Assembly: GCA_964016885.1 (NCBI GenBank)
Contig: OZ024740.1
Location: 125,674,001 to 125,738,000, forward strand
Source: Eledone cirrhosa
Lineage: Eukaryota
Length of the DNA: 64,000 nucleotides
Direction: 5' to 3'
Part shown: piece by piece, positions 1 to 64,000 of the stretch
Layout: each line of letters begins with the position of its first letter
How positions within the stretch are numbered: position 1 is the first letter of the stretch
Position numbers and translations under genes: made by a program
The notes under the pieces: generated by a model
Database searches by the model: none
Told to the model about the DNA's origin: nothing
What the model saw: the letters and a program-made list of their open reading frames with translations, nothing else

Positions 1-699
1 TATATAGCATAAGATGTACTGAAGGACAATGTGGAGATAAAAATATAGTGTACATATGTGAGACAGCTCGTAGTTTAGGGGAACGGATAAATGAACACTG
101 GCGAGGCCTTCAAGATAGTAAATAATCATCTGGCCTCTACCAACATGGTAAAATAGAACATAATGGTAAATTAGAGAACATAGAAATAAAAATAGAATCT
201 ACACACAGAAAAGACGCAATGGTTAGACAAATCACAGAGGCAATAAACATAAATGAATTACAACCAAAATTAAATAGAAAACATAAGTGGAACAGCAACA
301 TCACAACTTACAATTAAGGACAAGATGAAAACACACACGCACATAGAACAAACAACCAACCAGTAACATGTAAATAAACAAATAAATAAACGAATATAAA
401 CACACACAGACACTCGGATGTAACACATGCGCAAACTAAGCACACAACACACACACAAAAACAAGATGGCGTAGGACAGAACAAAGGAGAGGCACAAAAA
501 AAACAAAGAAAAGAATCCCCAGTCACTGAAGAGGTCACAGAATGTGTGACGAAAGAACTTTGACAATATATAAACAACCATCTGGTTGTGGAAGCAACCA
601 ACCAACCGGAAATTTATTAATTTATTATAATAAATTGAAGTGAAAGCAACTGGTGCGTGTGATTCTTATTGGAAACATGACCCGCCCAAAGTATAGCAA

Positions 700-700
<1 letters not shown>
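1..700 (+). mobile_element. 3' end of a decayed Penelope-like element (GIY-YIG endonuclease remnant + 3' pLTR)
   Basis: Frame from nt 3 reads YSIRCTEGQCGDKNIVYICETARSLGERINEHW...*...RQITEAI...PKLNRK.KWN, a GIY-YIG pattern with one stop. It is homologous to the EN at 8700-9000. The terminus TGACCCGCCCAAAGTAT resembles TGACCCTCCCAAGTAT at ~11651-11666. Confidence 0.85.
522..564 (+). ncRNA. Minimal type I hammerhead ribozyme in PLE pLTR
   Basis: GTCA-CTGAAGA-G-GTCACA(gaatg)TGTGAC-GAAA-GAAC-TT-TGAC: intact core, 6-bp stem II, stem I GTCA/TGAC, very short stem III. Confidence 0.65.
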
Positions 701-1715
<1,015 letters not shown>

Positions 1716-2050
1716 TTAGAAAGTGAGGTTTTTTTTACAAATTGAAAAATAACCGAGTTGTCCTACACGAGTGAAAGTATAAAGAAAAAGAGATGAAATC
1801 GAAAATGCAACTGGAGTTTTATGTTTTTTAAAAATATATATATTTATTTGGTTCCTTTACCGGTTTAGCAGTTCTTCTGCTTTTCAAAAGTAGAGTTGAG
1901 ATGGAGCGTCTGTAGTTTTTCTCACATCATATATATATATATGTGTATATATATATTTATATATATATATATTTATATATTTATATATATATATATTTAT
2001 ATAATATATTTATATATATATATTTATATATATTTATATATATACATATA

Positions 2051-2112
<62 letters not shown>

Positions 2113-2130
2113 CATATATATATTTATATA

Positions 2131-3068
2131 TTGGTATAATTTCACCCAAACTTTAGGAGTCCTATAATGAAACGAGACGTCCGTCTGGGAAGAGATATAT
2201 TAGATATGTCTCATTTGAAATAATACAGCCAATTTTCCACGCAATACTTTTAGTTAGCACCCCGAACACATAATTGGGAATATAATCACTTATTTCCTAA
2301 TGTTTGTTGAGTGAGTTGAAATTTGGCCGGAGTATCGCTAAAAAGCTTTCTCCGATATTGTATTTATTTACTTACTCTTGGTGCAGCAGATTTGAAAAAA
2401 ATTCCCGGTATAAGGTTAGCATTCCTTTGTTTATTTTTTATATATGAATATTGATTGTTCCTTATATCTCATTCTGTTATTTTGCCCGAGAAAATATCTG
2501 TGTGTGTCATCAAATGTTGTACACACATAGACATTTTTTCAATTTCCAATTGAGTTCTTAGCACGTGGCCTGAATTCCTTTCAGAGTTCATTGTCAAGCG
2601 CATGTATTGTTTTTTTTTGGCGGTAATTCACTGCCTCAATTTTTTAATCAGTTCGAGCACTTCTTTCAGAACTGCTGGACTGGCTACCTGACAGATACCT
2701 CAGGCACAGAAAGTGATTATCGCTAAATGCTGATGTTGGTTAGATTATCAATATTAGTATTATTGGGGCACCCACTGACGAATTATAGGAGCCCACTTGA
2801 ATATATATCTATTGATGGTATACAAGCTCCTACATAAATTGGTATAATTTCACCCAAATTGTAGGAGTCCTATAATGAAACGAGACGTCCGTCTGGGAAG
2901 AGATATATTAGATATGTCTCATTTGAAATAATACAGCCAATTTTCCACGCAATACTTTTAGTTAGTACCTCGAACACATAATTGCGAATATAATCAATTA
3001 TTTCCTAATGTTTGTTGAGTGAGTTGGAATTTGGCCGGCGTATCGCTAAAAAGCTTTCTCCGATATTG

Positions 3069-3078
<10 letters not shown>
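2131..3078 (+). mobile_element. Non-autonomous PLE-like/retrozyme element: 709-bp period, ~238-bp terminal direct repeats, flanked by (TA)n
   Basis: 2131-2368 is repeated at 2840-3078 with a few substitutions. No ORF. It contains an HHR at 2771-2897. Confidence 0.8.
2771..2897 (+). ncRNA. Type I hammerhead ribozyme with long branched stem II
   Basis: CCCA-CTGACGA-ATTATAGGA[~77 nt: hairpins CTTG..CAAG and CTCCTACA..TGTAGGAG]TCCTATAAT-GAAA-CG(AGACGTC)CG-TC^TGGG. Confidence 0.8.
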
Positions 3079-3115
<37 letters not shown>

Positions 3116-3222
3116 ATTTATATATATATATTTATATATATTTATATATATATATTTATATATATTTATCTATATATATTTATATATATTTATATATATA
3201 TTATATATATATATATTTATAA

Positions 3223-3265
<43 letters not shown>

Positions 3266-3374
3266 ATATATATATTGATATATATATATATATTGATATA
3301 TATATTGATATATATATATATTAAGATATATATTATATATATATATATTGATATATATATATTAAGATATATAT

Positions 3375-3408
<34 letters not shown>

Positions 3409-3540
3409 TTCAGTTATTAGGAGTATTCCAAAGCTTGGTAGAACAAGTTGTGAGGAAAGTTCTCAACATACGTTAAGGTGACTCGACAGGTTGGTAGGGA
3501 TTCTGTAGTGGAAACACGAACAAACGAGGAGTGTAATCAA

Positions 3541-4533
3541 AGAAGAGAAATAGGACGAAGGTAAACAATTACAAAAGAATTTAATCCACGTATTTACAAT
3601 TGTTTCATCAGAATTTCAGTCCATTATTGCTACACTAAGTTATAATAGGCAATCAAGAAAGAATTTTCAAAATACAAAGTTGGAATGACCTTAGGAAATG
3701 AAATAAGGGGTAGTAGTGTAAGATAGAGGAACAGAGAGAGAGAGAGGGGCAAAAGAGAGGGAGAGAGAGAGAGAGAGAGAGAAAAGGGATAGAGGAAGGG
3801 AGAGAAAGAGATAGTGTGGTGTGAGAGGATTTGTATAGGAAGGGGGAGGAGGGATGTGTGCTAAAAGTTGTGATGAGTAGAGGGAGAGAGAAGGAAGATA
3901 GAATTTTAAGAGGCATTTGGAAGTGGACAGGCGAAAGTTTGACCAGGGAACAGATGAAGGAAGAAAGTATTAAATTTCATATATAGTCTATTTTTAGGGG
4001 TGTAGAATTGTTATTTAGGGTAGAAAGATAGGTAGTGTTAGGATTTGGTTGAAGGTTTGAAGTGTGAGAATTTCGCTTTAATACTTTCTTCCTTCATCTG
4101 TTCTCTGGTAAGACCATCGCCTGTCCACTTCCAAATGCCTCTTAAAATTCTATCTTCCTTCTCTCTCCCTCTACTCATCACAACTTTTAGCACACATCCC
4201 TCCTCCCCCTCCCTATACAAATCCTCTCACACCACACTATCTCTTTCTCTTTCTCTCCCTTCCTCTATCCCTTTTCTCTCTCTCTCTCTCTCTCTCTCCC
4301 TCTCTTTTTCCCCTCTCACTCTCTCTGTTCCTCTATCTTACACTACTACCCCTTATTTCATTTCCTAAGGTCATTCCAACTTTGTATTTTGAAAATTCGG
4401 ATGCCACAGTATCTTTCTTGATTGCCTATTATAACATAGTGTAGCAATAATGGACTGAAATTCTGATGAAACAATTGTAAATACGTGGATTAAATTCTTT
4501 TGTAATTGTTTACCTTCGTCCTATTTCTCTTCT
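3541..4533. repeat. Long inverted repeat (arms ~3541-3974 and ~4077-4533), PLE pLTR-like, in (TA)n
   Basis: The arms are reverse complements, including a GA/CT microsatellite. The right arm carries an HHR; the left-arm copy has a ~15-nt deletion in stem II. Confidence 0.9.
4384..4484 (+). ncRNA. Variant (U3-A8) type I hammerhead with extended stem II
   Basis: GTATT-TTGAAAA-T-TCGGA[~60 nt]TCTGA-T-GAAA-CAATTG-TA^AATAC: stem I GTATT/AATAC, palindromic stem III, GUA site. Confidence 0.7.
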
Positions 4534-4604
4534 ATATATATATATATAAATATATATATATATTGTAATAATAATAAATTTGAAGACTAAAATCCAAAGA
4601 CGGC

Positions 4605-4679
<75 letters not shown>

Positions 4680-4898
4680 TTATATATATATATATATATG
4701 TTTATATATATATATATATATGTTTATATATATATATATATGTTTATATATATATATATGTTTATATATATATATATGTTTATATATATATGTTTATATA
4801 TATATATGTTTATATATATATATGTTTATATATATATATGTTTATATATATATATATGTTTATATATATATATATATGTTTATATATATATATATGTT

Positions 4899-5006
<108 letters not shown>

Positions 5007-5550
5007 TATATATATATGTTTATATATATATATGTTTATATATATATATATGTTTATATATATATATGTTTATATATGTTTATATATATATGTTTATGTT
5101 TATATATATATGTTTATGTTTATATATATATGTTTATATATATATATATATATGTTTATATATATATATATATGTTTATATATATATATATATGTTTATA
5201 TATATATATGTTTATATATATATATATGTTTATATATATATATATATGTTTATATATATATATGTTTATATATATATGTTTATATATATATGTTTATATA
5301 TATATATATATGTTTATATATATATATGTTTATATATATATGTTTATATATATATGTTTATATATATATATATATATATGTTTATATATATATATATGTG
5401 TTTATATATATATATGTTTATATATATATATATGTTTATATATATATATATGTTTATATATATATGTTTATATATACATATATATATATATATACATATC
5501 TTTATATATATACATATGTTTATATATATATATATATATATATACATATG

Positions 5551-5582
<32 letters not shown>

Positions 5583-5849
5583 AACGGAAAAAATGAAACG
5601 AAATTACATTTCCCACTCTTAGTACGGCTGTTTCTTAAATATAAGTATGTACACGTACATACATATATGTATACAGACGTACAGTAGTATGTATATATAT
5701 ATATACATACATGCACACACATATATATGTACGTATGGATTCACCGAACATTTATTATAATGCTCGGTGTGTTTGTAATCTAACATCCCGTATTAAGCCG
5801 TAGTGTCCAGCAACCATCGTTGCTCGTTTGTTCAACACTGACAAAGGAA

Positions 5850-5890
5850 CGCTGTACTAGTTTCAAGCTTATTATCTATCGTCAGCAACG
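5850..5890 (-). ncRNA. Minimal type I hammerhead (416-bp family; one stem II mismatch)
   Basis: Reverse complement reads CGTTG-CTGACGA-TAGAT-AATA-AGCTT-GAAA-CTAG-TA^CAGCG. Confidence 0.8.
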
Positions 5891-6265
5891 TATACCTTCC
5901 TGCCAGATTGTTGAACGTATATACTTACCTTATGCATATTAACGGCTGAGTAGACCAATTTGCATATTGAGTGGGTTAATCGGCCGGGTGCACCGAAAAC
6001 GATAAATAGAAAAAATGAAACGAAATTTCATTTCCCACTCTTAGTACGGCTATTTCTTAAATATAAGTATGTACACGTACATACATATATGTATACAGAC
6101 GTACAGTACTATGTATATATATATACATGCACCCACATATATATGTACGTATGGAATCACCGAACATTTATTATAATGCTCGGTGTGTTTGTAAACAAAC
6201 ATCCTGTATTAAGCCGTAGTGTCCAGCAACCATCGTTGCTAGTTTTTTCAACACTGACAAAGGAA

Positions 6266-6306
6266 CGCTGTACTAGTTTCAGGCTTATTAGCTATCGTCA
6301 GCAACG
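6266..6306 (-). ncRNA. Minimal type I hammerhead (416-bp family)
   Basis: Reverse complement reads CGTTG-CTGACGA-TAGCT-AATA-AGCCT-GAAA-CTAG-TA^CAGCG. Confidence 0.8.
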
Positions 6307-6716
6307 TATACCTTCCTGCCAGATTATTGAACGTATATACCTATCTTATGCATATTAAGGGCTGAGTAGCCCACTTTGCATATTGAGTGGGTTAATCGGC
6401 CGGGATGTTTCTTTTCAAACACACCGAGCATTATAATAAATGTTCGGTGAATCCATACGTACATATATATGTGTGTGCATGTATATATATATACATACTA
6501 CTGTACGTCTGTGTACATATATGTTTGTACGTGTACATACTTATATTTAAGAAACAGCCGTACTAAGAGTGGGAAATGAAATTTCGTTTCATTTTTTCCG
6601 TTTATCGATATCGGTGCACCCGGCCGATTAACCCACTCAATATGCAAATTGGGCTACTCAGCCGTTAATATGCATAAGGTAAGTATATACGCTCAACATT
6701 CTGGCAGGAAGGTATA

Positions 6717-6757
6717 CGTTGCTGACGATAGCTATTAAGCTTGAAACTAGTACAGCG
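6717..6757 (+). ncRNA. Minimal type I hammerhead (416-bp family)
   Basis: CGTTG-CTGACGA-T-AGCT(ATTA)AGCT-T-GAAA-CTAG-TA^CAGCG; predicted cleavage after A6752. Confidence 0.9.
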
Positions 6758-7009
6758 TTCCGTTATCAGTGTTGAACAAACGAGCAACGATGGTTGCTGG
6801 ACACTACGGCTTAATACGGGATGTTTGTTTACAAACACACCGAGCATTATAATAAATGTTCGGTGAATCCATACGTACATATATATATGTGTGCATGTAT
6901 GTATATATATATATATATATACATACAACTGTACGTCTGTATACATATATGTATGTACGTGTACATACTTATATTTATATATATATATGTTTATATATAT
7001 TAATATATT

Positions 7010-7151
<142 letters not shown>

Positions 7152-7165
7152 TATATATATATATT

Positions 7166-7199
<34 letters not shown>

Positions 7200-7213
7200 T
7201 ATATATATATATT

Positions 7214-7244
<31 letters not shown>

Positions 7245-7254
7245 ATATATATTA

Positions 7255-7286
<32 letters not shown>

Positions 7287-7386
7287 ATATGTAAAAGTTC
7301 TATTTAAATTGTTGGGATACAACAAGGAAATATTTTTATAACTGATATAAAGCACTCAACAAATAATTGGAATAAAAATACGATCG

Positions 7387-7459
<73 letters not shown>

Positions 7460-7597
7460 ATATATATATGTATATACATTTATATATATATATATTTATA
7501 TATATATTTATATATTTATATATATATTTATATATTTATATATATATATATATTTACGATATTAAATAAATGGAAACTATATTTATAAAACGATATT

Positions 7598-7662
7598 TAT
7601 TTCACTATACATATTTCAGGGATACCAAATTAAAATATGGTATGCCTTCATCAGATAAAATA
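7598..7662 (-). ncRNA. Type I hammerhead ribozyme in solo pLTR-like fragment (~7556-7815)
   Basis: Reverse complement reads TATTTTAT-CTGATGA-AGG-C-ATACCA(10 nt)TGGTAT-C-CCT-GAAA-TATGTA-TA^GTGAAATA. Confidence 0.8.
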
Positions 7663-8689
7663 CAATATATAAACAGTTTTATAAATAATTTTTACGTACC
7701 CTATTAGATGCAACCGTTATTTTTGGAAGCTGTATCTCCAGAAACTTGTCGAGTGCTTTATATCAGTTATAAAATATTTACTTGTTGTATCCCATCAATT
7801 TTAAATATAACTTTTCATATATATATATTTATATATTTATATATATATATGTATATAAATATATATATATATTTATATATATATATATGTATATAAATAT
7901 ATATATATATTTATATATATATTTATATATATTTATATATATATATTTATATATATATACTTATATATATATTTATACATATTTATATATTTATATACAT
8001 ATTTATACATATTTATATATATATATATTTATATACATATTTATACATATTTATATATATATATATTTATATATAACGCCGATGAATTAGTTTTGCGAAG
8101 TTTTTGATATGAAATCGTCTGTCGAAACAAATATTGTTATACTTGGGGAGGGTGATATTTGTGTAATATTGCCAGAATTAATAACAGAACACACTCACTG
8201 TTTGGTTGCTTTTCGCTTTTCGCTTCTGTGTCTTTTATAACGGTTAACTTAATTTATTCGGTCCTCAAAGTTGCCATTTACTGACCAACGGTCAAAAATA
8301 CAGATACAATATAGACACAGACACATATATATAGTTTTTCTAACTTCTTTCGTTTAAAAATCTGCAACATCGTCAGTGGTGCTATTGTTTCCTCCCGTTG
8401 CATTGTATTTTCTACGCCATCTTTATTTAGTCTGTTTATATATTTATTTATTCGTTTTTTTGTTGTTTTTTTGTCTTCTTTGCGTGTGTGTATTGTGATT
8501 TGTTTGATATGTGTTCGTGATTGGGTGACTGTGTATTGGTTAATGTATTCTATCTTTACTAGGGTGAGTTTATATGTCTTTGTTGTTATTCTGCTTGTGT
8601 ATGTATTTATTTATTTATCTATTTATTTATACTTCTCTTAGGTCAGTTTTGTTTGTTTGGGTTTTGTTGTTATTCCATTCATTCTTTCT

Positions 8690-11030
8690 GTTTAGCCTTG
8701 GCCTTCTAAGTTCTATTTCACTGGCCTCTCTGTTTTGCCTATCTGCTGGGTCATTTCTATGTTTAGATATTATTCTAATTTCTATGTTGTCTATGTTACC
8801 GTCATGTTGTCTGGCATGTTCGTATAGTACTGAACCGTTTTTTCGTCCTTTTAGTTCCCCCAGTGTTGCTCTATCCTTTCACCTATGCTACGAGCTGTCT
8901 CGCCTATGTATGTTGCTGTCATGTTTCTGCAAGTACCCTCTGTACATCTTATGCTATAGACTACGTTTATAGTTTTACAGTTTATCCGGGGGTTTACCTT
9001 ACATATGATACATTTCCTATTAGTACAGTGGGTTTTCTTAAAATGGTAAGTTTTGCTGATCAGGGATTTTATGGTGGTTCCTGGCTTTTCTACCACCTAA
9101 ATCTTTAAGTGGGTCTTTCTCAGGGCCTTTCTACACTGGTTAGCTAATTTCATTCCACGGGTAGCATCCACAAACATGACACTCTGGTATCTCTGGTTGT
9201 CGTACCATGAGGTGGCTTTCCCTATCTTATGTCTAGCCGTATCTAAGCTATTCCATGATTTGCTCCTGTATAATGGGCAAATTCCTTTCATGTCCAGTTC
9301 TATGAGGGTCTTATACTTCTCCGTGGCTCCTTCGTATACTCTGATTCTGTCTCTTTGGTTGCAGCCAGAGAACTGCATACGATTGATGAAGTTTTGGATG
9401 TGCCTTTCCATTTGTTGGGTCGCACATGCGGGACACGTTCTTCATCACTTGTACCAAGTCTGCGATCAGAATATTAAACTTAGCACTACTGGACATTGCT
9501 GAGTTTTTGAGTATCAGGTATTTGGAGGCCATGGGTTTAGCATAGTGTGAGTGGAGAATTTGGTCTCTCTCATCTATAGTGTTAATCCAGAGTTCCGTGT
9601 CTAACACAGGTAGTCTATTGTTAGGGTGTTTGGAAGTTATACTCTGGTGTATGGAATTAGCTATCTGCTGGATGCTTTCCATTGTGCTACGTTCTAAATC
9701 AAACCTGTTAGTGCTCTCTTGTGGGGATGTTCTCATAACTATATTGATATCGTCTACGTAACGAGAGTACATGATGAGGTCTATGGAGCTCTCATTAAGG
9801 AGATCTTTAAGTCTCCTTTCCCACCATACCTTAAAAAGGCTGGCAACTTCACCAGCTATGCTGACGCCAATGGCTGCTCCCTCAATTTGGGTGTAGATCT
9901 TCTCGTTGAACTTGAATATGTGGCCCTTTAGGGTAGTTTTGATACTAGCCCCTATTGCATCTGCGACCATTTTTCTTACCTGATCATTGTTTTGGGGGGT
10001 CCGTATAGCTTTGGTCCACCCAATGCACCTTCCCATGGGAGTCTTTTTCTGCCATTGAAGTTATGGTGGCGGGGTCTTTCTCTTATTGGTCTACTGGGGC
10101 AGAAACGTCTAAGGTCATGGTTGTCTAGGTAGTCAGTGCTTTTAGTTAAGTCTAAGTAGGAGGCCCAGTTCGTTTGTGTCGACGTCACAGAACTCCACCT
10201 CACTCACAATGATCATCTCCACACATTTTTCCACAGCAAAATCAATGTTAATGGATGGGTACAGTGATACCACATCCATGCTGCCTATTATGCAGTTGGA
10301 TAGGTTCCTGTTTTTGTTGCACTCACTGATTCTGCTGAGGAGGTCCTCTGTACTGTCACATACATGTGGGGACATCATGATTATGGGGCGTATAACCATT
10401 GAGAGGAAGTAGGAGGTCCTGTAGTTGCTAGCTATATTTGCTCCGCATACGGGTTTTGTTGGTGGTCCTGTTGTCGGGTCGTCGACTGTCTTGTGGTCTT
10501 TGCGGAGCCCATACAAGGGTGGTATGCCATTGTTAGACGCCTGGAAGTTGTTGGCAGTACGTCTGCTTGGCTCTAGGATGTCGGTCCACATCATCATGTG
10601 AGCGTTGAGGATTTTCTCTGTCCATGTATTTACCATGTATTTGCTGTGCAATTTCGCTCGTGTTGGTGATGTGGCGCTGCATAGCCTTGATGTAGTTCGG
10701 CATGCTGTCTATTGACATCCTACCAGACTTATTCTTGGGTAGACATACTACCTCACCTCCCTTGTGCGCTGCTTGAGGCTAACCAAGCCTTCTACAGGTT
10801 TCCACCCAAGTTGTTGGACCTCTGGTCTGCTCTGTCTCTTAGTATACCGGTATACTATTTGTCTAATCTTATTTCCAGCTATGGTGAACTGTGCCTCTGT
10901 CTCGTCATCTATTTGTTGTGTATGCAAACTCTTTTATTAAAGGGTAACCTCGTAGGATAGATATTACCCATGTTATATGTTTTGTCAGCTGGGTTGAAGA
11001 ATAGTTTCTCTAAGGGTTGTCATTATATCT
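8690..11030 (-). pseudogene. Frameshifted PLE RT-GIY-YIG ORF
   Basis: Fragments in several frames: NKSGRMS (DKxG-like), LYGLRKDHK..PTKPVCG, GSMDVVSLYPSI (RT motif A), GAAIGVSIAGEVA (B'), SRYVDD (C), LPVLD, YAKPMAS, CxxxxCxxC, VVYSIRC..YIGETARSIGERIEQH. Confidence 0.92.
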
Positions 11031-11424
11031 ATCGTCATAGTTGTGTGTGTTGCTATTATTGTTATTATGGTGTAGAACTTAGAAGGCCAAGGCTAAACAG
11101 AAAAAATGAATGGAATAACAACACCCAAACAAACAACACTGACCTAAGAGAATTATAAATAAATAAATAAATAGATAAATAAATAAATACATACACAAGC
11201 ACAATAACAACAAACACATATAAACACACACTAGTAAAGATAGAATATATTAACCAATACACAGTCACCCAATCACGAACACACATCAAACAAAACACTA
11301 TACACACACGCAAATGCACGCGCAAAGAAGACAACAAAAACAAAAAAAAACAAATAAATAAATATATAAACAGACTAAATAAAGATGGCGTAGAAAATAC
11401 AATGCAACGGGAGGAAACAATAGC

Positions 11425-11466
11425 ACCACTGACGATGTTGCAGATGAGCAACCAAAGAACTTTGAT
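11425..11466 (+). ncRNA. Degenerate hammerhead in PLE pLTR (paralogues at 8338-8380 and 26787-26828, minus strand)
   Basis: ACCA-CTGACGA-T-GTTGC(agatga)GCAAC-cAAA. The three copies carry different lesions; their consensus is CTGACGA-T-GTTGCA-GATG-TGCAAC-GAAA. Confidence 0.6.
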
Positions 11467-11759
11467 AAACTATATATATATGTGTTTGTGTCTATATTGT
11501 ATCTGTATTTTTAACCGTTGGTCAGTCAATGGCAACATTGAGGACCGAATAAATTAAATTAACCGATATAAAAGACACAGAAACGAAAAGCGAAAAGCAA
11601 CCAAACAGTGAGTGTGTTCTGTTATTAATTCTGGCAATATTAGACAAATATGACCCTCCCAAGTATTTATATATATATTTACATATAATGTCATATGTCC
11701 CAAGGCTCTGATACCATCAACACTATAAACACAGAGCTGGCATATCTAAGAACTGACTA

Positions 11760-11815
11760 ACTGCCTGATGAGGTCATAGCCATTCAATGGCTATCATCGA
11801 ACTATATATAGCAGT
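11760..11815 (+). ncRNA. Type I hammerhead (GAAA->GAAC) in solo pLTR-like fragment (~11690-11860)
   Basis: ACTGC-CTGATGA-GGT-C-ATAGCCAT(TCA)ATGGCTAT-C-ATC-GAAC-TATATA-TA^GCAGT. Confidence 0.75.
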
Positions 11816-12025
11816 AAATAAAGGATTATGAGTTCATGCAATTGACTTATGTTTCGTCACTATATTTATATATATATATTTATATATATATTTTTATATA
11901 TATTTATATATCTATATTTATATATATATTTATATATATATTTATATATATATATTTATATATATATTTATATATATATATTTATATATATATTTATATA
12001 TATACATTTATATATATATTTATAT

Positions 12026-12273
12026 ATAGTATTAGTTATACTATTTATGGTTATGTAAACACAAAACCTTAAGCAGTTGTAAGTATTTTACACACACCCT
12101 AAATAGTGGTAGGCAGTAATGTATTACTACCTTATTACCAGTAAGTTAAGTAGCTCAATGTAAAAACATCAGATGATTTACAGAGCAGTTATATGAAATA
12201 TAAGAATCAAAGAACTGTTCAAAACATTATTGTGCTTACAGCTGTTTCCTCCAAACCGAGGTTTGGATTCTTC
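12026..12273 (-). repeat. 3' pseudo-LTR
   Basis: Appears identical to 16225-16472 (offset 4199). Confidence 0.95.
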
Positions 12274-12279
12274 GGAGCA
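12233..12279 (-). ncRNA. Variant (U4C) minimal hammerhead at the pLTR boundary
   Basis: Reverse complement reads TGCT-CCGAAGA-A-TCCAAACC(TC)GGTTTGGA-G-GAAA-CAGCTG-TA^AGCA. Confidence 0.75.
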
Positions 12280-13722
12280 ATTTATTAATGCATGGACAGT
12301 TATATGACCTCCTTTTCAGCCGAGAGACATACCAATACATATTCAAACATTGATACATATTCAAACATTGTGGGTCAACATTCATTACAAAATTTAGAGT
12401 GGCAGTACACACTTCGAGATTACATTTATATTAATAGGTACAATCAAAAATCAAAGATATAGGTTAAAGTACAACATGAAGATAAGTGGTTATATAGTGC
12501 AAATGTTATATGTGTGGCACGCATGTGCGTCTTGTTTATATAGTGTGGCAGAGAGATATGTGTGGTAGAGGCACTTAGGTAGGTAAATAAGAGTGTTAGG
12601 TTGGTAGATCTGGTGGCAAAGTCTTTATATGATTGATGTAGTCTGTGTGTGGAGAAATATTATAAACATTAAAGATAGTGCAAGCATTAAAAGTGTTATA
12701 AGTATTGGAGATGCACAACGCAGGGATGTCACGTAATTCATGTACTTCGGCATTTTCATGGTCAAGGGAGTGTATATTTCGATTATATGCCTTTCACATA
12801 ATCCACGACAATCCAGTTAGAGATCGTAGTCTGGTGTTCCTTAGTTCGATACAGGAGGTTGTTACGTTTCGAGAGACGCCATTGAATACCGGAAGTGTGT
12901 GTGTGGCTAAGGGGAGTTAATGCATGCGGGGAGGTAACTCTGGGGTTTCTATATCTAGCCATTAAAATGTGTCCCAATATGGACCCTAAATTCTATGGTG
13001 AGGTGCACCTTCCAAGAGAGACTTTTAAAGCATAAAGTGTACTAACTATAGAGTAGTTTAACTAAATTATGCTGAAGGAGATCATATTATTATTAAGGTG
13101 GATTAACCCATCTTAAGGTGCTACAAATGGAAATTATAGATGATGAGCGAGGATTCTAAATTAATGATCTCTGTGGTTGTAGTCTGCTCATATGACCAGG
13201 CGCGGTGATTGCAGGATTGCTTCAGGACCCAATGATCTCTGGTAAGATCTGGGTCATCGCTTGCTACATTGGATGTCGAAAGATAATCGTCCCCAGGCAG
13301 GCCAAAGGTCAATCCGCAGTCCTCGCGACCCCTCTCTGACCGTCAGATCATCCATATACGTACAACCCGCACGGCAGTTGCATTGCATTCACTCACTGCG
13401 CTCAGCAGCCCGGTCCTACTGGTCAACAGCGCTACTCGATTAAATCATTTTACATCTGTCTAAGGAAGGTGTTTCCTCTGCCCAACACCATCCAACCGAT
13501 CGATTCATGCTCAAATTACCCTTAGAGCGGTGTAGTGCCGTCCAGGTGGGTGGATGTTGTCACACCTGCCGTAGAGGTATAAATGGGTATTTTCCCTGCG
13601 AAGGGTTCCAGAGGGATGTCGTTGTTTGTGTTATAATGGATCAGCTAGTGTTGGGTATGTAGTATAGGGTGTGTCTCTGGTGTTTGATGCTAGATGTGGT
13701 GTTAGGTTCCAGTCCGACATTG

Positions 13723-16182
13723 CTATATATAGGGCTTAAAGTTTTGGAAGGAATGTCTGAGGCGGTGCTGGCAAGTTGCAAACACCTCAGATTTTTTGTT
13801 AAGTAGGTTACGGTTGGAGAAGATAATATTGTGTGTCTCTAGTATACAGAGGTTACAGAATTTATTAGGTGGTTTGTACGAGGTCGCGCTGCCTATCACT
13901 TCCCATTTGAGTGTGTATGGTTTATTTTTAGATTTTAGATAGTGTATGTAGCTAGAAAGTGAGGTGGAGTTGGCTAGGCTGTGCTTTTTGAACGAGTGGA
14001 TGTGCGAGTTATATCTAATTTTGAAGCAGTTAGAAGTGGAGCCTACATAGGTTTCTGAAGAGTTATTAGTCGTGACTGTGCATGAGTATATGACATCCTT
14101 GGTTAGGCATTTTTTATCTAAAGGGCAGGTTCTATTAGCTCTACAGTTACAATTATTCTGTGCGTTAGTCCGCTGGTTATAATGCAATGCGGAAGTCTGT
14201 GTGGTGGATATAGGATTTTGGGTGTTCAGGTTGACAACCCTGGTGTTATTACTTATACTAGTGTTATTTCTATTGTTACTGCCGTTGCTATTGTTGCTTG
14301 CTACAGTGGTATTTAGAGGGTTTGCATCCCGTTGTGATTTTGTTTGTTGGAAGTAAGAACTAATTTTACTATTATTGCTGCTAGCTATGTGGTATGCTAA
14401 GTTAGGCGTCGTAGAGTATGAGATTTTAATGGTGTTTTTGTTTAAGAGGTTGTGGTACTTGTGTCCTAGAGGGAAGTTTTTATCTAGTAGTGAGAAGAAA
14501 GCCCTAGGTATGTTGGTGGAGACATTTAGGTTGAAAGGAGGGTTGAAAAATGTATTATTTCTTCTTCTATTTTTGCTTTTAGTGTTTGGTGTGTTGCTTC
14601 CTCCTAAGGCCTCACAGTAGTTTCCATGGTAATGGTTACTTCCGGTGGCACCCTCCGCTTTGGTGTACTTGTGGTTGCTATTCCTATTATTAGATTTCCT
14701 CATGGACATGTTGTGCGAGATGATGTTGTAGCTATGTGTTTTCTTAGGTAGGAACTCTATTTCTATATTATGGCCGGAGCTAGCTAATGCTTGATTGTAA
14801 TATTGTGAGTTTTTGCTAAATATGTTTGCGTCATAGGACAGACTAGAGATTCTATTGGACACCCCCTTAGAGATAGAGTTTAATATTGATCTAGGGTGAT
14901 TAGACTTGGTATCTACGTAAATAAGTTTCTCATTAGGCTTATGGAAAGGTGTATATATTTTTGAGTCTAGGTATAGTGTGGCGTCTAGGAAGTTAACATT
15001 TTTAGTGTTTTTGTCCATGGTGATACTAAGGTTAAAGTTTTTGAATGTCTTATGCAGTTGTTTTCTAGTTCTTTCTATATTAAATTTTTTATATTCTATG
15101 AGTAGAAGTGCATCATCGCGGTACAAACCACCGTTGAGGTAAGGGAGGTCTTTATGGATTTCATTGAGGAGGTATAGGCCGACCAAATCAGTGACCTGCG
15201 CCGAGTCACTAGATCCCATGGTTATGTCGAAGTTGTTGTGCGTATCCTTGCGTGTCCATAGTTGGTCCTCGAAGGTGATTATGGTTTTACGGGCCGCAAG
15301 GATGACATCAACCTGGGCTCTAGTCAGGTCGCTATTGGTCATGGCCATGATAAGTGCCTTATTTAATAGGATAGGGGAAATAGAGGTGTAGTATGAATTG
15401 ATATCAAATTGAATAAATTTTTTGTTCTTATTATTCTTGATATCCTTAAACCATTCAATTACTTCACCCGTATTTCCCCATTGTTTAAGGTGTATCTTGT
15501 GTTTAATTTGTGGGATGATTTTATCCAAAATCTTCTTGCTGATAATACCAATGTCGGACTTGGAAGGGCAGATAAGTCTTATCGTGGGGTTGCTGATGAA
15601 GTTCTCCTTATGGTCCTTCAGAGAGAATCTAGGGGGGTTCGGAGTGAAAGGTTGTGTATGCCTCTGTAGTCCTAGTTTAGACACTATATTATAACCCTCT
15701 ACATTAATATCTTCTAAGTTTTTCAAGGTGGTTTTTTTGTAGCTTTTATGTAGTTCATTATATATAAACTTTCTATAAGTAATATAATCTAGGCTGTATA
15801 TGTTATTAGTTTTATCTGCGTGTACAATAATTTTATTACTAGTTTTGAATCCACTAATAGAAGTGTTAAGTTTGTTTAAGAAGGTGTTGCTTCTAATATG
15901 GTGCTTATTGTATTTAATGTTCTTAACTAGTTTAACTAGGTCATTTTCAAAGGAGTTAAGTAGAGTGTTATGAGGGGGGCTTTTAAAGGTTTTAAAGCCG
16001 AAGGAGTCAAAATTGTTAGTATTATTCAAGTTGTTAGATTTGTTTCTATCATAATGGAATGTCCTCCATCTCACTCTATTGATAAATGAATTTACACTGT
16101 TGATCAGCAATTTCTCATATGTATTCCTGGATGGTATTGGTATGTTCTTGGTCGACATGGGGAGTTGGTCTTTGATTAGCAT
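13723..16182 (-). CDS. PLE reverse transcriptase / GIY-YIG endonuclease, 819 aa
   Basis: STKNIPIP N-terminus, ADKT, LKDHK..IRLICP, QFDINSYYTSI, TMGSSDSA, GLYRDD, FLD, KP, CNC-x5-CP-x4-C linker, VIYSC..TYVGSTS..FKIRYNSH, CNLC..E..LN..SE..CQH. Confidence 0.96.
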   Translation of the reverse strand: MLIKDQLPMSTKNIPIPSRNTYEKLLINSVNSFINRVRWRTFHYDRNKSNNLNNTNNFDSFGFKTFKSPPHNTLLNSFENDLVKLVKNIKYNKHHIRSNTFLNKLNTSISGFKTSNKIIVHADKTNNIYSLDYITYRKFIYNELHKSYKKTTLKNLEDINVEGYNIVSKLGLQRHTQPFTPNPPRFSLKDHKENFISNPTIRLICPSKSDIGIISKKILDKIIPQIKHKIHLKQWGNTGEVIEWFKDIKNNKNKKFIQFDINSYYTSISPILLNKALIMAMTNSDLTRAQVDVILAARKTIITFEDQLWTRKDTHNNFDITMGSSDSAQVTDLVGLYLLNEIHKDLPYLNGGLYRDDALLLIEYKKFNIERTRKQLHKTFKNFNLSITMDKNTKNVNFLDATLYLDSKIYTPFHKPNEKLIYVDTKSNHPRSILNSISKGVSNRISSLSYDANIFSKNSQYYNQALASSGHNIEIEFLPKKTHSYNIISHNMSMRKSNNRNSNHKYTKAEGATGSNHYHGNYCEALGGSNTPNTKSKNRRRNNTFFNPPFNLNVSTNIPRAFFSLLDKNFPLGHKYHNLLNKNTIKISYSTTPNLAYHIASSNNSKISSYFQQTKSQRDANPLNTTVASNNSNGSNNRNNTSISNNTRVVNLNTQNPISTTQTSALHYNQRTNAQNNCNCRANRTCPLDKKCLTKDVIYSCTVTTNNSSETYVGSTSNCFKIRYNSHIHSFKKHSLANSTSLSSYIHYLKSKNKPYTLKWEVIGSATSYKPPNKFCNLCILETHNIIFSNRNLLNKKSEVFATCQHRLRHSFQNFKPYI

Positions 16183-16224
16183 ATTGGCAATATTATATGT
16201 CAGCTCAACGATATGGAGCAGTTA

Positions 16225-16472
16225 ATAGTATTAGTTATACTATTTATGGTTATGTAAACACAAAACCTTAAGCAGTTGTAAGTATTTTACACACACCCTA
16301 AATAGTGGTAGGCAGTAATGTATTACTACCTTATTACCAGTAAGTTAAGTAGCTCAATGTAAAAACATCAGATGATTTACAGAGCAGTTATATGAAATAT
16401 AAGAATCAAAGAACTGTTCAAAACATTATTGTGCTTACAGCTGTTTCCTCCAAACCGAGGTTTGGATTCTTC
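16225..16472 (-). repeat. 5' pseudo-LTR, beginning inside the hammerhead core
   Basis: Direct repeat of 12026-12273. On the minus strand it starts at GAAGAATCCAAACC. Confidence 0.95.
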
Positions 16473-18031
16473 ATTTATATTTCATATATTTCATATATTT
16501 ATATATATACATTTATATATATATATATTTATATATATTTATATATATATATTTTTATATATATATTTACATATATTTATATATATATATTTATATATAT
16601 ATATTTATATATATTTATATAGATATATATATTTATATAGATATATATATTTATATATATTTATATAGATATATATATTTATATATATTTATATATATAT
16701 ATATAAGAATTGGCGCTCTGAAATAGCGATATATATATGAATGTATATATAGTGTATTTTGCAATACACTATATGCTTAAAAGCATTTCGATGACCTGTC
16801 AGCTTTATCTCCCCCGTTTGCTGAAAATTAAAGTAAGTTAGACTGTCACTACTCTAAAACAATAGCATAAGGAATTCTAAGTGCTTTTAATTAAGCATAC
16901 AGTGTATTGCAAAATACACTATATATAATCCACACAATTACACAATCAGTATATCACACTGCTATATATATTTTTTCTGTTTAGTGTGTAGTGTGTGTTG
17001 CCATTTCTTTTGTTTTCATTATTTCTATTGTTATTATTGCTATTTACAGTGTTATCATTATCATTATTACTACTATTATTATCTTGTCTGTTTGTTAGTG
17101 AAATGGTATCTTTTAGCAAATGATAAAAGTTTAATAACAATAGTTTTAAATTGCTATATTCTTTGTCTTGAAACTTTGTTAATATAACAGAACAGAGTCT
17201 GCAAGATTATGAGATTCCATTATCAGGAATAGATGTTTTCCTCCTCTAATCTACACATTTAATTTATTACTTTAATAATGAGATGTCGCCAACACACTGA
17301 ATTGACAGACCATCTCATGTCACTGCAATATCTGGAATGTTCCAGCAAGTCTGTCAGTGGTTCTTTCCAGTTTCTCTAGAGGCCCTCATTGAAGAAGGCA
17401 TATAATCAATATCAGTCAGTTCTAAGACACTGGCGTAATTGTTTAGCCACACAAGAAGCTGTCACGAGAAAGAGAGGCTCACAATGAGAAACTAATATAT
17501 CTACAAAGCAGACACATGAATATTGTATAGCTAACAAGAGACAGATTTCAAGTCACTGAGAACAAATGATTTCCTTAGAAAACAAAAGGCAAGTTGGTAA
17601 CTCTAAATGGGAGAAGGTAGAATAATATTAACATTATTTATTATTGTCCAAAATGTTATTATAATAATTATTACAGTTGTAATTGTTGTTCTTATTTATT
17701 TATTTAATCATTTATTTTATTTTGTTGTATACTGCAATTTGTGAGGAATAGCATTTTGGTTATAGATATCTTATGTACCAATCAGTGGTTCCCCATATTC
17801 CTGATGATGAGAGTGTTTATCTAACTTAGTGTAGGATAAAAATAAAATAAAATTGTTTAAACTGTCTCACTGTTGTTTACATACTTTGCTAATATACACT
17901 GATAGAAGACACACATGAACACAAACACACGCACTTATTTCTATTATGTATATATATATATTTGTTGAATCACAATGAAACATGAAAGAATAGTAAACAT
18001 AAACACAGGAATGGACACATATGCATAATAT

Positions 18032-18120
<89 letters not shown>

Positions 18121-18523
18121 ATATACAAAAAGTTATGAAACGAAAGGAGCTGTGTGGTTACTAACTTTTTTGCATGTTTCTTTCACCTGTGTCTTCCCAC
18201 GACCTGTACACTTTTTTCTCCTATTCCTTTTCTATTTTCCCCCTTTCCCCTTTCTTCCTCTCGCCTCATCTCCCCTCCCCCCTGTTCTTCTTCCTTTCCC
18301 TCTCTTTCCTTTTCTCTCTCCTTTTTTCTCTACTTTTTTTCTTTCTTTTTCTCTCCTTTTCCACCTGGCCTTTTGATTAATAAAAAGCCCCGGGCGCACC
18401 CGAACTACACCGATGTCCTGTAATTCAGCGCCGAAACATCAGTTTGTGAAACATTTACAGCTGATGATGGAAACTCCTTTCTTCCTTTCTTCTCCTGTTC
18501 CATCCTAACCACCATCCTAAACC

Positions 18524-18564
<41 letters not shown>

Positions 18565-18904
18565 CTATATATATAAACTTAATAATAAAGCCAGCCAAAT
18601 ATGGATCCATATAACTCCAGCTGGTCCATTACTCACTCAAGGAGACAAGATTTGAGTGTGAGAACACACAAAACTATGCCTCAGAGTGCACACAAAATGT
18701 TATTTGTAATGGAGTCGACTGCACTTGGGCAGTGGTAAATTAGATACATAAAAGTATTGGACTTAGAAGTGTTGAGCATATTTTTTGATTTGGGAATCAA
18801 TAGAATTGATTATCATTTGCCTCAAAGGCAGGAAATTGCTGAAATAAATTAATAAATGGACTACATAAGATCTGTCATGTTCTGATATCATTATTGTTAC
18901 AGCT

Positions 18905-19098
18905 GTGGGTGGTGAGTTGGCAGTATTGGTAGAGGGTCAGACGCCCTGCTTTGATGCATAGAGTTATGGCCCCTGCCATTCTGAGTTCAAATCCCGCCGA
19001 GGTTAACTTTGCCTTTCATCCTTATGCGGTCTATAAAATAAAGTACCAGTAATGCACTGGGTAATTGCTGGCCTTGTGCCAAAAGTAGAAACCATTAT
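18905..19098 (+). mobile_element. tRNA-derived SINE, family A (Nin/Deu-like domain)
   Basis: A-box-like TGGCAGTATTGG, B-box GAGTTCAAATCC, then GCCTTTCATCC..ATAAAATAAAGTACCAG. Confidence 0.8.
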
Positions 19099-20639
19099 TG
19101 TTACAGCTGAAATCTAGTCATTGTTAAAATATATACTTTTCTTGCATCTACAGTAAGGTGATAATTGCCATGCTGTGACGATAATGTTCACTAAACAGAT
19201 AGTCTTCTATTTAGTACCTGGTTAGAGAATTATTATAAATAATAATTAATATATATAAGGGTGATTGAAAGTTTGGGCTAAAACTTGACATTTGTATAAG
19301 AAATACATAAAAATGATACAATAAAATACAACTTGCTTCTGATTTATAATATAATTGTACCTTTTTGCCTATTTATTCCACTTGCCTATTCATTCCATAT
19401 TCTATCTACTGATTTCTTATTTACTTATTTATGCCTTGGGTTGTTGAGTGGTCAAAGATTCCATAAAGGTTGTGTTGATGTTCTGAAACATTTAGGGATC
19501 TCTGAATTAGATGAGCTTACATCACAGGAAGCTGACTGTGGAATTTAGTTTTGATTCTAGGTTAAACTATTTATATACTTCTATTACTCTTGACAGAAAA
19601 ATGAATGGTGCAATCTCCCATTTCAATCCCCCCCCCCCCGCCCATATGAAGCAACAAGGGAATCTTTAAATGGGCAATTAACCTGCTAAAAGAAGTAAGT
19701 GCATAAACTTCCAATCACACCCTGCTGTCTTAAAAAAAGGAAGAACATATTAAACAACATACTCCTTGAAATACAAAGAAGGCTGATTATGACTGGAATG
19801 CCTTTGATCAAATAAGTGTTCAAACACGCTGAACTGGGGCTAAATATCAAAAACGACTGTATCAACAATAAGAACAACTACCAGATCTCTGTCTATGTAG
19901 GAAATTATTAATTTTATTCATCCTCATGATATAATTTCATTTCATGTTGTTTCATGTGAAGTTTTCCCTTGTAATGCCTCTCAGTTTATCAAAATATACA
20001 TTATTGTTTATGGGGTTTTGATTGGACTATTATGATAATTGCTTTTGTTTTTTGTCTTTTTTTTATTTTTTCAAAGTGTTTTTTTAAATGTTGTTTTGCG
20101 AGTTGTTTATGCTACATTATTGAGAGGGTTGTCTTCTGCTTTTTACTGCTCTTTTGTTGACTAATTGAGATTGCAACACTAATCACTTGTAATGATTTCT
20201 TTATATTTTGACAGGCGTAACTCTTTTTCTTCCTCCTGCAATTATGAATGGCTTGGAGGTAATTAACTCTATTTAGTTGTTAGAAAGGTAGTAGAAGTTA
20301 TACACTCATTATTGCAATAACTGTGCTAATAATAATAATATTAACAACAACAACAACAACAACACCACCACCACCACCACCACCACCAACAACAACAACA
20401 ATAATGATAATAATAATAATAATAGGACTATAAATATATCAAATCATGAAAAAAAAAGTTGATAAAAATAGCTACGAAACTTGAACAAATCAAAAAATTG
20501 TTTTCTGTCTTCAAGGAAGTCAACAAATTTAAATCAGAAACTGGATTGACAGATAATTGTGAGGAAAATAAAAACAAAGATGAAACAACAACAGAAATTG
20601 TGCATAAAATCTAAATTGACAACAAGTCTCCAGAACACC

Positions 20640-21125
20640 ATGCTAAAACGATGGCACGAAAAACCCTTACATGGCCAATACTCGAAAAAAGCTGAATAGT
20701 GAGGAATTATACAAGCAAAAAACTCTTAAAACTGGCTATGAAGCACTGGACTAAAAGCCATGACTGAAGGATTTCTAATCACAGCACAAAGCCTCCTTAT
20801 CAGAAACCACCAAAAGTACATAATGAAGCAGGTCAGAGTAACTGCAGAATATATGGAGGTGTGGAAGAAACAATTAACCACATTATCTCTGGCCATCTAG
20901 TCTTAGCCAAAAAGGAATATATCCATAGACATGATTATTGTGATTTCCATACACTGGAAGATATGCCAACACTATGAAATATGAACAGAAAGATGGGACA
21001 GACTCACACAACAAAAGGTGTCAGAGAATGCCAAAGCAACTATACTCTGAGATATGCCAATACAAACAGACAAGGAGATCAAAGACCACAAAGAAAAAAT
21101 GTCCCCTAATTGATGTATCAATCTC
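20640..21125 (+). mobile_element. Decayed RLE-type non-LTR retrotransposon fragment (R4/Dong-like)
   Basis: TEGFLITAQ, NCRI, EETINHIISG..LAKKEYIHRHD (zinc knuckle-RHD region) with stops and frameshifts. Confidence 0.7.
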
Positions 21126-21134
21126 CACAGAAGA

Positions 21135-21435
21135 CAATATATCTACCTCTCTCATCTCATCTGTCCCGTAGTCTGGTGGACCATCTTTCCATTATTCCTG
21201 CCTCTCCACCCTCCTCATGGTTGCACCTAGCTTCATGCCTGTCCATTCTGGGATGTTGTCCTCCCATCTCTTTTTTTTGTCTACATCTGTTCCTCCCTCC
21301 TTGTACTGTTCCCAGCAGGACAGTCTTAGTAAGCCCTGAACATCTTTTCACATGCCCATACCATCTCAATTTGCCTTGTTTTACAAAGGTCAGTTGGTCT
21401 TTGTAGGGCCCAATGGCTTGCCAAATTCTGTTTCA
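21135..21435 (-). mobile_element. RTE-clade LINE 3' fragment
   Basis: RWYGHVKR..LTKTVLLGTVQGGRNRCRQKK, a typical RTE C-terminus. Confidence 0.8.
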
Positions 21436-21719
21436 TCATCATGGCATGAGCAAGGTGACCTGAAGCATTTCACTGAAAGCCTTATAATTGCAGCATGACC
21501 CAGCTCTTGTTAACATTTCAGTAAAGTATAACATTTACAAAACCTCTGACACCCAGAAGTGCAGACACTGGAAAATGTACCCCACTTGGTAACCTTGCAC
21601 AAAAAGAATACAATTGTCAACATGATAAAATCTGTTGTACCTTCATTGGCTCCTATGTTGTAAATACCAATACAAAGTAACAGAGAATTGGCATGAGCAT
21701 GTGCCTTGTAAAGTAATGC

Positions 21720-22105
21720 AAGAGGATGGGAAAGCAATGATATTCTGGGATTATAATTTTCAGACTGATAGAATAATTGAGCATTACTGACTGGATATTG
21801 TCGTATTGAAAAAGAATGACAAATACTGTCAGCTCATAGATGTAGCCATACCAAATGACATGAATATTGTGAGTAAAAACATTAAAAAAATCACCACTTA
21901 TTCTGAATTGAAAGTGGAGATGGCAAGACTGGAATGCAAGAGGGTAATGTTAAAGTGATACCAATTGTGATTGGAGCATTAGGATCAATCTCATTGAAAT
22001 TCCAAGACTTCTTAAAGCAGTTGGGAATACTCTGCAAGATTGGTATCATACAAAAGTTAGCCTTACTAGGCACTGCACATATTTTAAAGAATGGATTATC
22101 TCTCT
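21720..22105 (+). mobile_element. RLE endonuclease remnant (R4/Dong-like LINE 3' end)
   Basis: IFWDYNFQTDRIIEH..DIVV..CQLIDVAIPND..KKIT..VKVIPIVIGALG..QKLALLGTAHIL. Confidence 0.85.
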
Positions 22106-23144
22106 GAGTTACTTGTTTAGACATGACACAGACTAAATACTCTGACACATTTTCCATCTAAAAGGAATAATAATAATTATAATAGCGATCTTGTGTAGGA
22201 AATATGGAGGATTTATATATATGGTTGTTTTGTTGTTATTATATTTGTTTATCATAACTTACTGCATCAATAATTAACAGCACTGGCTACACTCTAATCC
22301 TTCCTCATACTCATTTTAGTGCCAGAGATTATTTATGATAAACTTTTGGCACTGTTACAAATGTCTAGTTTTCGCAAAAGAACATCTAAAGTTTGGAAAA
22401 GGAGAATTTTATTATCACATATCTATTACCATCAATAAAAATAATTGCATCATCAAAAATGCAAGGAGTGCATCTAGGAATACATTTAATAACATAGTAG
22501 GATTGCAGGGCGATTTAACTATTTCTAGTAGGCCAAGCAACTAAATAATTCTGTTACCTGTTTTGGAATGAGTTCATCATGATTATTAGGGTATTAGCTG
22601 CAATAGTATACATAAATGGGGTGTTAAAATATTTTCAGTTTGGAGTTGGATATTTTACCGATTTCTTGTGAACTTCGTATTTACTATTGTTGTTTATATG
22701 CTTTGAATGAAAACGGTCAGGAAGTGGTTAAAATTCATTACCTAATGAAACAAAAACTATACTCTTAAAACAATTTAAATATGAAAATATTAAAACTTCA
22801 TAAATATATTCTCCACTCAGGAGAATTTCAAAACTGCACAGTCTCAACATAATGTGTTGGTTACCTGCCTTGACTTATAATTGGGGTATGGCTATTTGCC
22901 TGTTTCTCAGACATAAAATAGGATGATGGCTTATATTTAGATCAGCTTATATTCGAGAATACAGTAAGTCCCTAACTTATGAACTAGTTACATTCCAAGA
23001 GGTTGTTTGTTAGTTGATTTGTTCATAAGTTGATTGTCTAACGCAGAACGTACAAGTAAGCGCATATATGTTACATTGATACTGCAGTTTTCCATATGAG
23101 TGATATATATACAGAATATAGAGGTATATATATAACATGTAACA

Positions 23145-23530
23145 ATTGTTTCTACTTTTGTCACAAGGCCAGCAATTATCCCAGTGTATTACTGGTGCTT
23201 TATTTTATCAACCCCGTAAGGATGAAAAGCAAAGTTAACCTTGGCAGGATTTGAACTCAGACCAAAAAGAGCCGTAACTCTGTGTTGCAAAGCATGTTGT
23301 CTGATCCTCTACCAATACAGCCAATCCACCACCCTATAACATGTAATAATTGTTTCTACGTTTGGCACAAGGCCAGCAATTACCCAGTGCATTACTGGTA
23401 CTTTATTTTATCGACCCTGTAAGGATGAAAGGCAAAGTTAACCTCGGCGGGATTTGAACTCAGAATGGCAAGAGCTGTAACTCTATATATCAAAGCAAGG
23501 CGTCCGACCCTCTACCGATACTGCCAATCC
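23145..23530 (-). mobile_element. Two adjacent family A SINEs
   Basis: Two reverse-complement copies (~23145-23335 and ~23348-23530) of the 18905 SINE. Confidence 0.8.
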
Positions 23531-24159
23531 AGTAATAATGAATGTAAATAATATAAAGCTAATGACAATAAATTGTTAAAGAAAAAATATACTTTTTAAA
23601 TTCTGTGAAAACAGAATGGTATCCCATACTGTAGGTAAGATTTCAGCTTGTTTAATTTGCTGCAAAACACGGAACCAATTTTTATGTTGGAAAATTTCAA
23701 TCTGCACATTGAAAATTAACAAAATTACAAATAAATATAGTTAATAACCCTCTTGAGTATGATTAACTCAAAATAATGTAAATAGATAATGACATTTGAC
23801 AGAATAATGTAAATGCTAAAAGGTTAAATGATGATGATGATGATTTACTTAAATCCAGAGTTAACAAAAGAGTCTCAAAGTGTTTGCTTGACCTGTTAGA
23901 AATAGCACCCAGATCTTCCTTAAATTGAACATTAAATAAGGAAGGCAGACATTGAATAATGTAGATTTAAGTAGACAAAAGGAGCAGAGCTGAAACACCT
24001 TTGATAATAGGTTGTTTTTATCAGAGTTAATAGAGCACAAATCAACAACAACATACTTTATTTCATGGTGAAGGGATTAACCCGTTTTATACCAATCTAC
24101 CTGAAACTACTTGTGGTTCTATGGTATACAACTGTTTGTTTTATAATGTTTAGATTTAG

Positions 24160-24425
24160 ACCGGGTGATGTGTTGTTTCCTTGAGCAACATACTTTATTT
24201 CACATTGCTCCAGTTTACTCAGCTGTAGAAATGAGATGATAGGGACTGGGTTCCCTATCATTCCACTGCAAAGTGGACGTGTAGGCGCCACAGCAAAAAA
24301 GCACCCAGCACTCACTGTAAATGAGGTTGGTGTTAGGAAGGTCATCCAGCTGTATAAATCAAGCCAGAATCAGTTCCCGTCCCACCCTTGCAAGCAGGGA
24401 AAATGGACGTAAAATGAAATGATGA
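24160..24425 (+). mobile_element. 5'-truncated SINE, family B
   Basis: Matches the body and tail of 59962-60253. Confidence 0.8.
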
Positions 24426-25025
24426 TTCCGTTGCAATACCATGTAAGAAACTTTATTAAGTTAAGCTTCAAAACCAGTTTAATAATGAACATGTTAGTTA
24501 TATTACTAAAATCCCACATCATAGGCAGTGTATTTTTTAGAAATATACTAATGAGAGAAGTTAATATAAACAATTACTCCAATAGCATAGAAAGTAATAG
24601 AAAAACTCAGATATATAATCCTTATCATGCTAACAGAGAAATAGGAATACATAAATAAATAAACGATGTAGAAATAAATAATTAATTGTAGTTATTTAGT
24701 GATAATGTCCAATATTCAACCTCCAATGATATATCTATTTGATATTGGCATTGCTGGGAGAAGTTGTAATTAAGAGATTTCATTGGCTGACAACATCACT
24801 CGTAAATGTCCATTACATTTGCTGCTTGGCTTGCTGGAAATTATTAGAAAATCTTCAGCAAACTTTTTCTTGTGTTTGGTATTTAAAAATTGTTTGTATA
24901 TTTATATAATATGAGTGATCATATATTTAAATGTTTTAAAAATATCTTTATATTTATTCATAATTTTTTGCCAGATGTTGGAAATCAATATCAGGTTTAC
25001 TTGATTAGTGCCTGTCAATAATATT

Positions 25026-25190
25026 CTTCTTCTTCTTCTTCTTCTTCTTCTTCTTCTTCTTCTTCTTCTTCTTCTTCTTCTTCTTCTTCTTCTTCGTCGT
25101 CGTCGTCGTCTTCTTCTTCTTCTTCTTCTTCTTCTTCTTCTTCTTCTTCTTCTTCTTCTTCTTCTTCACTCCTCCCCCATTTTCTCTCTC

Positions 25191-25260
<70 letters not shown>
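25026..25260. repeat. Compound (CTT)n-(CT)n-(TA)n microsatellite
   Basis: Direct inspection. Confidence 0.97.
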
Positions 25261-25264
<4 letters not shown>

Positions 25265-25692
25265 CTTAATCTTTAAGTCACAGCTACCTCACTCTCATAC
25301 ATGCATACAGCTATGTTTCTGTATGTACTTGTATGTGTGTGTAAGTAGTTATCTATATATAGATGTATATATCAAAATATATTTTCATTATATTATGAAG
25401 TTCAATATAACACACATTCTATAATTAAACATTGCACACACTATCACTTCTCCTCCCATTCTATTCAGCTCACTAGTAACTCCTCCCACTTGCTGATATC
25501 CATCTACTTCTATCCCACCCCACCACAGACTATTCTTCTACCTCACCTGCATCATACTCTACTCAGCAGGACATTGTACATTATTAGTTTAAAAATTTCA
25601 CCATACATAAATGTCACAGACTCTACTAATCAATCAGCAAGTCCTGATATACACAACCAGGAATTTAATATTATTTTATTTTATCCTCCTCC

Positions 25693-25723
<31 letters not shown>

Positions 25724-26027
25724 CTTCTTCTTCTTCTTCTTGATATTGTTGGTATTGTTGTTGTTGTTATCTGTTGTTTTCCCCCCCTATTATCATTGTT
25801 GTTATTATTATCTTAGTAAATATCGATATTTTGTTTCATATTTCTTGGTTATTTATTATTATTTATATATTTATTTTAATTTATTTAATTGTATTTCTAG
25901 AGTCGTTTTCAAATTTGATTTAGTAAAGTTTCTGAATCAAAGTTTTGAAAGGAAATTACATTAGAAAGTTTCTTGTTTGTTTTTTTTTGTTCAAATCATA
26001 TGCACACATACAAATAGTGTACACACT

Positions 26028-26108
<81 letters not shown>

Positions 26109-26147
26109 ACATATATATATACATACATATATATATATACATATATG

Positions 26148-26212
<65 letters not shown>

Positions 26213-26587
26213 ATGTATATTGGAGGCTGGAAAATAGTTGTGATGCTTCCATAATTGTATAATATTCAAATGGAAATGGCATTTCATTACAATTTGCTGA
26301 TATTTAGGATGTAATCAAGCCAAAAGCAAGAGAACAGAGAAAGAAAGAGTGAGTACATGTTTGAGGCTGAGATATGGATAGATAGGTAGATAGAAAGGGA
26401 GTGGGCGTATAATGTATGGAGATATACTTAAAGTCAGAAAGAGAGAGTGAGAGAGGGTAGTAAATTCCCTGACAATAGAGAAAACCAAACTTATTAAAAT
26501 TGCTTTCAGAAGAAATATAATGTTATGGAGGCAATAACAAATTTAAAGCAATGATATGTGCATATATATATATATATATATAATTAT

Positions 26588-26868
26588 ACTTGGGGAGGGT
26601 CATATTTGTGTAATATTGCCAGAATTAATAATAGAACACACTCAGTGTTTGGTTGGTTTTCGCTTCTCGCTTCTGTGTCTTTTATATCGGTAATCTAACT
26701 TACTCAGTCCTCAATGTTGCCATTGACTGACCAACGGTCAAAAATAATACAGATACAATATAGATACAAACACATATATATAGTTTATCATAAATCTTTC
26801 GTTGCACATCTGCAACACCGTCAGTGGTGCTATATTTTCCTCCTGTTGTATTGTATGTCTACGCCATA
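26588..26868 (-). mobile_element. Solo pLTR fragment of the 8140-11665 PLE family
   Basis: Clear homology to 8140-8420. Confidence 0.9.
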
Positions 26869-26869
26869 G

Positions 26870-27455
26870 AAAATGGAGGAGGGAAGTTATAGAATAGGTA
26901 ATTCGAATTAGAGTAGGAGACAATAAAAAATAATAGAAAGAAATATGAAAAAATATATATATAAAATTAGATAGTGAGAAATGAATAAAAAAACAAAATC
27001 AGTAGGGTCTAGAAACAGCTGCTATGATTAGTAGATGTTGTAATTTTGTATCATTTTTGTTACTAATCCATTTCTACAATTACTAAATTTTTTTCTATTC
27101 TCAACTTATTAACCTGTAATTGTAAGATAGCATTGGTGGAATACGCTTTACTAACTATTTATAGCAGCTATGTTAGATCCCTGAAAAGTTTGCTTTATAT
27201 TTTTTCACTACCCACTTCTACAATTTCTTATTTAGTATTTTCCATTCTCAACTTATTAACCTTTTCTATAGCTTTGGCCGTACAAGCACCACCTACTAAT
27301 TATAGCAGCTGTTTCTAGACCCTACTGTGTTTTTTTTTTTATTCATTTCTCACTATCTAATTTTATATATTTTTTTATATTTCTTTCTATTATTTTTTAT
27401 TGTCTCCTACTCTCATTCGAATTACCTATTCTATAACTTCCTTCCTCCATTTTCT
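26870..27455. repeat. Inverted repeat (~26870-27035 / ~27292-27455)
   Basis: GAAAATGGAGG..AGTAGGGTCTAGAAACAGCTGCTAT versus its reverse complement. Confidence 0.85.
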
Positions 27456-27799
27456 CCAGAACAATTTTTCAACTTTTCATACACTATCCTTAGAATCTGC
27501 TGTATACATATCACTTTCAACGCTTGAGCGGCTCTACTCACTCCCTCATTGTTCTACATGCAAGTTCAGCCACCCCTATGTCCCACCAAATGCCATGATA
27601 GACTTATTTGTATTTACAACAAATTTTGACCAATCCTCTTGACAACTACAATCTTCCCATATAAGGAAGTACCCCTTGACAAGTTCGGCTATTTATTCAC
27701 CAGGCTAAAAATTCTAATTTAGTCCAGAAATAGCCGTCGAAACGGCTTGAGCTCTGCCATCGGGGTCATACTTTTTATCATACTCCTTATGCATATTAA

Positions 27800-28137
27800 T
27801 GCTCAGCCATTAATATGCATAAGGAAAATATATACTTTCAAACGTTCAATCAACTGACCAGAAGGTATACAGTGCTGATGACAGTTAATAAGCTAGAAAC
27901 TAGTTCATCGTTCCTTTGTCAGTGTTGAACAAATAGGGCAGCAATGGTTGCCGAACACTGTACGGCTAATAATTCAGGCTGTTTGTTTACAAAAAAAAAC
28001 GAGCATTATAATAAATGTTTGGTATACCCATACGTACATATATATATATGTGTGCATGTATGTATATATATACATACTACTGTACGTCCGTATACATATA
28101 TGTATCTACGTATACATACTTACATATTTATTTAAGT
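27800..28137 (+). mobile_element. Diverged copy of the 416-bp retrozyme-like family; HHR at 27870-27910
   Basis: CAGTG-CTGATGA-CAGTT-AATA-AGCTA-GAAA-CTAG-TT^CATCG plus flanking homology. Confidence 0.85.
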
Positions 28138-31100
28138 ATTAATTGCCAATAGATAGTTGGTGTGGTTTATGTCAAACAACTATGAACTATGAATTAGTGC
28201 TGGTGCCATGATAAAATGTATCCATTAGATTCTGGAAAGTGGTTGGTATGAGGAAGGACATCATGTCATAATATCAAGAAGGTAGAAGGCTCTTCATCAA
28301 GAAAAAGAAAACTTCTTTTAGTGCTGGTACCTTGATAAACTGTACCCAATACACAATTTAAATGAACTGTAATAATAACAGACACACATATTTGAAGGAG
28401 AGTACAGGCGATTTATTCAACTTATGTAAATGACTAATACTTATTTTATTGATCATCAAATGATGGAAATTAACTTTTTAACTCAAACCATAACTAGTAA
28501 CTATATAATAGAAGGGACTTTATCTACCATGGTAATAATGTTTTTTTTAAAACAAAGGCACAAGGCTGCAGATTTGGGAAAGGATAGGAACAGCCAATTA
28601 CATTGATCTCATTTTCAGTACTTGATTGATATTATATCATATAATACTGAAGCATGAAAGGTAAAATTGATTTTGCTATATCTAAATTCAGAGGAGGTGA
28701 ATTGCAGTATTCGTTTTGGCACTCTACTCTCTGAGTTCAAATCCTGCTAAGATCAACTTTGCCTTTCATTTATTCAAGGTCGATAAAAAAGTACCAGTCT
28801 TGTACTGAAGTTGACTTTTCCTTTATGTCTCTTTCTCACTCCCACTATCTCACTCTCAATCCTTCTCTGGAAAAAATCTGCTATATTCAGGCCTGGATAA
28901 GAGATGGGCACTGCCAGATTTAAAAATGTCATAGAAATGCTGTATATCAATACAATGGCCCTACGACTCTGCCAAGAGTTATGGGACCATGCATGCATAT
29001 TTAAATTCAGAATGAAAAGTACTATTTCAGGATTTTAACTGGTTAATGTATCAATATATAAAGTTACAGTTATGCTAAATAAACCTCGCCAAAGTGTTCA
29101 TTACATCAAATAATAATTGAAAGACCTAAATAGTCTACTCCTTAAACATAAAATAACAAAAGGATTAATTGATTGTATCAAATAATAATTTAATCACTTA
29201 AGCAGTCTACTCATTAGACATTTGGGAACAAAAGAGTTAACTGGTTCTATGAAATATTAAATGAAATACTTAAGTAGTGTGCCTATTAGACATATAACAC
29301 AAGACTTGAGCTTAGTATTTAACTCCAATCCAATCCAGGCTTTTTCACCCCTGTTGTAGGAGCCCCACTCTGGTTGACCTCACCACTATCTGTTTGGCTT
29401 TTGTCATGTCTGGGGAGTAGCCATACTCACCTTGCTTGGCGAATTGTAGGTTGGTGAGATTATTTAACCCATAGTTGTGGTGGATAATAGTGAAGTTATC
29501 CACCACTTTGAGAAGTTTATATTTTCTTTTAACAGCCCTTGTTTTTATTTTGTGCTGCTGGAGTTCCACTTAACCTCCTCACCAGACCCTGGTCAGGTGA
29601 GGAGATGACTTAGTTGTCAGCCAGTTGACCGTGAAACAAATTGTACTGGGTTACATGGTACAAGTAGCCTGACGTCATAACTTAACTAGAATTCTCTTAA
29701 CTAAAGGCATGGTCAAACTTGGCAGGATTTGAACTCAGAATACAATGAGTTATAACTAATTAACACAATGCTTTGTATCTTTTGCTTTACCTATTTGGGT
29801 AGTCACTTAAAATAACAATTTAAAGATTTTTTCATTTTGGGGTCTAGTATAGTCAGCTTAACAAGCATGACAAGTGATCATTATAGTATGTCAAGCATGG
29901 AAGGATGAAAAGCAAAGTCAACCTCAGTTGGATTTGAACTTAGAAAGTAAAGAGAAATTTGGGGAGATGTCAATTAAATTAACTTTAATACTTTACTGGT
30001 ACTTTATTTCATCATCTCAAGAAGATGGAAGGCAAAGTAAAGCTCGGTATGATTTGAACCCCAAATGCTATAATGATTATGCCAAGAAAGGGAATAATTG
30101 ATTAATTAAGTCCAGTACTTGATCATTATTTAGTTCTGTTACCACTGGAAGAATAAAAGGCAAAGTTGACTTCAGCTGGATTTGAAACCAGAATCAGTAG
30201 GGTTGGAACAAACTACAACAAATCATTTTTTCCAATGTTGTACAATTTCTGCCATTCCACCATCCCACAATAACAATGACACCAACACCAACAATAAACA
30301 AACAAAAGAGAAAGCTGAGCCCTAACCATTATAATTGTACTATTTTTCGTGCTTTTACTATTGTCGTTTTCCTTTCGTTTTAAGTTGTTTATTTTTTCAT
30401 TTAAAATTCTTTTAGCACCAGTGTTGTTTATGTAATTACATTTGCTTATTGCTCGTTTATCTATCATTTATTCATTTATTTAGTTCAGTGTATTTTCCAA
30501 GATAAATTTAATAAATATCATTGCAATAAAGTCTCATCTGCTTATTGATTGTTGTTCAACTGACAAAACACTACCAAACACCAATCAATCAACATTAAGG
30601 GTAGCAAAGTGTTTCTTCAGGAGATCTTACTTTTCTCATAATCCCTTAAAAAAACATAAAAGAATTTCAATTAATTTCAGAAAACTTTTGATTAAGATTC
30701 AGTTTTATTTTTATATGAGAAATTATTTAAGTTTATACATGTGCTTACCTTCCCTTGCTCTTATAGACACTCTACTTCATACACACTCACATACATGTAC
30801 ACTTACATGCCATTCATATACTTGTATGTGAATTCATATATACATGTATATGCAGATGCATGCAATCATGTACATAGAATCTGGGATTTGTAGGAGATAG
30901 AAGAGAAGGTGGATTTGACAATGAGATCTATGCATGGCTTAGTTTGACAGTGAGACTAAATACATACGGACATGACTCCATATAATCTCTCTATATATAT
31001 ATGCATATATGTGTTAGTGTTGAAATTTATAATTGGTGGTACATTAATTATTTGAAAATATATATTCCTGTCTCATTAGACATGATACTAATAGAATTGG

Positions 31101-31179
31101 TAAAGTGTCAAAGAAAATCTCTTGCCATATTTGTTCTAATTCTTTACATCACAGGTTCAAATTTTGCTATGATTTTGAT

Positions 31180-31448
31180 TTGATTTGATTTCATTTTACG
31201 TCCACTTTTCCCTGCTTGCAAGGGTGGGATGGGAACTGATTGTGGATTGATTTCTACAGCTGGATGCCCTTCCTAACACCAATCTCATTTACAGTGAGTG
31301 CTGGGTGCTTTTTTGCCGTGGCACCTCCACGACCACTTTGCAGTGGAATGATAGGGACCCCAGTCCCTATCATCTCATTTCTACAGCTGAGTAAACTGGA
31401 TCAATGTGAAATAAAGTGCCTTGCTCAAGGAAACAACACATCGCCCGG
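31180..31448 (-). mobile_element. 5'-truncated SINE, family B
   Basis: Reverse complement of 24160-24425. Confidence 0.8.
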
Positions 31449-32097
31449 TTAACTTTATTTTTTTTATCCAAGAAGAATGAAAAGTAAAGTAGCAGTCTAG
31501 GGTTTTGGATTGACACTATTTGTAGAAACTTGATAAATTTCATTTGAGACATTTCTTTTGGTTCTTTACATTTTGAGCATCAACTATGACCCAATTGTCT
31601 GTATCAAGCTGACAAGTTAGTCTCTTGCAACGAATACCACAAAGAAGGCGAGAGAAACAATACTTTTGTGTTTTCCTACAAACATTTCAATACAAACACG
31701 TAGAACTTTTCAGAGACGCCAGCACCTGTTGGTGCAAGAAAGTAAGACTTGATATACATACATTTGAGATGAGAAATGTAACAGATACACTGACCGGAAC
31801 TGAGCCATGTATCTAATGTGTTGCAGGTAACTGCATTCCAAATTACACTACAGAAGATCTGGCATTGACTTATTCTTAAATTTAGCTACAATAATTTGTT
31901 TGTTATTTTAAATGTACCTTTTGTAAAGGGGTTGGTGTTAAGAACACCAGCTGTAAAACCCATGTCAAAAATGGAATGTACAAACAAGATGTGTTCTTCC
32001 AACTGATCATGAAGGGCAGTAACTCTAAATAAAAATCTACTTGAACCATAAAGACCAATCTAACTCATGCCAGCATGGAAAGAGGATATAGAATAAT

Positions 32098-32262
32098 AAT
32101 TGTTTCTACTTTTGGTACAAGGCCAGCAATTATCTCAGTGCATTGCTGGTACTTTACTTTATCGACCCCGTAAGGATAAAAGGCTTGGTGGGATTTGAAC
32201 TCAGATCATAAAGGACTGTAACTCTGTGCTGCAAAGCATGGCATCCTCTACCGATACTGCCA
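32098..32262 (-). mobile_element. SINE, family A
   Basis: Homology to 18905-19098. Confidence 0.75.
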
Positions 32263-35200
32263 AATAATAATGATAATGATAATGATGTTGACATTTATTT
32301 CAACAAGATAATTTATGAGTCTGGCTATTTTAGTAATATCCTAGTTGATGTTTGTGACAAGGAAATAACTCCAAAATATCTTTTTGGTCAACACCATATC
32401 TGAGCATAATTTCTTTAACCATTTCTTTACCATATTTCAAAGGAAATGCACTGTCTATTATTTACATATTAATAATTTGGAGGGATTTAGTAAAACAATT
32501 ACATTTCCCCTTATTAAGTTGATGTTTAGAACATAACTTAACTAAAGTTTCTTACATAAAATTATGGTAGGTTTTTAGATAAATGTAACACTTTAAAATA
32601 AACAGCTTACTCCCATAGAGCCATGTACACTTTCAGATGTTTTGGAATCAAAAGTGTTCAAAGATATTTGCTGCTTTAGATATGTGTAGCAAAAGAAATG
32701 TTTTTCCACAATGTTTTCCCACTGTCTTTTCCAAAGTATTAACCTGCAACCTCACAGTGATTACAATAGATAAATTTTCCTTGTGAAAGGATTCATGCCA
32801 TTTGTACAAAAGGGGGACATTTTTTAAGGCCATCGGTTTTCTGTAAAGTAAATATCAGTCATTATAAATGCACTTTTGTTTGGCTCTAGCAACAGACTTC
32901 TCTGTCACATTGCCTGTTGACAACATAGTCTGCCACATAACAATTTGCTACTACAACTATTTCTTCTAGCAAAACAATGGCCATCTTACTACCACTTAGT
33001 CACTTTTTAAGGGAACAGTGCAAGGTAAATAAAGTGACTGATCACACAGCACAGATGCCTTATTGAACGCTATAATCATTTGTGAATACTATAATCATTG
33101 ATTGTATTTACGATTCAAAGCAGTCATATTTTCGTTTTGGGAGGGGAAATAAAGCTATATATTAAACCAGAATTATTGTACTTGTCATGTTCAACTTTTC
33201 TCTCACAACAAATAGACTTTGCTTCATATATACTCTATTAATTAATTAGATTAATTAACTGAGCAACTTAGCTATACTGAGATATTAAGAAATTTGCTTC
33301 AGAATCAAAATATTGATAGAATACTAGCTGTATGCATGCCTGTTTGGCTAAGAAGGTTAATTCAGACACATATGGTTATGGATTCAGACCCTCTGGCCAT
33401 GGAAAACCTCCCTTAAATGTCTCCTCCCAACCCATAAACGTATGGGAAAAATAGATTAAAATATTGAGCTGTTTGTTTGATGACATCTTATAAGCCATTC
33501 AGAATACATAAATTTGAAATCCAATCAATTGAAAAATATTAAATAAAGACAAAATGACTAGGCATAGGAGCTATTTAAGTTTGAACCTTCAAACTAACTT
33601 GTTTATAACAAAATATGCCTTACACATGAATAACATTAGAATATTTCAGCTTAGTCATAGCCAAACCAGAGAGGAGTCACATTAAAAGGTTACATAAATG
33701 TTTGTCTTTTTGAAGAAAAGAAGTTGTTTGAGAAAGACAGGTGTGGAATGTACAGAGTGGTTGATGGTCATTATAATAGAAGAGCTGTCAAGTGAAAAGT
33801 AATGAAAAATTGAATTCAGTCCTCAGTTGAATGATGTCCAACTCTTCAGTTGAATGAAGTCCAATAAATGACAAACTCATTCGTCTGTTAAGGTATTTCA
33901 ACCAGAAAATATATATTCTTATACAGATGTAATTCACTTTCTTTTTGGTTGTTATTGTTGTTTCTGAAATCATCCTGTATTAAATAGATCTAAGATCAAA
34001 GGCATTCCAGCTGTGATCATTCCATCATTTTAGGACTATAAAGGACTACACAATCTAATGTGATCTATCATATATACGATGGTAGTGCATGATTAATGGG
34101 AAATTTGAATGGTACTTTTAGCAAAATGAGCCTCCATATAGAAGCTCCCTCCTTGGTTTATTTGCTTTTGCTGAATTATATAGGTAGCTCATCGAATTGA
34201 TATCAAAATCTAGCTATACACCATCTGTTTAGCAGGTAAAAACAATTGGTAAAAATAACCATGTTACCTCTTTAAATTGCTTTTTGTCTCACAAGCATAA
34301 AACAATGATAATGATCATCATTATGACACCCTAATATAAAACAACTTATATTTAAATTATTAAACCTAAATTAATAAACACATGTAAATTTGCAAATACA
34401 GCATGGGAACCTGAATTGCCAACTAGAAATGGCAACTGAGTCTCTCTCAACCCACACCCTACCATCTTAAAAAATATACTATGCACCAATCCAAAATACA
34501 CTATGCATTAAAATCAGGATGGTCATAACTGGAATGATTTAAATCATAAACTTGCTTAAACAGTGCTGACTTCAGGCTAAAAGAATGAAACAACTATATT
34601 TGCTTGAGATTTATATTTTATTTCTTTAGCTATGTCTTATCATCAATGTGTGTATTATTTTTAATGTAACACGGTTAGAAATAGTTTAACACTTTGGTTA
34701 CATATCATATTGCCTATGATTTTCAGAAAATTTAAAAAAATAACAAAAATTTTGAAGGATTTTTGTATTATAACTTTCTCATTATTAAGCTGGTGTTGTA
34801 ATTGAATAGAATTACAATGAAGGGGTTTTATATAAATATAAGCACTTTAACCTTTTGATGGCGGCATTTCGAATGAAATATGCTTTATTTCAATTAATTA
34901 TTGAAAACATTTGAAGAATTTACTAAATATTTGGCTATTTTATTTTTGTGGAAGATTTAAATTTAAATAAGATCCCTTTAAAATAGGCACTTTTTTTTCA
35001 TAGAAACAAATTCAGGTTTTGAAAGAAATGGCATAGTAACATATAACCATGGTTGTTTCCAGGCAGTCTGCTATCAATTTAAATGTTGTTTTCACAGTTG
35101 TTGCTCTTTTACTGCTAGGTTATGGAGGGCTTGTGATCCTTTTCAGAGCTTGTCATTGTTATCCTTAAATCTCAGTTTGTTTAACATTTTTTTCCTTTTG

Positions 35201-36192
35201 TATGTATTCAAGACATATTTTATCATCTCACAACCCCTACCACTACCTCCAATACCATCACTATTAAGACCAGCATCCCACACCCTAATGTTAATATCAC
35301 CACCCACTTTAACATTACTACTACCCTCACATCACCACAAGCAACACCACCTACATCACTATGACAACAAAAACTATCCCCATCACCATTAACACAAACA
35401 CCCCTTTAACATCACCAACACCACTAACACTCTCAACATAGCTACCATTAACACCACCACTACCAACATCATGGCTGCTGCCACTGCCTACATTACCACC
35501 ACTAACACCATTACCATCAGCCATGATGATGACAGCAACACCAAGAAAAATTACTCAGCTGTCTACCAACTTTACCACCACCACCACCACCACCACCACC
35601 ACCATACAAATAAGTAGATCTACTTCTCTTCTATTTACCTTATTTGAGTTTCCAATAACATCAACAGTAGAAGAGACTACAACAATAAAAGTAAACAATA
35701 GCAGTATCAATAATAGTATTAGAAGCATCATCATCAACATCATCATCATCAGTGGCAGCAACAGTAGCAATAACAAAAAGGGACAAAAAAAAAAAAGACA
35801 TCCACTTACACATCCCACCCCATTCATGATTAAAACTTCTTTGAAATATACTGAAAACATGGTTCCATTCTGTCTGCTGCAAGAAATGAGAAATAAACAT
35901 TGAATACAACTTTATATAGATGTCATAATAGTCACCTATTGTTGGACGATCTCTGCCGTAATTGTCTTCATCATTATGAAATAACATTGGCTACACAGAG
36001 CAAGCAAGTTACCTTAGTGGAAGCAGAAGAAACAAAGCTTTTCTATTGCTCAGTTTCTGACGACGTTAAGATAATCTTAAGAAAGGTCAGCATCTTCTCA
36101 ATCAACTCTGTTCAGAATAAACCTCATACACGCTCTGCTCTGCTCTTCTGAATGAATAGACGATTGGAGAAGATCTTTAATTAATTTCTTGC

Positions 36193-36258
<66 letters not shown>

Positions 36259-36389
36259 AAATATATATAAAGAGAGAGAAAGAGAAAGAGAAAGGGAGAG
36301 AGAGTGAAAGGGAAAGAGAGAGATTGAGGAAGATATATTTGTTCTTATATACATACAAATATACACACACACATATATGTGTGTGTATA

Positions 36390-36612
36390 TATATATATAT
36401 GATCATATATATATATATAATTATATGATAATATGATCACATATATATATATATGATCATATATATATAATTATATGTATATATGATAATATGATCACAT
36501 ATATATATATATGATCATATATATATAATTATATGTATATATGATAATATGATCACATATATATATATATATGATCATATATATATATAATTATATGTAT
36601 ATATGGTCACAT
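36390..36612. repeat. ~60-bp AT-rich minisatellite (TGATCA-containing), 3-4 copies
   Basis: Repeated ATGATCATATATATATAATTATATGTATATATGATAATATGATCAC. Confidence 0.85.
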
Positions 36613-37399
36613 ATACAATCACACTCAAATATAAACACATGTATCACTATCTGATATATCAGTATACTGATATCAAACATACATACTCTTAAAAACACAC
36701 ACACATATACATTAAACCAAACCAAACATTATCTTTCTCTTTTTATTTATCTCCTTTATGTTCCTGCATATATATAACAAATACATATATTCTCACGCAT
36801 ATACACATATATGTCATTCAGACACATATGTATGTGCACACATACATATGTTCATATATATAATGTAATATAACATATATTCATATACATATAACAATAT
36901 TGATATATATATATACAGGAGATGGTGGCCTCCATAATAGCTAAAGTCCACAGGCTGAAACTTGTAAATGAATAAAAGAATAATAATAATACAATATTCA
37001 AACACATTCAAATAACATGAACACATACACACACACCCGTGAACACACACACTTATATGTATGTATATATATGTATGTATGTATGTATAATCTGTCTCCC
37101 TTCCTAGCTCTCACATATTCCTATAAAAATAGATACATTGAAACACAAACATAATAACAACCTCTTATAGTGTGAACAATGCATGAATGTTTGACAAGAT
37201 TATCATATCAGCTGCCATGAATTGATATTTGCAAAGTCTAAAGAAGATGAATGATACTAGTGAGCTTCCCAATTATATTACAAACATTTCTAGAACTTTC
37301 AATTTCACTTTTGTGATAAGCCATTCAATGGATTGTTAAATTTTGTCCTGTTACACAAATAAACTTACTTTCACAATTTTGTTATTATTAATCCCCCCA

Positions 37400-37620
37400 A
37401 AAGTGCAGTGGATGGACAGTATCGGTAGAGTGTCAGATATCATGCTTTGTAGCATGAAGTTATGGCACATTAGGTTCTCATCTCAAATCCTGCTGATGTT
37501 TGCTTTGCCTATCATCGTTATGAGGCTGATAACAATGTACCAGTATCACACTGGAGATGGTTTGATCAATCTTCCAATACCCCAAAATTGTTGTGCCTAA
37601 ATCAGAAGCCATTATTAATC
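37400..37620 (+). mobile_element. Old family A SINE
   Basis: CAGTATCGGTAGAGTGTCAGA..TCAAATCCTGCTGA..TTTGCC..GTACCAGT. Confidence 0.6.
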
Positions 37621-39245
37621 CACCAAAATAAATGATTATTAACCCTTTTGTTGCTATATTTTTAATGAAAAACATTGCCTATAATTTTAAATCATTTTGA
37701 AAATATTCAAGAATGTTAAGGGATTTAGTAATATAATTGACTTTCACATTATTAAGCTGGTATTTGGAACAAAAGAATCCTTTAATTGCCATATTTATAA
37801 TGAAAGACATTACATATAATTTTCAACTAATATTCAAACTGATTAATAATTTGGAGGGATTCAGTAATGTAACTAGCTTTCTCATTAAACTAGTGTTTGG
37901 AACATAACTTAATTGACTGTATGGTACGGACCTGCAACATGTGAGGGAATTGTATGTGCGCAGTTGTTCCAGTGCATTTTTAAACTTGTAGAACCCATTT
38001 CCTCTCAAAGTCAGCTTACAGAAGATTTGTTCCAAAGAATCATAGAGGGTGAAAGAAAGGAAGTGAGGAAGAATCAAGCCTGGTACTTTTTTTCATCCTC
38101 AGAGAGATGAAAAGCAATGTTGACCTTGGCAAGATTTGAACTCTGAGAGCTGAACAAAAACTGCATAGCATTTTACCCGATATTTTAATAACTCAATCTT
38201 TTAATTGACTGTACTCATCCCAAATATCTGTGACACTATGCTTTTGTCAGAGATGAATATCATGTCCCTGAAGACTTGATGTTAGAACAAACTTGTGTCA
38301 CATTGCTGACTGCATAATTCATCACTCTCTTTTCTCTTGGAAGACTGCCTATATTAGCTATATTTACATGACAAAACGAAAACCTGGTTGCAAACTAATG
38401 CAGTATAGAATAAGTAGTATCCATAACTTATATGGGCTGCATAAATTCCTCTTGCTTTTAATGAGGTACTGGACAATGAAAGATCTCCACCCAGCTTGGT
38501 TGCAAGCCCGGACATAATTGTGCTCCCAGGCTAGACCTATATCTTCCAGTTCCTCTATGACAGACCTCAACAAGATCTCTACAGATATGCTTTGCATCCT
38601 ATGTCCCTAACCCATAATAGCTTCCATTTGAGTGACCCTCTCACTTGTCTTTTCATGGGCATGTGTAGCATATAGTCAAGTATCTTACACTATCTTATGG
38701 GGATGGTATTCTGTAGATTAATTACACCAGCCCATTCCATGACCTCTTCATTCATTATCTGATCATGCCAAGAAATTATAAGTATGGTTCTAATAAATAT
38801 TTCATCCAATATATTAAACAAAACGTTAACCAAAAAATATAGGTCATTTTATTTCTACATATATGGTCAGTAAATTAAAGAAATATTATTACAGCTAATG
38901 TGTTTGCTTCTGTGATAGTTTACTGTACTTCTATGTAACAATATATGTGAATATATTTCTATTGCTTTTTGAGTTTGTTTGTTGATCTTCTTAAGCTACG
39001 AATTTTATGTTTTGCAAGAATTTGGACATATGTTGTTCACCCAGTATCCAAATAACTGGCTAAATTTGGAAGTCATTGAATAACATTTTTTCTTAGTAAT
39101 TATTGATACAAAAATATTGGAACAGTTTACTTTCAATCACCTACTGAAGTGGATGTACACACACTGAAACAAGCAAGCAAACAAACTAAACACAAAGAGA
39201 GGCATCTAATTTTATTTCCACAACTACCTTATCCATCCATCTGCT

Positions 39246-39350
<105 letters not shown>

Positions 39351-39587
39351 CCCTCTCTCTCATTCTCCCTTTCTCTCTATTCATATATATATATATATAT
39401 AGTAATCATAATAAATACGAAGACTAAAATCCAAAGAGGGCTCGATAAGGATAAATATATATCAAATATATAAGAACCCTAGAGCAAATATTTATTAAAA
39501 TAACAGATTAAAGTTTAAGCAAAGAATCGCTGCTTTCACCCTTAACGGGATCTTCAGAAACTCATTTTAATATATGTATATATATAT

Positions 39588-39719
39588 ATGGGTTTAGACG
39601 GGAATTGTCCCACTTGAGGCAAGATTGGTTGTCTTGCTCGTAGAAAACCTGCCAGACAGTCCTATACGAGCAAGACAACCGATATTGCCTCAAGTGGGAC
39701 AATTCCCATCTAAACCCAT
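39588..39719. repeat. Fold-back hairpin (~57-bp arms) built from a SINE/LINE 3' tail
   Basis: ATGGGTTTAGACGGGAATTGTCCCACTTGAGGCAA..TCGTA and its reverse complement, followed by CATGCTAGCATGGAA..GACGTTAAA(TGA)n. Confidence 0.85.
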
Positions 39720-40999
39720 GCTAGCATGGAAGATAGACGTTAAACAATGATGATGATGATGATGATATACAATCGTATTTTTAAGGAGCAAAATATGAAT
39801 TTTTAATGTATATTACACTAATGTTACCTGCTTCAGTGCAGATTTTTGACAAGGAAAATTAGTCAAACAAGTGGCCTTATAAACTCCTAGACATGAAAAA
39901 ATGTGGACTGCATAGCTTGTGAAACTCGAATTCATAACTGCTGTATGTGTTGAAGCAGTTAATTTTAAGCTAACATACATTTGACATATATATAAATATA
40001 TATAGAAACATAATTCCAGAGAAAATGTATTTGATGATGATATCAAGTGAAAGGCTGCTCAACATTTTGGATCAATATTCTACAAACTAGTCACTTTTCC
40101 CATTATTGATAATGCATCTATCAATTTCCCCATCAATTTCTGTGGATATTATGATTTTTATTAAAATATTTGAAGAACTTGCGTGATGGATTCAAATTCA
40201 TACCTTTCGTGTATATTGCAAATTTTGACTTGAAGGAAATATATGTATCTTGTTTATTATTTATTATATCTGGGATGTTATATTGTTTCGATATTGACAT
40301 GCATAGCATAGTTTTCTAAATTTGTTCCCAATTGTTTGGCCTTCTATTGAATGTAGATCCATTTCAGGAAGTAATTTAACTGAACAGTTAGTCATTATGC
40401 AGAGATAGAAGAAAATAATGGATACATCCACGACCATCTCATCATTTTGTATATCAGAGACTCCAGTGTCCAACATTTCCATGTAAGATGGCATGATTTG
40501 GGGAATGTTTGTTTGTTATTTCTAGTAGTTCAAATTATATTATTGTAGCACTCTCTTGGACTTTGCCATATACTCCATATCCATTCCATGTCTTCCCCTG
40601 CAGTTGGACAGTAAGTTTAATTTCATTTTCTCTAGGTCATATCGAAAGCATATTTTACCCAGAATAGACATAAAGTATAGGTTATACTGGCATGGCTAAT
40701 GTTTAGCTAGGTATGACTGAATGGCTAAAAGGTTTACTTTGTAATTATGTGGTTTTGAGTTTGATGACATTGTACAAAATTTGGGGCCCCAAGTAAACCA
40801 AAGCTTTGTGCTTGAAATATGTTTAAATGCTGAACACTCAGTCTCAGATCAAGTCATTTGCCAATCAAATACAACTCCGAAATTTTCAGTAGTGTCCTGC
40901 AATATATTTAGTTATTGTTGCAGCAGTAAATACATAGATTTGATATAGTAATGAATGTGAGGATATATACAATAATTTCTGGTAAAGAAAAATGTTCCC

Positions 41000-41210
41000 A
41001 CTATTCCACATCCTCCCTACAGCCCAGATTTACCTCTTCCTTATGCTGAAATCAAAGTTGAAGGGTTATCACCTTTTGACAGTGGAAAACATACAAAATA
41101 TTGTAACCAATGAGCTAAGAACACTCACTGAGAATGCCTTCTGGTACAATGGAAAAATATTGGAACCACTGTGTAACCTACCATGAGTCGTATTTTGAAG
41201 GTGATAACTT
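41000..41210 (+). mobile_element. Mariner transposase C-terminal remnant
   Basis: CCACATCCTCCCTACAGCCCAGATTTA = PHPPYSPDL, followed by LFLMLKSKLKG..TVENIQNIVT in another frame. Confidence 0.75.
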
Positions 41211-44099
41211 AAAATTTCATGTACATCTAACATACATTTAAATGAAACATCAAGACAAACCTTGTACACATGAGTAATCATATCTTTCTTTCTCCTAACC
41301 CATAAGAAATGTGTACTCAGTACTACAAGCTAACACTTGATACAGCAATCATGTTGCATGCAGTAAGTTCGTTTTGTGTTCACATATTTACTGTCAGGTG
41401 CACAATGGGTGTTGCATATTTTTGCCAAGCCTACAATATAGTGTGAATGATTATGATACTGTTAAATCACCCAGGATGTGGCTCTCATAAGGAGATTTTG
41501 TCTAAAATAACACTTTTCAAACTACAAGCAACCACACAAGCTGATGTGATATTAGTTATTCAATGACATTATCTCTTCAAAATTTATCATTTAAATTTGA
41601 TACATTTCCAACTTGCATATTCAAATATACTTCAATTCTTTATATATTTTTTCGTTCTTTTCTACAGAATCCTGCTAGGAGATACATTTTACTTAGCTGT
41701 TTTCCTTAACTTAGAATACATAAACTCACTTTAAATTCTCATTGTCCAAAAATTAGATTTCCTCATTTAAATATTACTTGCTGCAAATAAGATTTTTCTT
41801 TCATTTTTTTCCTCATTTTCAATGCTTATTAAACATTCTATCTTTTTTCATTTTTTTGTATTTCTGAGATAATTTAAGTGGGCTTTTTTTTATTCTGTCA
41901 CTTTCAAATATTACCATATAAAGTTTATTATTATTGTTTTTGTTAGTTTTATTCATTGTCATTATTATTATTTTTGTTTCTGCTAAACTTTTGTGTACTT
42001 TATCTATTTATTCCTTTAATTCACCAAGAATTATTTCCAAAGATCTGTATATTAATTAGAATAGAATTTCCCATTTTTTATTTTTATTTTTATTTTATGT
42101 TCATTTCTAATGTTTTTATCTTCAAAGACAATTTTTTTCTTCTCTAAAACATTTATAGAATTTTCTTGAATTGTAAAGACTGTCAGTTCTGTGCCATTCA
42201 TTTTCATAGCTCTATTTAACATTTCAATTTTGCATTCACTCAGGGTTGTCGAATTCTTCCATCTGATTCTAAATCTCTAGTAAACTTTTTTTGAATACTG
42301 AAATATAAAATAAAAAAACTTTCAACTGAAGAGAAACAATGTAGGATTTTAAATCTAAATTTAAATTTAAATTAAAAAAAATATATATATACAGATAATG
42401 TATGTCTGTATTTCTAAGATAAAATATTGCAAGAGTTGGTGTGTGTCAAAAGCATGATTGGATAGTGGCTTGATGGATAAGCATATTGAAATTACATATA
42501 AATTAAAATGTTTATGAAGTCAAAGATATGCATACATGTAAAAATATGGCATCTAAATAAAAATCAACGAATATATCAGTCAAAATGTATCATAGCTGGA
42601 ACTGAAAAAGAGGAGCTTAATTGTCCAAACAATTTATGATAATTTTAAGGTAGTGGAGTAGAAGAACTCTACTCCAAAATGGAAACAAATAATATTCGAC
42701 TTTGTATATTTATTATGAACATTGAGCATTTATGACTAAAACATAAATTCCTGTTTATTTACCTCTATAGACACCAATTTTTGAATATATGCATACCAGC
42801 TTATTGTTTAAACAGAAAAACAGGTAATTATTAAGAAGAAGCGCTTGGTGGTGACATTGGTATGAGTTTATGCATTGCTCTTGTTGTTGTTTAACCACAG
42901 GTCAACTCACATTGAGTCAACTTATCATCAAAGGAGTCTTCCTGTGACAATCCTAACAGTATAACTAGGACCTTATTATCCAATGTATGTTTTGGGTTTT
43001 TAAGGAGTTGGAGAATAATTTGAAGATGATTTGATTTGTATTTCCAATATTTCATACAACCTCATAGAAAATCCTTGTATGGCAGTTACTGAAACGATTT
43101 CAATTATCATTCTCTACTCTTTTATTTTTTTGTTAACATTATTAGAGATGTAACATTGCAAAATCTGTATTTCATGTTGAATAAAGGAAACTATTTCATT
43201 TTTTTTTTATTCTTGGATAAGTAAATCTAAAAAAGTGTTCAAAGGTACATCCTGATAAACTGAAGTATTTAAAGATGGAGCTGATTATAGATTGGGAATA
43301 TAAATAAAAAATTATATATTATCTGTTAGTGTTAAGTGATACACTTAAATCTGCATGCTATCCAGATAGTGTCTTGTATAACAGTACACTGTGAGAGTGT
43401 TTAAATATATGTTGACAAGTCTAGCTCATTTTCAAATTTGAGCAGATAGACAACTAAGCTGAACATATAATTTGACACTAACCATCATAAGGGAGTAATT
43501 TTGCAAAATGTTTACATGCTTCTAACAAGCTGTGGCTTGTTAGAAGCAGGAAGTATATTAAGACTACAAATATCTTATTAATTTTACAAGTTCTTTTAAG
43601 ATCTTTCTGAATGTTTAAGCATTACACTTGTTCAGCATGTGTGTTAAATTTCAGAATGGTTTGTGACTTAAGTTGAATTCAAATTCTTAAAGCATTTCAA
43701 TGAATTCAATAAGATTTTTACTGTGATTATCATCCAACCAATCAATATCTTTTCTTCTTATCAATGCTTAACCACTGCTTTGTGACATCTAGTAAATTTC
43801 TAAATCATGTGTTCTCTTCCATGATCAATTTAATTTTTCAAGCTTTCTTTACATCAAACTGAATATATAACATGCTATCCATGAACCCTCAACCTAGTTG
43901 CTCCAGCTGCAAAATATATCAACCAAATCATTCTGAAGTCACATTACAAAATAGACACATTAGAAAATATAGCATTAGATAGTACTGATAAAATAAAGAT
44001 AGAGTGCTCAAGGAAGGAATACCTTTGTTTAAATATATGCTTATTTAAGGGTGAACAATAGCAACAATGTACATCATTAAAACGTTCATCATTCTTGGA

Positions 44100-45290
44100 A
44101 CATGAATCTGTATCTCATCATGGGTTTGTCCATGTCTGCAGGTGTGCATGTGTGATTGTGTGTGTGAGGAAAAGAGAGGTGGTGTTGATATTTTGTATTT
44201 GTTTGTTATAAAATTTAGTCGATCTAAGGTTACTATGGATGCTTGTGTGTGTGCAGTGGGGGAGGTTAGTACGGTTGGTTATTGTTACTTTTGTAATGGG
44301 ATGTCTGGATAGGTTTTCTCGTTTTTCTGCAGCAGTTTGACTGGTGTCATGGTGTCTGCCTTTAGAGGTATGCATGTATAGCTTTAGTGTTGAAAGTGCA
44401 GCTTCGATTTGATTGGTATATACAAGGCTGTGTGTGTGTGTGCAGGCAATGACATACATTTCTATAGTGTCATGTAATGGTGTGTGTGTACATCGCTGCA
44501 TGTGTGCATTTGCTTGTGCTGCATGTCTATCTGGGTACTAGCTCTGGGTGTGATTTAGTGGAACTTCTGGTGGCTGTTAGGTAGAGGCATGTTTGTGTGT
44601 TTAGGCACTGTATGTACCAAGGAGTGTATATTCTGGTGTACAGTCATGATGCTGTATGTACGTAGGAGTGTAGTGGAATAGTCTTACCCTCCCAAATTGT
44701 GTGGGGATCTAAGGTTGAGGTAGGTATTGTAAGTCAGAGGTTTTCATGAAGTCACAAGTTAGACCTTTTCGTTTAGTAGTTGTTCCTTGGCAAACAAAAT
44801 TCGGATGGTTTCTTTGAAGCATAAATTGCACTGGTGGTGGCTCCTCCTTATAAATGTTGGCCTTTGATAAAGTGCTTCATTTCATGTCATAGGTGGTGTT
44901 ATATGGCTTGATAGTGCTGTAGCATACCTCCGGACCCAGTTTTTAAAGGTATGTTGGTTTTGGTGTAGGTGTAGGTGGTTAATCCAATGTAGGCTCTATT
45001 AGCATGTTCAGTTGTGACAGTGCACTTGTATACCAGGTTCCATTGCCGGAATTTAGTATTTAGAGCACACTTGCTTTGGTCCAAGCACTCATTTGGCCTG
45101 ATTGTGTCATTGCTGAGATCTGAGTGAGATTTTATAGAGTTGAATTTGGCAGTGTTGGAGGAAGTAATGATTTGTGCAAAGTTGGATATGGTGCTGTAAG
45201 AAAGTTTGACTGTTTCTATTAAAGATGTTGTGTTAGCAATGGTGTGATGGGAAGGGTTTGTTGAGAAGTTAGTAAAAGTGAAGTTATTGC
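44100..45290 (-). mobile_element. Decayed 3' part of a PLE related to the 819-aa element
   Basis: ETVKLSYSTISNFAQIITSSN, NLVYKCTVTT..AYIGLT and CNLCFKETIRILF..LLN match the intact ORF's linker and EN. About 44100-44700 is the probable 3' UTR. Confidence 0.85.
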
Positions 45291-47169
45291 ATAGTCAAGA
45301 TTCAAAATTCACTATCTTTATTGTTTTATTACAACATTAATGCAATATATATTCCTTTTTTTGTTTATCTGAGGCTTTAAAGCCTTTTTTTAATAACTAC
45401 ATTCACAATTCAAACATAAAGTATTTATTTCTGATTTTGTATGTGGTGTGCTCCTTGTTTTTAAAACCTACTAACCAAGAATATTTATAGTCCAAGTGAT
45501 GAATCTATACATTGATTCCAACTATCAAATTTCACTCAACTGGCTTCGATCAATCCTAAAAAAGCCTAAAGTCTGTCTTGAGCTTGGAGGCTTATCAGTC
45601 TAGTGCTTTTCCCAGTTTCTGTGGTTTCAAGTGATTCAGAATACAAGATTCCTTGCTGGACAGGATGCCACTCCATTACATGATTAAACTCCGATCTATT
45701 GCTAGTACTCATTTTCAGCTAACAATACTGGATCAACACGAAACGAAATATTTTGCTCAAAAACAAAACACATTCCACTATGATAAAAAAAATGTTGCCT
45801 AATATGCCAGGCAAAAGGAATTAATTTTAACATGATTTCAAAGTAAACTTCTTAACCATATATGTTCTTAACCTATAGATGTTTGCTTGGTAATAATCTT
45901 TACAAGCTATAGTGATATACGTAGAACAGTCTTCATTCCTACTCTACCAACCAAATGCATCATGAAATACAAAGGCTGATATAAGTAAAATCTTGTTTCT
46001 TTCAAATTATTGTTACGTTAAATATATTATTAAATATATCAATGAAATTATTGATATATTTAATTATTGATATCTTATACAATTCACCGTTCTTCCAGTG
46101 CATAATTAACAATCATTGTTACATCTCTGCTTTCCTCAACAAAATAAAAGCAGTGAAAGGAAAGAAACTAAAATTAATATGTCAAAATATGGGAAATTGT
46201 AACAGCCATTAATTCTTTGTTATTTTACGATAAATTCTTCATTAGAGATTAATGATAAAAATCTAAAGTAATTAAAACACACTATTGAATCAAAATTATC
46301 CATTGTTTTTTCATAGAATTTCCTTCCAAAATGGAGATAAATTTATCCATAATTATTAATTAAAGAATTTCAATCAGAAATTATGTATGAATATTTTCAG
46401 AATAGATTCAAATAAAATATTAAGAAACAGAAAATTATAAATAAACAAGGAATATTGGAATAATATATTTCTATTTATTAAATATGAATAAGTGCACATA
46501 GACAAAAAATAATGGCAACATACACACAAACGCTGACACACACACACATACAAATAATAACTAATGATTTGTAAATAGCACTTGAACCCACATCATATGT
46601 ACATTTTTCTGTTGTTCCCTAAACCCACAGAACTTAAATGCTACCAATTCTGAGTGATTCATCCTTCAATTTATAATCTTATAATACAATGTTACATTGT
46701 TAAATATGGCAGTTATTATCCTCATAAGGTTGTTTACAACTATTTTCTAAACACAACCACAAAAACCACCGAGTAGATGTTTGCATGCTGAATTGTACCT
46801 GCTTACCTTATAAAATATGATATCAACATTCAGATCTTCTATCAGTTCACTAGAAAAGTTAAAAACATATTTTGCTTCATGTTTTGTGGACTTTAAATTA
46901 AATAATGAATTTATTAATAAGTTCATATTGTTATATTTGTATGAACATAGAAAAAATATACAGAGAGACATCGAAATGAATTACAGATGGGATATAAACC
47001 CACAATATATTTATTATTATTCTGGTATATAGAGACTATATGTGATTACATGGTTTGCTAGATATAACAGACAAACCTCATTCAAAACGTATCCTACAGT
47101 CTATGTTTAACATATTAAATAAGGTTGTTGTTGACAAACTTAGAAACTCCTGCATCTTGAGACACCTCA

Positions 47170-47605
47170 GGTAGCCAAAATGCGCCAGTAACCAGGGTCA
47201 GTTGCATTTATCAATACAGCATTCCAACTTTTGTTGATGGGTTTTAGGTCTCTGTCGATTGTCTGCAGCCAGTTCATCTTGGGATATCCTCTTCACCATT
47301 TTCCATGTGGGTACCATTACAGGGCCTGATTCACATGTCTCTCAATTGGGAGTTGTGTGGCATGTCCCGACCAGCCAAGTCAACACTTACACATGATGTT
47401 AGAAATAGGTTGTTGATAGGTTCATTGACAGACTCCTTTGTTGGTGATGAAGTCATCACACCTGAGGCCAAGGATTTTGCATAACAATTTGGTGTCAAAA
47501 GCATCTAATTGGTTCTCTTGGCTGGTCTTCATACTCCATGTTTCACACATATACAGGAACATAGGAAACACAATGCTGTTGAAAAATCTCATCTCATCTT
47601 GTCAC
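47170..47605 (-). mobile_element. RTE-like LINE 3' fragment
   Basis: ETWS-like motif, WSGH, then a W.P.GK..RG.P..W pattern; degenerate. Confidence 0.65.
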
Positions 47606-49907
47606 CAAGCAAAGTTATAGACAGGTTATGTTTAAAAATCTGAAGGTGGAATGGTCAGAGTGAGAACAAATATTTGATCATAGGTTTCTTGATCATAGTT
47701 GAGCATTGACTAAGCACAATAACAACAAAAACAACATTAATAACAATTATGTGTCAGTTATATTTATATACACCAATATGTGGTATATAGAGTTATTTAT
47801 TTGAATTTTATGGATCTGCAGAGGTATGTATGAATAGGTAAGCAATACCTGGTTTCCATTTCTGCCAGTTTTATTTTTTATATTATGTAATAACAGAGAA
47901 TAAATCTATCCAATTTTATTTCATCTTTTATGAATCATAGATAGAATGATTAATTCATTAAAAATCTAACAGATGAAGTAAGTTAGTATCCTCATCCTTA
48001 AATATGTTTAATGTTTATTTTCCATGCTTGCCTAGGTTAGACGGCTGTCACATTGTAAGGCCTGATGAATCATAGGACTATGTCCTGCTTGTTTAATTTG
48101 TTTTGGCTTGGTTTCTACAGGTGGAGGACCTTCTCAACACCAACACCTTTACAGCATGAATGAAGAGCATAGTTTCTATGGTTGGATGCCCTTCCTAATG
48201 TCAACCACATTTCAGCATATACTGACAACAGGTTTTCTAAGACTAGATGTACTTCCTAATACCATCCACTTTACCACGCATACTGTGTGCATTATTATCA
48301 CGATGCCAGCACTACCACTTTGATATGGTTGATTGGATGCTTTTTGTTGTGGCACCAGCACTATCTCAGGAGGCATTGGCTGGCATTGGAGCTGAGGTAC
48401 AGACATTGCTCTGCTGGAAGCTGGTTCATGGTGATGGCTTTGAAGTGGATGGTGTCTGACATTGAAAGAGTGTGCCTCAATTCCCTTAATGGCCTACATG
48501 AGTTTATATACTGCTTAGAGCAAGTGGGTGGGTGTTGTCTATCATTTTGGTGTATGCTAGTCTTCCATGGGTTGGGGAAGTGATGAGGGTGCAAGAGTTC
48601 AGCAAGGGTGGTGACCCAGTCAGTGTTCATTCTAACTTTCCATGCTAGCATGGGTTAGGACAGGCAAAGACCTGGGAGTTGTTTCATCTCTCTATACCTT
48701 TGGGTTTAGAGTGGAGAAGGGGATCAGATGCATGCTAGCAGAGAATTTAGGAGTATACTGGCAGGTGGAGGGAGGGACTGGAGTGTTGAATCACGTCTCT
48801 GTTTCTTTGGGTTGAGGGAGGTATGTAGTTTGCCATCATCTTTATACTGCTTTATTCCACTTGCACGGGAAAGAAATTTCTCTGTATATTTATAATATAT
48901 CTATGCACTAGAGATTTTTCAACAAAATATATCAAAACAACAATAAACACTATAGCAACAAAAAGAATGCTGTTTGGATTACAAGTGATTGTACAACATT
49001 TACAATGTATACTGAGCAGTTTTTAACAATTTGCAGCAAGTATCTGGTTTGAAGACATCTTCATACCAGCTAATATCTTTCACTCTTGAAAACTAATGTT
49101 CAATAATATTAATAATGTGATGATCATAACACCCTACTCTAAGTGGTCATTATGATGGCACAGTAAAAAACACTTATCAACACAGTAACTGTTGTAGGTG
49201 TTAGGCTCGGCATCCATTTGTAGAAACCAAGCCAGAAACAATTCTGTTTGAGCAAAATAAGTTCATCTGATCTGACTTGTCACATAATGCGACAACTCCT
49301 ATAAACTATGCTAGCATAGAAAGATGGACATTGAATGGTGATGATGATATATCATCAACATCATCATTTAACATTTGCCTTCCCTAGTAGCAAGGGTTGG
49401 ACGTATCTACAAAGACAGGCCGAGCGGTCCGCATCCTGCTTATGTATGGTCATCCATCCTATTGAGTGCAGAGGAATTGTCATGTCTTTTGAGATAAACT
49501 GAAGGGGTCCTCCTAACCCTTTATTTAGCAAGGTTTCTATCGCTGGGTGCATTTTTGTGGCACCATCACCAGAGAGGGTGTTGGGGATAGACACAACTGT
49601 AGAGCTATCTCAACTTTGGGAGGAGGGCAATAGGGGTGGGAGATAGGAATTAAGTGGGAATTTGGCAGGAAAAGGAATAAGGGAAAAGGGTGGTTGGTTA
49701 GTGTATGGAGAGAGAGGGGTGTAGTGGTGTGAGGGATGTGGTCAATAGGGTCAGAAGCGGCTTGATGGAGAAATAGTAAAGGGATGAGTGATAGGTATGG
49801 GTAGGTGATATATGCATATATACATACATAGAGACATATGCATATAGGCATTAAGGTGCAAATTAATTGCATCCATAGGCTGTATGCCTATGGGGAGCAG
49901 AGCATCA

Positions 49908-50246
49908 ATAGTATTAATATATAAGGAAACAAAGAATCAGTGTAGCATGATATATATATTTAACTGCATATTACATATATTTCACTGTGGATCAGCTCAA
50001 GGAACGATCTATTAATCATGGAACCTCAGAATTGGAAGCTCCTCAGATATGTCATAACATGTAGACTCGCGCCTACATGTAGACGTGAGACTACATGTTA
50101 AAACATATCTGAGGAGCTTCTGATTCCAGAGTCAGGGTTGATTAATAATAGATCATTCCTCGAGCTGATCAACAGTGAAACATATGTAATATGTAATTAA
50201 ATATGTATATGAAGCAACACTGTTTCTTTGTTCCCTTATGTATTAA

Positions 50247-50251
<5 letters not shown>
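49908..50251. repeat. Imperfect palindrome (centre ~50077) with a hammerhead in each arm
   Basis: The arms are diverged reverse complements around CTACATGTAG, adjacent to (TA)n. Confidence 0.9.
50103..50194 (+). ncRNA. Type I hammerhead with extended stem II (mirror copy 49966-50052, minus strand)
   Basis: ACATAT-CTGAGGA-GCT[~55 nt]AGT-GAAA-CATATG-TA^ATATGT. Confidence 0.75.
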
Positions 50252-50301
<50 letters not shown>

Positions 50302-50669
50302 CATACATACATCAAAATGGCATCCAGAAGTGGATATGGAAATGACCACAGTGAAATACGATGTTCATTATGTTAGTAAAGAATAAGCATATTCATTTTA
50401 TATAGGAATATCCTATATATATGTGTGTTCTTCAGGTTTTGTAATTTCGCAAATTTTTGCCTATAGAGAGAGAGTTAGTTTCTAACATAGATACATGACT
50501 CTCTCATTGGAATTTATACAACATCAACATGGTAGATATGTATACATATCTGCATGCAGGCATGTGTGTGTGCAGTTATGGATGTTATTGTATATGTGGA
50601 TGTGAATGTTTTGAGTGATATGTGTGCATGTGCATATGCTTTGTATCTCTACATGTGTATATGCAGTTA

Positions 50670-51270
50670 TTAGATACAGAATTTTTGGAATGTTTTACAT
50701 ATTTTCATTGTTCCATTAATGGATTGTATTAGTAATTTCCTAATTAGTCATGCTCTTTCTGTTTCTGTGAAGCTCAGCTTCTCAAGATATGTATTGAGGC
50801 AGTTACTAACATATCCCAGTGCCCCAATTATCACAGGCATAAATCTGAAGGTATAGTCAGGGTGGAGTATCTGTCGATTTCTCATTAGTTCTGCATAGAT
50901 ATTCTCCTTTTCAATAATTATTAATATTATATTGACATCTGCTGGGCAGCTAACTTCTACTAATTTGCATGCCTTCTTTTCCCAGTCCCATATTATATAT
51001 GATCTGTTATGCCTGCATTTTATTGAGGTTTTTACTGAAAAATTCCACCAGCACTTTATCATATTATGTATATGTATGTCTTCCATATTGCTGTAGCTTT
51101 TAATATGTTTATTGTCAGGGCTATCTTTTTTATGGATTGCATTGTACAGTGTTTTGGCCACTACATCATGCCTCATAGGTAGATAGTACCATGATGACAT
51201 CTTTGGACAGCTGCTTATGACAAGGGTGACAGCTTCGATGTTAATTCTGCAGTCTGCACTTGTCACATCT
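50670..51270 (-). mobile_element. RLE-type LINE 3' remnant
   Basis: CRI..ISSCP..RHDVVAK..WWN..HNR..LVEVSCPAD..EKENIYAEL..PVIIGALG (ORF 50748-51380). Confidence 0.85.
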
Positions 51271-51409
51271 AGGGGTTTTTCCTGCATGTATGTATGAATG
51301 TATGTATGTATGTAAAGATGTATGTATGTAAAGATGTGCATTACAATTATGATGATTTTAAAAATACCCTTTTCACTCACTTAAATTACCTGACATATGA
51401 CGACCAGTG

Positions 51410-51650
51410 CCACCACCAGCAACCACCACCAACAACAACAACAACAACAACAAACACCAACAACCACGACCACCACCACCACGACCACCACCACCACCAC
51501 CAATAACAACAACAACAACAACCACCACCGCCACCGACACCAACAACAACCACCACCACCACTACCAACCACAACCACCACCACCAACCACCACTACCAC
51601 TATACCACTACCAACAACAACCAACACCACCACCTCTACCAACCACCACC
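51410..51650. repeat. (CAA/CAC)n low-complexity tract
   Basis: Direct inspection. Confidence 0.95.
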
Positions 51651-51859
51651 TATTCTTCTGTCTCTTTATATACCTAACTATTTTCATAACACCTATACAC
51701 CCATATGATATAATAATGAAAATATTGTGTACAGTGCTCAGGTGCACTACAACTCATCAAAGGTGTATGTATAGTACTGTAATGTACAAACGTCAGGAAA
51801 ATGAACAGTGCATGAGTAATGATATACACATGTGTGCATGTGTATGGAAGGGGGACATC

Positions 51860-52310
51860 AGGTGTAGTTTTGGCGAATTTCGGGAAGCATGAGGGTTTTA
51901 AAGGATGCAGTGTCTCGGCAGCTAACAACTGACGCAGAAAGTTTGTTCCATGCTTCAGCAACTCTAAGCATGAAAAAATGTTTCTGAAAGTTATGGGAGC
52001 TGTGCTGTTTTTTGACTTTGTGTGTTAGACACATGGAGATCAAAAAGGTGCTCAGGGTTGTTGTTGGCGAGATGGTTAATAACTTTGTGGGTGTTTACCA
52101 AGTCCATTGCCAGACATCGGAGCTTCAATGAATCCATGCCCAGGGAAGCAAGGCGTTCAGAGTATGGTAGGTGTCTGATGGAGGGTATGCGCTTGGTTGC
52201 ACATCTCTGAAAAGTTTCCAGGAGGTCAATGTTCTGAACAAGATAGGGGTTCCAGACTGATGATGCGAATCCCAAGTGTGGTCATACCATAGCTGTATAC
52301 AGCTTTAAAT
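51860..52310 (-). mobile_element. CR1-like LINE 3' fragment
   Basis: ASSVWNPYL..IDLLETFQRCATKRIP..LPYSERLASLG..SL..DL, then FF..RVAEAWNKL. Confidence 0.85.
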
Positions 52311-53162
52311 AGTCTAGTTATCTATCTCTGTGCCTATTTCTGGATGTCTGTCTGTCTCTCTTTCACTCTGCCCCCACCCCTCATATATATGTGCGTGTGT
52401 GTGTGCAAGTGTCAGTTTGTAACAAGACAAACAGACTAACTGTAAGATACCAAGTTTATGCTAGTATGTAAATGTAAATATCTATATATCTATCTATATG
52501 TATGTGTCTATCATAATAAAAAGACAATAGGTAAGTGAGCTCTATATCTATTGAAAAGTTATATAGTTAGTTTATAACAATATTATACTTATTATATTTA
52601 GGCTACTTGCTGGTTCTATAAGGAATTCAAACATTAATTGGGTTTCCATACACTGTGCCTGAAGTTGCATTTCCTCAGACAGATTCTAGCATATTCAATA
52701 TTAGGAATTGTGTATGTTAACACCATTAGAGTGACTAGCAGAAAAACCACCCTTCGGCATGTGTGGTGTGTATATTGATATTATACGCAAGTATATATAC
52801 ATGTAGATATGATACATCAAATAAGATCGTAATTGACAATATAAACAGAAATTGAACGAAGACGTTGTTACACTATCTTATGTAATCAGTAACGTAATCC
52901 ATGATACATTAAAAAAAGACGATATTATATATAAACTGCATTAGGAGAAAATTAGTATGTTTATTTAAATGATCGTCACCGGAAGGTTGACATCACAAAC
53001 TCTCTCTTTCTATAAATATGGTAGTTGAAGTGGTGGCGGTGGTGGCAACGATATACCGGAAGTGCAACTTCGAAAAGAAGTCTATTTTAAATTATTTATT
53101 TTTACGAAATTATTTTTGTTTACGAAATTTTGTAGATAAATTAAGTGATATTCATTCATTAC

Positions 53163-53352
53163 GGTAGATTGGCAGTATCGGTAGAGGGTCGGACGCTATG
53201 CTTTTCAGCAAAGAGTTACGGCCCCTGCCATTCTGAGTTCAAATCCCGCCGAGGTTAACTTTGCATTTCTTCCTTACCGGGTCGATAAAATAAAGTACCA
53301 GTAATACACTGGTTAATTTGCTGGCCTTGTGCCACAAGTAGAAACAATTATT
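53163..53352 (+). mobile_element. SINE, family A
   Basis: Near full-length match to 18905-19098. Confidence 0.85.
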
Positions 53353-53574
53353 TATTCAAAGTAATCCAATTTACTAACGGAATAACAAAAAAAATAAACC
53401 GTACGCAGTCCTGCAGACCTTCCTTTATTATAGTTTAGATTATCTCAGGAAACAAGCAGGCAACCTAAACAAACATTGAGTAATATTATTGTAAAATTAT
53501 TATACATCAACACATTTATACAAACATATATTTTTGTGTGGACATGTGTTTATATCTATCTATATATATATATG

Positions 53575-53741
53575 TAAGTATGTATGTATACGTACATACA
53601 TATATGTATACAGACGTACAGTAGCATGTATATATATATATATATATACATACAGGCACACATATATATAGGCACGTATCAGTTTACCGAACATTTATTA
53701 TAATGTTCGCTTTGTTCGTTTGTAAACAAATGTGTGCCTGC

Positions 53742-53808
<67 letters not shown>

Positions 53809-54226
53809 GCTACTGTACGTCTGTATACATATATGTATGTACTTATACATACATACTTACATTTAAGTAAGTGCCGTACTAAGAGTGAGAAATGAAATGT
53901 CGTTTCATTCTATTACATTTATCGTTTTCGGTGCACCTGGCCGACTGAACTCACTCGATATGCAAATTAGGCTGCTCAGCCGTTAATTTTCATAAGGAAA
54001 GTATATACTTTTGAACGTTCAACCATCCGGCAGAAAGGTATACGGTGCTGACGATAGCTAACAAGCTTGAAACTAGTACATCGTTCCTGTGTCAGTGTTG
54101 AACAAAAAGGTGACGTGGTTGCCTGAACACTGTACGGCGTAAATCAGGCTGTTCGTTTGTTTACAAGCGAACATTATAATAAATGTTCGGTAAACTGATA
54201 CGTGCATATATATATATGTGTGCCTG

Positions 54227-54235
<9 letters not shown>
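53575..54235 (+). mobile_element. 416-bp family retrozyme-like copy with an inverted partial copy; HHR at 54043-54083
   Basis: CGGTG-CTGACGA-T-AGCT(AACA)AGCT-T-GAAA-CTAG-TA^CATCG. A further fragment lies at 54740-54855. Confidence 0.88.
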
Positions 54236-54285
<50 letters not shown>

Positions 54286-54414
54286 AGAAGCAAAAAATTG
54301 CTTATTGTGATCCAGTTTTTGGTTAAGAAAGCCAGTTTCATGGATGGTTTCAACGTACGGTTAGGGGTAACTCCACAAGTTTGTAAGAATTCCGTTCAAT
54401 CTTGGAGTATAAAG

Positions 54415-54721
54415 TATAAAAGAGAAAACACAGGTAAGCATTAAGAGAAGGCTTTAATCCAGGTATTTACGACCGTTTCATTGGTAAGTGCAACCTTATA
54501 TTGCTATACTGCAAATAGCAGCCACTCAATTATAATTGTTGTTCACAGTCCAAATTTTCAAAATAGTCACTATTTTGAAAATTTGGACTGTGAACAACAA
54601 TTATAATTGAGTGGCTGCTATTTGCAGTATAGCAATATAAGGTTGCACTTACCAATGAAACGGTCGTAAATACCTGGATTAAATCCTTCTCTTAATGCTT
54701 ACCTGTGTTTTCTCTTTTATA
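54415..54721. repeat. Near-perfect palindrome, ~153-bp arms, 1-nt spacer at 54568
   Basis: One mismatch seen between the arms. Each arm carries a U3-A8 HHR. Confidence 0.95.
54571..54672 (+). ncRNA. Variant (U3-A8) hammerhead with extended stem II (mirror copy 54464-54565, minus strand)
   Basis: TATT-TTGAAAA-T-TTGG[~65 nt]CCAA-T-GAAA-CGGTCG-TA^AATA. Confidence 0.7.
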
Positions 54722-54957
54722 TATATATATATATATATACCTGCTACTGTACGTCTGTATACATATATGTATGTACGTATACATACATACTTACATTTAA
54801 GTAAGTGCCGTACTAAGAGTGAGATATGAAATTTCGTTTCATTCTATTCCATTTATATATATATATATATGTACATATATATATATATTTATATATATGT
54901 ACATATATATATATATTTATATATATATATATATATATATATGTACATATATATATA

Positions 54958-54993
<36 letters not shown>

Positions 54994-55234
54994 TATATAT
55001 ATATATTTATATAGACATATATATTATATATATGTATGTATATTTCAATCTCTCGCTCTCTCTCTCTCTCTATATATATATATAAATGTAATGAAAATCC
55101 AACACTTCGTCCTTTTTATTATTTTTAGTATTGTATTACAATCTGCTTAGTGCAGTACCAACACAGCTACTGGAAACTACGCATTGAGTGCTCACTCTGG
55201 TGAACCTACAGTAACAGGATGTTACAATCCCTAA

Positions 55235-55307
<73 letters not shown>

Positions 55308-55489
55308 CATACACCTATATATATGCATTCACACTCATACACACATATATATATATATAGGGTAAAGCCTCACTTCGGCCGTGAATGTCAATGGGATTTG
55401 GACCTAGAAAGTTCCCCTCGTAGGCACAAGTCCGGGCAAGGTGGTTTGTGAAAGATCAGCAGTCGCCCATGCATACCAGTGATGGTGCA

Positions 55490-55630
55490 ACTCATTTCTA
55501 CAGCTGAGTGAACTGGAGCAATGTGAAATAAAGTGTCGTGCTCAAGAACGCAGCACAAAGCTTGGTCTGAGAATCAAATTCACAACTACATGATTGTATG
55601 CCCGACACACTAACAACTGAGCCATGTGCC
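55490..55630 (-). mobile_element. SINE family B head/core fragment
   Basis: Reverse complement of GGCACATGGCTCAGTTGTTAG..CACTTTATTTCACATTGCTCCAG. Confidence 0.7.
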
Positions 55631-55830
55631 TAAAGTTTGTCTTCAGATAGATATCCTTTTGCTCAGGAACATCCTGGCTTGCAACAGTGTAACCTCTGAA
55701 TATATCCGTATCTTCTTGTGTTTTCGTCCACCTGTGTAGCATTTATATCATTTATATGATATGACTTACCGGCGCAATCAACATGAAGTGATTTAAAAAA
55801 AAGGTGTTTCCCTATAAATATGAAACACCT

Positions 55831-55868
<38 letters not shown>

Positions 55869-56313
55869 GATAGGTTTCAGCCAGTATTGGCCCAGCCATG
55901 TCTAACGTAATAGCACCACCTGGCAAAGTCTTTGAAATCAGGTTTTGGACACCATGGCCCAGTGAAGTAAAGAGTTTTTTGTTTACTGAGACATATCTGG
56001 GTGTTGGAGGTTAATTCCGGATTTCTTGAAGGAATTTGACCAAAGACTTCTTGAACTTTGTGGCGTCTGTTTCTACTTTAATGTGTTTTTAGTGTAATGT
56101 GAAAGAGAGCAGAACCACTTGAGGTGAAACAATTGTGCTGTATTGTTGTTATGAGATGTGAGTATGATTTTTGTCGTGGGTGGATAGCATGGGGCCCAAG
56201 CCTTGGGTGTACTTTCAAGTTGATGCCAACATTATATGGGTAATGGTGATGGAATATTTTCCCCATCATACATATAATGTAGCACTCACGGCGACATTGG
56301 AGAGAATAAAAAA

Positions 56314-56388
<75 letters not shown>

Positions 56389-56394
<6 letters not shown>

Positions 56395-57637
56395 GTTGGA
56401 GTGAAATTTTAGTAAGTAAGTTAATTTTTATAATTTTCTTATTTTACGTCTTTCATATAATTGTTCTGGATCCCCTTGCATTGAACCACAAAGTTACTAA
56501 GACAAAACCTATATATTTGCTAGCATAGGTATGCATCTGTATATATATGTTGGTAGATATACTAATTCTTTATAACTATCTCCAAATTATTTTGTTGAGC
56601 AAAAATTTGCCAAAACTACTACTATAGTTCATAGTAATGGTTCGGCTGCTGTCTTCTGAACACCCCACTCCTCACTGAGTAACCTCGATGTCACTTGATT
56701 GATTCTTTTGAATTTGCCACCGACCAAGTAGGCAGTGATTTTTTTCAGTGTCTTGGAACTTAGTCGACGCTTTGCTTTTTTTCATCCACTGAATTATTTT
56801 TGTATAAGTTCCCTGTGTCCACGCATTGCCTGGGAAGTTAGCTGAGAATAGACTACCCTGATGACGAAAGGCTTTCTCCATGTTTTCCTTCGGAAACCAT
56901 GTTTATTCCCTTTCAGAAACTAATTAGTTGGAGTGAAATTTTAGTAAGTAAGTTCATTTTTATAATTTTCTTATTTTACGTCTTTCATATAATTGTTCTG
57001 GATCCCCTTGCATTGAACCACAAAGTTACTAAGACAAAACCTATATATTTGCTAGCATAGGTATGCATCTGTATATATATGTTGGTAGATATACTAATTC
57101 TTTATAACTATCTCCAAATTATTTTGTTGAGCAAAAATTTGCCAAAACTACTACTATAGTTCATAGTAATGGTTCGGCTGCTGTCTTCTGAACACCCCAC
57201 TCCTCACTGAGTAACCTCGATGTCACTTGATTGATTCTTTTGAATTTGCCACCGACCAAGTAGGCAGTGATTTTTTTCAGTGTCTTGGAACTTAGTCGAC
57301 GCTTTGCTTTTTTTCATCCACTGAATTATTTTTGTATAAGTTCCCTGTGTCCACGCATTGCCTGGGAAGTTAGCTGAGAATAGACTACCCTGATGACGAA
57401 AGGCTTTCTCCATGTTTTCCTTCGGAAACCATGTTTATTCCCTTTCAGAAACTAATTAGTTGGAGTGAAATTTTAGTAAGTAAGTTCATTTTTATAATTT
57501 TCTTATTTTACGTCTTTCATATAATTGTTCTGCATCCCCTTGCATTGAACCACAAAGTTACTAAGACCAAACCTATATATTTGGTAGCATAGGTATGCAA
57601 CTGTATATATATGTTGGTAGATATACTAATTCTTTAT
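56389..57637 (+). repeat. 532-bp tandem repeat, ~2.3 copies, in (TA)n, with an HHR-like core
   Basis: Units start at 56391, 56923 and 57455 and are nearly identical. CTGATGA-CGAAAGG..CCTTCG-GAAA-CCATG-TT occurs at 56858 and 57390. Confidence 0.9.
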
Positions 57638-57717
57638 ATATATATGTATGTATAAATATATATGTATGTATATATACATATATCCAAACATATGTTATAT
57701 GTATATAATTATTTATG

Positions 57718-57799
<82 letters not shown>

Positions 57800-58714
57800 C
57801 ACACATATACATATATATATATACATATATGTAGATATACACATATATGTATATATACACATTTATGTATATATATATATATATATATATGTATATACAT
57901 TTATATATATATATATATACACTTATATATATATGTGTGTGTGTGTGTGTGTTTACAATGTACAGTAGAGTCATTTGCATTATTTGTTCAGTATCACACC
58001 ACCCTCGCCCTCTTTTTGCAATAATTTACTTCACACGCATGCCTTTGCACAGGTTTCTATAAATGTATCAATGTGTATATACTTAAACATAGTTGTGGAC
58101 ATGCATACACACTTTGTTATGTATACCACAATTCTAACACCACTTATATATATACGAGGTTTGGTGGTGGATGCTAGTGGAATTAAGTGCTGATGGTGGT
58201 GGGTACCGGGTCAATATTTCCAAGAATTGATGTATGTAAGCGCCTTCATGCTTCATGTATTGGAGCTAATTTATTTCTGAGCGTCCCTGGGATTATTTCC
58301 CTAATAATGAAATTATCATATATCAATCCATCCATCCTGATAAATATATCTATTTAGTGGTAAGGAATTAGATTTCATGTGTCTGTCATGCTTTTACTGC
58401 AAATGCTGCTTGAGGAAGACTGTTATCACAATGCATTACAAAGTAGAAATTCTTTGAAAACACCCAGGTTTTATACACACCCATATGCTCATACATGCAT
58501 ATATACGCATGCACATTCACATATACACATATGAAAATATACCAGTTTGCACATGCACGCAGAAAATCGCTATTTCTTGGTTATTTAGTATTCTTGAAAA
58601 AAATTAATGACATACAATTGGATTGGATGTGGCATGTAGATGCAATGTCGTGTTTGATGTGTTTATGCATATATATGCCTACATATGTGTATTTGTATTT
58701 ATGTATATATATAT

Positions 58715-59360
58715 AAACGGAAAAAAATGAAACGAAATTTCATTTCTCACTCTTAGTACGGCTGTTACTTAAATATAAGTATGTACACTACATACATATA
58801 TGTATACAGACGTACAGTAGTATGTATATATATATACATACATGCACACATATATATATGTTCGTATGGATTGACCGAACATTTATTATAATGCTCGGTG
58901 TGTTTGTAAACAAACATCCCGAATTAAGCCGTACAATCATCGTTGCTCATTTGTTCAACACTGACAAAGGAACGCTGTACTAGTTTCAAGCTTATTAGCT
59001 ATCGTCAGCAACGTATACCTTCCTGCCAGATGGTTGAACGCCTGGAAGTATATACTTTCCTTATGCATATTAACGGCTGAGCAGCCTAATTTGCATATCG
59101 AGTGAGTTAATCGGCCGGGGTACCGAAAACGATAAACGGACAAAATGAAACGAAATTTCATTTCTCACTCTTAGTACGGCTGTTACTTAAATATAAGTAT
59201 GTATACGTAATTCGGGATGTTTGTTTACAAACACACCGAGCATTATAATAAATGTTCGGTGAATCCATACGTACATATATATATGTGTGCATGTATGTAT
59301 ATATATATATACATACTACTATACGTCTGTATACATATATTTATGTACGTGTACATATAT
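58715..59360 (-). mobile_element. 416-bp family retrozyme-like copy (~1.2 units + inverted partial); HHR at 58973-59013
   Basis: Reverse complement reads CGTTG-CTGACGA-T-AGCT(AATA)AGCT-T-GAAA-CTAG-TA^CAGCG. Inversion junction at ~59209. Confidence 0.9.
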
Positions 59361-59385
59361 ATATATATGTGTGTGTGTGTGTGTC

Positions 59386-59418
<33 letters not shown>

Positions 59419-59427
59419 CTATATGTG

Positions 59428-59462
<35 letters not shown>

Positions 59463-59463
59463 C

Positions 59464-59496
<33 letters not shown>

Positions 59497-59961
59497 GTAT
59501 CTCTCTGTTTAAACTCACATGCATATATTGATGATATATATGATATTTTTGTGTACACACATCTCCAGTCATTGACTTTTACACACACATAGATGCATAT
59601 GCATTGTTTATTTGTTCATGTGTGTGTATGTGTTTTTGTGTATACATGAACATGTGCAAATGTGTGCTTTCATACATGTGTGTGTGTTATATTCTTATTT
59701 TTACAAAATTTAAAGGAATCAATAGAACTGAATTATTGACATTTTAAAATCTGTATACAGTCACCATTGACATAAATGGCAAACTGTCAACAGATCAAGA
59801 TTTTTCCAATTTCATGTTCATAAATCGGGACATACTGAAATAAAAAAAATTGCTAAAGAACATTTGTCTTCTGGACATAATTTAAAAGCATAGTGCTTGT
59901 TTTCATGAAGTTAACCTGAAAATTTTAGGCATAATATTTACCAAGATATATATCTTGAATG

Positions 59962-60253
59962 GAGGCACATGGCTTAGTGGTTAGAGCATTGGCCTTGCAA
60001 TCGAAAGGTTACGAGTTCAATTCTCACACCGGGTGATGTGTTGTTTCCCTGAGTAAGACACTTTATTTCACATTGCTCCAGTTTACTCACTGTAAAGTGG
60101 ACGTGTAGGCGCCACGGAAAAAAAGCACCCAGCACTCACTGTAAATGAGGTTGGTGTTAGGAAGGGCATCCAGCTGTAGAAATCATGCCAGAATCAATTC
60201 CTGTCCCACCCTTGCAAGCAGGGAAAATCGGACGTAAAATGAAATGAAATGAA
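59962..60253 (+). mobile_element. tRNA-derived SINE, family B (CORE-like domain, LINE-like tail)
   Basis: A box TGGCTTAGTGG, B box GAGTTCAATTC, TCCCTGAGTAAGACACTT core-like motif, (TGAAA)n tail. Confidence 0.85.
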
Positions 60254-60929
60254 TGATTGACTCTATAAGTTAACATGAAAACAGCCTATCTAGAAGAGAA
60301 ATCACGCCTAATAAATAAGAGAAATCACACCTAATAAATAAGAGTCAATGGTATAGCTTATGGGCTCCATAAGCTATAACTAAGGCAGCCTGTCTAGGAG
60401 AACAGTTACTCTGAATAAAACTTCATATAAGTTAGACGTGTCTCTTAAGTTCTCAGAGGCAAAGTTTTTTGAACTGGTGGAATGATAAAATACACCTAGT
60501 TCCCATTGTAAAGTGGTTGATGATACACAAGGCATCCAGACAGAAAAACCATGCCACAAACTACGAGTAGCACAATTCATGCAAACATGGAAAAGTGGAT
60601 AGAAAATGATGAATGCTTGAATCTGTGTAGCTTTTTCTTGAGAAATTAGAAAGAAACTAAAATTCAATGTTGAAATATTATTATCACAATCACCATTGCA
60701 TTTTTATCACTGTCATCATTGTTACCATTTCCACAAAGTCACTCTACTTCTCCTTCAAGACCTACTCCAACCACACGTTTCTTTTGTCAACTTCAGTTGG
60801 TTATCTTTCAGAAATTCACACTGCTCCTCTATGTTGTGTGTTTTTATTTGCTCTTCCTTACTGTCAAAAGCATCAAGCAACATACATCTAAATTTGTTAT
60901 TGAATGCGGTGTTCTTTTACTTCCATATT

Positions 60930-61720
60930 TTTTCCTCCAGTTTGTCCTATGTTGTTGAGTTCGTCTAGCCTTAACTATGATGTCGCTAATTATTAGGTTA
61001 TATTGGGAGGTGTATTGTTCACCAGGGAAGGACTTTGTGTTTACAATGGTCTCTCTGTCTCGTTTTCTGGTGAGGATAAAGTCTATCTGGCTGGCATGCT
61101 CACCTGATCTATAGGTGATCAGGTGATTGGCTGGTTTATTTATGTTTGTATAACAGATAGATATGTCATTGATATTGCATTGTTCCAGAAGCCTGGAGTC
61201 CTCCTCACTTTTAGTGCCAAATCCATAACCTCCATGATCTTTTCGAAGCCATCACAGAATTGCTCAACATGTCCATTAAAGTCACCAGCAATGATTATGA
61301 AGTCCCCATCGCTTATTTAGTAGGTCATGTATATTAGTGATTCATAGAACCTGTATTTTAGTCCATCTGACAGTTCTGACTGAGGTGTATATGCAGAAAT
61401 AATCATTACTGTTGCTTTATATAGTGCCAATCTAAGTTTGATGATTCTATCATTTACTGAGTAAATAGAGTAAACTTCACTCTAGTTACCACAATTATCT
61501 TGTGTACCCACTTTTATGCTTCCATAATCCCTACTCTCACTCAGCCCATTATCATTCCCCACCCAGAAAGATTTGTAGCAACATTTTTTGCCCACAAGGA
61601 ATCTAGCTGATATTCTCTTCCATCTAGTCTCTTGTACACATCATACATCAATATTCAGTCATTCAAGCATCTCTATGATTTTTCCTCATCTTCCTTTCAT
61701 TGCACTTATTTTGATGGTGT
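60930..61720 (-). mobile_element. Decayed AP-endonuclease region of an RTE-like LINE
   Basis: Minus-strand remnants VQETRW, SFW.G, ISAYTPQ, AGDFNGHV and TYRSG..QIDFIL. Confidence 0.8.
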
Positions 61721-64000
61721 GCTAGCTCTGAAGTTATGAAGTTCACCGGAAGAGTGAAAGAAAGATGGAAAATCAGGAGGGGGAATGGAAGATGGATTTG
61801 TGGGGGTTTCTCATATCTGAAATAGAGAAGAGTGTTCGTGTACTCATCCAGAGATTAATGGTGTGCTCATATTCTTCCTTAGGAGTGTCTCCAGCTTTGT
61901 GCTCCATTTCCCATATAGTCAGACCCTTAGACGACAGTAGTAGAAGTAATACTAGTAGTTGCAATAGGTATTCAACTAACGGTTACAAGGAGTTTTCACT
62001 GCTGTGTTTTGTTTGGTTTAGGTGACTATGGGGCAGAATGGGGAAACTGGGGGATGACACCGATAGGAGAGGAAAATACAAGGGTGGCATTTAACTGAAA
62101 GAAAAAGTTATCACATACCGAGTGGAAGATTAATGAATAAATGAAGTAGACTTCTATAGCTATCAGCTTCTTTACAATTATATGAGGTGAGGGAAGCCTG
62201 AGGAACAGGATAAATACAAGGATGGTACGTTATGGTCGATGAGGTGAGGGAAAAATAACGGAAGCAGTTTATTATGAGAACTGAGGTTGTAATGTAGAGG
62301 AGAAATGGAGGTTTTAGCTGGAAGAGAAAAAGTCAGCACATACTGAGTGGAAGAGTAATGATATATAATAATATTTGTCACTCAACAAAATCCAATTATG
62401 AAAAACATGATTTTAATTGAAATATTAAATTGTCAATGCTATTATTTTTATGTGAATTGATTAATTGAGATCAGGTTTTTAAAAAAATGTAAACATGGAA
62501 GATTGTTACTTAAAACTCATGTTTTGATAGTTAAACTATGTTTATACCAAGGTTCCATAAATATTATGTCCAAAGCCAATGAAGGATATTCTAAGTGATA
62601 GCTTCACTTGTAAATAGCAGCTGAATTTCCCTCAAATCATCTTTAAAAGAACACATTGGTTAATGTGGTCTAACTTACCTTAATTACAGTTAGAATCATT
62701 TGTAGTTGACATGAAGTATACACATTCGTCATATTCTCTTGACATCATAGGTCAGTTTTAAATAATTTTTATTCTCATTGTCTTGAAACTAACAGTAAAT
62801 TTTCCAAAATGGTCTTTGTTTTGAATTAATTTAGTCATTTGAGATTCCTTTGTGTTCTGTTTTCTTGCTGAGAATTTCATTAGTGGTTTGGTTATGAACT
62901 TAGCCTGTTAACTTGATAAAAATAGTTTTCTTATCACTTGATACAATAGTAGTGTCTTTATTATTGTAAATGATTTATTTAATTTGACGTGGTGTCTTCT
63001 TGTATATCTGACATTCAATGTAGTTCTGATTGGTTTGTGTATTTGCTTAGATATTTATATTTCAAAATGTCATTGTAATATTTTTACCTTTTAATATATA
63101 TACAACTATATACATACCTGCACATGATAATGCATTCACAAACAGCATGTTCATATACTCACACTTACCCAAACACATACACATACACTACATAATTTTG
63201 CACTGGATTAAAATTAAATGTTTGAAATAATTAACCCATATTTATATATTTTCTGATTAATCATTACAGGATGATAAGTGTTAACCATAGACAAGTACCA
63301 ATTAATTGATATAACATGATCAGCTTGTGCATATAGTTCAAGTATTTTACATAATTATATTGACTCCAGTACTTATTTCTATCTGTGACCTATTTTTATC
63401 AATCTCTAGTATCAAATGGCTAAGTTATCTTTTGTCATAAGGGGATGTAATTCAAATTACCATTTTACATCGGTATGCATACAGGCAAGCACACAGAAAA
63501 TCACACATAAGAATTATGTCTTTTCGTTTGTTTTAATAAGACAGATGATGCTCTTCACTTTTTACATAAACAATTAAATGAATTATACTTCAATTATATA
63601 TAACAGAAACAGCAAACACTAAACAATGATGATGAGGACAATGGTGTTATACACAGATGCACACATACATACACAGACATATGCACACACTTATATGTTT
63701 TTTTATTGTTGTTGTTTATTTCCTGCTCAGACCTGACTGAGCAGAACTATGATCAAAAGGATTCTGACCATGACTACTCCATCTTATTTTTAGGCAATGT
63801 GCAACTAGGACCACATTTTTTATGGAAGTTATGGAGTAGGCAGACCCTGAAAAACCTGGGACAATTTGATAAATTCCGACCTTACACACTTACACCTCTC
63901 TAAGACAATGTCACTGGGCCGAGATCTTTGGTGCTACGCAGTAATACAGAAGACCCGCCTTGCCTATGTACAAAGCGAAACCTACAGTCAATAGGCACCT

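What the first reader, a model, noticed from the sequence alone, without database searches (positions are those of the whole stretch)
4384..4484. Recurrent U3-A8 (UUGAAAA) core hammerheads with long stem II
Seen: two sequence-divergent elements (4384-4484 and 54571-54672) share the layout TATT-TTGAAAA-T-[stem II with 60-65 nt insert]-T-GAAA-[6 nt]-TA^AATA. Their stem II bases differ compensatorily (TCGGA/TCTGA versus TTGG/CCAA), as does stem III (CAATTG versus CGGTCG). Known: the C3-G8 tertiary pair can be replaced by U3-A8. Inference: this is a distinct subfamily combining a variant core with an extended stem II.
Basis: partly seen in the sequence, partly recalled or inferred. Interest (0 to 1): 0.75.

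Follow-up and report, generated by a model that had tools for sequence, protein, structure and literature searches.

The report
Long-armed hammerheads of Penelope retrotransposons
Both motifs sit in the end repeats of truncated copies of a known kind of animal jumping gene and are predicted self-cutting RNAs; their swapped core base pair is already known, but their very long, conserved side arm is not among the published examples we read.

Summary
Both motifs are type I hammerhead motifs in the pseudo-LTRs of two sister families (A, B) of Hydra-clade Penelope-like elements (PLEs). Each window copy is a 5'-truncated, two-armed insertion in (TA)n. Over 1,300 exact pattern matches lie in the genome. 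The U3-A8 core, the U10.1·U11.1 mismatch and the palindromic stem III are all published. The 72-91 nt stem II is not in the published PLE sets I read. It carries compensatory changes and a 4x4 internal loop shared by four families. The two traits are not coupled: sister family D has the long arm with C3-G8, and family G has U3-A8 with a 13-nt arm. The 3-8 pair switched at least twice, both bases together, in this lineage, which points to selection on the catalytic core. Copies read through the cleavage site, so the copied RNA was mostly uncut. Cleavage is untested. The scan noted this family before on other DNA (e1-9517786, e1-9560118). Verdict: new variant of a known kind, modest interest.

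The parts
3404..4079 (-). Inverted arm of the family A insertion: last codons of the PLE ORF, 3' UTR, hammerhead, and tail ending about 185 nt past the predicted cut site at (TA)n
   Evidence: blastn against longer family A copies
3591..3674 (-). Hammerhead of the inverted arm A, with a 15-nt deletion in stem II (57 nt left)
4077..4530 (+). Sense arm of the family A insertion: 3' UTR, hammerhead, end about 50 nt past the predicted cut site at (TA)n
4384..4484 (+). Hammerhead A: 5-bp stem I, U3 (4389) and A8 (4394), U10.1·U11.1, 72-nt stem II, palindromic stem III, predicted cut 4479/4480
4421..4444 (+). Conserved 4x4 internal-loop motif in stem II of A (4421-4424 facing 4441-4444); the lowest-energy fold of this copy uses another register
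54279..54567 (-). Inverted arm of the family B insertion with an intact hammerhead (54565-54464) and tail to (TA)n
54569..54731 (+). Sense arm of the family B insertion, ending at (TA)n; 99% identical to the other arm over 153 nt
54571..54672 (+). Hammerhead B: 4-bp stem I, U3 (54575) and A8 (54580), U10.1·U11.1, 75-nt stem II, stem III self-complementary through G·U, predicted cut 54668/54669
54610..54632 (+). Conserved 4x4 internal loop in stem II of B (54610-54613 facing 54629-54632), present in the lowest-energy fold

Best explanation
The two motifs lie in the pseudo-LTRs of truncated copies of two sister Hydra-clade Penelope-like retrotransposons and are predicted to be weak, conditionally active hammerhead ribozymes, likely cutting after GUA only when two copies pair through the palindromic stem III or when the element's protein helps them fold. 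Shown: PLE context, two-armed (TA)n insertion anatomy, 3-8 covariation, compensated pairing in the long arm, and read-through of the cut site in almost all copies. Inferred: reverse transcription starts at two fixed sites about 55 and 185 nt past the cut site and copies uncut RNA from both ends of a break in (TA)n. The ribozyme would then process only part of the transcripts, for example to trim or release units from tandem read-through RNA. The long arm is an inherited peripheral RNA domain whose conserved loop may be a docking site (speculative). The window copies themselves are predicted to be inactive if transcribed through both arms, because the arms fold back on each other.
For: Upstream ORFs of A, B and D carry RWK, DKT and CxCX5C, CxxC and CxH motifs; A and B also YRDD and a GIY-YIG-like motif, matching the Hydra clade text (PMC8557442 section 11). 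Four near-full-length elements have the motif in both direct repeats, 3.0-3.4 kb apart. Counts: 119 + 1,191 exact matches, reversed-pattern control 0. With positions 3 and 8 masked, 62 U3-A8-side rows split from 56 C3-G8-side rows at 100/98; the 9 mismatch rows are scattered tips. N7 takes all four bases while the pair holds. A+B+E clade rejected, so at least two compensated switches. Basal stem II: 5 of 6 pairs and distal helix 6 of 7 pairs change on both sides; 91% paired against 39-48% when slid. Stem III self-duplex -6.4 and -5.8 kcal/mol; monomer hammerhead fold 2.9 and 5.2 kcal/mol above the lowest-energy fold. 3' ends bimodal: A 27 at +50-59 and 28 at +180-199 of 58; B 34 at +40-69 and 29 at +170-199 of 77. 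No pile-up of 5' ends at the cut site. The Anolis PLE hammerhead cut only with protein, and uncut RNA was the template (PMC11167929).
Against: No cleavage data. RNAalifold recovers only the distal helix, at -0.48 kcal/mol. Folding z-scores of the inserts are modest (medians -0.9 to -2.0) and near zero for the whole window motifs. The structure tested was drawn from these sequences and copies are related, so counts overstate events. Most copies were found with patterns that fix core letters, so subfamilies with a broken core could be missed. Two insertions carry the same 3-8 mismatch in both arms (L168; a pair on C28), so core-mutant RNA can be copied at least once. Families E1-E3 have an imperfect stem III palindrome (-2.9 kcal/mol).
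Confidence: 0.75

Rival explanations
1. The motif no longer cuts in the cell. The hammerhead-shaped fold and long arm are kept only as a recognition structure for the PLE protein near the sites where copying starts.
For: Almost all copies read through the cut site. Core-mutant templates were copied. Hammerhead mutants did not affect insertion in vitro for the Anolis element. G10.1-C11.1 is replaced by U·U.
Against: The 3-8 pair, which matters for the active core, was kept through at least two double changes. N7 is free. U10.1·U11.1 occurs in natural hammerheads and is the best-tolerated mismatch (PMC3088659).
Confidence: 0.12
2. The long stem II supplies a tertiary contact that makes these hammerheads fast as monomers and offsets the U3-A8 pair (the strong form of the first reader's idea).
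For: A, B and E combine both traits. The arm is conserved in structure and carries a conserved loop.
Against: Family D has the same arm with C3-G8 and family G has U3-A8 without it. The conserved loop lies far out on the arm. Stem III is weak and palindromic, and the monomer fold is not the lowest-energy one.
Confidence: 0.08
3. The long insert is neutral filler or serves at DNA level (for example as part of the internal promoter), and its apparent structure is incidental.
For: Weak consensus fold. Several unrelated C3-G8 motifs in this genome also have 48-96 nt arms, so long arms are easily tolerated.
Against: Stepwise A-U, G·U, G-C changes in the distal helix. The loop motif is found in 200 of 263 copies across families whose endonucleases are about 50% identical.
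Confidence: 0.05

Closest known systems
Minimal and near-minimal hammerheads of metazoan PLEs, including the U3-A8 variant of Schistosoma mansoni Cercyon elements (Cervera and De la Pena 2014, PMC4209133; parts 1-2 of 4 and supplement parts 1-2 of 3 read)
   Same: Type I motif in pseudo-LTRs, short palindromic stem III, extra base after A9, copies in opposite strands, U3-A8 core (about 1,300 hits; family 4 has the same UUGAAAA core)
   Different: Their listed representatives have short stem II loops (about 3-9 nt) and mostly G10.1-C11.1; here 72-91 nt lie between A9 and G12 with U·U at the base
Hydra clade of PLEs (Craig et al. 2021, PMC8557442; passages, section 11, supplement part 2 and searches read)
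   Same: RWK, DKT, CxCX5C, CxxC, CxH motifs, (TA)n targets, inverted truncated copy; many listed hammerheads have a U after A9 and a U before GAAA
   Different: All 26 Hydra-clade rows of File S2 have C3-G8 and loops of 3-10 nt; long arms (29-35 nt loops) are listed only for two plant PLE-X1 elements
Natural core variants of hammerheads (Perreault et al. 2011, PMC3088659; passages read)
   Same: Natural U3-A8 covariation, stated as active in vitro; natural U10.1-U11.1 mismatch
   Different: The passages read do not describe PLE context or a long conserved arm
Anolis Poseidon element PAc (Frangieh et al. 2024, PMC11167929; parts 1-2 of 4 read)
   Same: Two fixed internal start sites giving a tail; uncut RNA as template; 3-8 pair tested
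   Different: C3-G8 core overlapping the start codon; the tail cited there is 30-40 bp, here the two ends lie about 130 nt apart

Membership tests
Type I hammerhead ribozyme | Core N3-U4-G5-A6-N7-N8-A9 and G12-A13-A14 around three stems, cut site NUH | tested here: met
   site GUA in both, GUU in relatives
Type I hammerhead ribozyme | Watson-Crick pair between positions 3 and 8 | tested here: met
   U3-A8; covaries with C3-G8
Type I hammerhead ribozyme | G10.1-C11.1 pair closing stem II | tested here: not met
   U·U mismatch; a published natural variant, so not taken as excluding membership
Type I hammerhead ribozyme | Match to an Rfam hammerhead model | tested here: not met
   no hammerhead among 144 matches at E<=1; likely due to the long arm (inference)
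Type I hammerhead ribozyme | Loop I / loop II tertiary contact | tested here: inconclusive
   no candidate contact identified; only secondary-structure folding run
Type I hammerhead ribozyme | Self-cleavage | not testable with these tools
   needs an in vitro assay
PLE pseudo-LTR hammerhead (dimer type) | In both direct repeats flanking an RT-EN ORF | tested here: met
   L234, L235 (A), L098 (B), L232 (D)
PLE pseudo-LTR hammerhead (dimer type) | Short palindromic stem III | tested here: met
   8-bp self-duplex for A, B, D; imperfect in E1-E3
Hydra clade PLE | RWK and DKT motifs, C-terminal GIY-YIG-type EN | tested here: met
   Pfam gave no significant RT or EN match
Hydra clade PLE | CxCX5C linker, CxxC and CxH, no CCHH | tested here: met
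   absence of CCHH judged by eye
Hydra clade PLE | Insertion into (TA)n | tested here: met
Hydra clade PLE | Placement with published Hydra proteins in an RT tree | not tested
   published proteins were compared by eye only
Non-LTR retrozyme | Short non-coding tandem units each with a hammerhead | tested here: not met
   copies are truncated ends of coding PLEs

The most novel reading that the evidence does not exclude
The long stem II is a dedicated RNA domain of one Hydra-clade lineage whose conserved 4x4 loop binds the element's RT-endonuclease and switches the ribozyme on or off, so that one RNA is either cut or used as template; the lineage also records repeated natural C3-G8 / U3-A8 switches, possibly a full reversion.
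Probability: 0.2. Interest if true: 0.65.

Novelty: new variant of a known kind. Interest (0 to 1): 0.36.

Why it matters
What PLE hammerheads do is an open question: they cut poorly and were dispensable in the one in vitro system. A lineage that kept the 3-8 pair through at least two double changes is sequence evidence that the core is under selection. Families D and E give a natural matched pair (same arm, C3-G8 or U3-A8) for assays. Long arms also escape Rfam here, so hammerhead counts in such genomes are likely too low.

Tried and rejected
1) CUGAUGA just before GAAAC in family A as the true core: it leaves no stem II and is absent from B, D and E; rejected. 2) Convergence of A and B: inserts are homologous. 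3) Retrozyme or satellite: copies continue into PLE ORFs. 4) miRNA-like Rfam matches at 54505-54632 are far below gathering scores and reflect the palindrome. 5) Pfam and PDB searches gave nothing significant for the ORFs. 6) Metagenome (25) and viral (5) pattern matches are chance: 0-3 basal stem II pairs, 0 of 30 with the loop motif, no PLE ORF; they serve as a control. 7) Expression: no RNA holder listed; no reads were laid. 8) Direction of the 3-8 switch: neither E nor D monophyly is rejected (p-AU 0.39, 0.34); unresolved. 9) repeat finder was swamped by (TA)n. 10) The hammerhead labelling failed and was redone. 11) Lunse et al. 2017 was not held; I saw only its citation and a review's summary, so it may already list long-armed variants. 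The bioRxiv retrozyme preprint was read in part 1 of 5 only; its supplements are closed.

Full report
Observation. Both motifs are present as described. A descriptor scan of the window found them, an inverted partner of each, and a C3-G8 pair at 49968-50192. The exact pattern gives 3 matches against 0 in 100 shuffles. Rfam lists no hammerhead among 144 matches at E<=1. The two inserts align far better than shuffles (score 42 against 17 +/- 7, 0 of 500), so A and B are relatives.

Context. The window lies in a 3.0 Gb genome; earlier scan notes call it cephalopod, which I did not test. Exact patterns give 119 matches with 42-72 nt arms, 1,191 with 73-97 nt arms (the 100 listed look like family B by eye) and 791 with a GUY site (a mix of A, D and E); reversed controls are 0. 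Many copies continue upstream into an ORF. The ORFs carry RWK, DKT, CxCX5C, CxxC and CxH, and in A and B also YRDD and a GIY-YIG-like motif, the marks given for the Hydra clade (PMC8557442). Pfam and PDB searches gave no significant match. Four near-full-length elements have the motif in both direct repeats.

Anatomy of the window copies. Insertion A runs 3404-4530: an inverted arm 4079-3404 that begins in the last codons of the ORF, and a sense arm 4077-4530. Insertion B runs 54279-54731 with its centre at 54568. Both end in (TA)n. In each, one arm stops about 50-60 nt past the cut site and the other about 185 nt past it. The same two ends dominate other copies: 55 of 58 in A and 63 of 77 in B; in D/E 35 of 62 end at +30-69 and 18 at +190-259. 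This is the PLE tail signature (PMC11167929). Copying from both ends of one break is inferred. A transcript through both arms would fold back (85-88% paired).

Do positions 3 and 8 covary? Within family B, no: 7 copies lack U3 and 15 lack A8, with no C3-G8 among them; the matching wild-type count was not taken with the same pattern, but one search puts it near a thousand. Between families, yes. Family D has the same stem I, U·U mismatch and stem III as A, an arm of about 80 nt, and C3-G8. Family E has an arm alignable with D and U3-A8. In alignment A1 (73 D/E rows chosen from 82, plus 1 A and 3 B) the pair is C-G 43, U-A 27, U-G 2, other 5. A DNA tree of 118 D/E motifs with both positions masked separates the two states on one branch (100/98); the 9 mismatch rows are scattered. 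An endonuclease tree of 39 of 140 extracted rows gives A+B+D+E 100/99, A+B 80/78 and D+E 100/99, and rejects A+B+E (p-AU 0.002). Outgroups with a linked motif (L066, L258) and all published Hydra rows are C3-G8. So at least two compensated switches are needed: one gain and a reversion in D, or two gains. The direction is unresolved (only 4 partial E proteins). Caveat: E and most of D were found by patterns fixing U4, G5, A6 and A9.

Are the two traits coupled? No. D has the arm without U3-A8. Family G has U3-A8 with a 13-nt stem II and sits behind a different endonuclease type in L256. Unrelated C3-G8 motifs with 48-96 nt arms occur in flanks.

The long arm. On the named structure 91% of cells pair (39-48% when slid); 5 of 6 basal pairs and 6 of 7 distal pairs change on both sides. 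Against this, RNAalifold finds only five distal pairs and insert z-scores have medians of -0.9 (A), -2.0 (B), -1.1 (D) and -1.8 (E). A 4x4 loop motif, A-N-U-G facing N-Y-A-G, is found in 50 of 53 A, 68 of 89 B, 42 of 59 D and 40 of 62 E copies, 0.2-0.3% of shuffles and 0 of 30 chance matches from other collections. The motif was derived from these sequences, so the argument is its sharing across families about 50% identical in the endonuclease. Its function is unknown; protein docking is my guess.

Is the RNA cut before copying? Of 163 family B matches selected for a change 12 nt upstream of the site, the 30 held as loci gave 16 with the hammerhead still present, 5 breaking within 0-1 nt of the site and 9 breaking 2-9 nt upstream. 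A rough hand count of the 100 listed rows gave 13 of 65 breaks at 0-1 nt, about 6 per position throughout. There is no pile-up, and over 1,000 copies read through. Templates were therefore mostly uncut, as in PAc. Two insertions share a 3-8 mismatch in both arms.

Mechanism. Shown: context, anatomy, covariation, read-through. From established knowledge: U3-A8 cores are active (PMC3088659); PLE hammerheads with palindromic stem III cut weakly as dimers (PMC4209133); PAc needs protein. Inferred: weak conditional cleavage of part of the transcripts. The monomer fold costs 2.9 (A) and 5.2 (B) kcal/mol, and stem III can form an 8-bp self-duplex.

Comparison and novelty. U3-A8 in PLE hammerheads is published, with the same core letters. 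Arms of this length are absent from the Cervera alignment rows and the Hydra rows of Craig File S2 that I read; two plant PLE-X1 rows have 29-35 nt loops. Searches surfaced no report of a 70-90 nt stem II in PLE hammerheads, but Lunse et al. 2017 could not be read. The scan reached a similar reading on other DNA (e1-9517786, e1-9560118), which is not independent support.

Verdict. Real, explained as PLE pseudo-LTR hammerheads; new variant of a known kind; interest 0.36.

Noticed in passing
window 13723-16221 (-): Uninterrupted 832-codon Hydra-clade PLE frame, 43% identical to the family A protein over 622 aligned positions. Its upstream repeat is cut inside a short-armed hammerhead near 16420-16480.
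   Followed up: partly
window 49968-50192: Two-armed family C element with a C3-G8 core and a 56-61 nt stem II unrelated to A/B; no ORF was linked to it.
   Followed up: partly
window 1854-1891 (-); L245-L264, L256: Family G: U3-A8 core with 13-nt stem II; the window copy has lost G12. In L256 it lies about 1 kb behind an endonuclease with a Neptune-like CX4CX2C linker (clade name recalled, not tested).
   Followed up: partly
window 4500-4570 equivalent in families A, B, D: A pyrimidine-rich stretch with a branch-point-like motif and later AG follows the cut site; the first fixed 3' end falls in it. Could be a splice acceptor or only the start site of copying.
   Followed up: no
L151:2655, L175:150, L026:1085, L007, L023, L063, L068: Further C3-G8 hammerhead motifs with 48-96 nt stem II in flanking DNA.
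   Followed up: no
window 6722 (+) and 7658-7602 (-): Two more C3-G8 hammerhead motifs with 14-nt and 30-nt stem II.
   Followed up: no
window about 2133-2375 and 2839-3078: Two direct copies of a roughly 240-nt repeat between (TA)n tracts.
   Followed up: no
L162, L163, L168: Three of five C3-A8 mismatch rows in family D have C at position 7, so G8 sat in a CpG; deamination would explain them and offers a route to the switch (inference).
   Followed up: partly
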